Positions 1 through 64,000 of a stretch of 64,000 nucleotides of DNA are shown piece by piece. Where the stretch lies: the NCBI GenBank assembly GCA_963664705.1, contig OY761556.1:3264001-3328000 (forward strand), given 5' to 3'. A program made the translations under genes and the position numbers. The notes below the pieces were generated by a model that was given only the letters and a program-made list of their open reading frames with translations, was not told where the DNA came from and ran no database searches. This DNA is from Acidobacteriota bacterium. Its GTDB lineage: Bacteria; Acidobacteriota; UBA6911. Numbering within the stretch: position 1 is the first letter of the stretch; each line of letters begins with the position of its first letter.

Positions 1-279
1 ATCGGCCGGGCGAACGACTCCTGACCGGATCATTCCGTCGCTGCCGGGAACAGTGCAATCTGCCACCCCAAAATACCCTGTTTTTTGTTTGGCTCAAATG
101 GCCCTAAGACCGTTATATAGTTAGCCCTGTTTTGCGCAAAGCAGGTATCAAGTGATAACTGCTTCATTAAATGCGCATTTGTGTCGATAACTATAGAGCG
201 ATAGGCGGTGGAACCGGTCTACCCCCTCCGAAAAACCTTTTTTGGGGGAGGCGGGCCAGGGGAACCGTAAGGTAGCAAA

Positions 280-1143
280 TTGCTGAGCAAATTGAAAATT
301 GTTCTGGAAATGGTGAAGGTCGAGCACACGATCTTTGCCCTTCCTTTTGCTTTTCTAGGTGCATTCTTGGCGGCTCGGGGCATTCCCCAACCGGCACAGA
401 TTGGATGGATTTTGGTGGCAATGGTCGGTGCACGCAGTGCGGCAATGGCATTCAACCGGTTGGTGGATCTTCCGTTTGATGCCAGGAATCCGCGCACGCT
501 CAATCGGGCACTCCCGCAGAAACTGCTTACCCGCGGTTTCGTAGCGGTGTTCATTGTTATCAGCTCGGCGATGCTGATTTTTGCAGCATCCAGGCTGAAT
601 CGGCTGTCGCTGATCCTGAGTCCGGTGGCGCTTGCCATCGTCTTTTTTTATTCCTATACGAAGCGATTCACATGGCTGACGCACGTGTTTCTGGGCGTTT
701 CGCTGGCTTGCGCTCCCATAGGCGCGTGGATAGCGCTGCGGGGATCTCTTTCGCTGTCACCGATTATTCTGGGGATGGCTGTTGCCCTGTGGGTAGCCGG
801 CTTTGACGTGATCTATTCCTGCCAGGATGTCAAATTTGACCAGGGGGAAGCGCTCTATTCGATCCCAAAGCGCTTTGGAGTCGGAGCGGCACTTTGGATT
901 GCGGCCGGACTGCATCTGGTAATGCTGGGAATCCTTGCCTTTCTTTTCTGGAGAGAAGGGTTGGGGGCCGTCAGCTATTCGGGATTGGTGCTGGTAGGGC
1001 TGCTGCTGGCCTATGAACACAGTCTTGTGAAACCGGGAGACCTGAGCCGCGCCAATACAGCGTTTTTCACAATCAACGGCTGGATCAGCATTCTGCTGTT
1101 CGTGATAACAACGATTGACTTGCTAATGAATGGGTCAAAATAA
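280..1143 (+). CDS. ubiA: UbiA-family prenyltransferase (4-hydroxybenzoate polyprenyltransferase / MqnP-like)
   Basis: Motifs EHTIFALPF, NRLVDLPFDARNPRT, YSYTKRFT and GFDVIYSCQD; multi-TM; TTG start. Confidence 0.88.
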   Translation: MLSKLKIVLEMVKVEHTIFALPFAFLGAFLAARGIPQPAQIGWILVAMVGARSAAMAFNRLVDLPFDARNPRTLNRALPQKLLTRGFVAVFIVISSAMLIFAASRLNRLSLILSPVALAIVFFYSYTKRFTWLTHVFLGVSLACAPIGAWIALRGSLSLSPIILGMAVALWVAGFDVIYSCQDVKFDQGEALYSIPKRFGVGAALWIAAGLHLVMLGILAFLFWREGLGAVSYSGLVLVGLLLAYEHSLVKPGDLSRANTAFFTINGWISILLFVITTIDLLMNGSK

Positions 1144-1146
1144 GCG

Positions 1147-2880
1147 ATGCCAACGCAAATCGGCGAACTGCTGGTTAAAGAAAATTTCATAACAACGGAC
1201 CAGCTTGAAACTGCGCTGAAGCACCAACGCCAGAACGGCGGCCGTCTGGGCTCCATCCTCATCAACCTGGGATTTGTGGAAGATGATGATATTACGGCGC
1301 TGCTGAGCAAAAAATACGGCGTACCCTCGATCAACCTCACTTACTTTGAGATTGATTCGGCCGTCATCAAGCTCATCCCGGTGGAGGTGGCACAAAAGTA
1401 TATGGTGGTGCCGCTGAGCCGTGTAGGCAGCACGCTGACTGTTGCAAGCGCAGATCCGACCAATGTATTCGCCATGGACGACATCAAGTTCATGACGGGT
1501 TTCAATGTTGAACCGGTGGTTGCCAGTGAAGCCTCCATCACGGAGGCCCTGGAGAAATACTACGGCACTCCCCATTCCATTGAGTTGAAGAGAGTCTACG
1601 AGCAGATCGCCCAGGTCGACAAGGAGACCAGCGTTGATCTGGACCTCGAGGGAATCGATGACGGGAAGGAGATATCGTTAGACGAACTGCAGCGTTCCAG
1701 CGAAGACGCTCCCATCATTAAGCTCGTCAACCTGATCCTGTCGGACTCATTGAAAAAGGGCGCCAGCGATATCCATGTCGAGCCGTATGAAAAGGATTTC
1801 CGGGTCCGGTTCAGAGTGGATGGAATCCTCTACAACATGATGAATCCTCCACTGAAACTGCGCGACGCCATCATATCGCGCATCAAGATCATGGCCAAGC
1901 TGGACATCTCGGAAAAGCGGCTTCCCCAGGATGGACGCATCAAGATACGAACCACCTTTGACGGCAAAAAGAAGGAGATCGATTACCGCGTTTCCTCACT
2001 CCCGACTCTCTTTGGCGAAAAAATCGTGCTTCGTATTCTGGACAGGGATGTGCTGCCGCTGGATATGAGCAAGCTCGGGTTTGAGGAATCTTCGATGAAG
2101 AAGATCGAGACCGCCATCGCCAAACCCTACGGCATGGTTCTGGTAACGGGGCCGACGGGAAGCGGGAAAACGTCTACGCTCTATTCCGCTTTGAACAAAC
2201 TGAATACACCCGAAACCAACATCATGACCGCCGAAGATCCGGTGGAATACAACTTCCGTGGCATCAACCAGGTTCAGATCCGGGAACAGATCGGCTTGAC
2301 CTTTGCCGCGGCGCTCCGCTCTTTCCTGCGCCAGGATCCCAACATCATCCTGGTCGGGGAAATACGCGATTTCGAAACCACGGAAATTGCCATCAAGGCG
2401 GCGCTGACCGGACATCTGGTTCTTTCCAGTCTTCATACCAATGATGCGCCTTCAACCATTTCACGTCTTCTGAATATGGGAATCGAACCATTCCTGGTTG
2501 CCACTTCGGTTCATTTGATCTGCGCCCAGCGGCTGATTCGCAAAATTTGTCCCGACTGCAAAGTCGAGATCAAAACGCCCATCCAGGCCCTTACCAATGC
2601 CGGTTTTTCGCAGGAAGACGCCAAAACGGTGAGAACTTTTAAAGGCGAAGGTTGCAAGACTTGTAATGGAACTGGTTATAAGGGCCGAATCGGTATGTAT
2701 GAGGTGATGGAAATAGGAGAAGACATTCAGGAACTGATCCTTGTCGGAGCATCGGCCAGGGAAATCCGGCGTAAAGCGGTTGAAGAAGGCATGCTCACGC
2801 TCAGGCATAGTGGACTGGCAAAAATAAAGGCGGGATCAACAACCCTGGATGAGGTACTGCGCGAAACCGTCATAGCCTGA
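1147..2880 (+). CDS. pilB: Type IV-A pilus assembly ATPase PilB
   Basis: N-terminal MshEN-like IGELLV/RLGSIL, GASDIHVEP, Walker A GPTGSGKT, LRQDPNIILVGEIRD, tetracysteine CPDC..CKTC. Confidence 0.96.
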   Translation: MPTQIGELLVKENFITTDQLETALKHQRQNGGRLGSILINLGFVEDDDITALLSKKYGVPSINLTYFEIDSAVIKLIPVEVAQKYMVVPLSRVGSTLTVASADPTNVFAMDDIKFMTGFNVEPVVASEASITEALEKYYGTPHSIELKRVYEQIAQVDKETSVDLDLEGIDDGKEISLDELQRSSEDAPIIKLVNLILSDSLKKGASDIHVEPYEKDFRVRFRVDGILYNMMNPPLKLRDAIISRIKIMAKLDISEKRLPQDGRIKIRTTFDGKKKEIDYRVSSLPTLFGEKIVLRILDRDVLPLDMSKLGFEESSMKKIETAIAKPYGMVLVTGPTGSGKTSTLYSALNKLNTPETNIMTAEDPVEYNFRGINQVQIREQIGLTFAAALRSFLRQDPNIILVGEIRDFETTEIAIKAALTGHLVLSSLHTNDAPSTISRLLNMGIEPFLVATSVHLICAQRLIRKICPDCKVEIKTPIQALTNAGFSQEDAKTVRTFKGEGCKTCNGTGYKGRIGMYEVMEIGEDIQELILVGASAREIRRKAVEEGMLTLRHSGLAKIKAGSTTLDEVLRETVIA

Positions 2881-2965
2881 TGAAAAGTGCAATATTTGTG
2901 AGCCCGGTTACTGCAGAAACCAGAGAATCGAAGTATTCAAAACCGTTCACCTATAGGAGAAGACG

Positions 2966-4099
2966 ATGAGCACGTTGCCCGAGATGCTCCAGAAAACCAT
3001 TCAATCCGGGGCTTCGGACTTGCATCTTACAACCAATTCCCCGGCTCAGATCCGAGTTGACGGAACGTTGCGCCCGATCGATGACCAATATCTCAACGCT
3101 GCCGATACGAAACGGCTTGCCTATAGCGTGATGACCGATGGGCAAAAGCACCAGTTCGAAGAAAAATGGGAAATAGATTTTTCCTTCGGCATCAAAGATC
3201 TGTGCCGGTTCCGCGCCAATGTGTTTACCCAGCGAGGATCCGTGGGCGCGGTATTCCGCATCATTCCATTCGAAATCAAAGGATTTGAAACCCTCAATCT
3301 GTCGCCGGTGGTGGAAAAGCTGTGCGACAAGCCGCGCGGCCTCATTCTGGTGACCGGGCCGACCGGCAGCGGAAAATCGACAACGCTGGCCGCCATGATC
3401 GACAAGATCAATCGCGAACGGCACGAGCACATCCTAACGATCGAAGATCCTATAGAGTTTCTGCACCCTCACAAAAACTGCATTGTCAACCAGAGGGAAA
3501 TCAGCGCGGACACCCACTCGTTCTCGGACGCATTGCGCGTTGCCCTCCGTGAAGATCCGGATGTTGTGCTCATCGGAGAAATGCGCGACCTTGAAACGGT
3601 AGAGTCGGCACTGCGGATTGCAGAAACCGGGCATCTTACGCTGGCCACGCTTCACACCAACAGCGCCGCCACTACGATCAACCGAATTGTTGATATCTTC
3701 CCTTCCAACCAGCAGCCGCAGATACGCGCGCAATTGAGCATGGTGCTGGAAGGGATATTATGCCAATCGCTGATTCCTCGCGCCAATGGTACGGGGCGCA
3801 GCATGGCAATGGAGATTTTGGTCCCGACCACAGCCATCCGCAACCTGATCCGTGAAGACAAGATCCATCAGATATACAGCTCCATGCAGACCGGTCAGGA
3901 AAAATATGGAATGCAGACATTCAATCAATCCCTGTCGCAGCTGGTTTTAAGCAAGCAGATCACAATGGAAGATGCTCTGAACAAATCCTCCAACGCGGAT
4001 GAATTGCAGGATCTCATTCAAAGGGGAGTCGGCACCAACGTTCAATCTGCTGCTCAGCGCATGCAGCGACTCGAGCCGGCAGGCGGTATGCATCGCTGA
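2966..4099 (+). CDS. pilT: Type IV pilus retraction ATPase PilT
   Basis: ASDLHL, GPTGSGKSTT, EDPIE, LREDPD and the AIRNLIRE motif. Confidence 0.96.
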   Translation: MSTLPEMLQKTIQSGASDLHLTTNSPAQIRVDGTLRPIDDQYLNAADTKRLAYSVMTDGQKHQFEEKWEIDFSFGIKDLCRFRANVFTQRGSVGAVFRIIPFEIKGFETLNLSPVVEKLCDKPRGLILVTGPTGSGKSTTLAAMIDKINRERHEHILTIEDPIEFLHPHKNCIVNQREISADTHSFSDALRVALREDPDVVLIGEMRDLETVESALRIAETGHLTLATLHTNSAATTINRIVDIFPSNQQPQIRAQLSMVLEGILCQSLIPRANGTGRSMAMEILVPTTAIRNLIREDKIHQIYSSMQTGQEKYGMQTFNQSLSQLVLSKQITMEDALNKSSNADELQDLIQRGVGTNVQSAAQRMQRLEPAGGMHR

Positions 4100-4117
4100 T
4101 TCTGAAAGGGTAAGGTC

Positions 4118-5329
4118 ATGCCAGTCTACGTATTTCGCGGACGAAACGTCCGAACCAACGAAAGCATCAATGGAGAACGGTTTTCAAACAGTGCCCAGGC
4201 ACTGGCGGCTGTATTGAGGAAAGAGCAGATCTCGCCTATCCAGATCCGGGAAAAGACAGCTCCTTCGTTCAGTTTTTCCTTTAAGAAGAAGGTCTCTCAA
4301 ACTGAAGTCGCCATCTTTACGCGCCAGTTTTCCGTAATGCTCGACGCCGGGCTTCCGCTGATACAGGGGCTCGATGCTATTGGGCAGCAGCACTCAAACC
4401 CGACATTCAAACAGGTCCTGGAACAGATTCGAATGGATGTGGAATCGGGCGCCACCCTGTCCGCTGCCATGTCACGCCACCCAAAGGTATTTGATTCGCT
4501 TTATACCAACATGATTGCGGCCGGCGAAACGGGCGGCATCCTGGATACAATTCTCCAGCGCCTCAGCACCTTCATTGAAAAGATCGTGAAGTTGAAGCGG
4601 GCCCTGCGCTCCGCCATGATCTACCCGGCAACCATCCTCACGGTGGCCATCGGAGTTGTGGCATTGATCCTGTGGAAGGTCATTCCCGTATTTGCAACCC
4701 TGTTCGAGGGTTTCAATGTCGAGCTTCCGCTGCTCACGCGCATTGTCATCACCCTCTCCAGGATCATGGAACACTATGCCATCTTCTTCATCGTTTTCAT
4801 CATCCTGGGCATCATCGCGTTGCGCAGTTACTACAAGACAGCTAAAGGACGACTTGTCGTGGACGGGTTCATGCTCAAGATCCCCGTGCTGGGCCAGGTT
4901 CTCCGCAAAATTGCGGTCGCCCGGTTTACCCGAACGCTTGCGACGCTGATGACGAGCGGCGTCCCGATTCTCGAAGGATTGAACATTACAGCCAAGACCT
5001 CGGGCAATGCCATCCTGGAAGAGGTCATTTACGACCTGCGCCAGAAAATCGAGGGCGGCGGAACCATGGCCGACCCGATGCGTACGTCCGGATTCTTCCC
5101 CTCCATGGTTACGCAAATGGTATCAGTCGGCGAGTCCACAGGCGAAATGGATACGATGCTTGTGAAGGTAGCGGATTATTACGAGGAAGAGGTCGACGTC
5201 GTGGTGGCAAACCTGCTGACCCTCCTGGAACCGATCATGATGGTTTTCCTGGGTGTGGTAGTGGGAGGAATTGTCATCGCCATGTACATGCCTCTGTTCA
5301 AGCTGATCCAGGTTCTTTCCGGCGGTTAG
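4118..5329 (+). CDS. pilC: Type IV pilus inner-membrane platform protein PilC (T2SS F family)
   Basis: FTRQFSVMLDAGLPL, AGETGG, VGESTG, EPIMMVFLG; position in operon. Confidence 0.95.
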   Translation: MPVYVFRGRNVRTNESINGERFSNSAQALAAVLRKEQISPIQIREKTAPSFSFSFKKKVSQTEVAIFTRQFSVMLDAGLPLIQGLDAIGQQHSNPTFKQVLEQIRMDVESGATLSAAMSRHPKVFDSLYTNMIAAGETGGILDTILQRLSTFIEKIVKLKRALRSAMIYPATILTVAIGVVALILWKVIPVFATLFEGFNVELPLLTRIVITLSRIMEHYAIFFIVFIILGIIALRSYYKTAKGRLVVDGFMLKIPVLGQVLRKIAVARFTRTLATLMTSGVPILEGLNITAKTSGNAILEEVIYDLRQKIEGGGTMADPMRTSGFFPSMVTQMVSVGESTGEMDTMLVKVADYYEEEVDVVVANLLTLLEPIMMVFLGVVVGGIVIAMYMPLFKLIQVLSGG

Positions 5330-5422
5330 AAACAGAAAGTCCCCGTGCAGTGGGATGCGATTCCCGTGTCCCACTGCCAATTCATCTTTTGAGCACAATT
5401 GCCGGTTGCCGATCAAAGGCCT

Positions 5423-7114
5423 ATGGAGTCCAACTCAGAAATTCATCCCGGCGCAACAACCAAAGATCTCAGACGACGACTGCTTGAGCTGATTGTCCTG
5501 CGCACAATCGCGCTTCTGCTGGGATTGAATTTTGCCAATCGCCTGGCCCTTCTGCCCGATCATATCAACGCCTTTCCATTTCTCAGCTTTTTCAACATAT
5601 TTGCCATTTCAGCCGCCATCCTGTTCCTTCTCCTGTGGCGGATACGCTGCAATGAAATGCTGCAGCTCTGCCTGCAGATTGCCTCCGATCTGATTCTGAC
5701 AACAATTCTCGTCGGCTATACCCATGGCATTGAAAGCCCTTTTGTCTCGTTTTACCTTCTGATCATCATTTACTGCACCCTGACACTGGGGCGAAATGGC
5801 GGCATGATAGGAGCCGCGCTGAGCATGATCTCCTATGCGGGGATCATCCTGTCCATTCAATTGCGCTACCTGTCTATTGGCGGCATCGGCGGCGATAGCA
5901 GCCAGGCAGTCTTCCGCATTGCCGCCCATGTCCTCGGATTCTGGGCCATAGCCTACCTGGGCACCTACCTTCATAAGCGCCTGAAACTCATCGAAGGCGA
6001 GCTGAAGGAAAAAATCGATTCGGTCACGCAGCTGAAGCGGCTGAACGAACACATTATCACCAGCATCCGGAGCGGCTTGATCACCACCGACCTGCATGGT
6101 TACATCGCGGTCTATAATGCGGCGGCAGGCGAGCTTACCGGGCGACCGCCCGATGAAATGCGCGATCAGCATATCCAACTGCTGATCGGGGATAGCTTCT
6201 GGGCCGAGATCCTGCAGTCCAATCTGAGCCGAAACGCAAAACCTCTGCGCCATGAGGAATGGATCGCCATGCCCAATGGCACAAAGCGCTTTTTGGGATT
6301 CAGCGTTTCTCCACTGTTTGACCAGAGCCAGGTATTGCGCGGATACATCATCTCTTTCCAGGACCTGACTGAAATCAACCGTCTGGAAGAAGAGGTTCGC
6401 CTGAAAGACCGGATGGCCGCCGTAGGCCGAATGGCGGCGGGAATTGCCCATGAGATCAGGAATCCACTGACCGCAATGCGCGGGTCGGTGGAGCTGTTGC
6501 GCTCCCGCACCAGCCTCCCGCCCAGAGATGAAAAACTTCTCGATATCCTGATTCGCGAGAGCGATCGGTTGAATCAGTTCGTTGAGGACTTTTTGAGTTA
6601 TGCCCGCCCGAGAAAGTACGAAAAAAAACCGCTGGACCTTGTTCCGGTACTGCGAGACTCCGTTACCCTTCTGCGCAACAGTCCTCAACTGCGGGAGAAT
6701 CACTCACTAAAGCTGGACATCGAGGCGCAATCGGTACACATCAGCGGCAGCATCAACCAGCTGAACCAGGTATTCTGGAATCTCTCGCAGAATGCCATCC
6801 GCGCAATGCCTGGCGGCGGAAGCCTGACCATCCGTCTGCGCAAAACTCCCCAGGATTCCGCGCAGATCATTTTTCAGGACACCGGGATCGGAATGAGTCG
6901 GGAAGAAATGGAACAGCTTTTTCAGCCATTCCATTCAGGCTTTGCCGGAGGCGTGGGGCTTGGGCTCAGCATCGTCTTTCAGATCATGGAAGATCATCAG
7001 GGGAAGATATCGTTCGAAAGTGAAAAGGGATCAGGCACGAGCGTTGTACTGAATTTCCCGCTGGAAAGCAATGCCTCCGCAGCGGAGGTCTTGGAGCAGG
7101 CCGCAAAAGGATAG
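5423..7114 (+). CDS. pilS: PAS-domain sensor histidine kinase PilS
   Basis: ~6 TM helices, PAS domain, H-box AHEIRNPL, N/G boxes (NAIRAM, DTGIG, GLGLSI); directly before a sigma54 activator. ATG 5423 preferred over TTG 5399. Confidence 0.88.
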   Translation: MESNSEIHPGATTKDLRRRLLELIVLRTIALLLGLNFANRLALLPDHINAFPFLSFFNIFAISAAILFLLLWRIRCNEMLQLCLQIASDLILTTILVGYTHGIESPFVSFYLLIIIYCTLTLGRNGGMIGAALSMISYAGIILSIQLRYLSIGGIGGDSSQAVFRIAAHVLGFWAIAYLGTYLHKRLKLIEGELKEKIDSVTQLKRLNEHIITSIRSGLITTDLHGYIAVYNAAAGELTGRPPDEMRDQHIQLLIGDSFWAEILQSNLSRNAKPLRHEEWIAMPNGTKRFLGFSVSPLFDQSQVLRGYIISFQDLTEINRLEEEVRLKDRMAAVGRMAAGIAHEIRNPLTAMRGSVELLRSRTSLPPRDEKLLDILIRESDRLNQFVEDFLSYARPRKYEKKPLDLVPVLRDSVTLLRNSPQLRENHSLKLDIEAQSVHISGSINQLNQVFWNLSQNAIRAMPGGGSLTIRLRKTPQDSAQIIFQDTGIGMSREEMEQLFQPFHSGFAGGVGLGLSIVFQIMEDHQGKISFESEKGSGTSVVLNFPLESNASAAEVLEQAAKG

Positions 7115-7117
7115 GGT

Positions 7118-8515
7118 ATGCCAGTCATTTTAATCGTTGACGATGAGCCGAATATTATCGAGATCCTCGAAATGGTTTTGCGGGATGAAGGGATGGAAGT
7201 CCTGAGAACCGGAACCGGGCAGAGCGCCCTGTCCATTCTGCAGTCCCGTACAGTCGACGTGGTCATATCGGATATCCGCATGCCGGGCTTTTCCGGCGTG
7301 GAGCTTCTGAGGGAAGCCCGGCAGGTTTCGCCCGACACCATCTTTATCATGATGACCGCGTTTGCCAGCACCGAAACCGCGATAGAAGCGCTGCAGCACG
7401 GTGCCTACGATTACATCACCAAGCCTTTCAAAATGGATGAGCTCCGGACTATTGTCCATCGGGCTTTGAAGGAAAGACAGAGCCGGCAGCCGCAACCCGT
7501 CATCGCCGCGGATGAGATCGAGGCCCGGCAAGGCCAGAAACTGTTCCAGGCTTTGCAGGGGAGTCATGTCGTGGGCAAGAGCCCCAAAATGGTGGAGGTT
7601 TATAAAACCATCGGCACCGTTGCCATGGGGGACAGCACCGTGTTGATCACGGGAGAAAGCGGCACGGGAAAGGAACTGGTTGCCCGCGCCATTCACGAAG
7701 CCTCCAGCCGGAAGGAAAAACCGTTCGTCTCCATCAATTGCAGCGCTTTCCCGGAAACGCTGCTCGAGAGTGAATTGTTCGGTTATATGAAGGGCGCTTT
7801 TACGGGAGCCAATGCCAACAAGAAGGGACTCTTCGAGGCAGCCGGCGGCGGCTCCATCTTCCTGGACGAGATTGGAGACATGACCCCCGCGATGCAGGTA
7901 AAACTCCTGCGCGTTCTCCAGGAGCGCCAGCTGCGCCCCCTGGGCGGAACCAACGAGATCCCCATCGATGTGCGCGTGATCGCCGCTACCAACCAGGACC
8001 TTCATGAACAAATCCGCCTGGGTTCGTTTCGGGAGGATCTGTACTATAGAATCGCTGTAATCAATATCCACCTTCCGGCCTTGAGAGAGCGCTCGGAAGA
8101 TATCGGGCTGCTGTCCTTCTATTTTCTGCGCAATTATGCGGAGCATTCGGGGAAAAGAATTACCGGGATATCGCCCGAAGCTCTGAGGTGCCTTGAATCC
8201 TACAGTTGGCCGGGAAATGTGCGGCAACTGGAAAACACCATCGAGCGTGCCGTAGCATTGGAAACCAGCGCGGAAATTCGGATCGACCGTCTGCCAGACA
8301 ATGTCCGCACCCAGGCAAGCGAGATCAAAGGCGATCTCTTTACATTGCCCGAAGGCCCTTTCGATCTTGAGTCATTCCTGGCCCAGGTCGAGAGCAGTCT
8401 GATACTGCAGGCTCTTCAGCAATCCGATGGGAATCAAACGTTGACCGCACAGAAATTGAAGCTGACCAAGGGTTCGCTGCGCCACAAGCTTCACGCGCTG
8501 CAAATCAAGTATTAA
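7118..8515 (+). CDS. pilR: Sigma54-dependent response regulator PilR (NtrC family)
   Basis: Receiver domain (VDDE, SDIRMP), GESGTGKE, GAFTGA, WPGNVRQLEN, C-terminal Fis HTH. Confidence 0.92.
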   Translation: MPVILIVDDEPNIIEILEMVLRDEGMEVLRTGTGQSALSILQSRTVDVVISDIRMPGFSGVELLREARQVSPDTIFIMMTAFASTETAIEALQHGAYDYITKPFKMDELRTIVHRALKERQSRQPQPVIAADEIEARQGQKLFQALQGSHVVGKSPKMVEVYKTIGTVAMGDSTVLITGESGTGKELVARAIHEASSRKEKPFVSINCSAFPETLLESELFGYMKGAFTGANANKKGLFEAAGGGSIFLDEIGDMTPAMQVKLLRVLQERQLRPLGGTNEIPIDVRVIAATNQDLHEQIRLGSFREDLYYRIAVINIHLPALRERSEDIGLLSFYFLRNYAEHSGKRITGISPEALRCLESYSWPGNVRQLENTIERAVALETSAEIRIDRLPDNVRTQASEIKGDLFTLPEGPFDLESFLAQVESSLILQALQQSDGNQTLTAQKLKLTKGSLRHKLHALQIKY

Positions 8516-8526
8516 GCACGGGGGGG

Positions 8527-8820
8527 CAGAAGACAGGAGTCAGGAGACAGGAGACAGCAAATCGGACTCCGCAGATACAGCAGTTTCCGCCCCTAATCGC
8601 GGCTGGATCCGCCGCTCTCGTTTGACTAATTCCAAAATCAACTCTGTAATTCTGTCGACCCATTCCTGCCCGCGCACACAGTTCCAATATACTCCCTAGT
8701 TCCAAATCCCATACCACTTGCAGCTTGAATGCCTCTCGGTACCTTATCCTTCCCTTTCTCTCCTGACTCCTGACTCCTGTCTCCTGTCTCCTGACTCCTG
8801 TCTCCTGTCTCCTGTCTCCT
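8527..8820. repeat. Inverted heptamer arrays: (CAGGAGA/T)x~4 at 8527-8557 and (CTCCTGA/T)x8 at 8760-8820, enclosing ~200 bp
   Basis: Tandem 7-mers visible in sequence; the two arrays are reverse complements. Confidence 0.9.
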
Positions 8821-9057
8821 CTGTCCTTCGCTTCCGAACGGCTGCTATCCCGAAAAAAAAGTTGGCGATTTTGGCGCCTTATCCATTTGTTATTTGAACA
8901 GAAATGCTGATTTCCAACACACCAAGTGATGAAAACCAGCACGCAATAATCTTTAAAGCCAAAAAGGCAAGATGACGAAAAATGTAACAGTGGCGCAAAG
9001 CAAGCATTTGCAAGGCTTAAGCCACTTATGGATTTTTCCGTTGCTCTCAATCAGGAT

Positions 9058-9073
9058 TGGCACGGGTTTTGCA
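9058..9073 (+). promoter_or_regulatory. Sigma54 (-24/-12) promoter of the pilin gene
   Basis: TGGCAC-GGGTT-TTGCA fits TGGCAC-N5-TTGC, ~55 bp upstream of the pilin and downstream of pilR. Confidence 0.88.
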
Positions 9074-9125
9074 AATGATTTTACCGGTAACGCAATGAAT
9101 GTCCCCCAAAAATAGAGAAGAGGAG

Positions 9126-9635
9126 ATGGAGTTCATGAAAAAGGAACAGGGCTTTTCACTTATCGAGCTTTTGATCGTCGTGGCGATTATCGCCATCATC
9201 GCAGCGATCGCAGTCCCCAGCATGTTGACATCCAGAATGGCCGCCAATGAAGCGGGCGCCATCCAGGGATGCCGTACCATCGGCTCCGCCGAAGTGGCCT
9301 ATTCGGCCGTAAACAACCAGAGCTATGCGAACCTCGCAACATTGGTCGGTGGCAAATTCCTGGACGACAGATTCACAGCCACCGGCTTCAATGGCTTCAA
9401 ATATACCGAGGGATCGACTGTAACCGGCGCGACCGATTTTGATGCCACCATCAAATCCTTCCTCGCCGAACCGCTGACAGCCGACTCGACCGGCAGATAC
9501 AACTACGGAATTGGCGCCGATCAGGCCGTTCGCTACATGGGCGAAGCAGGAAGTGCTGACCCGGCCAAGTGCGGTGCCGGCAATTGCATCGCTGGCGATC
9601 CGATTGGTAAGGCAGGAGCTGGCTCCGGCAGCTAG
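9126..9635 (+). CDS. pilA: Type IV major pilin (PilA-like)
   Basis: Class III signal MKKEQG|FSLIELLIVVAII with E5; C-terminal Cys pair; start may be ATG 9135. Confidence 0.9.
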   Translation: MEFMKKEQGFSLIELLIVVAIIAIIAAIAVPSMLTSRMAANEAGAIQGCRTIGSAEVAYSAVNNQSYANLATLVGGKFLDDRFTATGFNGFKYTEGSTVTGATDFDATIKSFLAEPLTADSTGRYNYGIGADQAVRYMGEAGSADPAKCGAGNCIAGDPIGKAGAGSGS

Positions 9636-9665
9636 AATTAACCGATTGTCCCATCTGTTGCAAAG

Positions 9666-9700
9666 GAAAGGGCGGCTCATTGAAGCCGCCCTTTCTATTT
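9666..9700 (+). terminator. Rho-independent terminator after pilin
   Basis: GAAAGGGCGGCT-loop-AGCCGCCCTTTC followed by TATTT. Confidence 0.8.
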
Positions 9701-9822
9701 GAGGCACTGGTTTTGTTTTTTCTTTTGAATCCTATGGATTTTGCCGACAAGTCTATTGTCAAATCCGGATCTCGCCAGGATCCATGGAAAAACACAGCGG
9801 CCATACAACAAGTTGATCTGAG

Positions 9823-10662
9823 ATGGAACTCCAACCCAAAAGCTATCTGAGTCTTTTTAACCCGGACGGTGGCGTACCTTACGCACCGGGCAATCCCTCG
9901 TCTTCCGAGCCGACTCTGCTGATGCTTCTCGCATACATCGCGGCGGGAGACGGCAAAGGAGCCCAACCGCTGGTGCAATGGATTATGGAGAACCGGAATC
10001 CAGACGGATCCATCGGGCTGAACCGTGAATTCCCGGATCAAGGTCTCTGGACAACACCGCTCCTCGCCATTGCAATGCACCGCCTGGGACGGAATGCCGA
10101 CCGAGACTCGGCGATTCATTTCATCCTGAATTTTCGCTCAGCACGCGTAGCGTCATCTCCAAACAATGACATCGACACCAACCTGGTAGGCTGGTCATGG
10201 GTGGACCAGACATTCGGATGGGTGGAGCCCACGGCATGGGCACTGCTGGCACTGGAGCTTGCGGGCCAGGGTCAACATCCTCGCGCGCTCGAAGGCCGGA
10301 AGCTTTTGGAGAATCGGTGCATCCGGGAAGGTGGCTGGAATTACGGCAACAAGGTTGTTTTCAACCATACGCTGATGCCCTTCTGGGATACTACCGCTCT
10401 CGCGCTCCTGGCAATGTCCGACTATAATCCGGAACTCCGCGATAGGAATCTGGATCTGCTGGAGAAGGCTCTTCCCGAAATTCATTCGCTTTTGTCTTCA
10501 GCGCTGGTTCATCTCTGCTTTGCGCGGTTTCACAAAAAGGCTGAAAACCTGCGACAACTGATCCATGCAACGATCGGGATTTCCGACAATGCGGATCTGA
10601 ATCTTGCACATACCGCGCTTGGACTCATCGCGCTTTCCGGGAAAAGGGTGCTGACCGTATGA
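9823..10662 (+). CDS. Prenyltransferase/squalene oxidase repeat (alpha/alpha barrel) protein
   Basis: Repeats NPDGGV, RNPDGSIG, GWSW..TFGWVEPT, EGGWNYGN. Confidence 0.7.
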   Translation: MELQPKSYLSLFNPDGGVPYAPGNPSSSEPTLLMLLAYIAAGDGKGAQPLVQWIMENRNPDGSIGLNREFPDQGLWTTPLLAIAMHRLGRNADRDSAIHFILNFRSARVASSPNNDIDTNLVGWSWVDQTFGWVEPTAWALLALELAGQGQHPRALEGRKLLENRCIREGGWNYGNKVVFNHTLMPFWDTTALALLAMSDYNPELRDRNLDLLEKALPEIHSLLSSALVHLCFARFHKKAENLRQLIHATIGISDNADLNLAHTALGLIALSGKRVLTV

Positions 10663-11624
10663 ACCGACGGGAATTCCTGCGCTGGTCGCTGCATGGCCTG
10701 TGGATCTCGATGTTGGGATGCGTCGCGACCCGCTGTTCACACCGATCGCAGCCGGTTACAGTTCTTTCCGTCCCGGATCTGAATCGCGATTTTCGCAAGG
10801 ATTTTGCCCGCGTCCTGATCGATGACAAGCTGACGGTCCAAGGCAAAAAGGTTCTTCTCAAACCCAATTTTGTGGAGTTTCACCAGGGGCACCCTATCAA
10901 TACGGATGTGCGCCTGATTCAGCAGATTTCAGAGGCATGCCTCAATCTCGGGGCCAGAGAAGTAGTGGTCGCCGAAGCGGCCGGGCATCGACGGGATCCC
11001 TGGTATTCCATGTACAATCCGATTCTGAAGGAAAACCTGGATCCGCGAATCCGACGTATCGACCTGAATCACGGACCTGCGGTCCGGATTCAAAACAGGG
11101 GTCCCTACACCGGGCTTCCCCATTTCTACGTGGCCGAGCCGGTTGCCAAAGCAGACGTTGTCATCAGCATGCCCAAACTCAAAACGCATCATTGGGTAGG
11201 GGTCACGCTATCGATGAAAAATCTCTTTGGAACCCTGCCCGGCATTTTTTACGGCTGGCCCAAAAATCTGCTGCATTTGAAAGGGATTGAAAATTCCATT
11301 GTCGATCTCAATCTGACGGTTCCCGTGCACTATGCCATCATCGATGGAGTCATCGGAATGGAAGGAGATGGTCCCATTATGGGCGAAGCCAAGCAGGTTG
11401 GAGCCGTCATTATGGGCAGGAATCTGCTTGCGGTCGACTGCACCGCAGCCCGCATGATGGGATTCAATCCGAAAGAGATTTCCTATCTGCAAATGGCCTC
11501 GTCACATTTTCGCGGGCTCAACGAGGGCGATATCATTCATCGTGGAGAGGACCCTAAAAGATTTGCTGCGCGCTTTAAGTGCCTGCCCCAGTTTTCCGGG
11601 GCGCAGTTCGATGTACCGGCATAA
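10659..11624 (+). CDS. DUF362-domain protein with twin-arginine signal
   Basis: MNRREFLR Tat motif; VLLKPN, PKLKTH, TLSMKNLFG, GMEGDGP; ATGA overlap with upstream gene. Confidence 0.8.
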   Translation: MNRREFLRWSLHGLWISMLGCVATRCSHRSQPVTVLSVPDLNRDFRKDFARVLIDDKLTVQGKKVLLKPNFVEFHQGHPINTDVRLIQQISEACLNLGAREVVVAEAAGHRRDPWYSMYNPILKENLDPRIRRIDLNHGPAVRIQNRGPYTGLPHFYVAEPVAKADVVISMPKLKTHHWVGVTLSMKNLFGTLPGIFYGWPKNLLHLKGIENSIVDLNLTVPVHYAIIDGVIGMEGDGPIMGEAKQVGAVIMGRNLLAVDCTAARMMGFNPKEISYLQMASSHFRGLNEGDIIHRGEDPKRFAARFKCLPQFSGAQFDVPA

Positions 11625-11656
11625 TAAGTTGTGCGCTTGAGTGACAACCGATTCCT

Positions 11657-12721
11657 ATGAACAGCAATACTTATCCTGAACTCACCCGGCAGGATTCCGG
11701 ATCATCCATATTGACTGCAAGGGAGATGCTCTCAGCAAAACGGGCATGGAGAGACCCCTCAATCCTCGGAGACAACCTCCCGCTGATAGTCATCGTTGGT
11801 TTATACATCGCCGTTATTTATGCGGTGCATGCGGTTTGGGGAATTCGCGACAGGATTCACCTGGAATTTTATTATGAGGCGTTTGCCCGGGTTACGATTG
11901 TATTTTCGGGCCTATTCATACTTATCAATTTCCGGCAGAAGGCATACCGACGGTATCTTGACGTGCGAACGCTGGCAAGCGTTCTCACAATATTTCTTCT
12001 GGCCGCGCCCTTCAACAGTGCTTTTGTCAGCTTCAAACAAAGCCTCCCTTTGGTTCACCCGTTCCAGTGGGATTCCACTTTGATGAAGCTGGATTCCGGC
12101 CTTCATTTTGGACATCAGGCCTGGGAATGGATGAGGTTTCTCCTCAAATACCCTTTGCTCATCCGTATTATCGATAAGGCTTATATGGCCTGGTTTATTC
12201 TTCTCACCGGTTCATGCCTGTGGATGGCCTGGACGCGCCGGCGCGATCTGCGGCGCTGCTATCTTGTATCCGCACTTCTCACCTGGATTGTGCTGGGCTC
12301 GGGCTTTGCCACGCTCTTTTCCAGCGTCGGACCCTGCTATTATGCCAAAGTCGTCAAAAGCGGAGATAGTCCTTATGCTCCCCTGATGGAAAGGCTTTCT
12401 GAAATTGATCGAGAAACGCCTTTGAAGGCCGTATATAACCAGGAAGGATTGTGGGAGGCCTATCAGCAGGGGACATGGCTTCCATTTGGCGGAATTTCCG
12501 CGATGCCGAGCATTCACGTTGCGATTGCCACTCTCTATGCCCTGCTGGCATTCAACATACGCCGATGGTTGGGCTATATCTTTGCAGCGTATGCACTGCT
12601 TATCCAGGTCGGATCCGTCATCCTTGGTTGGCATTATGCAGTGGATGGATACATGGGGATTGCCCTGACTATTGCGATCTGGTTTTCGGTAAAGCGCTGG
12701 GTACGTCGCCATCCCGCCTAA
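11657..12721 (+). CDS. PAP2_3 / inositol-phosphoceramide synthase (Aur1)-like membrane phosphotransferase
   Basis: SVGPCYY, AMPSIHVA and GWHYAVDG catalytic motifs; multi-TM. Confidence 0.8.
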   Translation: MNSNTYPELTRQDSGSSILTAREMLSAKRAWRDPSILGDNLPLIVIVGLYIAVIYAVHAVWGIRDRIHLEFYYEAFARVTIVFSGLFILINFRQKAYRRYLDVRTLASVLTIFLLAAPFNSAFVSFKQSLPLVHPFQWDSTLMKLDSGLHFGHQAWEWMRFLLKYPLLIRIIDKAYMAWFILLTGSCLWMAWTRRRDLRRCYLVSALLTWIVLGSGFATLFSSVGPCYYAKVVKSGDSPYAPLMERLSEIDRETPLKAVYNQEGLWEAYQQGTWLPFGGISAMPSIHVAIATLYALLAFNIRRWLGYIFAAYALLIQVGSVILGWHYAVDGYMGIALTIAIWFSVKRWVRRHPA

Positions 12722-12930
12722 TGCAGCACTGGCCCCACTGAGAGCGCCGCTGTCCCGCCTAATGCACACTATTTGTTCCGAGCCCTGCAACGCGAGTGGA
12801 GCAACAGGCCCGGAGGGCCGAAAGATCGTAGACATAATGGAGTGATCGGTCTCTAGCATGTAATATCGTGGGTTACAGCTGAAGTCGTGGTGACGAAGCT
12901 GCAGAGCCATAAAACATGAGGAGACCGATC

Positions 12931-14025
12931 ATGGCAGATTGTATCACTTGGGTAGGGATGGATGATTCAGCAAAAAAGATAAACGTCGCAATTTTTCGCG
13001 GGCAGGAAAGTAACCCTCGAGAAGAACTTGTTGTATCAAACGACAGTACGGGGCTGGGTCGGTTAGCGAAAAAGCTAAGGGCATTTGAAGATGATGTACG
13101 GTGCGTCTACGAAGCGGGCGTTAATGGATACTATTTGCAGCGCTATTTGGCCAAACATGGGATTTCTTGTGAGGTTGCGGCCCCTTCGTTGACTCCGAGA
13201 CGAGCGGGGAAAAAAGTAAAAACGGATAAGCTGGATGCGAAAGCCTTGGGCAAATTGTACCGAGCGGGAGAACTAACATGTATTGTGATCCCGCAAAAAG
13301 AACAGGAAAGTCTGCGAGATCTGGTGCGTGCGCGAGAAGACGCATTGGAAGACCAGCAGCGAGCACGGCATCGATTAGCACGGTTTCTGATGCGACGTGG
13401 ATTGAAATATCCGCAGGGCAAGAACTGGTCGCTTGGGCACCTAAAGTGGATTAAGAGCCTTGTGTTTGAGGATGATGGGGATCAAACAGTACTGGAGGAA
13501 TATCGACAGGCGCTTGAGCAACAGACGGAGCGGTTGAAAACATTCCAGGGAAAAATCGAGGAAGTTGCAAAACAGCCGAACTATCAAAAGCGAGTCAGCT
13601 ATTTGATGGCGCTAAAAGGCGTTCAGGTTCTGACGGCGATGACGATTATCGCAGAAGCGCTCGATTTAAGACGGTTCGTTGATGCGCCTTCGTTTATGGC
13701 CGCTATTGGGGTGGTGCCTTCGGAAAGCAGCTCAGGTGAACTTGAAAGACGGGGAAGGATAACCAAAACGGGAAACAGCCACCTACGTAGGGTGCTGATC
13801 GAAAGCGCCTGGCACTACCGTCATTCTTCAGTAGCTGGCAAAACTCTCAAGAAACGACGAGAGTGTTTGCCGGCAGAAGTTATCGAGATTGCACAACGTT
13901 GCGATAAGCGATTGAATCAAAAATTCCGACGCATGCTCAACCGAGGGAAAGAAAGACAAAAGATCGCGGTTGCGGTAAGTCGAGAATTGGCAGGATTTAT
14001 CTGGGCTATCGGTCGTGTTGCATGA
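12931..14025 (+). CDS. IS110-family DEDD transposase/recombinase
   Basis: GMD, YEAG and KTDKLDA (DEDD) plus C-terminal PSESSSG..RGRITKTGN with catalytic Ser; RBS GAGGAG before ATG 12931. Confidence 0.95.
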   Translation: MADCITWVGMDDSAKKINVAIFRGQESNPREELVVSNDSTGLGRLAKKLRAFEDDVRCVYEAGVNGYYLQRYLAKHGISCEVAAPSLTPRRAGKKVKTDKLDAKALGKLYRAGELTCIVIPQKEQESLRDLVRAREDALEDQQRARHRLARFLMRRGLKYPQGKNWSLGHLKWIKSLVFEDDGDQTVLEEYRQALEQQTERLKTFQGKIEEVAKQPNYQKRVSYLMALKGVQVLTAMTIIAEALDLRRFVDAPSFMAAIGVVPSESSSGELERRGRITKTGNSHLRRVLIESAWHYRHSSVAGKTLKKRRECLPAEVIEIAQRCDKRLNQKFRRMLNRGKERQKIAVAVSRELAGFIWAIGRVA

Positions 14026-14097
14026 CATAAGGCACCAGCTCTTGCAGCTATTTTGTTCTTCAATGGATTAATAACGGAAACATTCGGTTAGTGAACG

Positions 14098-14285
14098 GAA
14101 CAGGAGATCGAGTTCCAGGCTTCGAAAGGAGAAACCTCGACCTGGCTATGTTGGTATGGGAAACCAGAATCCACGGAAGTAGAGTGAGGCCGCTCCCGAT
14201 GAATCAGTTGTCATGCGTGCTTATCGACCCGCGAATATCAGATTGATTATCGTCGCTGTTGCCAACTCGATCCCCTGTTCTTTTT
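14098..14285 (+). ncRNA. Putative bridge/seek RNA of the IS110/IS1111 element
   Basis: Closing stem 14098-14114 with 14264-14280 (16/17), then a T-run; internal segments match the REP target (CCTGGCTA, GGAAGTAG) and the donor junction (ATATCAG). Confidence 0.7.
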
Positions 14286-14501
14286 ACTGGCTGATTTATT
14301 TATGAACCGAAGAAAACCAAAATGAACGAACAAGGAACGGATTGATTGTACTTGACCGATCACTCCATATCAGCCGGGGGTGAAGCGCAGCGAACCCCCG
14401 GTAGAGATTAGCGCGCGAAAGAGCCCGGGTAGGGCGACAGAAACGGTTAAATGAACCCCTCTCCAATGTTCAACCTTAGGTTATGTGGAGGAACGAAAAT
14501 G

Positions 14502-14650
14502 TCTTTCGCCCCCTCCGGGCTCTTTTTACTTTCATGCTATCCGGGGGTTCGCAAAAAGCGCTCACCCCCGGCTACTTTCTGACCGCCCCGCCGGGACTGA
14601 GATGCAACGCGCTTCCAGCTTCCTCGGGCAAATTATATGCAGCATTAGTC
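14502..14650 (-). repeat. REP-like element copy B (inverted partner of copy A)
   Basis: TCTTTCGCCCC..GGGCTC...CCGGGGGTTCGC..GCGCTCACCCCCGGCTACTTTCTGA; near-colinear with 37067-37215. Confidence 0.85.
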
Positions 14651-14748
14651 GTCCCGGCGGCAACGGCTGTGGTGGATGCAAACCTGCTCTTGCCCCCGAG
14701 ACGGCGGCGCTCCCAGCAGGACGGATTCCAGTAAAAAATGGCCTACCA

Positions 14749-14794
14749 ATAAAAAACCGCGGATTTCCAGGACGCACCCGAAAATCCGCGGTTT
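14749..14794 (-). terminator. Terminator of the rpoBC operon
   Basis: 13-bp stem AAACCGCGGATTT/AAATCCGCGGTTT followed by a U-run on the minus strand, ~25 bp after the rpoC stop. Confidence 0.75.
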
Positions 14795-14818
14795 GATGGC
14801 TATTGCCGATTACCTATA

Positions 14819-17800
14819 TTAGCCGAAATCGGCGCGCTTATTTTTCACAGCGTCGAGATCCAGGTTCCCACCCAGAAGGTCGGCTTCCAGATCCGGTTCA
14901 CCGCCCTCCGCTTCAGCCGGTTCCATCGGAACCATCTGCTCGGTGAGCTTGATATTGTGGTAATACTCCATTCCCGTACCGGCGGGAATGAGGCGTCCCA
15001 TGATCACATTCTCCTTCAGACCCCGCAGGTAATCGACCTTTCCGCTGATGGCGGCTTCGGTCAGAACGCGGGTGGTTTCCTGGAAGGATGCGGCTGAAAT
15101 AAAGCTGTCGGTCGAGAGCGAAGCCTTCGTGATGCCGAGCAGTAGTGGCCGGCCTTTGGCAGGCGCTCCACCGGCAGCCTCAACGCGTTCGTTCTCTTCG
15201 TAGAATCGGAACTTATCCACCTGTTCTTCGAGCAGAAATTCCGTATCGCCGACTTCCTCAACCTTGATCCAGCGCATCATCTGGCGAACGATCACCTCGA
15301 TGTGCTTATCGTTAATGTTGACGCCCTGCAGACGATACACCTCCTGGATTTCGTTCACCAGGTAGCTCTGCAGTTCTTTTTCGCCCAGTACACGCAGAAT
15401 ATCGTGCGGGTTGCGCGGACCATCCATCAAGGCCTCACCGGCGCGGACATACTCACCTTCCTGCACGTTAATATGCACGCCGCGAGGAAGCAGGTATTCC
15501 TTGATCATGCCGCTTTCGTGATGAACTTCGATCTTCCGCTGACCGCGCACCAACCCAGCGTATTTGACCACGCCGTCGATTTCGGTGATAACCGCGGTTT
15601 CCTTCGGCTTCCGGGCTTCGAACAACTCGACGATGCGCGGCAAACCTCCGGTAATATCCTTGGTTTTACGCGTTTCGCGAGGAATCTTTGCCATGATGCT
15701 TCCGGGGAACACCTCTTCGCCGTTGTCGACCCAGAGATGCGCCTTGGATGGCAACAGGTAGCTCTTGACCACCTTGCCCTTGTCGTTTTTGATGCCGATC
15801 TGCGGCTGGTATTTCTCGTCCGGAGACTCCGTGATGACCTGGCGCACGAGACCCGTGTTTTCGTCACGTTCCTCTTTGACCGTAATGCCATCATGGATAT
15901 CCTTGAACACGATCGTTCCGCCGAACTCGGTCAGAATCGCGAAGGAATACGGATCCCATTCAACGAGAATCTGGCCGGGTTTGATCTTCTGCCCTTCCTT
16001 GACCTTCAGAATGGCGCCGTATGCTACGGAGTAGCGTTCCTTCTCGCGTCCCGCCTCGTCGGCAATGATCAGCGTACCGTTGCGGTTCATCACAACCAGG
16101 TTGCCGTCTCGGTTGGTGACATGCTGGATGTTGAGGAACTTGACGATACCTTCATTCTTGGACTCTTCGGTCGACTGCTCATGCGTTCTGCTCGCCGTGC
16201 CGCCGATGTGGAAGGTTCTCATCGTCAACTGCGTACCGGGCTCACCAATGGATTGCGCCGCGATAACGCCGGTGGCCTCGCCAAGGTCCACCAGTTGTCC
16301 GGTGGCCAGGTTGCGACCATAGCATTTAATGCAAACGCCGCGCTTCGCTTTGCAGGTCAACACCGAACGGATCTTGACCCGTTCGATGCCAGCCGCCTGA
16401 ATATCGGCAGCCAGGGTTTCCGTAATTTCATCATTGATTCCGCAGATTGTCTCGCCGGTGAGCGGATCCTTGATATTTTCAAGCGATACGCGTCCCACGA
16501 TACGGTCACGGAGAGGCTCGATGATCTCGCCGCCCTCAATGATCGAAGTTACATAGATTCCATCCAATGTGCTGCAATCCTGGGTGGAAATAATGACGTC
16601 CTGCGCCACATCAACAAGCCTTCGGGTCAGGTATCCGGAATCGGCCGTCTTGAGCGCCGTATCCGCCAACCCCTTGCGGGCGCCGTGCGTTGAAATGAAG
16701 TACTGCAACACCGTCAACCCCTCGCGGAAATTGGCGGTGATCGGCGTTTCAATAATTTCGCCTGACGGCTTGGCCATCAAACCGCGCATGCCGGCCAGCT
16801 GACGAATCTGCTGTTTGCTGCCGCGGGCGCCCGAATCGGCCATGATGTAGATCGGGTTGAATTCATACCCGCCCTCATCCTGCTGGGCCATCTTGCGGAA
16901 CATTTCATCCGATACCTTTTCCGTAACATCCGACCAGATATCGATGATCTTGTTGTAGCGCTCGCCGTCGGTAATGGCGCCGTCCTGGTACTGCTTTTCG
17001 ACCTCGATCACGCTTGAACGCGCATCGTCAACAAGGTCGGCCTTGCTTTCGGGCACGACCAGGTCATCGATGCCAATCGAGATCCCTGCCTTGGTCGCAT
17101 GCAGGAAACCGAGGTCCTTCAGGTCGTCCAGCATTTTGACGGTAGTGTCGAGACCGAACTGCAGGTAGCAGTAGTTCACGAGCTGCTGCAGACCTTTTTT
17201 CTTCAGCAGACCGTTGACGAATGGCATCCCCTTGGGAAGAATGGAATTCAGGACAAGGCGGCCAATCGTGGTGTTAACGAACTCGTTCTTCACATCGCGT
17301 ACTTCCGCGCGCATCACGGCCTGATCGTCATACTGCGTCGTCAGATCCATCAACGGGCCGGTGTAGCGATACCGGATCGGAGTTAGCCGTTCCACCATGC
17401 TGTTGTCGAGAGCAAACATCGCTTCATCGAACGTACCGAACGCACGGCCTTCTCCCTTGGTCCCCTTCTTCGCCTTCGTCAGGTAGTAGCAACCCAACAC
17501 GATATCCTGGCTGGGGATGGCGATCGGCTGGCCATTCGCCGGCGAGAGAATATTGTTGCTGCTCAGCATGAGCACCGATGCTTCGATCTGGGCTTCCGGC
17601 GAAAGCGGAATGTGTACGGCCATCTGGTCGCCGTCGAAATCGGCGTTGAACGCGGCGCAGACCAGGGGTGGGATCTTGATGGCTTTCCCTTCAACCAGCA
17701 CCGGCTCAAAAGCCTGGATACCGAGTCTGTGCAGCGTCGGAGCGCGGTTCAACAATACCGGATGATCCTTGATAACCTCTTCGAGGATATCCCACACCAC

Positions 17801-19018
17801 CGATTCCTGCCGCTCGACCATTTCCTTGGCGCCCTTGATGGTCGCAGCATGTCCTTCCTTCTCCAGCCGGTTATAGATGAACGGCTTGAAGAGCTCGAGA
17901 GCCATTTTCTTGGGCAGACCGCATTGATGCAGCTTCAGTTCGGGACCGACTACGATCACCGAACGGCCGGAATAGTCGACGCGTTTTCCGAGGAGGTTCT
18001 GACGGAATCGTCCGGACTTCCCTTTGAGCGTGTCGCTGAGGGATTTCAACGGGCGGTTATTGGCACCACGAAGCACGCGGCCGCGCCGTCCGTTGTCGAA
18101 CATCGCATCCACCGCTTCCTGCAGCATGCGCTTCTCGTTGCGGATGATGACTTCGGGTGCACGCAACTCCATCAGCTTTTTCAACCGGTTGTTCCGGTTG
18201 ATGACGCGCCGATAGAGGTCGTTCAGATCCGATGTGGCAAATCGGCCGCCATCCAGTGGGACCAGGGGGCGCAGTTCGGGCGGGATGACCGGGATGACGT
18301 CCAGAATCATCCATTCCGGCTTATTCCCGGATTTGCGGAAAGCATCCACGACTTTCAGCCGTTTGGCATACTTGATTCTCTTCAGTTGGGACGTTTCCGT
18401 CTTCATGGCGGCGCGCAGTTCATCCGCGATCTCTTCAATATCGACTCTCTTCAAGAGTTCCTTGATCGCTTCCGCACCCATCATCGCCCTGAATTTGCCG
18501 GGGAATTCCTGGATCAATGCCCGGTATTTTTCCTCATTCAGGAGTTCGCCCGATTTGACCGGCGCTTCGCCGGAATCAATCACGACATAGGCTTCAAAAT
18601 AGAGCACTCGTTCCAGATCCCTGAGGCTGATATCGAGTAGATGGCCGATCCGGCTGGGCAATCCTTTGAAGAACCAGACATGCGAACAAGGGGATGCGAG
18701 CTCAATATGGCCGAGTCTTTCACGGCGCACCTTCGAAAGGGTGACTTCAACGCCGCACTTGTCGCATACCACGCCCCGGTACTTCATGCGCTTGTACTTG
18801 CCGCACAAGCATTCCCAGTCTGTAACCGGGCCAAAGATCCGAGCACAGAAGAGTCCGTCTTTTTCCGGTTTGAAAGTACGATAGTTGATCGTTTCGGGTT
18901 TGGTCACTTCACCGCGCGACCATGCCCGTATCTTTTCCGGAGACGCAAGGCTGATTCGAATGCTGTCGAAATCAGTGCTCAAATCCGATTTTTCCATTAC
19001 ATCTTTAAAACTTCTCAA
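14819..19018 (-). CDS. rpoC: DNA-directed RNA polymerase beta' subunit
   Basis: [11 protein letters not shown] catalytic motif, zinc finger CLCGKY..CDKC, 1399 aa. Confidence 0.99.
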
Positions 19019-19098
19019 TTGGCCCCCCCAATTTTTGTATGAGGTTTCGCTTTTAATCTCTTCGTCTCTAGTTCAACGTCCCTTGGTTTAACCAAATA

Positions 19099-19161
19099 AT
19101 TGACGATTGCGGATTTACGATTGACGATTGTTTCAAATCGTCAACCGCCAATCGCAAATCA

Positions 19162-19163
<2 letters not shown>
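19099..19163. repeat. Heptamer-built hairpin between rpoB and rpoC
   Basis: ATTGACG ATTGCGG ATTTACG ATTGACG ... AATCGTC AACCGCC AATCGCA AATCATC. Confidence 0.8.
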
Positions 19164-23465
<4,302 letters not shown>

Positions 23466-23644
23466 TGAAAAATTTACCTCGAAAAGCTCAGTTAAATTTC
23501 GATGTGGGGAGATCCCAAAACAAGGGATAAAAAGCGGAAAGGCACACTTCGACCTTTATCCGCCTGAGAGCGAAAGATGAGTAATTCTGTTTCCCCGAAT
23601 CTGAAGGTCGTCGCATAATGGACCTCATATTGGGGCGATCTTTA

Positions 23645-23714
23645 CTGCGGATTGCGGATTGCAGATTGCGGAGTCAGGGGTAAATCCACAATCCCCAATC
23701 CGAAGTCCGCAATC
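23645..23714. repeat. Heptamer-built hairpin (TTGCGGA-type / AATCCGC-type)
   Basis: CTGCGGATTGCGGATTGCAGATTGCGGA...TCCACAATCCCCAATCCGAAGTCCGCAATC. Confidence 0.8.
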
Positions 23715-23792
23715 AGTTGATCTCCACGGTTGCGCCGGCTTTGGCTAATCTGTTTTTGATGGCGTCCGCCTTTTTTTGTTGGTGTTCTCCAA
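23713..23792 (-). pseudogene. Diverged partial duplicate of the rplL 3' end
   Basis: Minus strand reads ...KKADAIKNRLAKAGATVEIN*, versus RplL ...[20 protein letters not shown]. Confidence 0.75.
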
Positions 23793-23801
23793 CGCGAATT
23801 A

Positions 23802-23851
23802 AGGATTGAGGATTGAGGGAGTTGGCCACAATCCCCAATCCGATATCCGCC
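23802..23851. repeat. Heptamer-built hairpin directly after the rplL stop
   Basis: AGGATTGAGGATTGAGG...CCACAATCCCCAATCCGATATCCG. Confidence 0.7.
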
Positions 23852-23853
23852 AT

Positions 23854-24240
23854 TTACTTGATCTCAACGGTTGCGCCGGCTTCCTCGAACTTCTTCTTGA
23901 TGGAATCGGCTTCTTCCTTGCTGACGCCTTCTTTGATCGGTTTGGGAGCGCCCTCAACCAGGTCCTTTGCCTCTTTCAGACCGAGGTTGGTGACTTCGCG
24001 GACGGCCTTGATCACGTTGATCTTCTTGTCGCCAACGGTGGCAAGGATCACGTTGAATTCAGTTTTTTCCTCGACCGGAGCGGCTGCGGCGGCAGCGCCT
24101 ACACCCGGCATGGCCATCGGCATGGCAGCGGCAGCGCTGATGCCATATTTATCTTCAAGGCTCTTTACCAGGTCCGAAATTTCCAGCATCGTTGCCTGAT
24201 CGATCCATTCCATTACTTCAATCTTTGTAATCGCCATCAT
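23854..24240 (-). CDS. rplL: 50S ribosomal protein L7/L12
   Basis: [31 protein letters not shown]. Confidence 0.99.
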
Positions 24241-24291
24241 TTACTCCTATAGGATTTTAGTAGAGATGAATTGCCGATTCTTCTGGACTCC

Positions 24292-24798
24292 CTACTTTTT
24301 GACCTGCTGTAAAACCAAGTCCAAGTTTCGTACTGGAGCTTTCAGAACCATAGTAAGTCTCTGCAAGGGCGCCTTGAGGAGGAAGACCAGTTTGCTCAAC
24401 ATCACCTCTCGGGACGGCATCGAGGCTAATGCCTGGATTTCCGTCGTAGGAACCACCTTGCCTTCCACCAGCGCAGCCTTGAACGTGAAGTTTGGATTAG
24501 TCTTGCTGATATCCGTCAGCAACTTCGCCATTCCTACAACATCGCTGGGATGGTACGCCACTGCGGTCGGACCCGTGAAGAAGGGTTCGAGTGCCTCCAT
24601 TTTGGTTTCTTTGGCGGCTCGCAGTGCCAGGGTGTTTTTAACCACCACGTAATGACCATCGATTTCCCTAATTTTTCGGCGAAGCTCAGTCACATCTACT
24701 ACCTTCAAGCCTTTATAGTCGATCAAGAAGGCGCTTGAGATCGATTGGAACTGTTCGCCCAGGGATGCTACCGTCTGTTGCTTTTCCTCTTTATTCAT
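24292..24798 (-). CDS. rplJ: 50S ribosomal protein L10
   Basis: DYKGLKV, VVKNTL, TGPTA; operon position. Confidence 0.98.
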   Translation of the reverse strand: MNKEEKQQTVASLGEQFQSISSAFLIDYKGLKVVDVTELRRKIREIDGHYVVVKNTLALRAAKETKMEALEPFFTGPTAVAYHPSDVVGMAKLLTDISKTNPNFTFKAALVEGKVVPTTEIQALASMPSREVMLSKLVFLLKAPLQRLTMVLKAPVRNLDLVLQQVKK

Positions 24799-24852
24799 GA
24801 TGAAAAAACCTTTTGGGCACCTAGCCTGAATTGCTGGAGTTACCAGGTATTA

Positions 24853-25551
24853 TTAAGCATGAGTCTCGATGGAGGCTTCATCCACCCAGATCCCGGGACT
24901 CATGGTTGAGGAAATCGAAATACTTTTGATGTATTTGCCCTTGCTGCTTGCAGGTTTTGCCCTGATAACGGCTTCGATCAACGCCTTGGCGTTCTCGAAC
25001 AGGTTCTTTTCCTCGAATTGAATCTTCCCGCAAGGCGCATGGATGATTCCAGTTTTGTCGACGCGGAACTCCACTTTTCCAGCTTTGATTTCTTTGATGG
25101 CCTTTCCGACTTCGAAAGTTACAGTTCCGGTTTTCGGGTTCGGCATCAGGCCGCGAGGCCCGAGCACCTTCCCAAGTTTACCGACGCTGCGCATCATATC
25201 GGGTGTCGCCACCACGGCATCGAAATCCATCCAGCCGCCGGCGATCTTTTCAACCATTTCTTCACTTCCGACTTCATCGGCCCCGGCGTCCTTCGCCTCT
25301 TTGACCTTGTCCCCGGAAGCAATTACGATAACCCGTTTGCTTCTGCCCAATCCGTTTGGAAGCACCACCGTGCCGCGCACCATCTGATCCGCATGCTTGG
25401 GATCGACTCCCAGGCGCATATTGATTTCGACGGTCTCGTTGAATTTGGCGTAGGCGATCTTCTTCAGCAGAGGCACTGCTTCATCCAGGCGGTACAGCTT
25501 TCTTTCCCTGGCGGCGGCAGCCTTTACATAATTTTTTCCTGCCTTCGGCAT
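24853..25551 (-). CDS. rplA: 50S ribosomal protein L1
   Basis: [36 protein letters not shown]. Confidence 0.99.
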
Positions 25552-25602
25552 TGCATTACACCTCGTTGTTAGGAGGCCGATCCTTAAAAACCCGGCCCCG
25601 AC

Positions 25603-26028
25603 CTACCCCTCGACTTCCACTCCCATGCTTCGGGCAGTCCCCATAACAATCCTGATGGCTGCTTCAATGCTGGCTGCATTGAGATCCGGCATTTTCAGCT
25701 GAGCGATCTCGCGCACATCCTTCATTGAAACCTTACCCACTTTGGTTTTGTTTGGTACACCCGAGCCCTTCGCGATATTTGCAGCTTTTTTCAGCAGAAT
25801 TGCGGCAGGAGGAGTTTTCGTGATGAAGGAATACGTACGATCACTGTAGACAGTCACCACAACAGGTATAATGAGCCCCTCCTGCTTGGCGGTCTTGGCA
25901 TTGAATGCCTTGCAGAAATCCATGATATTCAATCCATGGGGACCCAGCGCCGATCCTACCGGAGGGGCCGGTGTCGCTTTTCCTGCTGCCACCTGCAGTT
26001 TCACATTTGCAATAATCTTCTTTGCCAT
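25603..26028 (-). CDS. rplK: 50S ribosomal protein L11
   Basis: [29 protein letters not shown]; start set at MAKK. Confidence 0.98.
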
Positions 26029-26070
26029 CGAACAGCTCCATCGAACCGGCCGCAAAGCCGATTCTCGCTT

Positions 26071-26607
26071 CTACGCTTTCTCTACCTGCTCCGTTTCCAG
26101 TTCCACCGGGGTTGCGCGGCCCAGGATCGTGAGCATGACCTTCAGCGTATTTCTGTCGGGATTCACATCTTCAACCACACCCGTAAAATCCTTGAAAGGA
26201 CCTTCGGTAATCTTGACGGAATCGCCGCGATCAAAAGTAAATTTCGGCTTCGGCTGTTCCGCCGTAACCGAAACCCGGTTGACCACCTCGTTGATCTCCT
26301 CTTCCGTAAGAGGAGTCGGTTTCTTTCCGGTGCTGATGAATCCCGTGACTTTCGGAGTGCCCCGCACAATGTGCCAGGCTTTGTCCGTCATATCCATTTC
26401 AACCAGGATATATCCGGGAAACGTCAGCTTTGTGGTAACAATCTTCTTCCCACTCTTCGTCTCGACCACGTCTTCCGTGGGGATCAGAATCTGACCGATA
26501 CATTCCCCCAGATCATAAGCGTCGATGCGGTTCATAAGGCTTTCCGCAACTTTTCGCTCATACCCGGAGTATGTATGGATAATGTACCACTTCTTCGAAT
26601 TGTCCAT
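26071..26607 (-). CDS. nusG: Transcription elongation factor NusG
   Basis: [23 protein letters not shown] motif GPFKDF.G. Confidence 0.99.
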
Positions 26608-26616
26608 GCTTCGGTC

Positions 26617-26850
26617 TCAAGGGCGTGCTTCCAGCATACCCCGAATGAAGGTCATTCCGTTACCAACCAAGAAATCCACTACCGCAAGGAAGAATCCGAA
26701 GAAAAACACCGACGCAATCACAACGAACGTCGTTCCGGTAACCTCACGCCTCGATGGCCACGATACGTTGTAAAGCTCTTTTCGCGTGTCCTTGAGGAAC
26801 TCGATAATACTTTTAAACCATGCCCTCAGTTTTTCGAAAAAGTCTTTCAT
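26617..26850 (-). CDS. secE: Preprotein translocase subunit SecE
   Basis: EL..VSWPSRRE plus one TM; lies between tRNA-Trp and nusG. Confidence 0.95.
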   Translation of the reverse strand: MKDFFEKLRAWFKSIIEFLKDTRKELYNVSWPSRREVTGTTFVVIASVFFFGFFLAVVDFLVGNGMTFIRGMLEARP

Positions 26851-26914
26851 TGCTTAACTCCGCAATTCTTCACGCGGCCTGTCGGGTCCCACCCGGAACG
26901 GCGGATCCCAAATA

Positions 26915-26991
26915 TGGCAGGCCAGGAGGGACTCGAACCCCCAACATGCGGTTTTGGAGACCGCCGCTCTGCCAATTAGAGCTACTGGCCT
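26915..26991 (-). tRNA. tRNA-Trp (CCA)
   Basis: Cloverleaf AGGCCAG...CTGGCCT-GCCA; anticodon loop CT-CCA-AA; TTCGA T-loop. Confidence 0.96.
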
Positions 26992-27028
26992 GTGTACAAC
27001 CCTCGTAACGGAAACCAGCCCCTCACGC

Positions 27029-27178
27029 CTAACGCGTTTCCTTGTGCGGCGTATGGGCACGGCACCGATTACAGAACTTCTTGAACTCCAGCCGCTCCGT
27101 CGTCGTCTTCTTATTCTTCGTCGTCGTATAGTTGCGGCTTTTGCACTTCGTGCATTCCAAATTAATAATGTCTCGCAT
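27029..27178 (-). CDS. rpmG: 50S ribosomal protein L33, zinc-binding C+ type (49 aa; absent from the ORF track)
   Basis: Manual translation [49 protein letters not shown]. Confidence 0.97.
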
Positions 27179-27190
27179 GGCTGTCCCGGA

Positions 27191-28378
<1,188 letters not shown>

Positions 28379-28472
28379 ACTAGATTCTCCTGGCTTCTGC
28401 TCCGGGTCGTTTTAATTTTTTTAAATATTAATAACTCTTTTCAATTCCTATCAAGCTATCCGGCAAATTCGA

Positions 28473-28548
<76 letters not shown>

Positions 28549-28559
28549 AGATCCTCAAA

Positions 28560-28641
28560 TTGTTTTGCCAGCCAAAACAAAACTACGACAGGCAATCCTT
28601 CTTTAAGTTTTGGCTTGCCAGCCGGAGCCTTTGGCATAGGC
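28560..28641 (-). repeat. tRNA-anchored palindromic repeat after the tRNA-Gly CCA
   Basis: GCCTATGCCAAAGGCTCCGGCTGGCAAGCC... begins at the first base after CCA; homologous to 42978-43001. Confidence 0.7.
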
Positions 28642-28717
28642 TGGAGCGGGAGACGGGACTCGAACCCGCGACCAATAGCTTGGAAGGCTATGACTCTGCC
28701 AACTGAGTTACTCCCGC
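28642..28717 (-). tRNA. tRNA-Gly (TCC)
   Basis: GCGGGAG...CTCCCGC-TCCA; anticodon TCC. Confidence 0.96.
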
Positions 28718-28748
28718 TTAATAAATGCTCCGCCTTTTTTGACGGACA

Positions 28749-28791
28749 GTTTTTCAGACTCCGGCTGGCCGGCCGGAGCTTCAAGAAAAAC
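28749..28791 (-). repeat. tRNA-anchored palindromic repeat after the tRNA-Tyr CCA
   Basis: GTTTTTCTTGAAGCTCCGGCCGGCCAGCCGGAGTCTGAAAAAC hairpin; core nearly identical to the post-tmRNA hairpin. Confidence 0.75.
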
Positions 28792-28879
28792 TGGTGGAGA
28801 GGGGAGGATTCGAACCTCCGTAGTACCTAAGTACGCTGGGTTTACAGCCCAGTGCCATTAACCGCTCGACCACCTCTCC
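28792..28879 (-). tRNA. tRNA-Tyr (GTA)
   Basis: GGAGAGG...CCTCTCC-ACCA; anticodon GTA; long variable arm. Confidence 0.96.
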
Positions 28880-29111
28880 AAAGATCTTCTCGCCTTCATT
28901 CTGCTTCGACAGGCTTGCCCGCCCAAGCTTCAGCAAAGGCTATTCAACATCTGCAAGGCATGGGAACTTTCTGCAATGCTTTGGTCATCCGCCAAAGTGG
29001 AGTCCAGGGAGCTTACAGGTGAGCCGGCCTAACCCTTCTGCCTCCGTCCGGTTAAGCCTCCGAACCGGGTTCCGCAAATCCCAAATCCAGCTTCTTTTAC
29101 GGCCCTTATAC

Positions 29112-29187
29112 TGGAGCTGGCGAGAGGATTTGAACCCCCGACCCGCTGATTACAAATCAGCTGCTCTACCGACTGAGCTACGCCAGC
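29112..29187 (-). tRNA. tRNA-Thr (TGT)
   Basis: GCTGGCG...CGCCAGC-TCCA; anticodon TGT. Confidence 0.96.
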
Positions 29188-29202
29188 ATTGGCAAAGTTT
29201 TA

Positions 29203-29231
29203 AATCTAGCACGCAAAAATAGACTCTGCAA
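29203..29231 (-). promoter_or_regulatory. Probable sigma70 promoter of the tRNA-tuf operon
   Basis: TTGCAG-N17-TAGATT ending 15 nt upstream of tRNA-Thr(TGT). Confidence 0.5.
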
Positions 29232-29580
29232 CCCAAAACTACATATTCGGGTAAGAATTTACAGAACTTACTCCATGCCCGGGCTGCCCCATCGATCGGG
29301 CTACCCATCCGAACCACATACCGGCCCCTAAAGAGATACCTATCCCTCGGAGGGTAATCCTTATGTTGTTCCGGAAAATGTCTTTGAGTCAAGAACTACT
29401 TTCAAAAAAAGTCAGAAATCCACGAAATTCGCCCTAAAAAGCTGCGCTCAGCATCCGCTCCCATGAATCTTCCAGCCCAATGGAAGCCTCCACAAAAACG
29501 CCTGGTCCCCCACTTTATACGAGGGCTTCACCCTCAGCCGCCCGACATCATAATTGACATCGCAGGGTGCTTTGTATTAA

Positions 29581-30606
29581 ATGCCTCCGATGCCAAACGG
29601 TGGAGCGCTCAATCGTCTTAGACTTTTCCGGGACTACCTGCTCCGCAAGCCTGTTTGTTCCGCCAACCCGGTCGAAATCAGCGTCGAAACTACCACAAAA
29701 TGCAACCTGCGCTGTCCCATGTGCACGCGGGAGCAGCTCGTTCCCTCTCTCTCCAACATGGATCTCGAGCTTTTCAAGCGCATCATCGATCAGGGAGAGA
29801 AATACCTGGAGCTCGTGGTCCCCATGAATCTGGGCGAACCGCTCATGAATCCCCAGATATACGAGATCATCCGGTACTGCAAAAACAAGGGCATGAATGT
29901 CCTGATTTCCACCAACGGTACGCTGCTGAATGAAAGCAACTCACGGAAACTCCTGGAATCCGGTGTCGACTATCTCATTTTTTCTTTTGATGGCGCATCC
30001 AAGGAGATCTATGAAAAGTACCGCGCCGGCGCCGAATTCGAAAAGGTTCGCGCCAACCTGTTGTCTTTCTTCCGGATGAAACGGGAAATGAAATCCCGTA
30101 CCCATTGCGTGATCCAGATGGTGATCCTCAAAGACAACCAGGGCGAAATCAAGGCCTTCAGAGATATGTGGGAGGCGGAGGGCGTCGAGGTCCGGTTGAA
30201 ACCCAATTTGGTCCTGGGAGAGGAATTCTCGATCCCCCGCACCTTGGAAGACAACCCCGCCGCCTTGAAGAAGCCCTGTTTCCACCTGTGGCGCGGCAGC
30301 TTTGTGGTTCGGGTTGACGGAATTGTATTCCCCTGCTGCTGGAGCTATAACTCGCTTCCGGTAGGAGACCTCAAAACTCAAAGCCTGGATGAAATCTGGA
30401 ATTCGCCGGAAATGGTTGCGCTGCGGAAGAAGCATGTCGACGGTTCGGCGCATCAGATACCCACCTGCCGGAATTGCAGCCTGGTGCAACCGGAGTTCAC
30501 CAGCCTTGCGGCGGCGTTTCTCCTGACGGGGCTTCAAGTGCGGAGGCTGCTCCCGATCCGGGAAAAAATCGTCGCATTTTTCGAAAAACTACGGCCACAA
30601 AAATGA
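29581..30606 (+). CDS. Radical SAM protein with SPASM/Twitch domain
   Basis: CNLRCPMC, GEPLMNP, STNGTLL; C-terminal PCFHLW..DG.VFPCC..CRNC. Confidence 0.9.
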   Translation: MPPMPNGGALNRLRLFRDYLLRKPVCSANPVEISVETTTKCNLRCPMCTREQLVPSLSNMDLELFKRIIDQGEKYLELVVPMNLGEPLMNPQIYEIIRYCKNKGMNVLISTNGTLLNESNSRKLLESGVDYLIFSFDGASKEIYEKYRAGAEFEKVRANLLSFFRMKREMKSRTHCVIQMVILKDNQGEIKAFRDMWEAEGVEVRLKPNLVLGEEFSIPRTLEDNPAALKKPCFHLWRGSFVVRVDGIVFPCCWSYNSLPVGDLKTQSLDEIWNSPEMVALRKKHVDGSAHQIPTCRNCSLVQPEFTSLAAAFLLTGLQVRRLLPIREKIVAFFEKLRPQK

Positions 30607-32669
30607 GCGAACCCAGCCCCCGCGTTTCGCGCGCTATCATCATTCTGTGGGCTTGTTTCCTGTCTTTGCCCTTTCTCCGTCAGCCGCTGCACCTCGATGA
30701 TTGTTTCTATTACGATATTTCAAAGAATGTTTCCCACAAGCCCTTGTTTCCACAAGACATGCCGTATGTTTTTGAGGGCAGGCTGGCGCAGGATCTCGGC
30801 TCCAATTCCCACGCTCCTTTTGTTCCTTATTACATCGCCTTAGCCAACAGTTCCCTTCCGGACCGCTGGGGAGAGGAGGCCAAGCTTCATCTTGCCTTCG
30901 CACTGTTTCCCATCATCATTGGTTTGGCCGGGTATAGCCTTGCCCGTGCATTAACGCCATATCCTCTGCTAGCCGCGCTGTTGATTCAGGCAACGCCCGC
31001 GGTAATGGTGAATTCTCATACGTTGATGTCGGACGTTCCGGCGCTCGCCTTCTGGCTTGCGTCCCTTGCCGGCTTCCACCTGTGGATTTCTACTCAAAAG
31101 AAGCGATACCTTACCTTGTGCATTCTATCAACCATGGCGGCATCCTTCGCGGCCTATCAATCGTTAGGCCTGGTCCTGCTGTTTGCGCTCTACGCATGGC
31201 TTAAAGGAAAGTTTGACCGTGGGGTTGTGCTGGCGTGCGTATTGCCGATCCTCTTTATAATAGGTTGGTTCGGACTCGGATACCTCCATTACGGACGTTT
31301 CCTTGCCTCGAACACCGCCGCCTACGCCGTTGGGCGCGGCATCTTCACTCCATACCAAATTGCAGAGCGGGGCATTGCCGTATTTGTTTATATTGGCGGC
31401 ACCACGCTCTTCCCGCTCGGATTGCTGCTTCTTTGCGCGGGCTGGCTCAAAGGCCGCATCATTGCCATTACACTTCTGATCTCGGCGGTGATCGTTCAGG
31501 TGTTTGCCCCGCAGTACACATTTGGCGAAAAAAGCCTGCTGGTGCTGCTCCTCTGCGCCGCTGTGGTTGTTTCCGCAAAACTCATTCTATCGGGAATCAC
31601 CGGGTTTGCCCGAAAGACAAACCAGGAGAGAGATGCGGAGGGCCTTTTCCTGGCAGCCTGGTTTCTGTTTGTTTTCCTTTATTGCATCGTCATCTTTTAT
31701 ACCTCGACAGCACGCTATATTTTGCCGCTGGTTCCTCCGCTCGCAATATTTGTCACACGAGCGGTGCCCGGGCAGGCTTCCCTTCGACGGGTCGCCCTGG
31801 TCATTTTGCTGGCCGCCACGTCCATCCAGGGCGCGGCACTGAGCCTCTCCGACTATCAATTCGCAAAAATTTACCGGCAAATCGCCTCCGAGATGCGGTC
31901 CTCCTATGGGCGCATGGCGGGAGATATCTGGTATGGCGGGGAATGGGGCTTTCGTCATTACATGGACCAATCATCCTATAAGCTGATAAGCTCGAACCTG
32001 GGAGCGCCTCCGGTCAAAGGTGGAGACCTGATCCTGATTCCGGAGCTGGCCTGCCCCTATAATCTGAGCAAAGATCTGGAATCGATGCTCATCAAAGTAG
32101 AGCAGCGCGACTACAGGCCGAGCTGGCCCATCCGTCTTCTTGATCGTGCATCGCACGCGGGATTTCACTCGGTCCACTGGGGACTGTTGCCGTTTTCGTT
32201 TTCCTCCTCGAATCTCGAAAGCTTGAAGGTATACCAGGTATCCGTCCTTTCCGAGAAGCTTCCGGAAGCCGTATCCACGAATCGGGGATCGTCCCTGCCC
32301 TATCCATCGATTCTGGAACGGGCCGGCACAAGGAAGCTTGCATTGATCGGCGATATCCCGATGCACATTTCCTACAAAGTGAATTTGCCCCGAAGGGGGA
32401 GACTGGCTTTTGGCATTGGGGCCTTCAAGGAAAATATGAAAGACGGGCTGGCGCAGCCGGTAATGTTCTCGATCAAGCTTCACAACGCTCGCGGAGAATC
32501 CAGTCCCATCTTCAGCCACCTCGCGACCTCGGCTGAAGCAGATAAACGCTTTATCGTCGATCTCCCAGGTGAGATCGAGGGAGCTTCGGAGTTGGAGTTT
32601 GAGAGCACGGTCCAGGGAATTGCAGAGAAGTCGCGCGCTGCCTGGATTGATTTCTGCCTGTTGCCCTGA
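30603..32669 (+). CDS. ArnT/PMT-like (GT-C fold) integral membrane glycosyltransferase with extracellular C-terminal domain
   Basis: LHLDD and HAP motifs in the first loop, MSDVP, RYILP, ~12 TMs; ATGA overlap with the radical SAM gene. Confidence 0.75.
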   Translation: MSEPSPRVSRAIIILWACFLSLPFLRQPLHLDDCFYYDISKNVSHKPLFPQDMPYVFEGRLAQDLGSNSHAPFVPYYIALANSSLPDRWGEEAKLHLAFALFPIIIGLAGYSLARALTPYPLLAALLIQATPAVMVNSHTLMSDVPALAFWLASLAGFHLWISTQKKRYLTLCILSTMAASFAAYQSLGLVLLFALYAWLKGKFDRGVVLACVLPILFIIGWFGLGYLHYGRFLASNTAAYAVGRGIFTPYQIAERGIAVFVYIGGTTLFPLGLLLLCAGWLKGRIIAITLLISAVIVQVFAPQYTFGEKSLLVLLLCAAVVVSAKLILSGITGFARKTNQERDAEGLFLAAWFLFVFLYCIVIFYTSTARYILPLVPPLAIFVTRAVPGQASLRRVALVILLAATSIQGAALSLSDYQFAKIYRQIASEMRSSYGRMAGDIWYGGEWGFRHYMDQSSYKLISSNLGAPPVKGGDLILIPELACPYNLSKDLESMLIKVEQRDYRPSWPIRLLDRASHAGFHSVHWGLLPFSFSSSNLESLKVYQVSVLSEKLPEAVSTNRGSSLPYPSILERAGTRKLALIGDIPMHISYKVNLPRRGRLAFGIGAFKENMKDGLAQPVMFSIKLHNARGESSPIFSHLATSAEADKRFIVDLPGEIEGASELEFESTVQGIAEKSRAAWIDFCLLP

Positions 32670-32671
32670 CC

Positions 32672-33259
32672 TTGATATACGGGTCATACGCATGGGAGGC
32701 TGTATCTGTGTACGCCAGTCAAAGTTATTGGAGGTTCCCAGCCCGTCGTCTGTTGGCGGGGATCCTTCTGCTTGGAGGCCTGGTTTCGGGCTGCAGCGAA
32801 CATATCGCCAATAGTCCAAAGCCCGGCATGATCGATCTCATGCCGCCGGTGACAGCGCCCGGACAACCTCCATCCACCGGGATCCAGACGATGGCATTTG
32901 CACGCAATGGACTGGAGCGCCAAGCCATCATCCTTCAGGCCGATGCCAAGGTCCCCTTGCGGCCGATGCTCATCCCCGCGCATGCAACACTGGCATTTGC
33001 ACTGGCCATGCCTTTTGACCTGGGAGATGGAGCTATGGCCCGAGTCTATTTCCGCTCTCGTGAAGGCGAGTTTCTGTTGATGGAACACCGGCTGGATCCT
33101 GCCAGGAAACGGGAAGACCGCCAGTGGTTTGAAGTTTCCCTCGACCTGGAAAACTATGCCGGAAAACAGGGGGAGATCGTTTTGCAGGCCAGCGCGGATA
33201 CCGGAGATTCCACGGGAGATTGGATCGGCTGGGGAGATGTTCAGATTTGCACTCGATAG
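32672..33259 (+). CDS. Putative lipoprotein with beta-sandwich (carbohydrate-binding-like) domain
   Basis: Hydrophobic stretch then lipobox LVSGC; W..VSLDLENYAGK and DWIGWG; start uncertain. Confidence 0.55.
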   Translation: MIYGSYAWEAVSVYASQSYWRFPARRLLAGILLLGGLVSGCSEHIANSPKPGMIDLMPPVTAPGQPPSTGIQTMAFARNGLERQAIILQADAKVPLRPMLIPAHATLAFALAMPFDLGDGAMARVYFRSREGEFLLMEHRLDPARKREDRQWFEVSLDLENYAGKQGEIVLQASADTGDSTGDWIGWGDVQICTR

Positions 33260-33275
33260 GAAGTTGCTTCCGGCC

Positions 33276-34007
33276 TCAAACGGAGCGCGGATCAGGGACG
33301 GAATCGGTTGTCCCGGAAAGAGGCGTACGGCGCCTCGTAAAGCGCTTTTGGAACATGAACAACAGATTATGCAGTCCATCGCGGTAGGGATTGAGCCTGG
33401 ATTCCCCACTGCGGTTCGAGAAATCCAGATAGACCTCCATGAACCCGATCTTCGGATTTCGTATCGCTTCTATCTTCAATTCTTCACATAGCTCCAGCAT
33501 GTCACCGACAAGGTTTACCTCGTCCAGGATGGATCGCTCGAAGACCCATAGACCGGACTGGGAATCGGAGACCCACCGGAAATAGAGCAGAGAAAAAACA
33601 AGGCTCAGAAACCGGTTTCCCAGTCGATGCTTCAGCGACATGGCATCTTTGTCTTCCAGCGGGAACCTGGATCCCGATACAAAGCGCACGTCCGAACGAA
33701 GCAGAATCTCAATAAGGTAGGAAATGGAATCCACGGGGAAAAAGTGGTCGGCATCGAGCGATACAATCACATCGCCCTTGGCCTGGGCCAGACCGGCGCG
33801 ATAGGCGCGCCCCGCGCCATGCACCTGCTCCGATATCGTGCGCACGTTGCCAAGATCTGTCAGATCCGGTTTATGCCCACCGGCATCCCCCTCCATGACC
33901 GCGATAACCTCGTCTACAAAAGATGGGACCTGGGGAAGGATACTCCGGATATCGGAGACACCGTGCGGGCAAGGTATCAGTGCTGTAATTTGCCGACCCT
34001 TGTACAT
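33276..34007 (-). CDS. GT2 family (DPM1-like) glycosyltransferase, divergent paralog
   Basis: LDAD DxD motif, GSRF, DSQSG, RSGESRL; N-terminal motifs degenerate. Confidence 0.8.
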   Translation of the reverse strand: MYKGRQITALIPCPHGVSDIRSILPQVPSFVDEVIAVMEGDAGGHKPDLTDLGNVRTISEQVHGAGRAYRAGLAQAKGDVIVSLDADHFFPVDSISYLIEILLRSDVRFVSGSRFPLEDKDAMSLKHRLGNRFLSLVFSLLYFRWVSDSQSGLWVFERSILDEVNLVGDMLELCEELKIEAIRNPKIGFMEVYLDFSNRSGESRLNPYRDGLHNLLFMFQKRFTRRRTPLSGTTDSVPDPRSV

Positions 34008-34102
34008 GGCGTCATCATAGCACACCTTGCAGGATCAGCCACTTGTCGAATAATGCGCAGTAATTGGAGGCAAGAAAAACCAGGCGGCAAATCGCCACAC
34101 GC

Positions 34103-35692
34103 CTAACGCTGTATGTAGTACAGCCTTGCGCCGTCGCCTGAAGGGAGCGTAAAGACCTGAACCAGACGAAAGATGCCGGGCGATCCGGTAATTATTTCGT
34201 TTAATCCTGCACTTGCTCCCGTGGTCCAATTCACGCCCTGTGCGCGTTCGGTCATGACCGCGTAGTTGTAACCGTCGAACGAGGCCAATCCGCGATCACC
34301 GGATTGCAGATGCACCACACGCGCGGAAATCCCCCGCATCCTGGCATATAAAGTAAAACTTCCTTCATTGAAATATGGCAGGTCGGGAACCATAGCCACC
34401 GACGGCTCCACTTTTCTCTGCGCCGAATCAGAGGCAAGTTTTTTCAGGATTTCATCCTGCTTCCAGTCCTCTTTCTTCGGTTTTCCAAGCAGATCGAAAT
34501 AATTCTGGAGATACAGATTCCAGTCCCAGCGAAAGGAGCCTTGATATCCTTTCAGCAAGACCACGCGCTCCGGGAGCCACGCGACGCCAAAATTGGCCGC
34601 ATACGCCTGAAAACAGAGAAGCAGCACCAGTACCGTTTTCATCACCGGGCGGAACGCAGTCTTCTTCCATGATGCAATCCAGATTCCGGGAATCACGGCA
34701 ATAGGACCCAGCAGTGGCATCGTGAACCTGGGATCCTTGGTGCGCAACAGCGTCATCACTGCCCAGCCCCCGAGGATGCTGATCACGAGGAACTTCCAGT
34801 CCTGGATCAAGCGCTTCTTGAGAACAAAGAAACTCGCCAGGCATACAAGGGCAAAAAGAAGAGCAAAGAGCTGATACCCCTCCAGGAGGCGCAGGTAGTA
34901 CACCAGCGACTGGAACGATAGGATCGGTGGCTCCCCTTCCCGTGCGCCAATGGCCGCATTCTGCGGGAAGTATTGAATCAGACGGGGAATGTTGGGCAGA
35001 TACCATGCGGCCGCCAGAACGCCGGCAACGATCAGGGTGTCGGCAAAATGGAGACTGCGGTCAGGATGCTTCCAAATGCGATTCCTCAAAACAACGTACA
35101 AGATGGGAAAAAAAACCAGTCCGGCAAAAAACCACTTCGTCAACATCCCCAGCCCGAGGAGCACACCCAGCAGCAGACTCCATCGCCGGGACTGAAAGCC
35201 CTCGGTCTTGCGAAGAAGCACAAGGAACGCGGCAAAGAACGCAGAAAGCCAGTAATCCAGGATAGTTTCCCGGGACATCCATATCAGATAAGGGATAAGG
35301 GCGGTGAGGGCGCAAGCCCAGGCGGCTGCCTCCCGGCCAGCCAAATCCCGAGCCAAATGGTAGACAGCCCAAAGCAGTAGAATGGTTGCGGGAACATTGG
35401 CGAGTGCGGCGATATGCGGCCCCGGATGCAGAATCAGGAACAGGAAAGCCATCACCAGGTGCACAAAGGGAGGATAGTTTCCTGACTTTTCCCAGTAGTG
35501 AAGAGATGGCGAATGGTCCAGGTATCCCAGCGCGTAGGTCTGGTGAAGCGCCATATCCCATACCGGAGGACGGGTATCGTTGACGAGCCAGACGAGATTC
35601 AGGCCCCACAGAAGTGCGGCCAGCAGGAGAATCGTCATCCACCCGTTATCGATCATCCCGGCCGGGTCAGGAATACTGTTGTTGCTTTTCAT
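34103..35692 (-). CDS. ArnT/GT39-like (GT-C fold) membrane glycosyltransferase
   Basis: DTRPPVWD, YPP, LDY, GMLTKW, KDPRFTMP; multi-TM. Confidence 0.8.
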   Translation of the reverse strand: MKSNNSIPDPAGMIDNGWMTILLLAALLWGLNLVWLVNDTRPPVWDMALHQTYALGYLDHSPSLHYWEKSGNYPPFVHLVMAFLFLILHPGPHIAALANVPATILLLWAVYHLARDLAGREAAAWACALTALIPYLIWMSRETILDYWLSAFFAAFLVLLRKTEGFQSRRWSLLLGVLLGLGMLTKWFFAGLVFFPILYVVLRNRIWKHPDRSLHFADTLIVAGVLAAAWYLPNIPRLIQYFPQNAAIGAREGEPPILSFQSLVYYLRLLEGYQLFALLFALVCLASFFVLKKRLIQDWKFLVISILGGWAVMTLLRTKDPRFTMPLLGPIAVIPGIWIASWKKTAFRPVMKTVLVLLLCFQAYAANFGVAWLPERVVLLKGYQGSFRWDWNLYLQNYFDLLGKPKKEDWKQDEILKKLASDSAQRKVEPSVAMVPDLPYFNEGSFTLYARMRGISARVVHLQSGDRGLASFDGYNYAVMTERAQGVNWTTGASAGLNEIITGSPGIFRLVQVFTLPSGDGARLYYIQR

Positions 35693-35764
35693 AAGGGCGT
35701 ATTATAGCTTCATGTCCGTTAAAGGAGTGCCCATTTCACATCAGCGGACTCCGCGCATGGTTGT

Positions 35765-36802
35765 ATGAGTCGATTGCTGTCGCATTACAAAAACCGCCTG
35801 GCCATTTCCTGGAGCTATCTCGCAGGCAAATCTCTTGTCGCAGGCGGGCCCAAGTATATCCTGATGGAGTCCACCGGGAAATGTAATCTCTCCTGCCCGA
35901 TGTGTCCGAGAGAGCTCGTCAAATTTGAGCCGGCAGACATTGCCCTGCCCCTTTTTGAAAAGGTCGTTGATGCATCGAAGGACTTCCTGGAATTTATCGT
36001 GCCCTACGGCGGCGGCGAGCCGATGCTGAACCCCCGAATTTTCGACATGATTCGATTCTGCCGTGAACGGGACCTGCGCGTGGGTTTTTCCACCAATGGC
36101 ACGATAAACAATCCGGAACGAAACAGGAAACTGCTGGAAGCGGGGCTGGATTACATCATCTTCGCCTTCGATGGCGCAACCAAGGAGACCTACGAGAAAT
36201 ACCGCAGAGGCGCCATTTTTGAAGACACGCGCGACAAAATTCTGCAGTTTCTGTCGCTCAAGCAGGAGCTGAAGGCCGAAACCTTCACAATCATACAAAT
36301 GGTTCGGCTCAAGGACAACGCGTCCGAAGTCGACGCTTTTCGAAAAATGTGGTCGATTCCCGGCGTGGATCAGGTCCGCATCAAAGAAGATGAAATGCAG
36401 TTCACGGGGACAGCGATTCCCCGTTCAAAAGCCGGCAGCAGGCGCCGGAATCCCTGCCACCATCTGTGGCAGGGCCCCGTGTATGTCAACCACAAGGGAA
36501 GCGTTTTTCCCTGCTGCTATATGTGGCGTGGAGAACCCATTGGGGATGCCAACCACGAACCGCTGGTAAAAATCTGGAATAACGCGCAGATGCAGAAACT
36601 GCGTCAGGCACATATTGACGGCAGGATTGATGCGTATCCGGATTGCGTGCACTGCCTTGCCCCCAGGCCGCGACTGCCGTTCATTCTGGGTAGTTTTGTA
36701 GTCAACGGCCTTGCCGCAAGGAAGCTGGTCCCTCTGATTGAGAAGCTGGCACTGCGGTTCAAAGCTCCTGTTTTCGAAAACCGCATTTCGGATGAAGCCT
36801 GA
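35765..36802 (+). CDS. Radical SAM protein with SPASM/Twitch domain (paralog of 29581)
   Basis: CNLSCPMC, GGEPMLNP, STNGT; PCHHLW..VFPCC..CVHC. Confidence 0.9.
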   Translation: MSRLLSHYKNRLAISWSYLAGKSLVAGGPKYILMESTGKCNLSCPMCPRELVKFEPADIALPLFEKVVDASKDFLEFIVPYGGGEPMLNPRIFDMIRFCRERDLRVGFSTNGTINNPERNRKLLEAGLDYIIFAFDGATKETYEKYRRGAIFEDTRDKILQFLSLKQELKAETFTIIQMVRLKDNASEVDAFRKMWSIPGVDQVRIKEDEMQFTGTAIPRSKAGSRRRNPCHHLWQGPVYVNHKGSVFPCCYMWRGEPIGDANHEPLVKIWNNAQMQKLRQAHIDGRIDAYPDCVHCLAPRPRLPFILGSFVVNGLAARKLVPLIEKLALRFKAPVFENRISDEA

Positions 36803-36835
36803 CCCCCAAGACCGCCGCCGTCCCGCGAGAAGTAC

Positions 36836-36925
36836 CAGGCCCGGAGGGCCGAAAGCAAGTAGCCAGGGGTGAGCGCAGCGAACCCCTGGATTGGATTAGA
36901 CCAGTAACAAGCCCTCCTAAGGCGC
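36836..36925 (+). repeat. REP-like element copy C (intact equivalent of the IS target)
   Basis: CAGGCCCGGAGGGCCGAAAGCAAGTAGCCAGGGGTGAGCGCAGCGAACCCCTGG. Confidence 0.85.
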
Positions 36926-37066
36926 TCGATGCAAATCGGGAATCATAACTATATTTGTTCCAAGTATTTAACTAAACAGAGAAAAAGCAAAAAATAAATC
37001 GAGTTCCCTTGATGTTTGGAACACCACCGGTGGGCGGGCTGCTGAAGGGGCGGCAGAAGGCGCCGA

Positions 37067-37342
37067 TCTTTCGCCCTTTCAGGGCTCTTTCTCGCGCCCA
37101 TCTTTACCAGGGGTTCGCTGCGCTCACCCCTGGCTACTTTCTGATCGCCCCTGCCGGGGCTGGTATGCATTGCGATTCCAAGTTCCCTGGGCAAATAGTA
37201 TGCGGCATCAGCCGGATGGCGGTGCTTCCAGCGCAAACTTCCCCCAAAAAGCCGGGGCTGGATTGGTTCGACCCAACGCAGGAATGATTGTCAACCTTTC
37301 TGATCGCCCCTGCCGGGGCTGATATGTGCGGCATTAGCCGGA
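37067..37342 (-). repeat. REP-like element copy D (37067-37215) and partial copy E (37296-37342)
   Basis: CCAGGGGTTCGCTGCGCTCACCCCTGGCTACTTTCTGATCGCCCCTGCCGGGGCT; the last part recurs at 37296. Confidence 0.85.
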
Positions 37343-37383
37343 ATTGCAGCAGTCCTAGTAGCGGCCAGGGGTGATCTCTCTGC

Positions 37384-38178
37384 TCAGGAGCGGCGAAAAA
37401 CGGTTTCGTGGTAATGCCGGCTCAATACATCCTCCAGTTTCCTCTCGAAAATCGGAGAATGCCTCAACCCCATGCGCTGCAGCAGCAGGCCCAGCATCAC
37501 GCCAACCGTTTTGCATCCGTAGATCGTACTTACCTTGAAATTTACACTGGAGGCTTCCGGGAAATAGCGGGCCTGCACGGCAATTTCCTCTATATTGAAG
37601 CCCATATAAACGGCCTGGGCAATCATCTGAGAATCGAAAACAAAATCGTCGGAGTTCAGCAGGAACGGAACCGTGGTCAGCAATTTACGGCTATAGGCAC
37701 GGAACCCGCTGTGGCAATCGGTAAATTTGCGTCGGTAGAGAATATTCTCGGCAATCGTCAGGAAGCGGTTGGCCACAAATTTCCAGAACGGCATTCCCCC
37801 TTCAAGCGCACGGCCGTTTAGGATGCGGGAGCCCATCACCATGTCTGCCCTCCCGTCGAGAATCGGAGCAACCATTTCCGGCACGAGTTTTGAATCGTAC
37901 TGGTGATCGGGGTGAAGCATGACGACAACATCGGCCCCTTCCTTGAGGGCCTCAAGATAACAAGTCTTCTGGTTACCGCCATAGCCGCGGTTCTGAACGT
38001 GGATCACCACGGACAGACCGAGCGCCCGGGCGACTTCGACAGTCTGATCCTGGCTGACATCATCGACCAGGATGATCTTGTGTATCTTATCCTTGGGAAT
38101 GTCTGCGTACGTTTTTTCAAGAGTCTTCGCGGCATTGTATGCCGGAAGCACAATCACAATGCGTGCATCTGAAGTCAT
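37384..38178 (-). CDS. GT2 family polyprenol-phosphate glycosyltransferase (DPM1-like)
   Basis: VLPAYNAA, LVDDVSQD, NRGYGGNQK, HPDHQY, GSR, HSGFRAY. Confidence 0.88.
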   Translation of the reverse strand: MTSDARIVIVLPAYNAAKTLEKTYADIPKDKIHKIILVDDVSQDQTVEVARALGLSVVIHVQNRGYGGNQKTCYLEALKEGADVVVMLHPDHQYDSKLVPEMVAPILDGRADMVMGSRILNGRALEGGMPFWKFVANRFLTIAENILYRRKFTDCHSGFRAYSRKLLTTVPFLLNSDDFVFDSQMIAQAVYMGFNIEEIAVQARYFPEASSVNFKVSTIYGCKTVGVMLGLLLQRMGLRHSPIFERKLEDVLSRHYHETVFRRS

Positions 38179-38180
38179 GG

Positions 38181-39179
38181 CTATACGTGGTAATAATCCG
38201 TTTTATATGAATCCGCGCGGCTCCGGAACCAATCCACCGTCTGCTCCAGGCCTTCTGCCAAGGTGAATCCCGGTTGCCAGCGCAGCCGCATCCGAGCATT
38301 TTCATTGGATGCGAATAGACGTTCAACTTCGCTCGTTTTAGGGCGGCGCCTGTTCGAGTCCTCAACAATGATCAGTTTCTTCTTCAATACTTTTCCAACA
38401 GCCTGTGCCAGTTCCAGCACGGAATGCTCGGTCTGAGAGCCGAGTTGAATTGTTGCTCCTTCAACATCGGGCGCCGAGGACGCGGCCATAAAGCCCCGCA
38501 CCGTGTCCTTCACAAAAGTCATATCCCGCGTTGCTTCCACATTGCCCAGCCGAATGCGACGTGATCGCAGGGCCTGTATGATGATAGCAGGAATGACCGC
38601 GCGAGGAGACTGGCGTGGTCCGTAGGTGTTAAACGGCCGCACGATGACAACCGGCAGCTTGTAGGTTCGGAAAAAGCTCTCCGCCAGTTTGTCGCTTCCG
38701 ACCTTGGACGCGGCATAGGGAGACTGCGGATTCAATGGGTGCTTTTCATCCATCGGGACGTATTGTGCCGTGCCATAGACTTCACTAGTGGAAGTCTGAA
38801 CGACTCGTTCCACGTCGGATTCCAGGCTGGCCTGAAGAACATGCAGCGTGCCCAGAACATTAGTATGGATAACGTCCGCAGGATTCACGTAAGAGTAGGG
38901 GATTCCGATCAGCGCGCCAAGATGGAACACCCGATGACAGCCGTGTACCGCTTTGCGAACGCATTCCGGATCGCGAAGATCCCCGGAAATCACCTCAATG
39001 GAATTCAGGCTCTTTTTATCAAGATCGTGCAGCATCCCCCAGTCGCTTCGGGAATTGTAATGTACCAGTGCCCTGACATGGGCTCCCGCCATGAGGCAGT
39101 GCTCACACAGATGGCTGCCGATAAATCCGCCCGCTCCCGTAATCAGAATTTTCGACTGCGCCAGGCTTCTCATATGCAA
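38181..39179 (-). CDS. NAD-dependent nucleotide-sugar 4,6-dehydratase/epimerase (SDR)
   Basis: GAGGFIG, ALIGIPYSY, TSTSEVYG, YAASK, RPFNTYGP. Confidence 0.9.
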   Translation of the reverse strand: MHMRSLAQSKILITGAGGFIGSHLCEHCLMAGAHVRALVHYNSRSDWGMLHDLDKKSLNSIEVISGDLRDPECVRKAVHGCHRVFHLGALIGIPYSYVNPADVIHTNVLGTLHVLQASLESDVERVVQTSTSEVYGTAQYVPMDEKHPLNPQSPYAASKVGSDKLAESFFRTYKLPVVIVRPFNTYGPRQSPRAVIPAIIIQALRSRRIRLGNVEATRDMTFVKDTVRGFMAASSAPDVEGATIQLGSQTEHSVLELAQAVGKVLKKKLIIVEDSNRRRPKTSEVERLFASNENARMRLRWQPGFTLAEGLEQTVDWFRSRADSYKTDYYHV

Positions 39180-39239
39180 CGATCATCCTACCCTAATTTT
39201 TGTCCGGAAACCCGATTTCTTTGACGGGGCTTCCAAAAT

Positions 39240-40256
39240 CTATCGAACTCGAGCGCTGGCCCAGATCGTCCCACCGGCCCCGATCGCGCTTTCCAGCCAT
39301 GCAGCCGGAAGAGAGAGCAGAAACATCCCCAGATATGCCATCTCAATCGCGCCGCCCAGGACTGCATTCGAATCCAGCCGCATGCCTTTGCGATGGATCG
39401 GATCCATCCAGAGAGCCAAGCTGGAAGCTATGGACGCCGGGTTATCGCGCAGCGAGAACCGTGTGCTCAGGCGGAAGTCGAATCCTTCCTGCCGCAACAA
39501 GTGTGCGAGCGCTTTGGGCGTGTAGTTGATCACGTGGCGCGGAACGTCGAGCCCATACCAGCGATTTCCGAACAGGCGCGCCTGCCCGGAGGATACATTG
39601 GGCACCTGAAGGATCAACAAACCACCTGGCTTCAACAGCTCTTTCGCAAAACTCAGCGCCATCCCAGGGTCGGGAAGATGTTCCAGGACGTGAAACATGG
39701 TGACAAAGTCAAACTTCGCCCCACTCCAGACCTTGCTGCCGATCTCGCCTTGCCGCACCGGGCACCCGGTCTGTTTTTGAGCAATCTCAACGGCGCGCTT
39801 GGACACATCCATCCCATGCGGAGTGAAGCCGCGTGACCCGGCTGCCAGCAGGAAGGTCCCGTTGCCGCAACCGATATCCAGCAGAAGGCGTTCGCTTCGC
39901 GGTCGCCCGCTGGCGCATTCTTCCACGAAGCGAGCATGATCCCGCGTTACAAACTCCCGGTAGGCTTTCTCGAGACTGAGGAAAGCACGCTTCAGGCGGC
40001 TTGCGCCCGACTCCGCGCCAGCCCACCAATATTCTCTCGGATAGAATGCCGCCAGCTCCGATGATGCCGGCAGGGGGTCCAGGAATATGCAGTGACACTG
40101 AGAGCATTGGAAAAGGTCAAAACTGCCGGTGGCCAGGTGAAAAAGTCGATCCATGCCGGACGGGCGCTTCGCCAACATCCGGGAGGCGCAGATCGGACAA
40201 GTGCCTTGTCGCGGGTTATTCGCGGATTGAAGGGGGACTGCAGGGCGGGATTTCAC
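39240..40256 (-). CDS. Class I SAM-dependent methyltransferase with N-terminal zinc ribbon
   Basis: CPIC..CSQC, LDIGCGNG, FHVLEHL, VPN, PRH. Confidence 0.85.
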   Translation of the reverse strand: MKSRPAVPLQSANNPRQGTCPICASRMLAKRPSGMDRLFHLATGSFDLFQCSQCHCIFLDPLPASSELAAFYPREYWWAGAESGASRLKRAFLSLEKAYREFVTRDHARFVEECASGRPRSERLLLDIGCGNGTFLLAAGSRGFTPHGMDVSKRAVEIAQKQTGCPVRQGEIGSKVWSGAKFDFVTMFHVLEHLPDPGMALSFAKELLKPGGLLILQVPNVSSGQARLFGNRWYGLDVPRHVINYTPKALAHLLRQEGFDFRLSTRFSLRDNPASIASSLALWMDPIHRKGMRLDSNAVLGGAIEMAYLGMFLLSLPAAWLESAIGAGGTIWASARVR

Positions 40257-40984
40257 CCCTGCTTCTCCTGCGTCGTATCGGCAAAATGCACTGCCGGTGC
40301 CGGGCCAAGTCCGATGCTGAATCGTTTGCGCAGGAGGAAGAAAAGATTGGTAAATCCGTCTCGCCAGGGATTCAGCTTAATCTCCCCCATCCGGTTGGAA
40401 TAGTCGATGTAGATTTCCTTGAAGCCTATCTTCCTGCTGGTGATTGCCTCGATCTTGATTTCTTCGCTGAAAGCCATTCCGTCGCTGACCAGGTGCATAT
40501 CACTGAGGCAGGCGCGCTCGAACACCCACATCCCGGATTGGGAGTCGCGGACCCAGCGGAAGAAGAGCACCGACATGGCCATGCTTAAAAGTTTGTTTCC
40601 CCACCAGTGCTTGATCGACATCGCCTCTTTGTTTTTGACGGGAAACCTGGAAGCGGAGAGGAAACGAACGTGAGAACGGAGAAACGCTTCCAGCAGGTAT
40701 GAGATTGCGTCCGGCGGATAGGACTGATCTCCATCCAGAGTGACGATGATGTCGCCGCGCGCCTGGAGCAAGCCGGTCTTATAGGCCCGGCCATAGCCGC
40801 GAACGCTTTCGTGGATGACACGGGCGCCGTAGCTTTTGGCCACCTCCGCGGTGCGGTCCGTGGAGTTGTTGTCGACGACGACAACTTCATCCACAAGCGA
40901 GGGCATGCGGGAAAGGACCTCGGCAATCCCCTGCTCTTCGTTAAGACAGGGAATAACCACAGTGATACGGCGGCCTTTGTACAT
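40253..40984 (-). CDS. GT2 family (DPM1-like) glycosyltransferase
   Basis: VIPCLNEE, VDNNSTDRT, GYGRA, LDGD, DSQSGM. Confidence 0.9.
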   Translation of the reverse strand: MYKGRRITVVIPCLNEEQGIAEVLSRMPSLVDEVVVVDNNSTDRTAEVAKSYGARVIHESVRGYGRAYKTGLLQARGDIIVTLDGDQSYPPDAISYLLEAFLRSHVRFLSASRFPVKNKEAMSIKHWWGNKLLSMAMSVLFFRWVRDSQSGMWVFERACLSDMHLVSDGMAFSEEIKIEAITSRKIGFKEIYIDYSNRMGEIKLNPWRDGFTNLFFLLRKRFSIGLGPAPAVHFADTTQEKQG

Positions 40985-41058
40985 AAGCGCTGATCATATC
41001 GCACGCGCCCACACAGTCGCAAGCATCTGTATGGCGCGACGGGGGGATTGAAAACAGG

Positions 41059-42516
41059 TTACACCCCGGCTTCCCGAATATACAGGGGGAGATGGGCATC
41101 GGGAGGCTTTCGGCGAAACAGCCTTTTCAGGTTCAAAATACTGGACCATATGACCTGAGTATTCACGAGGCTTTCTCTGCCTAGTTGCCACATGATCCGC
41201 GGCCGGCCATAAAACCGGATATACGCGCGCCGATAGAGTTCAAACAGGCGCTTGTTGCTGAGATGATTCCGCTCAAAGGAAACCTGTTCGGTCGTGCAGG
41301 TATCCCAATTGATGGAATCCAGGGACAGCTTGTTCTCGCGGAGCGCCTCGTTGAACAGCGCAGTTCCGGGTACCGGTATCACAATACTGAAATTTGCCCG
41401 GCTCAACGGGAGCTCCACGGCGAGGTTGATCGTTTCCATGATCTCCGCCTCCGTTTCGTCCATGAAGCCAAGCATGAAGTATCCGATGATTTTCATCCGG
41501 CTGTTTGCGGCAACCATGCGGGCTTGCCTCCGAATGGTATCCACCGTGACTTTCTTCTGAATAACCTGCTGCATTCTTTCGCTGCCGGATTCAATCCCTA
41601 CGGCAATGCACTCGCACCCGGCCGTCTCCATAAGCCGGAGCAGTTCCGGATTCAATGAATCCAGCCGCAATCCCACCGGGCAGTCCCATTTCAGGTTGAA
41701 CTGGGCTTGAATAACACGCTCGCAGAATTCCGAGGCGTACCGTTGATCCAGGGTAAATTCGTCGTCGACGATGCTGAACCGTGTGATGTTGTAGCGTTTC
41801 TTCAGAAACGCGAGCTCTTCCATGACGCGGTCGAGGTTGCGATGACGCAGCTTCTTGCCGGACAGTCCGGGTGTATTGCAGTAAATGCATGGATACGGAC
41901 AGCCACGCGTTGTCAGGAGAGGATAGTATTCGTTATAGATAAAACCCGGGTACGTATCGGGCTTGATGAGCTCCCATGCTGGCATGCCAAAGGCATCCAA
42001 ATCCTCGGTAAAGCCGACCGGGTTGAGCATGATCTTCTGCTGCGCAACGCTGCGCCAGACCAATCCCGGGATATCCAGCAGGAAGCTCTCCGGGATTTCC
42101 CTCCCGTGCTTCCCGATGAGAGAAACCAGCTTCGGCAGCCCGATTTCCGCTTCGGACCTCCAGGCGAAATCGAGGTCGGGCATGGAGTTCAGGACAAACT
42201 CCGGAAGCGCGGATGGGTGAGGGCCGCCGACAAGCGTCACTGCCTTCGGGCAAACCTGCCGAACGATCTTCAGGTGATGCTTGACGTAGTTGTGATCCCG
42301 GCTGTAGCAGCGAAACCCAATGATGTCAAAGGAACTCGATTTCAGAAACTCCTTAAAGCCGGCGAAGTTCATTCCTTCCTTGGGGCAGTCCAGCAGGGTT
42401 ACCGCATGGCCATGCTTCTGCAGCGCTGTTCCCAAAATGATGATTCCCAGGTCGGGGGCAATCTGCAGATTGTTCCCTTCGCGAACCGGCAGTACGAGCA
42501 AAATGTTCAGACTCAT
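41059..42516 (-). CDS. Cobalamin-binding radical SAM protein (class B methyltransferase-like)
   Basis: B12-binding domain (LG..ILG, VGGPHPS), TRGCPYPCIYC, DDEFT, GIESGS. Confidence 0.88.
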   Translation of the reverse strand: MSLNILLVLPVREGNNLQIAPDLGIIILGTALQKHGHAVTLLDCPKEGMNFAGFKEFLKSSSFDIIGFRCYSRDHNYVKHHLKIVRQVCPKAVTLVGGPHPSALPEFVLNSMPDLDFAWRSEAEIGLPKLVSLIGKHGREIPESFLLDIPGLVWRSVAQQKIMLNPVGFTEDLDAFGMPAWELIKPDTYPGFIYNEYYPLLTTRGCPYPCIYCNTPGLSGKKLRHRNLDRVMEELAFLKKRYNITRFSIVDDEFTLDQRYASEFCERVIQAQFNLKWDCPVGLRLDSLNPELLRLMETAGCECIAVGIESGSERMQQVIQKKVTVDTIRRQARMVAANSRMKIIGYFMLGFMDETEAEIMETINLAVELPLSRANFSIVIPVPGTALFNEALRENKLSLDSINWDTCTTEQVSFERNHLSNKRLFELYRRAYIRFYGRPRIMWQLGRESLVNTQVIWSSILNLKRLFRRKPPDAHLPLYIREAGV

Positions 42517-42580
42517 GAGACGAGATTACCCCAGCCGAAGCGCGCGAGACAAATGAATTTGGCCAAAACGCGATCCTGCT

Positions 42581-42608
42581 TTGACTGGGTGCGTTGGAGC
42601 GTTATAAT
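42581..42608 (+). promoter_or_regulatory. Sigma70 promoter of ssrA
   Basis: TTGACT-N16-TATAAT, 19 nt upstream of the tmRNA. Confidence 0.75.
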
Positions 42609-42627
42609 TAATAGGTACATATCATGA

Positions 42628-42977
42628 GGGGGTGAACTGGATTCGACGGTAATCATGAGACAATTGAGGCATGTCCGAGTACCTGGATCTCGGAATAATC
42701 TCTAGGAAAACAATTAATCGCCAACGAACAGTTGCCGATGGCTGCCTAATAGGTGGCCCGTCACCCCATGCTCCGCCCATGGTGTGGGAGCGTGACGACC
42801 GCAGTGGGATGCGCCAGGTTCAAACTTGTAGACCTGGCTAAGATTACAAGTTAGCGAGGAAGCGTCCCTGTGAGTTCGTACGACTCGATCGCGAAATCTG
42901 TAACGGACTCAATAAACATGTAGTCTCAATTGATCGAAGGTTGTCGGACGCGGGTTCGATTCCCGCCACCTCCACCA
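42628..42977 (+). ncRNA. ssrA: tmRNA; tag reading frame 42720-42749 encodes ANEQLPMAA*
   Basis: 5' GGGGGTGAACTGGATTCGAC; 3' GACGCGGGTTCGATTCCCGCCACCTCCACCA; tag ends AA-TAA-TAG. Confidence 0.96.
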
Positions 42978-43051
42978 GCCTTCGCTAAAGCTCCGGCTGG
43001 CCAGCCGGAGTTTTAGCGAAGGCTGTCCGCCGAAGCGCCGCGAAGGCGGAC
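42978..43051 (+). repeat. Palindromic repeat anchored at the tmRNA CCA
   Basis: GCCTTCGCTAAAGCTCCGGCTGG-CCAGCCGGAGTTTTAGCGAAGGC near-perfect 46-nt hairpin, then a related small hairpin at 43025-43051. Confidence 0.85.
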
Positions 43052-43133
43052 CCTACCGCCAAACATGCCCTGTCGAAGACAACGCTCCTGCAAGTTTTAT
43101 TGGCTCAATTCTCCTCCACTTCATTAGTTAAGC

Positions 43134-43376
43134 ATGAAATATGTATACCTTCTGCAAAGCATCGCATGCCCGGGACAACGCTACGTCGGGCTGACTGAAA
43201 ACCTTTGCCGGCGCCTGGCCGCCCATAATAGCTGCCGTTCACGCCACACCTCAAAATATGCCCCTTGGCGTATTGTTGCAGCAATTCGCTTTATCGACGA
43301 TCAGCGCGCCGTCGCCTTCGAGCAGTATCTCAAGTCCGGATCCGGCCGCGCTTTTGCCAACAAGCATCTCTGGTAA
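43134..43376 (+). CDS. Stand-alone GIY-YIG nuclease (UPF0213/YhbQ-like), 80 aa
   Basis: YVYLLQS..YVGLT..RRLAAHN..HTSKY.PW..FEQYLKSGSG. Confidence 0.9.
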   Translation: MKYVYLLQSIACPGQRYVGLTENLCRRLAAHNSCRSRHTSKYAPWRIVAAIRFIDDQRAVAFEQYLKSGSGRAFANKHLW

Positions 43377-43383
43377 AAATTGT

Positions 43384-43419
43384 GGACACCCATGAATTGG
43401 GGATGAATCTTGGGTGTCC
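43384..43419. repeat. Short palindrome GGACACCCA...TGGGTGTCC
   Basis: 9-bp inverted repeat between the GIY-YIG stop and the Rhs remnant. Confidence 0.55.
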
Positions 43420-43450
43420 CGAATTTGGATTTTGATAGACGCAAAATCCT

Positions 43451-43492
43451 TCCGTCTGGATCCACGAGATTCACGGGATCATTTTTGACGTA
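43451..43492 (-). pseudogene. Rhs repeat-associated core C-terminal motif remnant
   Basis: YVKNDPVNLVDPDG fits the Y..NNP.N..DP.G Rhs core signature; no upstream Rhs body. Confidence 0.7.
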
Positions 43493-43546
43493 AATGGCAT
43501 GTGTCACGATTTATCCATCACTGAGAACCGCTATCTCTTGGGTCGG

Positions 43547-44155
43547 TCATTGCGGAGAATGCGGCAAACTAATGGTAACTTCCGTGGACGACAACATGGT
43601 CACCTGTTTTAAAAATATAGATTCAGTTCCCTTCATGATGGCCAGGACATATTCTCCAAATGGAAGTCCAGTCAGAATAAATTTTCCATCGATCACTTCA
43701 TTTTCAGCGTAGTATTTGTTGCCGGTGATTGGTAACAAGCGGACCCACAATTTGGCACTTTCAGGAGGAGATGGAACAATCCTTCCCTGACATACACTAA
43801 CCGGCCCATCAGATATTCTGGCTATCGAGAGAAAGATACGAAACGATATCTGCGGTTGCATAGCGCTCAAATGCTCTTCATGCCAGCTAAAACCAGTCGC
43901 TTTGATTCGTAGGATATAGTATCCGAATGGAACAATCGCGCTTAATAGGCCTTCTTTGATACTTATTTGCTTCGAATAATCTTTGCCAGACCCTTCTTCC
44001 ACCAATTCAGCGTTGAAATTCTTTATTGAGGCAGCTAAGGGATATCCCAGAACGATAGCTTGAATATGCGCCTCAGGAACATCCTTGGCTGTGGCTTGTC
44101 CAATTGTAATCTGCAGCAAGCAGATCCAAAGAGTCGCGCTCACTATTTTCGTCAT
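43547..44155 (-). CDS. Secreted low-GC protein with tandem beta-sandwich (carboxypeptidase-regulatory-like) domains; candidate immunity protein
   Basis: Signal peptide MTKIVSATLWICLLQ..ATA; two VPFGYY.L / LPFGEY.L motifs; TAATG coupling to the upstream fragment. Confidence 0.6.
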   Translation of the reverse strand: MTKIVSATLWICLLQITIGQATAKDVPEAHIQAIVLGYPLAASIKNFNAELVEEGSGKDYSKQISIKEGLLSAIVPFGYYILRIKATGFSWHEEHLSAMQPQISFRIFLSIARISDGPVSVCQGRIVPSPPESAKLWVRLLPITGNKYYAENEVIDGKFILTGLPFGEYVLAIMKGTESIFLKQVTMLSSTEVTISLPHSPQ

Positions 44156-44310
44156 TATTTGCCCTTTCCTTTCACGCAATAATTTTCAATCCAGTTTGAA
44201 ATGTTTATTGAGGGCCCATGGCTCAAGCGCAGGGTATCCTGGATTTGCTCATCGCCCAAGCCTCTTGATTCCAACCACTTGATTTCAGATTCCAGACAAT
44301 AGACCGGGGG
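44155..44310 (-). pseudogene. Orphan C-terminal fragment, possible toxin tip
   Basis: ...GLGDEQIQDTLRLSHGPSINISNWIENYCVKGKGK* with stop overlapping the next ATG; no credible start. Confidence 0.35.
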
Positions 44311-44376
44311 GTGCAGGTAAAGTCTGCACATACATGCGTTTACTTGCACTTACGGCATTGAGGCAAGGATCGTCCC

Positions 44377-44407
44377 AAAAAGAGGCCACTCCGAGAAGCG
44401 GCCTCTC
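44377..44407 (-). terminator. Rho-independent terminator
   Basis: GAGAGGCCGCTTCTCGGAGTGGCCTCTTTTT on the minus strand. Confidence 0.7.
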
Positions 44408-44420
44408 GTAATTTTGCAAT

Positions 44421-44850
44421 TTATTGTTTGCTGCCTTGAACGGTCAGATCATAACCAAGCAACAAGGAAACAGGATTGCCTTCCAAATCAAATGTATTGA
44501 GGCGCATGTCGATTACATGCAGTCCTGCTTGCAACGGAGTTTAGACTAGATAAACGCCGACGGTTGTATCCATATCCACAAATTGGAATGGGGCGGCAAA
44601 GATGTATTTACCCAAGTCCCTCACCTTCACACCATTAATTGCGCAGGTGAGATCGCCGTTGGATGTCATGTATTGAAGCATTTCTACATAAGCGTCTTTA
44701 TCCGCAATGCTAATTGGTATACCGACCACCCAAACCAAAACGGCCTTTCCCAGCGGCACAACCGCAGGAAACCGCTGTGGAACCTCATTCCATTGTGTAC
44801 TCGGTAGGAAAAGCTTGGGTCTTTGATCAAGTAGGTATTTCTACGGATTG
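44421..44850 (-). pseudogene. 5'-truncated hypothetical gene with an internal TAA (44541-44543)
   Basis: Frame continues through the stop (TPLQAGLHVIDMRL...YDLTVQGSKQ*) and ends just before the terminator. Confidence 0.5.
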
Positions 44851-45191
44851 TCTTGCCTGCAGCTTCATGCTTCCATTGAAACAGCTAAATGGACGGAGAA
44901 TCCACAATGGTAATATTTGCCATCGGGCTATTCTTGGGTGCTACGGTCGGATTGCTGGGAGCACTTTTCTGCCTGGCCGCGGACAAATACCTGGAGTGAG
45001 CAGATCCCGTTTCGACCATCCCTCTGCCGCTTCGTATCTACCCAAGGTCCTCAACTTCACGACTCATCGAGTTTTCAGTTGCAACGGCGAACAGCCGGAG
45101 TGTGCGCAGAATTTGCCCGTGCAGGGCTGAAATCAGGTTATAATCCGCACTTTCATCAACGGTACTTTTTCGTGCGAGTGCAGCCCGGGTA

Positions 45192-46262
45192 ATGGATCGT
45201 CCCAAAACACTCCCTTTTTCACTGCGATATACCCCGATGCTGGATGGCATCCGCGGTCTTGCCGTCGTCGCGGTCATGATCGTTCACATGAAGATTCCCT
45301 ATCTGCAGTGGGGATACCTGGGGGTGGATGTTTTCTTCACTCTGAGCGGCTTTCTGATCACGACGATTCTTGTGCAGGAGTGGGTGGAAACGGGAACCAT
45401 TAACTTTAGGAATTTCTATGCGCGCCGTGCACTGCGGCTCCTTCCGGCGTTGTCACTCCTGCTCATCGCAACCCTGCTGCCGCTGAACCCTGTGGCGCTG
45501 CCGCAGCGTCTCAAGGCTGCGGGAATCGCCCTCTTCTACAGTTCCAACTGGGTCCGCGCCCTGGCTCCCGACTTTAACCTCTCGGCCCTCGCCCACACGT
45601 GGTCGCTCTCTGTCGAAGAGCAGTTTTATTTCCTGTGGCCCATAGCCCTGGCCCTGTTGCTTCGCCGATGCTCTTCCGCGGGAAAACTGGTGTCCATTCT
45701 CGGTCTTGCCACGCTTGCATCCATTGCGTGCCGTGTGGTCCTTTGGAAGGCCGGCGCCGGTGCCATGCGCCTTTATAACGGCCTGGATACGCGCGCGGAT
45801 TCACTACTGGCAGGATGTCTGCTGAGTCTGCTGCTTTCCTTCGGAATACTCAAAAGCGGCATCAGGATCAGGCCGGTCGCAATCGGTGCGCTGGCTGTCA
45901 TTGCCATCCCCGGACTTCTGATGGTCTTCAGTTCAGAGTGGAACGACAGTTACATGTTCCTGGCGGGGTATACGTTGATGGCACTCGGCTCCGCCGCTTT
46001 GATTTTTCTGGCCATTAGCCCGGGTTCGCCTGCGCTGAAGGCGGTGCTTTCCTTCCGCCCGCTGGTATGGATTGGAAGTGTCTCCTACGGAGTCTACCTC
46101 TGGCATTACCCGATCTTTGCCTACTTCGAAGGACTTGGATGGCCGCGGCTGTTGAAGGTGGCGGGGATGTGGAGTACGGTTCTTGCCGTTGCAGCATTAT
46201 CGTTCTATGGGCTGGAGCGACCATTCCTTCGCATGAAACGGCGCTTTCAAAAACAGCCCTGA
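45192..46262 (+). CDS. Acyltransferase family 3 (OafA/OatA-like O-acyltransferase)
   Basis: LDGIRGLAV, GVDVFFTLSGFLIT, RRALRLLP, HTWSLSVEEQFY, SYGVYLWH. Confidence 0.93.
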   Translation: MDRPKTLPFSLRYTPMLDGIRGLAVVAVMIVHMKIPYLQWGYLGVDVFFTLSGFLITTILVQEWVETGTINFRNFYARRALRLLPALSLLLIATLLPLNPVALPQRLKAAGIALFYSSNWVRALAPDFNLSALAHTWSLSVEEQFYFLWPIALALLLRRCSSAGKLVSILGLATLASIACRVVLWKAGAGAMRLYNGLDTRADSLLAGCLLSLLLSFGILKSGIRIRPVAIGALAVIAIPGLLMVFSSEWNDSYMFLAGYTLMALGSAALIFLAISPGSPALKAVLSFRPLVWIGSVSYGVYLWHYPIFAYFEGLGWPRLLKVAGMWSTVLAVAALSFYGLERPFLRMKRRFQKQP

Positions 46263-46325
46263 GACAAGTCTGCCACGAACCGCACGGACCTTGCGTGCAA
46301 TTCGTGGCAGAAAACCTCGTCCGAA

Positions 46326-47930
46326 TTACAACCGCAGCATGGATGCTTTCAATACGCCTTCCAGCTGACTCAACTGCATCAGAACGGATTCGCTCACTTC
46401 CCCGTCCACGCTGACGAAAGACACAGCCTTTTCGCCTTTTTGGTTCCGGCTCCATTGCATGGCTGCAATGTTGATCCCGTTTGCGCCGAGCAGCGTCCCC
46501 ACGCGTCCGATGGTACCCGGCATATCGATATTCTGAATAGCAATCACATACGGTGCCGGTTCGAAATCGAGTTTATAGCCGAAGAAATCGACAATCCGGA
46601 GATCTTCCTTGGCAAACACCGTCCCGGAAATCGACAATTCCTTGGTCTTCGTGATGAATTTGACCGTGATCAGGTTGGTGTATTTGTCGAGATGGGAATT
46701 TTTGCTTTCCGTCAGTTGGAGGCCCATGTTCTCCGCAATCAGCTCCGCGTTGACATAGTTCACCTTCTCCGGAACGATCGGGCTCAGGAAGCCTTTCAGG
46801 AAGGACAGCGAAATGACCTTGGTTTCCTTGTCGGCCAGGTCTCCGCTGTAAACGACCTCCAACCTCTGCACCGTTTCCTTCTCGGCCTGGTAATAAACTT
46901 TCCCCAACATCTCCGCCAGATCGATATACGGTTTGAGCTCTTTCAGGTCGCCGGGTTTTAACGGAGGCATGTTGACGGCAGCCACCAGTTCACCGTTCAG
47001 TGCATCGCCGACAAGCTTGGTGATAGCGGTCCCGACGTTGTAATTCGCCTCCTCCGTGGAAGCGCCCAGGTGCGGGGTAATGATGACGCTGTCCAGTTCG
47101 AGCAGCGGGTTTTTATAAGTCTGGTCTTCCGGCTTCTTGTCGTAGCCCGGCTCGGGATCCAGGACATCGATGCCGGCTCCAGCCACCTGGCCGCGCTTGA
47201 TGGCATCGTAAAGCGCCTTCTCGTTAATGAGGCCGCCTCGGGCCGCATTGACGAGCCTCACACCCTTTTTGCATTTCTTCAGCTGTTCTTCTCCAACCAT
47301 GCCGTATGTTTCGGTGGTTTTGGGTGTATGGATGGTGATGAGGTCGGACTGGGCCAGCAGTTCATCCAGCGTCTGGCATTTTTCCACGCCATTGCGTTTG
47401 AATTTGTCATCGGTAATGTACGGGTCATAGGCAACAGCCCGCATATTGGCTCCGATCAGTTTTCTGGCAACGATGGATCCGATACGGCCGAGGCCGATAA
47501 TGCCAACCGTCTTCCCGTCGAGTTCCTGCCCCAGGAATTTGTTTCTCCGGAAATCCAGCTTCTTCCCGGCGGAGTTTGCCTGCGCGATGTTTCGGAAAAT
47601 AGCATATGCCATTCCAATAGCAAGTTCCGCTGCAGCCATGGTGTTGCTTTCCGGGGTGTTGACGACAATGATCCCCTTCTTTGTGCAGTGGTCCACATCG
47701 ATGTTGTCGATCCCATTGCCGGCTCTTCCCGCAACTTTCAGATTCACACCCTTATCGATCAGGGCGCGATCCACCTTGGTCACACTTCTGACTATGATTG
47801 CGTCGTATTGATCTATGATTCCGAGCAGATCGCTTTGGGAAATACCGTATTTCACATCAACATCAAACCCGTTCTGGCTCAGGTAATTTACGCCCTCATC
47901 GGCAATTCTCTCAGTAACGATAATTTTCAT
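46326..47930 (-). CDS. serA: D-3-phosphoglycerate dehydrogenase (type I, ASB and ACT domains)
   Basis: VRSVTKV, GRAG.G.DNID, GLGRIG, NAARGG, TPHLGAST; C-terminal ACT. Confidence 0.95.
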   Translation of the reverse strand: MKIIVTERIADEGVNYLSQNGFDVDVKYGISQSDLLGIIDQYDAIIVRSVTKVDRALIDKGVNLKVAGRAGNGIDNIDVDHCTKKGIIVVNTPESNTMAAAELAIGMAYAIFRNIAQANSAGKKLDFRRNKFLGQELDGKTVGIIGLGRIGSIVARKLIGANMRAVAYDPYITDDKFKRNGVEKCQTLDELLAQSDLITIHTPKTTETYGMVGEEQLKKCKKGVRLVNAARGGLINEKALYDAIKRGQVAGAGIDVLDPEPGYDKKPEDQTYKNPLLELDSVIITPHLGASTEEANYNVGTAITKLVGDALNGELVAAVNMPPLKPGDLKELKPYIDLAEMLGKVYYQAEKETVQRLEVVYSGDLADKETKVISLSFLKGFLSPIVPEKVNYVNAELIAENMGLQLTESKNSHLDKYTNLITVKFITKTKELSISGTVFAKEDLRIVDFFGYKLDFEPAPYVIAIQNIDMPGTIGRVGTLLGANGINIAAMQWSRNQKGEKAVSFVSVDGEVSESVLMQLSQLEGVLKASMLRL

Positions 47931-48175
47931 GATGCAATGGCCCCTAATTGATTTGTATCAAAGCTGCTGTAACCGATAGGCGGGACATGCGGCGAATCAC
48001 GTCTATTGACCGGAAGGTTCTGCCTATCGGACACCTGGTCTGCACCCGTCATATTAACATGGAGCGCAAAAGTGAGAGCACGGAAACTGTCGCCTGAGAA
48101 TTCCGTGCATTCTGCTTTCTTCCGTGTTCACCGCAGCCGGAACTGTGCTAAGGTGCTTTCACTTCAAAATCGGGG

Positions 48176-49459
48176 ATGGATACCATGAAGATATGCCGGC
48201 TATCGAAACCAGTTTTGCCTTTATTGCTTTCCACTGCATTTGTTCTCGCATGTTTATTTGCCTTATCCGGAAACCCTCTGGCAGGGGAGGCAACAAAAGG
48301 TAATCGGGCCAATCCCGCGATTACGGAATACGAACCGGCGTTGGCCGTTCGCACGCCCACCTGTATCTCCTGCCATGCCAAAATCCGATCCAGCATCGTC
48401 ACCGATTTCGGTTACGGAGATCGATACTTTTTCGGCAACAAAGCCGGAGGCGGCAAATTCGGCTCATTTGAAGGACACATCTACGGCGATTTCTTCGGCG
48501 GTGAACCGAACAAAACCGGCTGGATTACGGCCGAAATGAGCAAGAGCATCATCGTACCTCAAGCCGATTTCAACCTGGATCTCGCCGCCGCCGGCTCGAA
48601 GCTTCCAGGCCAGTATAAAGAGGCGCTGCAGTCAAAATCCCTTGCTCAATATCTGCGTGCACTGGAAAAACAGAAGCAGGCGCCCGCTCCCGTGATCGAA
48701 AAGAAAAATGTCTATATCGGAGCCCCGGATGTCGCAACCCTGGAAGCGCGATTTGACATCCCTGCGGGATCAGGCGCAAAAATCAAGTATGTCAAAACTT
48801 CCAGCGCTTCCCCCGCTATCAGCGGCATCGGGCTCGCTCAGGAAAAAACCTATTTCACCAACACCGCGGAGATCGTATGCGATGGAGATCTGCTTGTGCG
48901 CGGAACCCTCTTCCTGAAGCAACCGGTTGTGGCCACCGATACAGGATGCCGCATCTATGCCACGGGGCCTGTTTTTTTGCAGGGACCCATCACCTACAGG
49001 AATCGAGGGAAATCCTCTGACGACAGAACGAACCTGCAACTGGTCAGTTCCAAAGCCATCCTGTTGGGACTGGGAGACAAGAGCTGCGATTCAACTTACA
49101 AAGACAGCCCTCTTTCCCGTCGCCTGATTTCCGGCCTGGCGGTTTCCACCTACTGGACGCGGGAAGCCGTCAAAATGTCGATCGATCCGCTCAAATGGGG
49201 AGAGGCTGTTTATGCGGAAGGCAAAAAGATTCCCGGGCTGGAAGATGCCGGATGCACCGGCGACAACCTGGATTTTTCGCGCCTGCTGCTCAATGCGCCG
49301 CAGGTGCACAGCCGTTACAAGGGAAATTTCAAGGGACTGATCATCGCGGAACTCGTTCTCTATCGGCTGGGAAAATCAAATTTCGAATTCGATCCGGTGT
49401 TCAAGAGCGTCCCGGTCCTGCCGCGTCTCAAGGATACGGATTATCTGGTGGTCCAATAG
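48176..49459 (+). CDS. Exported hypothetical protein with a single CxxCH motif
   Basis: N-terminal hydrophobic signal; TPTCISCHAKI; beta-rich C-terminus. Confidence 0.6.
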   Translation: MDTMKICRLSKPVLPLLLSTAFVLACLFALSGNPLAGEATKGNRANPAITEYEPALAVRTPTCISCHAKIRSSIVTDFGYGDRYFFGNKAGGGKFGSFEGHIYGDFFGGEPNKTGWITAEMSKSIIVPQADFNLDLAAAGSKLPGQYKEALQSKSLAQYLRALEKQKQAPAPVIEKKNVYIGAPDVATLEARFDIPAGSGAKIKYVKTSSASPAISGIGLAQEKTYFTNTAEIVCDGDLLVRGTLFLKQPVVATDTGCRIYATGPVFLQGPITYRNRGKSSDDRTNLQLVSSKAILLGLGDKSCDSTYKDSPLSRRLISGLAVSTYWTREAVKMSIDPLKWGEAVYAEGKKIPGLEDAGCTGDNLDFSRLLLNAPQVHSRYKGNFKGLIIAELVLYRLGKSNFEFDPVFKSVPVLPRLKDTDYLVVQ

Positions 49460-49559
49460 GATTGAAGGCCGCGAGAGCCTGAGAGCTTATAAAAAGCTTA
49501 TGCGAATAGGCCGGGAATTTAGCTTTCCCGGCCCATTTGCGTTAAAAACCCGATCGTCG

Positions 49560-50642
49560 CTATTCAATGATCATCGTGTTGCTGTTGCTCAAATTCGCAA
49601 TACTCACCTGAACAGCTACTTTTTCGGCTACTTCCAGAAATGCTTTTGCCGCGGGAGATTCTCTATTCACAGCCACAACAGGCTTCCCTGCGTCCCCGCC
49701 TTCGCGGACCGACATGTTTAGAGGAATTTCTCCGAGGAAAGGCACTCCGAACTTATTTGCAGTCTCCGCGGCTCCGCCATGGCTGAATATATGGGTGCGT
49801 TCGTTGCAGTTGGGACACTGGAAATAGGACATGTTCTCAACGATGCCCAAGACCTCGACTCGAACCTGCCGAAACATCAGAATAGCTTTCCGAGCGTCCT
49901 GTAATGCGACATCCTGGGGAGTGCTGACCACGATTGCGCCCATCAACGGAACGGTCTGGGTCAGGCTCAGTTGCACATCGCCGGTGCCGGGCGGCAGATC
50001 GATCAGAAGGTAATCCAGTTGGCCCCAGTCGACCTGACGCAGAAACTGCTGAATGACATTGTGAAGCATCGGGCCGCGCCAGATCAGCGGCGTATCATCG
50101 CTGGTGAGGAAGCCCATGGACATCACACGAACGCCATAATTTGAAAGAGTCTGAATCCGATCTTCGACCGCATAGGGGCGACCGGTGATTCCCATCATCA
50201 GCGGCACATTGGGTCCGTAAATATCCGCATCCATCAGGCCGACGCTGGCTCCGGTCTGTGCAAGAGCGACCGCAAGGTTGACGGTGACGGTGCTTTTTCC
50301 GACCCCTCCCTTTCCGCTTCCGACGGCAATGATATTCTTAACGCCTTCGATGGATTGCTTGCCGGCAGGGGCGGTACCGCGGGATACGGCGGCGCTCATG
50401 CGGATGTCCACTTCCTGCACCCCCTCCACCTTGAGCACGGCTTCACGGGCCCACTGCTGCATTTGGTCCTTCACGGGACACGCCGGAGTGGTCAATTCTA
50501 TGGTGAACGAAACTTTGCCGCCGTCGATCGTCAGATCCTTGATGAAGTTGAGCGTGACAATGTCTTTGTGCAGGTCGGGATCCTGGACGGTTCGCAGCGC
50601 GTCGAGTATTGATTTCTCCGAAGGATTGTTTTTGCTGGCCAT
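49560..50642 (-). CDS. apbC: Mrp/ApbC (NBP35) Fe-S cluster carrier ATPase
   Basis: DUF59 N-terminus (DPDL..TTPACP), GKGGVGKST, DADIYGP, DLPPGTGD, ENMS..CPNC. Confidence 0.95.
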   Translation of the reverse strand: MASKNNPSEKSILDALRTVQDPDLHKDIVTLNFIKDLTIDGGKVSFTIELTTPACPVKDQMQQWAREAVLKVEGVQEVDIRMSAAVSRGTAPAGKQSIEGVKNIIAVGSGKGGVGKSTVTVNLAVALAQTGASVGLMDADIYGPNVPLMMGITGRPYAVEDRIQTLSNYGVRVMSMGFLTSDDTPLIWRGPMLHNVIQQFLRQVDWGQLDYLLIDLPPGTGDVQLSLTQTVPLMGAIVVSTPQDVALQDARKAILMFRQVRVEVLGIVENMSYFQCPNCNERTHIFSHGGAAETANKFGVPFLGEIPLNMSVREGGDAGKPVVAVNRESPAAKAFLEVAEKVAVQVSIANLSNSNTMIIE

Positions 50643-50654
50643 GGTTAACTCTTT

Positions 50655-50870
50655 CTATTTGCGAAAAATGTACATGATTAGAGTGAAAAGGACGCTTATG
50701 AGAATGCAGGTTGTCACAGGGAAGTAAAAGGAAAAGCTGCCGCGCCGAACCCGGATATCCCCCGGGAGGCGACCCAGGCCCAGGTTCGAAAACAGATGCG
50801 AATAATTTATCAGCAGGCCGGACAGCAAAAGCACGACCCCCGCGGCTATCAGCACTTTCCCAGTACTCAT
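50655..50870 (-). CDS. DUF2905 small membrane protein
   Basis: LGRLPGDI...FYFPVTTCILIS. Confidence 0.88.
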   Translation of the reverse strand: MSTGKVLIAAGVVLLLSGLLINYSHLFSNLGLGRLPGDIRVRRGSFSFYFPVTTCILISVLFTLIMYIFRK

Positions 50871-50897
50871 ATTATTGATTTTAGAGGATCAGGCGGC

Positions 50898-50985
50898 ATT
50901 TACGAATGACGATTTACGCTGGATGACTGACGATGGTCTTCAAAAGCATGAAGCCATCGCCAATCATCCAGCGTCATTCGTCAAT
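50898..50985. repeat. Heptamer-flavoured long hairpin overlapping the ndk stop
   Basis: TTTACGAATGACGATTTACGCTGGATGACTGACGATGG...CCATCGCCAATCATCCAGCGTCATTCGTCAA. Confidence 0.7.
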
Positions 50986-51397
50986 TGGTTTCCAGTTGGT
51001 TGAAGAAGTAGGCGGTTTCGAATGCAGCCGTTTCCGGGGCATCCGAACCGTGTGTGGTGTTGCGTTCAATGGATTGACCGAAATCTTTTCGGATGGTGCC
51101 CGCGGCCGCCTTGGCGGGATCGGTTGCGCCCATCAGTTCACGCCAGCGCAGAATGGCCCCTTCGCCGCTCAAAATCATGAGAACGACGGGCCCCTCAGCC
51201 ATGAACGCAGTCAGGCTGGCGAAAAAGGGTCTTTCCTTGTGAACGGCATAAAAGCCTTCAACCTGTTTCTGCGACAGGTGAAGCATCTTCATGGCCTTGA
51301 TCTTCAATCCGCTCGCTTCAATTCGCTGAATGACAGCCCCGACAAGATTGCGGGCAACCCCATCGGGCTTGATAATCGCTAGTGTCTGCTCTACCAC
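50981..51397 (-). CDS. ndk: Nucleoside diphosphate kinase
   Basis: [28 protein letters not shown]. Confidence 0.98.
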
Positions 51398-51406
51398 GAA
51401 TTTCTC

Positions 51407-52273
51407 CTATAATAGTTTTGAAACTGCTTCGCCGATATCGGCCGGGCTCAGGACAACGTGAATCCCGCACTGCTGCATTTTTTCAATTTTTTCGGCTGCA
51501 GTGCCCTTGCCGCCGGCAATAATAGCACCGGCGTGCCCCATCCGTCGTCCCGGAGGCGCCGTTCTTCCGGCAATAAACCCTACCACAGGCTTCTTGACAT
51601 TCGCCTTTATAAAATCGGCCGCTTCCTCTTCCGCCGTGCCGCCGATCTCGCCAACCATAACAATGGCGTGCGTGTCGGGATCATTATTGAACATGGTCAG
51701 GGCATCAATAAAGCTGGTCCCGATGATCGGATCCCCGCCAATCCCGATACAGGTGGATTGCCCGATATTTCTGGTCGTCATCTGGTGCACGGCTTCATAG
51801 GTCAGGGTGCCGCTGCGGGAAACCAGTCCCACATGCCCCTCCTTGAATACCTGTCCCGGCATGATCCCGATTTTGCATTTTCCGGGTGAAATGACACCGG
51901 GGCAATTCGGCCCGATCAGGCGACTCTTGGATTCGGCGAGCACGGTCATCGTCCGCACCATGTCAAAAGTCGGAATACCCTCGGTGATGCAAATAACCAG
52001 AGGCAAATTCGCGGATGCTGATTCCATGATGGCATCGGCCGCAAATGGAGGAGGAACAAAGATGACGCTGGCATTTGCCCCTTCCTTTTCCACCGCCTCC
52101 TCAACCGTGTTGAAAATGGGGATGCCTTCGTAAGAGGTTCCCCCTTTGCCGGGCGTAATGCCGGCAACAACATTTGTGCCGTAAGCCTTGCACTGCAGTG
52201 CGTGAAAAGAACCTTCTTTCCCCGTAATTCCCTGTACCGCCAGACGCGTGCTTTTATCGACTAGGATGGACAA
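51407..52273 (-). CDS. sucD: Succinyl-CoA synthetase alpha subunit
   Basis: [29 protein letters not shown]. Confidence 0.98.
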
Positions 52274-52284
52274 TGGAAACCTCC

Positions 52285-53442
52285 TTACTTGGCTAACGCA
52301 ACGACTTTATCTGCGGCATCCTTCATTCCCTCCGCCACCGTGAACTGAAGCCCCGAAGTGCGGAGTATTTCCTGCCCTTTCTCGACGTTTGTGCCTTCCA
52401 GGCGAACAACTACCGGGACCTTGATCCCAATGGCTTTTGCGGCGCCAACGACACCGCTGGCGACTATATCGCAGCGCATGATTCCGCCAAAGATATTGAT
52501 GAGGACAGCTTTGACATTGCCATCGCCCAGTATGATCTTAAAGGCATTCTTTACCTGAGCCTCGGTCGCGCCACCCCCGACATCCAAAAAATTAGCCGGG
52601 CTCCCACCCGCCAGCTTGATGATGTCCATGGTTGCCATGGCAAGGCCGGCACCGTTAACCATGCACCCAATATTCCCATCGAGGCGGATGTAATTAATGC
52701 TGTGCCGGGAGGCTTCTATTTCGAGGGGATCTTCTTCGTAGAAATCGCGGAAAGCGACAATATCTTTGTGTCTGTATAGCGCATTGTCGTCAAAGCCAAC
52801 CTTGGCATCGGCTGCATACAGTTTGCCCCCCTCCGTAAGCAGAAATGGATTGACCTCGACAAGAGTCGCGTCAACCGCCTCGAAAACCCGATAGAGCGAC
52901 TCGATGGCTTTTATCGCCTGGTTCAGCAAGTCTCCGCTCAAGCCGAGTTTGAATCCCATCTTTTTGGCCGCAAACGGTCTCAGGCCGACCGACGGATTCA
53001 CATACTCCTTGTAGATCAGGTCCGGCGTCTCGGCAGCAACCTTTTCTATATCCATGCCGCCAGCCGGAGACACCATAAGGACCGGACGCCGTGTGCCCCG
53101 ATCCATGATAATCCCCAGATAAAACTCCTTCTTTATCGCCAGCGTCTCCTCGATCAACACCCGCCGCACAATACGGCCCTCCGGCCCTGTCTGATGGGTC
53201 ACCAGCGTCATCCCGAGCATCTTATGCGCAATCTCCTCCGCTTCCGCAGGCGAGGATGCCAGTTTGACGCCGCCCCCCTTCCCGCGTCCGCCGGCATGAA
53301 TCTGCGCCTTTACCACGACGGAACCGCCCAGCCGGGACGCAGACTCGTAAGCCTCATAGGGATTGGAGGCTATTTCCCCACGAGGAACAGGAACACCGAA
53401 CTGCGCGAGTATCTGTTTGGCTTGAAACTCATGGATTTTCAC
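52285..53442 (-). CDS. sucC: Succinyl-CoA synthetase beta subunit
   Basis: [41 protein letters not shown]. Confidence 0.98.
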
Positions 53443-53677
53443 AGTGATTGTTTCCTCATTCCCGTAAGCCCCCCTACGGATCTCTCGGGTTTATTGTGGA
53501 CTGATGTGGGAGCCTGAAACGGTAGGGAGTTTCAGGAGTACTGCCCATTCTATTGCACAGCGGCAAGCCGTTCAAAACAAAAATGTGCCCCAATTACAAT
53601 CACAGTTCATATATCGGCTGTCCCCGGAATATTCGTCGCTCGCATGAGTAAATTTGGTATCAAGCCTATGCAAGGCG

Positions 53678-53706
53678 TTGACGTCCTTGGGACGGTTTGG
53701 TAGTAT
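53678..53706 (+). promoter_or_regulatory. Sigma70 promoter of tRNA-Glu
   Basis: TTGACG-N17-TAGTAT, 11 nt upstream of the tRNA. Confidence 0.7.
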
Positions 53707-53717
53707 CTTGCGGTTGT

Positions 53718-53792
53718 GGCGCTATCGTCTAGGGGTCAGGACGGGTGGTTCTCAGCCATCAAACCAGGGTTCGATTCCCTGTAGCGCTACCA
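53718..53792 (+). tRNA. tRNA-Glu (CTC)
   Basis: GGCGCTA...TAGCGCT-ACCA; anticodon loop TT-CTC-AG. Confidence 0.93.
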
Positions 53793-54003
53793 GCCCTCGC
53801 TGCAAGCCGAAAAACCAATCATTTACACAAAAGAATAGCAGGAAATGGGGCCTTGGAACGGCTTTATGTCGCCATTCCCGGCTTCTGACGCCAACCCGCC
53901 GCTGTCGCCTGCTTCTTCCCGGAGGCGCAAGCCAAAAGCTGCAATGAATGCTTGCATCTTGCCTTGAAACTCCTGCATCCTTAATTTTTTGCGAGAGAAA
54001 AAC

Positions 54004-55005
54004 ATGAGGACAACGGCTGAGGAGAAAAAGGTGGTTCTGGCGTCCCCGAGAGGGTTTTGCGCGGGAGTTGTCCGAGCCATCGATATCGTAAATCTTGCCC
54101 TCGAGGCATACGGTCCACCGATCTACGTTCGAAAGGAAATCGTACACAACAAGTTCGTCGTCAACGAACTGCATCTCAAGGGCATCATCTTTGTTAATGA
54201 GTTGGACGAAGTACCGATCGGCAGCCGTGTCATTTTCAGCGCGCATGGCGTTTCGCCTGATGTCACCGAGGCTGCATCAGCCCGCAACCTGCAGGTCATC
54301 GATGCGACCTGCCCCCTTGTGACCAAGGTGCATCGGGAGGCGATACGATACGCACGCCAGGACTTTACGATCATCCTGATCGGCCATGCAGACCACGACG
54401 AGGTCATCGGCACACTTGGAGAGGCGCCCACATCTATAATAGTCCTCAACCCCGAGGACAAGGTCGAAGGGCTGAAAGTACCGGATCCATCCAAGATAGC
54501 CTACCTTACCCAGACTACCCTGAGTCTGAACGAAACACGTTTCCTGGTCGAGAGACTCCGCCAGAGATTTCCCAGTATCATTGCTCCTGGTTCAGAGGAC
54601 ATCTGCTATGCGACCCAGAATCGCCAAAGCGCGGTCCTGGACCTGTCACAAAAACAAAGGGCTGAGTTGATTCTGGTCGTAGGATCTGCCAACAGCTCCA
54701 ATTCGCGCCGCCTGGTGGAAGTGGCCCGCAGTACCGGCGTACCGGCTTATCTCATTGATAACACGGAAGACATCCAACCCTCCTGGCTTGAAGGCATTCA
54801 CATCATCGGACTCACGGCCGGCGCATCGGCCCCCGAAGGCCTTGTTGGAAGAGTTGTTCAGTATCTGAATGAGCTTGGCTATCCACGGGTGGAAACCGCC
54901 GGGAATATCATCGAAAATGTCGAATTTTCCCTTCCGGAGGAACTCATTAAGACAGTTCAGGAACATAAATCACGCGACGAGAAATCGAAAAGAAATTTCC
55001 ACTGA
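54004..55005 (+). CDS. ispH: 4-hydroxy-3-methylbut-2-enyl diphosphate reductase
   Basis: PRGFCAGV, IVHN, SAHG, DATCPLV, DICYATQNRQ, NSSNS, TAGASAP. Confidence 0.97.
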   Translation: MRTTAEEKKVVLASPRGFCAGVVRAIDIVNLALEAYGPPIYVRKEIVHNKFVVNELHLKGIIFVNELDEVPIGSRVIFSAHGVSPDVTEAASARNLQVIDATCPLVTKVHREAIRYARQDFTIILIGHADHDEVIGTLGEAPTSIIVLNPEDKVEGLKVPDPSKIAYLTQTTLSLNETRFLVERLRQRFPSIIAPGSEDICYATQNRQSAVLDLSQKQRAELILVVGSANSSNSRRLVEVARSTGVPAYLIDNTEDIQPSWLEGIHIIGLTAGASAPEGLVGRVVQYLNELGYPRVETAGNIIENVEFSLPEELIKTVQEHKSRDEKSKRNFH

Positions 55006-55150
55006 ATCCTTTAGGATTATTGGAAAAACCATGCGCTTGGGCTATAGTTGGGTATTTGTATAGACTTTGGGGCAGTACTTTCACAAATTTCGGGGGAAGA
55101 ACTGCGAAAAATGGTAGTTAGCGGGTACTCGCAGCGGGAAGACAGGGGCT

Positions 55151-56194
55151 ATGTCTGAAGAGCTCACATTTGTGACAGGGGCCACCGGCTTTGTAGGAAG
55201 CCATGTGGTACGACAGCTCCTCCGCCGGGGGGACCGCGTACGAATTCTGGCCCGTAATTCCAGCCGGAAGTCGAACATTGAGGCCTTTGGCTGCGAGGTT
55301 GCGATTGGAGACCTCCGCGATCCCATGTCGCTCTTGCGATGCGTCCAGGGATGTGGCCGTGTCTATCACGTCGCGGCGGATTATCGATTATGGGCGCGCA
55401 ATCCCCAGGATATTTACGACAATAATGTCGGCGGCACACGCAACCTGCTTTCAGCCTGCTGCGAAGCCGGAGTAGAGAAGGTAGTCTATACCAGTACTGT
55501 GGGAGCGATCGGGTTAAGAAAAGACGGCGTTCCTGCGGATGAAGATAGCCCGGTCAAGCTTGACGACATGATTGGGCATTACAAACGCTCCAAATTCATG
55601 GCCGAGCAGGTAGCCAAGGAATTTGCCGCATCCGGCTTGCCCGTGGTCATTGTCAATCCAACCACGCCTGTCGGTGCGGGGGATATAAAACCGACCCCGA
55701 CCGGAAGGATCATTCAGGAATTCATCAAAGGGCGGATGCGTGCCTATGTTGAAACAGGATTGAATATCGTCGGAGTAGAGGATGTGGCGCGAGGACATCT
55801 CCTGGCGGAGACCAACGGTCGCGTAGGAGAGCGTTACGTACTGGGCGGAGAAAACTGGAGTCTTGAAGAAATACTCGAGGCTCTTGCAAGAATTTGCGGC
55901 AGCAAATACACGCCACTTTTCCGGATTCCTTGGGCGCTCGCATTTGTGGCCGGAGTGGTGGAAAACTTTTTCGTGGGCACGCTTCTTCGGCGGGAACCGA
56001 TGATTCCCCTCGAAGGAGTACGGATGGCCCGGTATAAGATGTTTATCAGCAGCGAGAAGGCTCGCAACGAATTGGGATACAATCCGGAGCCGGCCGAAAA
56101 TGCCCTGCGGGAAGCGGTTGAATATTTCCAGCATCAATGGCAACCGGATTCGGCGCAGGACCGGATATCGAACCTGCACATCAAGACGATCTGA
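55151..56194 (+). CDS. hpnA: Hopanoid-associated sugar epimerase HpnA
   Basis: GATGFVG, HVAADYRLW, GHYKRSK, DIKPTPTG; hopanoid cluster context. Confidence 0.9.
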   Translation: MSEELTFVTGATGFVGSHVVRQLLRRGDRVRILARNSSRKSNIEAFGCEVAIGDLRDPMSLLRCVQGCGRVYHVAADYRLWARNPQDIYDNNVGGTRNLLSACCEAGVEKVVYTSTVGAIGLRKDGVPADEDSPVKLDDMIGHYKRSKFMAEQVAKEFAASGLPVVIVNPTTPVGAGDIKPTPTGRIIQEFIKGRMRAYVETGLNIVGVEDVARGHLLAETNGRVGERYVLGGENWSLEEILEALARICGSKYTPLFRIPWALAFVAGVVENFFVGTLLRREPMIPLEGVRMARYKMFISSEKARNELGYNPEPAENALREAVEYFQHQWQPDSAQDRISNLHIKTI

Positions 56195-56209
56195 CGCAGC
56201 GGCAAACGG

Positions 56210-57313
56210 ATGGGAGATTTTCGGAGTACGATGGCAAAAGAAACGCAGCCCGGCTTGAATGGGCGGAAGATGAGGGCGGCGGTGTATCGGGGTCCATCCA
56301 ATATTTCCATTGAGATGGTGCCGGTCCCTCCAATAGAAGATGGAGAGGTTCTGCTCCGCGTACAGGCATGTGGCGTGTGTGGGACCGATTTGAAGAAGAT
56401 CGAATACGGACTTGTGCCGCCACCGAGGATATTTGGGCATGAGATCGCGGGAACCATCGTGGAAACGGGTCGCAACGTAACCCGTTTCAAAGTCGGCGAC
56501 CGGGTTTCGACGCATCACCATATCCCCTGCCAGAAGTGCTTCTACTGCGAGAAGAAGCTGTTTTCGCAATGCGAATTCTACCGGCGCACCGGCACGACAG
56601 CCGGATTTGAGCCTTCGGGAGGAGGATTTGCTGAGTACGTTCGCATCATGGACTGGATTGTTGAACGGGGAACCATCCTGATTCCTGACGATGTAAGCTT
56701 CGAGGAAGCCAGTTTCCTGGAACCGCTCAACACATGCCTGAAAGCTTTGGAAACAGCAGCTCTGGAGCCGGGAGAAGTGGTCGTCGTATACGGGCAAGGT
56801 CCGGTGGGATTGCTGATGATGCAGGCAGCCGTTTGTGCCGGAGCACGCGTGATCGGGCTGGATTTCCTGCAAAGCCGACTGGATATTGCACGCGAGCTTG
56901 GAGCCCACATGGCGCTGCACCCGGAAAGAGACAACGTCAGCGAAGCCATCGGGCAATTGACCGAAGGCCGCGGCGCGGATCTGGCGATCGTGGCAGCGGC
57001 AAGCCCTCGAGCCATCGAGGATGCCCAACGGATCGTGCGGCGAGGGGGACGCGTGCTGCTCTTTGCACAGACGGTACCCGGCGAAATGATCCCGGTGGAC
57101 GCTTCCTGCATTTGTGTCGAAGAAAAGAAGCTTATCGGAAGCTACAGCGCCTCCATTGAGCTTCAGGAGCAAGCAGCCGACATGATTTTTACACGGAAGA
57201 TCAATGTGGCAAGGCTGATCAGCCACAGATTCGCACTGGAACTGCTCCCGGAAGGGATTCACCTGGCGTCTCATCCCTCTGAGCATTCGCTAAAGGTCGT
57301 GATACAGCCATGA
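56210..57313 (+). CDS. Zinc-dependent alcohol dehydrogenase (MDR family)
   Basis: CGVCGTD, GHE, CQKCFYC..C, EP, GQGPVG; start may be ATG 56270. Confidence 0.9.
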   Translation: MGDFRSTMAKETQPGLNGRKMRAAVYRGPSNISIEMVPVPPIEDGEVLLRVQACGVCGTDLKKIEYGLVPPPRIFGHEIAGTIVETGRNVTRFKVGDRVSTHHHIPCQKCFYCEKKLFSQCEFYRRTGTTAGFEPSGGGFAEYVRIMDWIVERGTILIPDDVSFEEASFLEPLNTCLKALETAALEPGEVVVVYGQGPVGLLMMQAAVCAGARVIGLDFLQSRLDIARELGAHMALHPERDNVSEAIGQLTEGRGADLAIVAAASPRAIEDAQRIVRRGGRVLLFAQTVPGEMIPVDASCICVEEKKLIGSYSASIELQEQAADMIFTRKINVARLISHRFALELLPEGIHLASHPSEHSLKVVIQP

Positions 57314-58371
57314 GAGAATTGATGAAGGTTACCAGAGACAAGATGACCGCAGCCGTTCTATACGGAAAGCGTGATGTCCGTATCGAGCAGATCCCGATCC
57401 CTAGGATTGAAGCGGGTGAGGTCCTGGTGCGGATCAAAGCGGCGTTGACGTGCGGAACGGATCTGAAGGTTTATCGTCAGGGCTTTCATGCACGCATGAT
57501 TGTTCCGCCTTCCGTGTTCGGCCACGAGCTTTCGGGCGTAGTAGAGGAAGTCGGAGAGGGAGTGGAAAGTTTTTCGCCCGGCATGCGCGTCGTCTCCGCA
57601 AATTCCGGGCCTTGTAACGAGTGCTTCTACTGCGAGCGACACCTCGCCAATCTCTGTGAAAACCTGCAGTTCATCAACGGCGCCTATGCCGAATTCATCA
57701 AAATTCCAGAACCGATTGTGCGCCAGAACCTTCTGATACTTCCCGATAATGTGAGCTTCCGGGAAGCGGCGCTGGTGGAGCCTCTCGCCTGCGTTCTTCG
57801 CGCCGTGGAAAAAACCGGCGTCGAGGAGGGAGACACTGTCGTTGTGATCGGCGTGGGTCCCATCGGACTCATGTTTGTGCAGGCGCTCAAATCGATGGGC
57901 ACGCGCGTCATAGCCCTGGGCAACCGTAGCACTCAACTGAACATGGCGGAAATGATGGGGGCCGACTTTGTCATTGACTCCACGAAATCCAATGTAGTCG
58001 AGCAGGTGCGAAAAATAACCAGCGGCCGGCGTGGAGCGGATGTGGTTATTGAAGCGGTGGGCCTCAAGGAAACATGGCAGCAGGCCATGGGCATGGTCCG
58101 GCGCGGCGGCACGATCAACCTTTTCGGTGGATGCCCTTCAGGCACGCATATCCCGCTCGACAGCACCCTTATCCATTATTCCGAAATCACCATTAAAGCA
58201 AACTTCCATCACACCCCTCGCCATATCAGGGAAGCGTTGGATGCGATTCATCGCGGCAGAATCAATGCCCAGAAACTCATCACCGGAGAAGAACAACTCA
58301 GTGCCCTGGGCAGTGTTCTGGAAAGGCTGTTGAACCGGAACGGGGACCTCAAAATAGCGATTATCCCTTGA
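57310..58371 (+). CDS. Zinc-dependent alcohol dehydrogenase (MDR family)
   Basis: TCGTD, GHE, CNECFYC..C, EPLAC, GVGPIG; ATGA-coupled to the previous gene. Confidence 0.9.
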   Translation: MRELMKVTRDKMTAAVLYGKRDVRIEQIPIPRIEAGEVLVRIKAALTCGTDLKVYRQGFHARMIVPPSVFGHELSGVVEEVGEGVESFSPGMRVVSANSGPCNECFYCERHLANLCENLQFINGAYAEFIKIPEPIVRQNLLILPDNVSFREAALVEPLACVLRAVEKTGVEEGDTVVVIGVGPIGLMFVQALKSMGTRVIALGNRSTQLNMAEMMGADFVIDSTKSNVVEQVRKITSGRRGADVVIEAVGLKETWQQAMGMVRRGGTINLFGGCPSGTHIPLDSTLIHYSEITIKANFHHTPRHIREALDAIHRGRINAQKLITGEEQLSALGSVLERLLNRNGDLKIAIIP

Positions 58372-58410
58372 CGCCATAATCGGAACTCCCTTAGTGTTCC
58401 AGAGAGATCC

Positions 58411-59286
58411 ATGGGACCGGAACTGATCGCCTCCTATAAATCCGCAGAAGCAGTCGCGCGCAATAGCCGCAGCAGTTTCTATTATTCCTTTCTCGTGCTC
58501 CCTCCTGAGAAGAAACGGGCATTTTGTGCCGTTTATGCCTTCATGCGTTATTGCGATGATATTTCCGACGGAGCGGACAGTACGGAAGCAAAATGTGAAA
58601 TGCTCCGCAAATGGCGCACGCAACTCGATGCGGTTTTTTCCGGAGCCACCGACGGCAACCCCATCTTCCCCGCCTTTCTGGATACAGCCAGAAGATATGA
58701 AATCCCCGCGGATTATTTCCACTGGGTGATCGACGGTGCAGAGATGGATCTGACCGTTACGCGATACGAGACATTCCAGGAGCTATACAAGTATTGCTTC
58801 AACGTTGCCTCCGCTGTTGGACTGGTTTGCCTGAAAATTTTCGGCTTCACCGGGCAGCAAGCCATGAAACATGCGGAAGAATGCGGCATTGCATTTCAAC
58901 TCACAAACATCCTGCGCGACGTGAAAGAAGACTCGGAACGAGGCCGGATTTATCTGCCCCTGGAGGATCTGCGCAAATTCGGATATACGCAAGATGAACT
59001 TCATTCAGGCGTTTTCGACAACCGCTTCTGCAGCCTCATGCAGTTTGAGACGCTGCGGGCAAGAGAATATTATGCCAGCGCCCGCAAGCTTATCCCGATG
59101 GTGGAACCCTCCAGCAGACCCGCACTCTGGGCCATGATCCAGATTTATGAACGAATTCTGGACAGGATCGTACAAAAGCAATTTGATGTATTCCGTTCAC
59201 CGATACACCTGGCCGGCGCAGAAAAGCTGTCCGTTGCATTGAAAGCAATGGCAATGCGTTTCATCCCCGGTCTGGCTTTGCGATAA
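58411..59286 (+). CDS. hpnD: Squalene/phytoene synthase family protein (HpnD-like)
   Basis: SSFYY, YAFMR.CDDISD, YC..VASAVG, FQLTNILRDVKED..RGRIYLP. Confidence 0.85.
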   Translation: MGPELIASYKSAEAVARNSRSSFYYSFLVLPPEKKRAFCAVYAFMRYCDDISDGADSTEAKCEMLRKWRTQLDAVFSGATDGNPIFPAFLDTARRYEIPADYFHWVIDGAEMDLTVTRYETFQELYKYCFNVASAVGLVCLKIFGFTGQQAMKHAEECGIAFQLTNILRDVKEDSERGRIYLPLEDLRKFGYTQDELHSGVFDNRFCSLMQFETLRAREYYASARKLIPMVEPSSRPALWAMIQIYERILDRIVQKQFDVFRSPIHLAGAEKLSVALKAMAMRFIPGLALR

Positions 59287-59334
59287 CATAGAGGTCAACG
59301 CCGGATTCAGGATGTCCAGCGGGAGGGATCGGAA

Positions 59335-61314
59335 ATGAGATCAAATGGGAGACTAGCGGTGGATGAAACCGATTTGCCGGACAGAACGGAATCTCATGAT
59401 ATCGGCGGCCTGAATCCCGCGCCTGATTCCATAAGGACGGCACTGTCCCGCGCCACCGATTGCCTTGTTTCCCTGCAGCAACAGTCGGGATTCTGGTGCG
59501 GAGAACTGGAAGGCGATTCCATTCTGCAGAGTGAATATATTCTGCTGAAATTTATCATCGAACAGGAAAACGATCCCCGCCTGCCCAAAATAGCCAATTA
59601 CCTTCGGACCCAGCAACGCGCTTCGGACGGAGCCTGGATTCAGTACCCGGGCGGCAAACCCGACTTGAGCGCAACCGTTAAAGCCTATTTTGCCCTTAAA
59701 CTGATGGGTGACAGCATCGATGCGCCGCACATGAAAAAAGCCCGCGAGCTTATCCTGTCCCTGGGCGGGGCCGAGCGATGCAACACCTACTCAAAATTCT
59801 ATCTCGCGGCCCTCGGCCAAATGCATTACGACTCCATCCCTGTCATTCCCCCGGAACTGGTCCTCCTCCCCAAGTGGTTCTATTTTCATCTCGATAAAGT
59901 GTCCGCCTGGTCCCGCACCATGATCATGCCCCTGGCGGTCGTCTCGAGTTACCGGCCCGTCCGCCAGTTGCCGGCTCCGCGCAGCATCATGGAGCTGTAT
60001 GTCAGCCATGATTATGTTCACCGGCCGTTTATTGATTTCGACAAGGAGCTGTTGAGCTGGAAAAATCTATTCCTGGCCATCGACAAGGGACTCAAGCTGC
60101 TGGAAAAAACGAATTTGAAGCCGCTGCGCCGCAATGCCCTGCAGCGAATTGAGGAGTGGATCCTGAAGCGGGCCGACGGCCAACGATCCGACGGTCTCGG
60201 CGCCATCTTCCCCCCCATGGTCTATATTATTATCGCCCTGCGCTGTCTCGGGTACTCCATGGACGATCCGCGCGTCAAAGAAGCCGCCGCACAATTGGAT
60301 CGGCTGATGATCGAGGAATCCAACAACATTCGACTGCAACCCTGTTTCTCCCCCATCTGGGATACCGGCATTGCCACCTATGCCCTTTGCGAAGCGGGCT
60401 TCAACCAGGAAAGCCAGGCAATGCAACAGGCGGTGCGCTGGCTGGTCAGCAAAGAGTGCAAAGATTTCGGGGATTGGAAAGCAAACATCCAGCAACCAGT
60501 CGAGCCGTCCGGCTGGTATTTCGAATTCAACAACTCCTATTACCCCGATGTGGATGATACCGCCATGGTGACCATGGCTTTGCTGCGTTCCGGCTGCAAC
60601 AACGGCAAAGCTCCCGTGGAGCGCGGCATTCGATGGATTCTCGCAATGCAAAACGAAGATGGCGGATGGGCCGCATTCGATAGAACCATCAATCGCCCAA
60701 TCCTCGAGTATGTGCCGTTTGCCGATCATAACGCGATCCAGGATCCGTCGTGCCCGGACATCACCGGGCGCACGCTCGAGTGCCTGGGGCACTTCGGCTG
60801 CGGTCCCGATCATCCCGCGGTTCAGCGCGCGCTCCGGTTCCTCGAGTTCGAACAGGAACCCGAAGGTTGCTGGTTCGGACGCTGGGGCGTCAATTATCTT
60901 TACGGAACATGGCAAGTCGCATGCGGGCTGAAAACTGCGGGAGTGGATATGACCCAGCCCTGGATTCTGCGAGCCGGCGAATGGCTTCGAAGCGTTCAGA
61001 AAGAGGATGGATCTTTCGGCGAGTCGGCGGACAGTTACGAATATCCATCGCAGAAAGGGAAAGGACCTTCCACGCCCTCCCAAACCGCGTGGGGGACGAT
61101 GGCGCTAATGGCCATTTACGGTCCCAATGATCCCGGAGTGCTGAAGGGAATTCAGTACCTTGTAGCATCTCAAAACAGCTCCGGCAGTTGGGACGAACCC
61201 TGGTTTACCGGCACTGGTTTCCCTCGAGTGTTTTATCTGAGATATCATCTCTATCGAATATATTTTCCTATCATGTGCCTCGGGCGCTGGATGAGATTGC
61301 TCAGTAGTCAGTAG
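59335..61314 (+). CDS. shc: Squalene-hopene cyclase
   Basis: PDVDDTA catalytic motif, QW repeats (QNEDGGW, QEPEGCW), GTGFPRVFYLRY. Confidence 0.96.
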   Translation: MRSNGRLAVDETDLPDRTESHDIGGLNPAPDSIRTALSRATDCLVSLQQQSGFWCGELEGDSILQSEYILLKFIIEQENDPRLPKIANYLRTQQRASDGAWIQYPGGKPDLSATVKAYFALKLMGDSIDAPHMKKARELILSLGGAERCNTYSKFYLAALGQMHYDSIPVIPPELVLLPKWFYFHLDKVSAWSRTMIMPLAVVSSYRPVRQLPAPRSIMELYVSHDYVHRPFIDFDKELLSWKNLFLAIDKGLKLLEKTNLKPLRRNALQRIEEWILKRADGQRSDGLGAIFPPMVYIIIALRCLGYSMDDPRVKEAAAQLDRLMIEESNNIRLQPCFSPIWDTGIATYALCEAGFNQESQAMQQAVRWLVSKECKDFGDWKANIQQPVEPSGWYFEFNNSYYPDVDDTAMVTMALLRSGCNNGKAPVERGIRWILAMQNEDGGWAAFDRTINRPILEYVPFADHNAIQDPSCPDITGRTLECLGHFGCGPDHPAVQRALRFLEFEQEPEGCWFGRWGVNYLYGTWQVACGLKTAGVDMTQPWILRAGEWLRSVQKEDGSFGESADSYEYPSQKGKGPSTPSQTAWGTMALMAIYGPNDPGVLKGIQYLVASQNSSGSWDEPWFTGTGFPRVFYLRYHLYRIYFPIMCLGRWMRLLSSQ

Positions 61315-61808
61315 TCAGTAGTCAGTAGTCAGGATGTCCATCGATACCGCGGAGGCGTAATTCTTTGATTAATCCGTTAATCAACCTTCCTGTTTCGGAT
61401 GTCAGCGACAACAGTTCCTGTGCTTGATTTGGCGAAAGATATCCAAGTTCCCGAGAGATTAAAATTTGGGTTTCGGCCTCCGCAAGTGAGCCCAGAGCAA
61501 TTCGCAGATGAGGCAAAAATTCCCCCTTTGATTTTCGGCCTTGACCCTCTGCAATATTGGAGGGAACTGAAACGCATGCGCGTCGAAGCTGCGATACAAT
61601 CCCGTACATTTCCTCCGGCGGAAAGAGACGCGTTTCCCGATAAATCATTTTCACCAGCTTGAGAGCCTTCTTCCATGCAAGTAGGTCCTGGTAATCTCTA
61701 GCATTCATGGGATTCCTCCTACCCGTAATAAATGAACGCTCAGCTTTTTGATCCAAAATATTTCGATACTGATTACTGATTACTGACTACTGGCTACTGA
61801 TTACTGGC
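61301..61808. repeat. Inverted heptamer arrays (TCAGTAG)x4 at 61301-61332 and (TACTGAT/C-like)x6 at 61767-61808 flanking a four-helix-bundle gene
   Basis: Tandem 7-mers visible in sequence; the left array supplies both the shc stop and the four-helix-bundle stop. Confidence 0.88.
61322..61708 (-). CDS. Four helix bundle protein (23S rRNA IVP / bAvd-like family)
   Basis: YQDLLAWKK, FPPEEMYG..SQLRRA.VSVPSNIAEG.GR, ALGSLAEAETQ. Confidence 0.93.
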   Translation of the reverse strand: MNARDYQDLLAWKKALKLVKMIYRETRLFPPEEMYGIVSQLRRACVSVPSNIAEGQGRKSKGEFLPHLRIALGSLAEAETQILISRELGYLSPNQAQELLSLTSETGRLINGLIKELRLRGIDGHPDY

Positions 61809-61873
61809 TTGTGACGTCGACGCGGTTGTGCGAAAATGCGACTCTTTCAACTATGATAGGAGCGGAATCTGCA

Positions 61874-62926
61874 ATGAGCACAAAAATCCCGGTGGGGGTC
61901 CTTGGTGCAACCGGCGCCGTTGGACAAAAATTCATCAAACTGCTGGAAAACCATCCCTGGTTTGAGGTCACAGAAGTCGCGGCCTCCGAAAGAACTTCAG
62001 GAAAACTTTACGGAGATGCCGTCTCCTGGAAGCAGGTCACACCCGTTCCAGACAACGTCCGCAAGCTTGAAGTCCGTCCCTGCACACCGGATCTGAAGTG
62101 CCGCATTGTGTTTTCAGGACTGGATGCATCGGTTGCCGGATCTATTGAGGATGACTTTGCCAAAGCCGGCTATGTGGTTTTAAGCAATTCAAAAAACCAC
62201 CGACTGGATGAAGATGTCCCGCTTGTCATTCCGGAAGTGAATCATGATCACCTTGGACTGATTCCTATTCAGCGCCAGAATCGGAAAGCAAAAGGATATA
62301 TCGTAACCAATGCAAACTGCACCACGATGTTCCTTGCGATGGCACTGGGTCCCATCCACAAAGCATTCAACATTGAAAAAGTCTTCATGGTTTCCATGCA
62401 GGCTGTTTCCGGAGCCGGCTACCCGGGTGTTCCCTCGCTGGATATCCTGGGCAATGTCATCCCCTTCATCGGCGGCGAAGAGGAAAAAGTAGAAATCGAG
62501 ACGAGAAAGATTCTGGGAACCTTTAATGGCAAGACCATCGATCTTGCGGACTTCCCTGTCAGCGCCCAGTGCAATCGCGTAGCGGTGGAAGACGGACACA
62601 CCGAATCGGTTTCAGTCAAACTGGCAAAGAAAACTTCCGTGCAGGAAATCGCGGAACTATTGAAAAATTACTCCGGCGTGCCGCAGCAACTGCGGCTCCC
62701 CAGCGCGCCCCAGGAACCATTTATTGTGATGGAAGCCCAAGACCGGCCGCAGCCCCGATTCGACGTGAACCGGGCCAATGGCATGGCTACGCTCGTGGGA
62801 CGCATCCGACCGTGTTCGATTCTCGACTATAAATTCACTTTAATGGGCCATAACACAGTTCGCGGCGCTGCCGGCGCATCTATCCTCAATGCGGAACTGC
62901 TCAAAGCTCAGGGAATGCTGGAGTAG
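61874..62926 (+). CDS. asd: Aspartate-semialdehyde dehydrogenase (archaeal/fungal-like subtype)
   Basis: LGATGAVGQ, PEVN.DH, NANC, QAVSGAG, CNRV...GH, HNTVRGAAG. Confidence 0.95.
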   Translation: MSTKIPVGVLGATGAVGQKFIKLLENHPWFEVTEVAASERTSGKLYGDAVSWKQVTPVPDNVRKLEVRPCTPDLKCRIVFSGLDASVAGSIEDDFAKAGYVVLSNSKNHRLDEDVPLVIPEVNHDHLGLIPIQRQNRKAKGYIVTNANCTTMFLAMALGPIHKAFNIEKVFMVSMQAVSGAGYPGVPSLDILGNVIPFIGGEEEKVEIETRKILGTFNGKTIDLADFPVSAQCNRVAVEDGHTESVSVKLAKKTSVQEIAELLKNYSGVPQQLRLPSAPQEPFIVMEAQDRPQPRFDVNRANGMATLVGRIRPCSILDYKFTLMGHNTVRGAAGASILNAELLKAQGMLE

Positions 62927-62929
62927 ATC

Positions 62930-64000
62930 ATGATAGTCTGCAAATTCGGAGGGACATCCGTACAGGATGCGGAAGCCATGACCCGCGTTGCCGAAATCAT
63001 CGGCGCCAGAATCAAACAACAGCCGGTGGTGGTCGCCTCAGCCATGGGAAAAACGACCAATGCCCTGCTCGAGGCAGCGCAGACCGCCGCAAAAGGCAAA
63101 CGGCAGGAAGCTCTCGATCTGCTTACCAAGATAAAGGACAAGCACCTCAAGGAAGCGCAAAAACTGGGAATCGCGGTAACCGAAGCGGAAATATTCCAGA
63201 CATACTTCAAAGAGATGCGCGACCTCGTCAAAGGGCTCGCCGCCCTTGGGGAATTGACGCCCAGGATTACCGATGCCATCGCGAGCTATGGCGAACGCCT
63301 GTCTACGGCCATTCTTACGCAGGCGCTCGAAAAGAACGGAATCCCGGCGCAGTTGATGGATGCGCGTGAGTGCATTATTACGGACGACAACTATATGCGC
63401 GCCGCCGTCCTGTTTGACCAAACTGATCCCGCAATCGTCGAACACCTCCGCCCTGTAATCAAGGCGGGGAAAGTTCCGGTATTCCAGGGATTCATTGGGC
63501 GCACGCGCAGCGGCATCACCACAACCATCGGACGTGGCGGTTCGGATTACAGCGCCGCTATCGTCGGAGCCGCTCTCGACGCGGACGATATCCAGATTTG
63601 GACGGATGTTGACGGGATCATGACGACGGATCCACGCATGGTCAAAGAGGCGCGCAGAATAAAGGCCATCTCATTCGACGAAGCAGCCGAGCTTGCCTAT
63701 TTCGGCGCCAAAGTCCTGCACCCGGCTACAATCATTCCGGCTGTCCGCAAAAAAATTCCTGTGCACGTGCTCAACAGCTATAAGCCGGACCAGGAAGGCA
63801 CTCTGATTACGGACGAAGCGCCTCCCTGCGAGAATCCTGTAAAGGCAATCGCTTACAAAAGCGGCATTACGGTGGTCAATGTCACGTCCACGCGAATGCT
63901 CATGGCCCACGGTTTCCTCAAAAAGATTTTTGAAATATTCGACCATTACCAGGTGCCGGTCGATGTGGTCTCCACCTCAGAGGTTTCGGTGTCGTTGACG
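62930..64000 (+). CDS. lysC: Aspartate kinase (runs off the window end)
   Basis: Manual translation MIVCKFGGTSV; SYGERLS, TTIGRGGSDYSA, WTDVDG, AYFGAKVLHP. Confidence 0.95.
   Translation, partial: MIVCKFGGTSVQDAEAMTRVAEIIGARIKQQPVVVASAMGKTTNALLEAAQTAAKGKRQEALDLLTKIKDKHLKEAQKLGIAVTEAEIFQTYFKEMRDLVKGLAALGELTPRITDAIASYGERLSTAILTQALEKNGIPAQLMDARECIITDDNYMRAAVLFDQTDPAIVEHLRPVIKAGKVPVFQGFIGRTRSGITTTIGRGGSDYSAAIVGAALDADDIQIWTDVDGIMTTDPRMVKEARRIKAISFDEAAELAYFGAKVLHPATIIPAVRKKIPVHVLNSYKPDQEGTLITDEAPPCENPVKAIAYKSGITVVNVTSTRMLMAHGFLKKIFEIFDHYQVPVDVVSTSEVSVSLT

Follow-up and report, generated by a model that had tools for sequence, protein, structure and literature searches.

Homolog covariation and genomic target choice of an IS1111-type element that is very likely a bridge-RNA recombinase directed at the REP family of its Acidobacteriota host

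In the IS1111 elements described by Siddiquee et al. (2024; PMC11187229), the seekRNA lies 3' of the transposase gene, its top-strand match comes first, and one element, ISPa11, targets REP sequences; the same source gives the rule of 7-bp and 3-bp extensions for IS1111 ends. Durrant et al. (2024; PMC11208160) predicted a bridge RNA in 93% of IS1111 elements and drew six bridge RNAs, among them the predicted one of ISCARN28, an element on the same transposase branch as the one analyzed here, and in the supplement of that paper the row labelled ISCARN28 is a cluster representative. Handshake guides are described in PMC11208158, the IS621 design file has the first donor guide covering the first core base only, and for ISPpu9 recombination at an AG within REP sequences is reported (PMC12288879). 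Related literature includes PMC13604230, PMC3733652 and bioRxiv 10.1101/2025.10.25.684509, and predicted bridge RNAs now number 32,190 (bioRxiv 10.64898/2026.10.21.760802). With tens of thousands of such predictions, the basic claim made here will not surprise a specialist. The initial annotation of this DNA was correct about an AG core and a right-guide-before-left-guide order, while the novelty that it implied does not hold, since earlier publications on IS1111 seekRNAs, ISPa11, IS621 and ISPpu9 already contain the order, the AG core and REP targeting. We conclude that the element is very likely a further example of the bridge-RNA kind described in 2024. Its value is that of a clean natural test set: 11 insertions in one single-contig genome, together with some 55 homologs whose ends are known, allow the four guides and the probable handshake bases of an IS1111-type element to be mapped, and make it testable whether IS110 and IS1111 elements differ in mechanism, a caution raised in PMC11187229, or in orientation only.

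The window, by which we mean the whole stretch of 64,000 nucleotides that was analyzed, contains at positions 12830-14373 (+ strand) an IS110-family element with IS1111-type ends and a 3' non-coding end. Its limits follow from 11 full copies with identical ends and different flanks, and the AG core is included at either end (12830-12831 and 14372-14373), with one of the two copies being part of the element. On the left, the AG and the right-donor half ACATA (12832-12836, +) make up the 7-bp extension typical of IS1111 ends, followed by a 15-bp subterminal inverted repeat (12837-12851, +) whose perfect partner (14354-14368, +) is in turn followed by the 3-bp right extension ATC (14369-14371). 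A subterminal repeat with 7-bp left and 3-bp right extensions, as found here, is what defines ends of the IS1111 group, and homologs carry 10-15-bp versions of the repeat. Two homologous loci, L058 and L077, have left ends that depart from the 7-bp extension, one resembling target sequence and one having 5 extra bases, and these are possibly rearranged junctions. The 11 full copies in the 6.9-Mb, single-contig host genome are 98.9-100% identical; AG stands at both junctions and the RNA core sequence is the same in every one of them, and one of the 11 has a transposase with a stop codon. Neither stand-alone copies of the RNA nor two-ended miniature elements were found in the genome. There is in addition one left-end fragment of 92 bp (genome 4,126,127-4,126,219), which lies inside a REP and continues straight into the hairpin, and which is probably a deletion remnant. 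In the computed circle junction a -35 box, TTGACC (14352-14357, +), lies 17 bp from CATAAT, and the two form a predicted junction promoter; TTGAC is recognizable at the corresponding place in the homolog alignment. No circle junction was present among the joints listed for four sequencing runs, whose contigs lose rare forms, and joints in the DNA runs that lacked the element were set aside because other empty REPs could give them.

The transposase (12931-14025, +, in a frame open from 12916) is an IS110-family DEDD recombinase of 364 amino acids with the domains PF01548 and PF02371, and it scores 206.6 bits with NF033542 against a cut-off of 140. The residues D11, E61, D99, D102 and S268 were assigned by alignment to IS621, in an alignment that includes ISCro4. 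Among 26 sequences D11, E61 and D102 are invariant and D99 is nearly so, whereas S268, which aligns with the IS621 serine, is absent from the invariant list. Overall similarity to the IS621 protein is weak (E 3e-6). Homologs of the transposase are mostly of the same length, in contrast to the 330-350 amino acids given for the IS1111 elements in PMC11187229. Its close relatives among named records are from Acidobacteriota, and no named element among plasmid records exceeds 44% identity. Full-length identity is 38% to ISSso6 and 36% to ISEc45, and motifs in common with ISCARN28 were recognized by eye; judged by these sequence comparisons, ISSso6, ISEc45 and ISCARN28 are the nearest named relatives and the transposase belongs with them. 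An ISSso6 copy has a 14-bp subterminal repeat and, in its 3' end, the same donor-guide heptamer as the element studied here, but the target of the ISCARN28/ISSso6/ISEc45 branch differs. In the matrix of PMC11187229 these relatives stand apart from IS1111A, ISEc11 and ISPa11, and we found no experimental study of the branch in the literature.

A long non-coding region lies downstream of the transposase gene. The initial annotation had noted this 3' end, to which it gave a length of 345 bp; it extends from 14026 to 14371 or 14373 and hence measures 346-348 bp. The closing stem of the RNA domain noted there was recovered, with 16 pairs. The stretch of 188 nucleotides folds with -64.7 kcal/mol (z -3.7; 0 of 200 shuffles equally good), and the consensus of 40 cores gives a predicted bridge RNA (14098-14280, +) in which the outer stem closes a junction with a target-binding and a donor-binding hairpin, each having an internal loop with a guide on either side. 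In this consensus 98.4% of the cells at 47 pairs are paired, against 35-46% in slid controls, a comparison that favors the structure in that it was derived from the same alignment, and two-sided, compensatory changes occur at 15 of the 47 pairs. Rfam has no family for the RNA and returned only weak matches to Acido-Lenti-1, on the flanking REP halves, none of them at the gathering score. The contigs of one RNA run (4% word share) contain an 83-nt piece of a relative and pieces of REP, which says nothing about transcription. A different explanation of this region would be that the structure is a transcription terminator or an mRNA-stabilizing element behind the transposase gene, with guide matches that arose by chance. 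The length of the closing stem, the T-run that follows it in this copy and the shortness of the guides would all be in keeping with this, but the T-run, which had been noted at the outset, is not conserved and is not supported as a terminator: five Ts follow the stem in 1 of 40 aligned cores, that of this element, and four or more in 6 of 40, and a terminator scan made no call at the site of the stem and T-run.

Within the RNA we assign four guides. The first target guide (14141-14147, +) is the complement of the core and 5 bases to its right, and read on the - strand it is identical to the left target plus the CT core. It falls within the segment CCTGGCTA, which is present at 14141-14148 as reported, and the REP sequence that this segment was said to recognize, TAGCCAGG, is likewise present at 36860-36867, with its reverse complement at 37129-37136. 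The second target guide (14178-14182, +) reproduces the core AG and the 3 bases to its left. The segment previously proposed as the left guide, GGAAGTAG, is indeed located at 14175-14182, and a left guide is real, although it comprises only about 3 nucleotides plus the core and not the 8 that had been proposed, since G14175 sits in a stem and positions -4 and -5 hardly co-vary; 14176-14177 are at most weakly used. The first donor guide, TGTC (14209-14212, +), is the complement of the core G and the ACA of the left end, and corresponds to the right-donor guide that was at first regarded as only weakly visible near 14209, while the second, ATATCAG (14235-14241, +), repeats the sequence of the right end as far as the core (14367-14373). 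The match to the top strand is accordingly 5' of that to the bottom strand. When the core was shuffled 20,000 times with its dinucleotides preserved, the right-guide match recurred in 0.045% of the shuffles, the left match of 6 nt in 2.4% and the donor match in 0.76%, and all three together in none; the strings were chosen post hoc, so that the comparison with homologs is the stronger test.

That comparison began from 70 loci outside the host genome. The close set has 53 rows including this element, with identity above 55% and no less than 250 nt of the 3' end. Before counting, two duplicates (L002 and L020), a fragment (L022), rows that lacked the flank in question and cores identical to others were removed, leaving 39 of 48 rows for the right target, 37 of 43 for the left target and 40 of 49 for the left donor, and each of the 188 RNA columns was scored against every flank position. 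The predicted column ranked first for target positions +3, +4, -1, -2, -3 and -4 and for donor positions -1 and -2. Column 14142 complements target +4 in 39/39 rows (13.8 expected) and 14143 complements +3 in 36/39; on the left, 14180 equals -1 and 14179 equals -2 in 33/37 rows each, 14178 equals -3 in 29/37, and -4 is weak (15/37). On the donor side 14238 equals -2 in 33/40 and 14239 equals -1 in 38/40, the left-donor total being 110/120 compared with a shuffled mean of 90.8 and a maximum of 102. Positions +1, +2 and +5 and donor -3 hardly vary and are uninformative, and -5 and -6 have no partner among the 188 columns. Among the close homologs the right-donor guide does not vary, since the left end itself is constant in them. 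A FastTree tree of the transposase (42 rows) requires no fewer than 14 changes at 14142. In phylogenetically independent pairs, guide and target change together in 7/7 for +4 (p 0.016), 6.5/7 for +3 and 5.3/6 for -1; the same test is not significant for -2 (5.1/6, median p 0.06) or -3 (3/6, p 0.25), and for donor -2 only 2 such pairs exist. These tree-based pairs make natural retargeting evident among the homologs.

The distant set contains 33 loci at 33-49% identity, 18 with a recognizable repeat pair and 15 without, of which 16 were used; L077, with its ambiguous left end, and L106, the same element as L090, were excluded. In these distant homologs (39-47% identity) the targets are quite different and the guide rule is kept. 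The summed longest match to the right target is 76 (shuffled mean 28.7, maximum 49), and at left-target positions -3 to -1 there are 44/48 matches versus 18.7, while -5 and -4 are not kept. The right-donor guide gives 39/48 matches, taking the better of two registers, against a shuffled mean of 29.3, with ACG, ATA and TC donors represented. It should be noted that the distant rows fall into few clades, so that the permutation values overstate the donor results, and that donor-guide covariation rests on few independent changes. A left guide of 8 nt was considered and rejected: no column co-varies with -5, and in the distant homologs -4 and -5 together match in 11/32 cases with 7.9 expected (p 0.12). 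Four distant relatives, L105, L086, L108 and L092, have other targets. L105 is inserted in a short tandem repeat. In L108 and L092 the dinucleotide at one junction differs from that at the other, and in L108 each target guide matches its own junction.

A lack of covariation between guides and flanks in homologs had been named in the initial annotation as a refuting outcome, and all four guides passed this test. The terminator or stabilizing-element explanation is rendered extremely improbable by this agreement with DNA outside the element in two independent sets of homologs and by the complementarity at 14142 without a single exception. A second alternative concerns the donor side. It holds that the functional RNA is a processed target-binding hairpin of 80-100 nt, that the protein itself reads the 15-bp repeats and that the donor loop is dispensable. 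An 82-nt RNA of ISEc11 with target matches alone supported transposition (PMC11187229), the element has long inverted repeats, and its donor guide tolerates mismatches (7/40 at donor -2), all of which speak for this possibility. On the other hand, conservation of the donor hairpin equals that of the target hairpin, and changes in the ends are accompanied by changes in the two donor guides. Both observations imply that donor pairing is under selection, and we consider it improbable that the target hairpin suffices. A co-varying donor loop, evident in this element, sets it apart from ISEc11, ISPa11 and ISKpn4, with which it shares subterminal repeats, 7-bp and 3-bp extensions, the 3' non-coding region, a top-strand match that precedes the bottom-strand match and the junction promoter (predicted here).

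The bases that follow the guides were considered for a handshake function. The dinucleotide at 14183-14184 (+) in the target loop is the likely handshake, as it tracks the first bases of the left end of the element. Position 14183 equals donor +1 in 14/16 distant homologs, against 3/16 for the control comparison with target +1, in a test that has only two states and one or two independent changes; in 40 close cores it is an invariant, matching A. For 14184 and the left end, 13/40 close cores match, 2/40 form a wobble and 25/40 are mismatched. A handshake after the first target guide (14148-14149) is not supported (best kappa 0.18). In the donor loop, the second donor guide is followed by 14242, which is A in 40/40 close cores and matches the element's own donor, a setting whose equivalent is avoided in the distant homologs (1/16). 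Matches of the candidate donor-loop handshake to target +1 number 8/16 in the distant homologs, which is not significant (p 0.08). In IS621 the corresponding G166A setting, in which the donor-loop base matches the donor, strongly lowers insertion (PMC11208158). This element differs from IS621 in having its donor-loop base in that inhibiting setting, yet it has spread to 11 sites. A14242 may be engaged in a U-A pair in the modeled fold; alternatively, by analogy with an inverse trend in PMC13626964, its setting may favor excision.

Target choice in the host genome follows the guide. T-AG-CC(A/G)GG is present at all 11 insertion sites, and 10 of the 11 copies stand at the foot of a REP hairpin with GT-AG-CC(A/G)GG. 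Out of 12 guide-predicted positions, six copies match 11, two match 10, one matches 9 and two match 8. The copy in the window is one of the latter two, the worst of the 11, which bears out the earlier remark that its insertion site deviates from the guides, and its G at +3 can wobble with the guide U. A match at all 12 positions is found nowhere in the genome. The CCAGG variant of the REP is found at 9/10 occupied and 32/103 empty REPs (Fisher p 0.0004), so that the element picks the minority variant predicted by its guide; the preference at -3 among REPs is not significant (p 0.09). The reading of the element as an RNA-guided recombinase is thus supported both by the covariation of four guides and by its choice of targets.

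It may be asked whether the guide is all that is read at the target. In a tentative extension that would complement the bridge-RNA mechanism, and that we regard as possible but unlikely, the guide is needed but does not by itself account for target choice, and the transposase in addition recognizes the hairpin of the REP next to the core. Where the right side matches fully and the left at 3 or more positions, 8/8 copies lie in hairpins, compared with 40/80 empty sites of the same match quality (p 0.007), a hairpin lies right of the core in 39/45 close homologs, +6 and +7 are G in 39/39 with no pairing partner in the RNA, and a role of the target hairpin is reported for ISPpu10 (bioRxiv 10.64898/2026.03.19.712850), which this element would then resemble in a possible role of the target stem-loop. 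However, 34 of the 40 non-hairpin sites are in long ORFs (by a crude mask under which 91% of the genome falls), so that their being empty can be put down to selection against the disruption of genes, and one of the 11 copies occupies a site that is neither a REP nor a hairpin, where the right guide is still matched over T-AG-CCAGG and the next base. This copy, L009 (genome 2,938,671-2,940,214), interrupts a small - strand ORF with some 97 codons, the first 45 residues of which have no match in Pfam or NCBIfam, and which may resemble a bacterial HigB/RelE-type toxin-antitoxin gene.

Based on these data, we propose that the element very likely works as a bridge-RNA recombinase guided by four short segments in its 3' non-coding end. 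The predicted RNA would bind the transposase and pair with the end junction of the circular element and with the GT-AG-CCAGG site in a host REP, and recombination would be directed to their common AG. By extension from work on IS621 and IS1111 elements, the element would be excised to a circle, the junction promoter would drive the transposase and the RNA, the transposase would act as a tetramer with composite DEDD/serine sites, and strand exchange would be sequential. Specificity would come mainly from positions +1 to +5 and -1 to -3, with rU:dG wobble tolerated.

The geometry would be that of IS621 read on the opposite strand, with CT as the core. In such a reading the first guide of each loop would correspond to the left half plus the core, the donor one with the first core base only, and the second guide would be complementary and be followed by two unpaired bases, the handshake bases. 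If IS621 geometry applies on the opposite strand, the - strand of the element would be cut and exchanged first. The setting of A14242 speaks against a simple mapping of this kind. Like IS621, the element targets REP sequences and has two loops with four guides and a 2-nt core that reads CT on one strand, and it shares with IS621, as described in PMC11208160, PMC11208158 and PMC13626964, a first donor guide that covers one core base and handshake-like bases after the second target guide. Unlike in IS621, the RNA is 3' of the gene, an outer stem closes both hairpins, the inverted repeats are long, the guides are shorter and their polarity relative to the gene is inverted. We go on to suggest, as a wider proposal about which we are evenly divided, that the "reversed" order of IS1111 elements is IS621 geometry with the ends flipped, having an IS621-like handshake, exchange of the - strand first and a donor-loop base that favors excision and balances it with insertion, and that the target, Acido-Lenti-1, is a DNA repeat of the REP type that a Y1 transposase has spread, and to variants of which the guides have been retuned at least 14 times. 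Neither the strand-flip reading nor an IS1111 handshake was found in the literature searched, which did not cover the ISCARN28 figure, two cited Science papers and bioRxiv supplements.

The target itself is a REP in which GTAG precedes a palindrome, and it occurs more than 100 times and in inverted pairs, also within the window, with 103 empty GTAG + CC(A/G)GGG hairpins in the genome. The REP interrupted by the element is divided into a left half (12806-12829, +), consisting of a small hairpin and a linker ending in GT, and a right half (14374-14401, +) with the CCGGGG hairpin, the inverted partner REP ending near 14581; at an empty inverted pair (36853-37143) both AG sites match the right guide perfectly. 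Like ISPa11, then, the element has a REP target, and like ISPpu9 it inserts at an AG beside the inverted repeat in REPs, although ISPpu9 is described as a member of the IS110 group without inverted repeats (PMC12288879). Comparison of the REP with the Rfam family Acido-Lenti-1 gave at least 105 matches at E up to 1, with 150 of 1448 candidates scored, and at least 12 above the gathering score among the same 150 of 1448, all 12 being GTAG + hairpin on the opposite strand. Matches in the window are at 12806-12831, 14541-14598 and 36837-36867, and the conserved GGCUA of the family falls on the insertion core. Acido-Lenti-1 was listed as a likely RNA in PMC2864571 and is termed "of unknown function" in bioRxiv 10.64898/2026.10.21.760802. 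Judging from these sequence matches, it may be a DNA repeat and not an RNA gene, a reading that was not found in the literature searched, bioRxiv supplements not being covered.

The genome has a single Y1_Tnp gene (148 aa), which lies between two inverted REP copies with GTAG. It is located at L112:1329-1996 (genome 1,439,7xx-1,440,4xx), with flanks arranged as in REP-associated tyrosine transposases, and only the IS200 model scores (55.8 against a cut-off of 55), no RAYT-specific model doing so. Its links to the REP and to a Y1 transposase offer a way to account for Acido-Lenti-1, an Rfam family whose function is still given as unknown. The REP pair to the right of the element (14372-14645) aligns at 71% and 76% identity with the two flanks of the Y1 gene. 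A ribosome-binding site and an ATG are retained in it, as if it were a Y1 cassette with the ORF deleted, and at least 6 similar spacers occur elsewhere in the genome. Elsewhere in the window, rpoC- and rpoB-like ORFs on the - strand, which were named by sequence and adjoin the element, five tRNAs, a tmRNA and another tRNA account for 14819-23465, 26918-29187, 42628-42977 and 53718-53789, and the end of the rpoB-like frame suggests a frameshift near 19400.

Follow-up and report, generated by a model that had tools for sequence, protein, structure and literature searches.

An 80-aa stand-alone GIY-YIG nuclease gene and a group of short hairpins were found directly behind the tmRNA gene of an Acidobacteriota bacterium. 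Comparison with homologous loci and with related genomes suggests, with a probability of about 0.6, that the hairpins and the gene form one inserted cassette that the nuclease mobilises at tRNA gene ends. An earlier note on the window (the whole stretch of 64,000 nucleotides that was analysed) had proposed the nuclease and its palindrome as an autonomous unit with gene-less derivatives; this proposal is supported by the linkage of the gene to tRNA ends with clean controls, by filled and empty sites and by target duplications.

Structure of the cassette at the tmRNA locus

The features of the window are listed in Table 1. The palindrome reported earlier at the first base after the tmRNA CCA was indeed present: the tmRNA ended at 42977, and the 46-mer at 42978-43023 folded into a 21-bp stem beginning at +1. 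As read from the sequence, this stem was lengthened by 2 bp through pairing of the tRNA-type CA (42976-77) with TG (43024-25). The fold of 42978-43060 had a z score of -6.5, and equal stability was reached in 0 of 200 shuffles. A second hairpin, B2, came next, and the GIY-YIG frame that was said to follow encoded a protein matching PF01541 (E 4e-10) with conserved core residues. The leader block adjoined the ATG in the window, and the homologues sharing it had 13-80 extra nt before the start. Contigs from public runs spanned the tmRNA/cassette junction with 0 differences, and one of them (42959-43109) came from another sample; the junction is no assembly artefact. No excision joint was seen in the contigs that covered the locus, and a run of raw reads contained 0 reads from it. 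Contigs from RNA runs matched the tmRNA of other organisms only.

Table 1. Coordinates of the cassette, its host gene and the worn copies in the window.
Feature	Position	Strand	Remarks
sigma70-like promoter of tmRNA gene	42581..42608	+	11/12 consensus matches
tmRNA gene	42628..42977	+	encoded CCA end; host site of cassette (ARAGORN, Rfam)
hairpin A	42975..43000	-	6-bp stem, GGAG/CGAA internal loop, TTTA cap; CCA forms outer 3 bp
long hairpin CA-[42978-43023]-TG	42976..43025	+	hairpin A plus inverted partner; the palindrome of the earlier note
hairpin B2	43026..43051	+	preceded by TG; 6-bp stem, GAAG/CGAA internal loop
probable decayed half of another B-type hairpin (CCCTGTCGAAG)	43068..43078	+	weak; resembles decayed arms near 28914 and 28590
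leader block	43094..43133	+	common to 3-4 of 6 close homologues
80-aa stand-alone GIY-YIG nuclease gene	43134..43376	+	Slx1/HIGLE-like fold (predicted); similarity to relatives stops approximately at stop codon
decayed gene-less copy, +1 of tRNA-Gly(TCC)	28567..28641	-	far boundary uncertain
decayed gene-less copy, +1 of tRNA-Tyr	28727..28791	-	both outer arms altered yet pairing; CA/TG retained
decayed copy upstream of tRNA-Tyr (unit 28889-28942)	28877..28953	-	flanked by worn 12-bp target duplication, 28943-28953 and 28877-28888
probable internally deleted remnant, +1 of tRNA-Glu(CTC)	53793..53809	+	GCCCTCGCT+GCAAGCCG; relative L319 has full unit after same tRNA-Glu end

Within 42500-43600, the tmRNA promoter was the only plus-strand promoter-like site; therefore, the nuclease gene would be transcribed by read-through from this promoter. 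Neither a second tmRNA end nor an integrase-sized ORF was found in the cassette of the window. The gene was the sole stand-alone GIY-YIG gene of the window genome, the other two PF01541 matches being located in frames of 447 and 607 aa.

Three neighbouring genes had no visible tie to the cassette: a B12-binding radical SAM gene (41059-42516, minus strand), a gene for a 210-aa protein with no Pfam match (43547-44179, minus strand) and an acyltransferase gene (45192-46262, plus strand). An unrelated repeat (GGACACCCATGAATT ... TGGGTGTCC; 43378-43425) began right after the nuclease stop codon; it had 15 matches with at most 1 mismatch in the window genome (G000), several of them less than 2 kb from tRNA genes.

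Hairpin grammar

One asymmetric unit recurred in the leaders of the nuclease genes and consisted of a 6-bp stem, GWAG, a capping stem-loop, CGAA and the other side of the 6-bp stem. A purine internal loop of this kind could make tandem G.A pairs. A strict descriptor applied to 117 leaders recognised the unit on the top strand of 55 leaders and on the bottom strand of 75. TG directly preceded 44 of the 55 top-strand units; among the 75 bottom-strand units, the tRNA CCA was located inside the stem in 52, and the stem ended at +1 in 20. The same descriptor found no unit upstream of 31 Ssn-like genes. Pairing between CA and a TG was seen in 76 of 104 leaders. Moreover, the 3 nt after the CCA covaried with both partner arms (62/65 and 31/31, compared with at most 42 and 23 in shuffles), as did the non-GCC variants (18/21 and 9/9), all of these counts treating the loci without regard to kinship. 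By this grammar, the palindrome consists of a single asymmetric hairpin present twice, once on each strand. Such use of the motif on both strands argues for recognition at the DNA level and not in the transcript alone.

TGG was the last codon in 74 of 162 intact genes, including that of the window (43371-43376), so those cassettes span CCA to TGG. This terminal TGG may be a DNA-level end signal or merely a conserved Trp. A solo long hairpin of the form CCA...TGG with no tRNA nearby was observed in one relative (L336, G014:C12 near 23800), and its flanks were mutually inverted for 8 more bp. A loose GTCAT-type pattern matched 65 of 170 core loci (defined below) and was dropped.

Linkage of the nuclease family to tRNA and tmRNA ends

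The closest homologues of the window protein were Acidobacteriota records. Among the best 80 of 101 GTDB loci, 59 had a full same-strand tRNA or tmRNA gene ending 78-357 nt upstream. A core set of 170 distinct loci, each with a score of 80 bits or more on the family profile, was assembled from the GTDB loci, a sample of 201 genomes of the phylum, five additional genomes, viral contigs and 80 of the 594 hits in metagenomes. A same-strand tRNA or tmRNA was present within 500 nt upstream in 109 of the 130 core loci having 500 nt of upstream DNA, and these loci belonged to many phyla. None of the 36 Ssn-like and none of the 10 UPF0213-like control genes from the same searches had such a neighbour; the control classes were set by the family tree and by a C-terminal motif taken as characteristic. 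The enrichment near tRNA ends and GIY-YIG genes suggested in the earlier note was thus found across the family. An opposite-strand tRNA was found upstream of 0 of the 170 core loci.

Fourteen RNA types served as sites among the core loci. CCA was encoded in 117 of the 121 tRNA or tmRNA genes at these loci, and the first motif was in register with a start at +1 in 102 of 121. Of the core loci without a whole upstream tRNA, many followed a 3' fragment of a tRNA or were close to the end of a contig; the remainder comprised a few loci with hairpins but no tRNA and two with neither. With strict patterns, hairpins were detected upstream of the single-domain nuclease gene at 84-95 of 160 loci, and downstream at just 7-9 of 163. 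Within one genus, the sites of close homologues were tmRNA or tRNA-Ser, and one genome carried three copies.

Filled and empty orthologous sites

Loci of relatives that had been chosen via the tmRNA alone (30 fetched, 29 called) were compared. Hairpin and gene were present in 4 of the 29 (one gene being cut after 22 codons), a 13-nt remnant in 1 and neither in 24; in four of these loci, the downstream DNA was shorter than 700 nt, and a single weak profile match (E 2e-4) was left uncounted. Both states were also found in the Thr-Tyr-Gly-Thr tRNA operon, where the Tyr-Gly spacer was filled in 7 of 16 genomes, the Gly-Thr spacer in 7 of 13 and the position upstream of Tyr in 2 of 16. The comparison of occupied and empty loci proposed in the earlier note therefore yielded both.

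Across 30 genomes of the genus, the nuclease gene was present in 7 (9 copies). The hairpin-A pattern gave 66 matches in 16 of the 30 genomes, compared with 1 match for the control, and numbers per genome were low (0-13). Inspection of 61 distinct matches showed that 13 were inner arms of the same element, which left 48 units; these were sorted by pattern and by eye. Thirty-three of them were located at +1 of a tRNA or tmRNA 3' end (25 at whole genes, 8 at fragments or contig edges), a distribution far from the random one that would have spoken against the earlier proposal. Two units followed the gene, and 13 were elsewhere, 8 of the latter still being preceded by CCA. Solo copies were present in 7 of 22 genus genomes without the nuclease gene.

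Junctions were read where a filled allele could be set against an empty one. Relative to the empty allele L354, the insert of L364 upstream of Tyr opened with its own CCA and was flanked by a 12-bp duplication, and the Gly-Thr insert of L364 was accompanied by 5-6 duplicated bp. At the L362 insert, 6-9 bp were repeated, in a comparison made with an allele other than an exact empty one. Target duplications of 5-12 bp were thus seen at three junctions, two of them from one genome. No target duplication was found at three +1 Gly inserts, and over all insertions the direct duplications ranged from 0 to 12 bp. Two Gly-Thr inserts joined at the natural CAGCC at the start of tRNA-Thr, which is microhomology to the left end of the unit. 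The left end was fixed (CCA-GCC...), whereas the right end varied: it could follow hairpin A or B2, or fall within the gene or at its stop codon. Between close homologues, similarity mostly ended within approximately 20 nt of the stop codon and continued in 3-4 of 17 pairs. The CCA belongs to the inserted unit.

The filled and empty sites, the target duplications and the unit's own CCA indicate inserted DNA rather than a required processing signal, and it is very probable that the cassette is inserted, tRNA-directed DNA. The filled/empty patterns could partly reflect old insertions followed by losses. Two simpler readings of the junctions were discarded: a 2-bp CA duplication at +1 sites, since CA also extends the B2 stem, and simple circle integration via a CCAG core, since the expected right-hand copy was missing at three Gly +1 insertions.

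Some insertions were located at tRNA 5' ends or in T-loops. A B2 hairpin was observed in the T-loop of tRNA-Leu-like sequences uncalled by ARAGORN (L505, L509, L514, L515, L343), where GGTTC/AGGTC was nearly duplicated; L509 and L343, which were read completely, were 3' fragments. Such insertions suggest that targeting is wider than +1 and is filtered by selection.

Worn copies in the window genome

The unit that had been described at the first base after the CCA of tRNA-Gly did begin at +1 (28641), in worn form. For tRNA-Tyr, the earlier description held in part: a stem began at +1 (28791) but had drifted, and the conserved core began only at +10. The copy noted upstream of tRNA-Tyr (28940 downward) aligned with the intact copy that the relative L364 has at this site and was a worn version of the L364 insert. 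The echo reported after tRNA-Glu is plausibly a remnant left by internal deletion, given the full unit at the same place in a relative, although the window copy alone is weak evidence for this.

Just a few of the 53 tRNA/tmRNA calls of the window genome carried a unit at +1. The strict descriptor gave 4 matches in this genome, 2 of them at the tmRNA locus, and shuffles yielded 1-3; among the copies of the unit, only that at the tmRNA locus still fitted the descriptor. A genome-wide BLAST with the window units returned mainly chance 12-15-mers. Further worn copies were observed outside the window (G000:C1:803015-803115, 2229168, 5461482, 6173187 and 6658726), one at +1 of the tRNA-Ala of an rRNA operon and the others distant from called tRNAs, two of these being preceded by CCA. 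ARAGORN also called three tRNA-SeC and three tRNA-Cys genes in this genome (G000:C1:1625651, 3078215, 6559014).

Properties and distribution of the nuclease

The core residues Y5, Y17, G19, R27, H31 and E63 were kept in 57-59 of 59 alignment rows. At position 34, the window protein had C, and 54 of the 59 rows had G. Because of this unusual residue and the shortened leader, the window copy may be weakened. The predicted structure (pLDDT 93) had an Slx1 fold and was nearest to HIGLE and Slx1, with TM scores of 0.70-0.74 (7wme, 7cq2 and 4xm5: 0.70-0.73), and the best sequence match was 1zg2 (E 0.0014). All 32 disjoint pairs drawn from 148 gap-free genes had dN/dS values below 0.5 (median 0.18), the pairs being taken lowest-pN first and irrespective of relatedness. 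Judged by these ratios, the nuclease gene is under purifying selection, which also fits a host function. Internal stops occurred in at least 4 of the 170 core genes, and truncated or broken genes were encountered.

Strong matches (E<1e-23) were present in 10 of the 201 phylum genomes. Searches of 72,556 plasmids and 50,697 phages gave no match at E 1e-10 and 1e-8, and the viral contigs gave 1 core protein among 4 loci and 1 DNA match. Since plasmids and phages lacked matches and viral contigs held a single core match, there was no evident vehicle between phyla. The family tree was weakly resolved, and cross-phylum transfer was not inferred from it. NCBIfam and PADLOC gave no match for the window protein, and the ESM Atlas contained only generic GIY-YIG clusters.

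Proposed mechanism and alternative explanations

In the mechanism that we propose, the nuclease would nick DNA at tRNA gene ends, and host repair would copy the cassette in. The protein would bind the G.A-loop hairpin in single-stranded DNA, by analogy with SsnA and NTS, and, like Slx1, would use its Slx1-type fold to nick branched, cloverleaf-like DNA of tRNA genes. The ...CCA 3' end set free by this nick might then pair with the complementary GGCTGG arm of the cassette and prime host DNA synthesis; this priming step is put forward tentatively. Copying would halt at variable points and so give rise to both full and gene-less copies, and the position at +1 would be due to selection that retains insertions leaving the tRNA whole. 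The GIY-YIG domain hydrolyses DNA, and to our knowledge no strand-transfer activity of this domain has been described; therefore, strand joining would have to fall to host repair. It is possible, but rather doubtful, that the cassette represents a new class of minimal mobile element of approximately 400 bp, without transposase, integrase or reverse transcriptase, in which an 80-aa Slx1-type nickase reads the structure of tRNA genes and the CCA end that the element carries directs target-primed copying to the 3' end of nearly any tRNA or tmRNA gene in many phyla.

Alternatively, the nuclease could be a domesticated Ssn-like guard that cuts hairpin ssDNA and restricts recombination and phage or island integration at tRNA/tmRNA att sites, being kept by the host and spreading only secondarily. 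Such a role is suggested by SsnA, which cuts ssDNA by its hairpin and reduces transformation according to the available text of PMC11893778, by the purifying selection and exclusively chromosomal location of the gene, and by the many cassettes behind displaced tRNA 3' fragments, which are used integration sites. However, the same fragments are evidence that islands have integrated beside the cassette. Occupancy was patchy (4/29 tmRNA loci, 10/201 phylum genomes), genes were truncated or broken, PADLOC gave no match and the target duplications would be left unexplained. A guard is therefore considered unlikely.

The earlier note had also offered a 3'-trailer signal as an alternative; in this case, the hairpins would act in RNA processing, stability or termination, and the protein would be an RNA-processing nuclease or a co-transcribed passenger. 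The unit is always downstream and on the same strand, the tmRNA promoter is the only plus-strand promoter-like site at the locus, and pairing is maintained both between CA and TG in most leaders and in the changed arms of the window Tyr copy. Nevertheless, the unit is missing from most orthologous genes and its copies decay, so this reading is disfavoured. Furthermore, the conserved purine-loop motif is present in hairpin A as its reverse complement, for which a role in the transcript alone gives no need, and copies also occur at the 5' ends of tRNAs, within T-loops of tRNA fragments and at a distance from tRNAs. Terminator calling found no U-tract terminator at the window hairpins, and a search of the window and 20 homologous loci against Rfam gave only tRNA and tmRNA, apart from weak generic hairpin matches below threshold. 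SsnA, as reported in the available text of PMC11893778, is inactive on RNA. Taken together, these data make a trailer signal very improbable.

Movement of REP/MITE-like repeats by an unrelated enzyme in trans (Y1/RAYT or another transposase or recombinase), with the GIY-YIG gene captured once and hitchhiking, would fit the variable duplications, the solo copies in genomes without the gene and the one Y1 transposase of G000, but is highly unlikely given the absence of motifs beside that Y1 gene, the persistence of the gene-hairpin linkage over many phyla under purifying selection and the sister Ssn clade, which is a proven hairpin-specific nuclease in the available text of PMC11893778.

Relation to known systems

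The tRNA-end family, which we take to be cd10449/SLX1-like, appears from its sequences to be a clade separate from Ssn. Three GIY-YIG proteins located beside exact NTS motifs (from 80 loci) grouped with the Ssn-like set (SH-aLRT 93), and the window protein was in a separate group (SH-aLRT 94, or 97 in a larger tree); these were quick trees of few columns, in which the Ssn side was represented by the NTS-linked and Ssn-like proteins. With the Ssn-like profile, the window protein scored 30 bits, compared with 123-136 for the NTS-linked proteins. The published SRM pattern did not discriminate, being absent from the window locus and found at 2 of 170 core loci and at only 4 of 31 Ssn-like controls.

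By analogy, Ssn/NTS is the closest known system and the most alike in working. SsnA cuts ssDNA beside its NTS/SRM hairpin, lowers transformation and does not act on RNA, and the available text proposes an IS-like origin and reports hairpins on both sides of 42% of Ssn homologues (Chenal et al. 2025, PMC11893778). Supplementary file 5 of that article places Ssn as sister to sparsely characterised bacterial SLX1-like proteins. In both systems, to the extent that this article describes Ssn, a single-domain GIY-YIG gene of 80-100 aa is located beside short oriented hairpins that are also found solo, and a short tag precedes the stem on its 5' side (TG in the tRNA-end cassette, HGTC in the SRM). 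In contrast to Ssn-like proteins, the tRNA-end proteins have no C-terminal extension, and their hairpin has a GWAG/CGAA internal loop, is mostly upstream only and is low in copy number. The anchoring at tRNA ends also distinguishes the cassette: it was found for 0 of 36 Ssn-like genes, and the word "tRNA" is absent from the main text of PMC11893778.

Slx1/At-HIGLE and UPF0213 (BH0048) gave the best sequence and fold matches and share the catalytic residues. Unlike these proteins, the tRNA-end nuclease has no RING domain or partner, is patchy instead of universal and is tied to a DNA cassette. Prokaryotic Slx1-like proteins are described as minimal stand-alone domains, and no link to tRNA genes is mentioned in the available text of PMC1564403. 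The cassette also resembles REP/BIME/REPIN sequences with RAYT and GTAG/CGTC repeats, as presented in the accessible part of PMC3733652, in its short imperfect palindromes, inverted doublets and clustering by the enzyme gene. It differs from them in that the enzyme is GIY-YIG and not HUH, GTAG is within the stem and not at its foot, there are tens and not hundreds of copies, and tRNA ends are preferred; "GIY" does not occur in that article.

Several other assignments were rejected. A REPtron was dismissed because the linked gene is GIY-YIG and the single Y1 transposase gene of the window genome had no motifs in its flanks. The filled and empty orthologous sites are a trait of IS/MITE elements, but a classic IS or MITE does not agree with the variable right end, the few downstream hairpins (7-9/163) and duplications of 0, 5-6, 6-9 and 12 bp. 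An integrase-type tRNA-targeting element was rejected since the cassette contains no integrase gene and no att-type repeat of the tmRNA end, and a structured RNA of Rfam was rejected since no match reached the gathering score.

SegB of T-even phages is a larger modular enzyme. It offers a precedent for GIY-YIG enzymes at tRNA genes: its gene adjoins tRNA genes, it cuts tRNA-containing DNA, and it spreads, or is amplified, by recombination of the host or phage (PMC13096335, available text). SegB, however, is phage-borne, whereas the present gene is chromosomal without a phage match, and neither a hairpin cassette nor gene-less derivatives are described for SegB in that text.

A search confined to the open-access literature, subscription journals being outside it, found no description of a tRNA-end hairpin/nuclease cassette. 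A hairpin with a mini-nuclease is of a known kind (Ssn/NTS); the empty/filled junctions and the two-strand hairpin grammar are new. The cassette gives the bacterial Slx1-like nucleases of this widespread, as yet unnamed clade a concrete, testable role and pairs each protein with a candidate cognate DNA substrate. If insertion is driven by the nuclease, the cassette would be among the smallest autonomous elements known and would show how REP-like hairpins can multiply when there is no transposase, a question still open for CGTC/NTS-type repeats. An enzyme this small that locates tRNA gene ends of 14 types would also be worth considering as a tool for ssDNA cutting or safe-site insertion.

Sister SLX1-like genes (L121-L123, L131-L133, L136, L255, L256, L129 and L291) had a different layout, in which a tRNA (Leu, Asn, Val or Arg) was followed by the gene and then by an incomplete tRNA copy, one arm of which contained a palindrome; G056 contained five tandem copies of it. 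In G208, an identical small GIY-YIG gene (L128, L254) was observed inside two 23S rRNA genes, where it resembled an intervening sequence.
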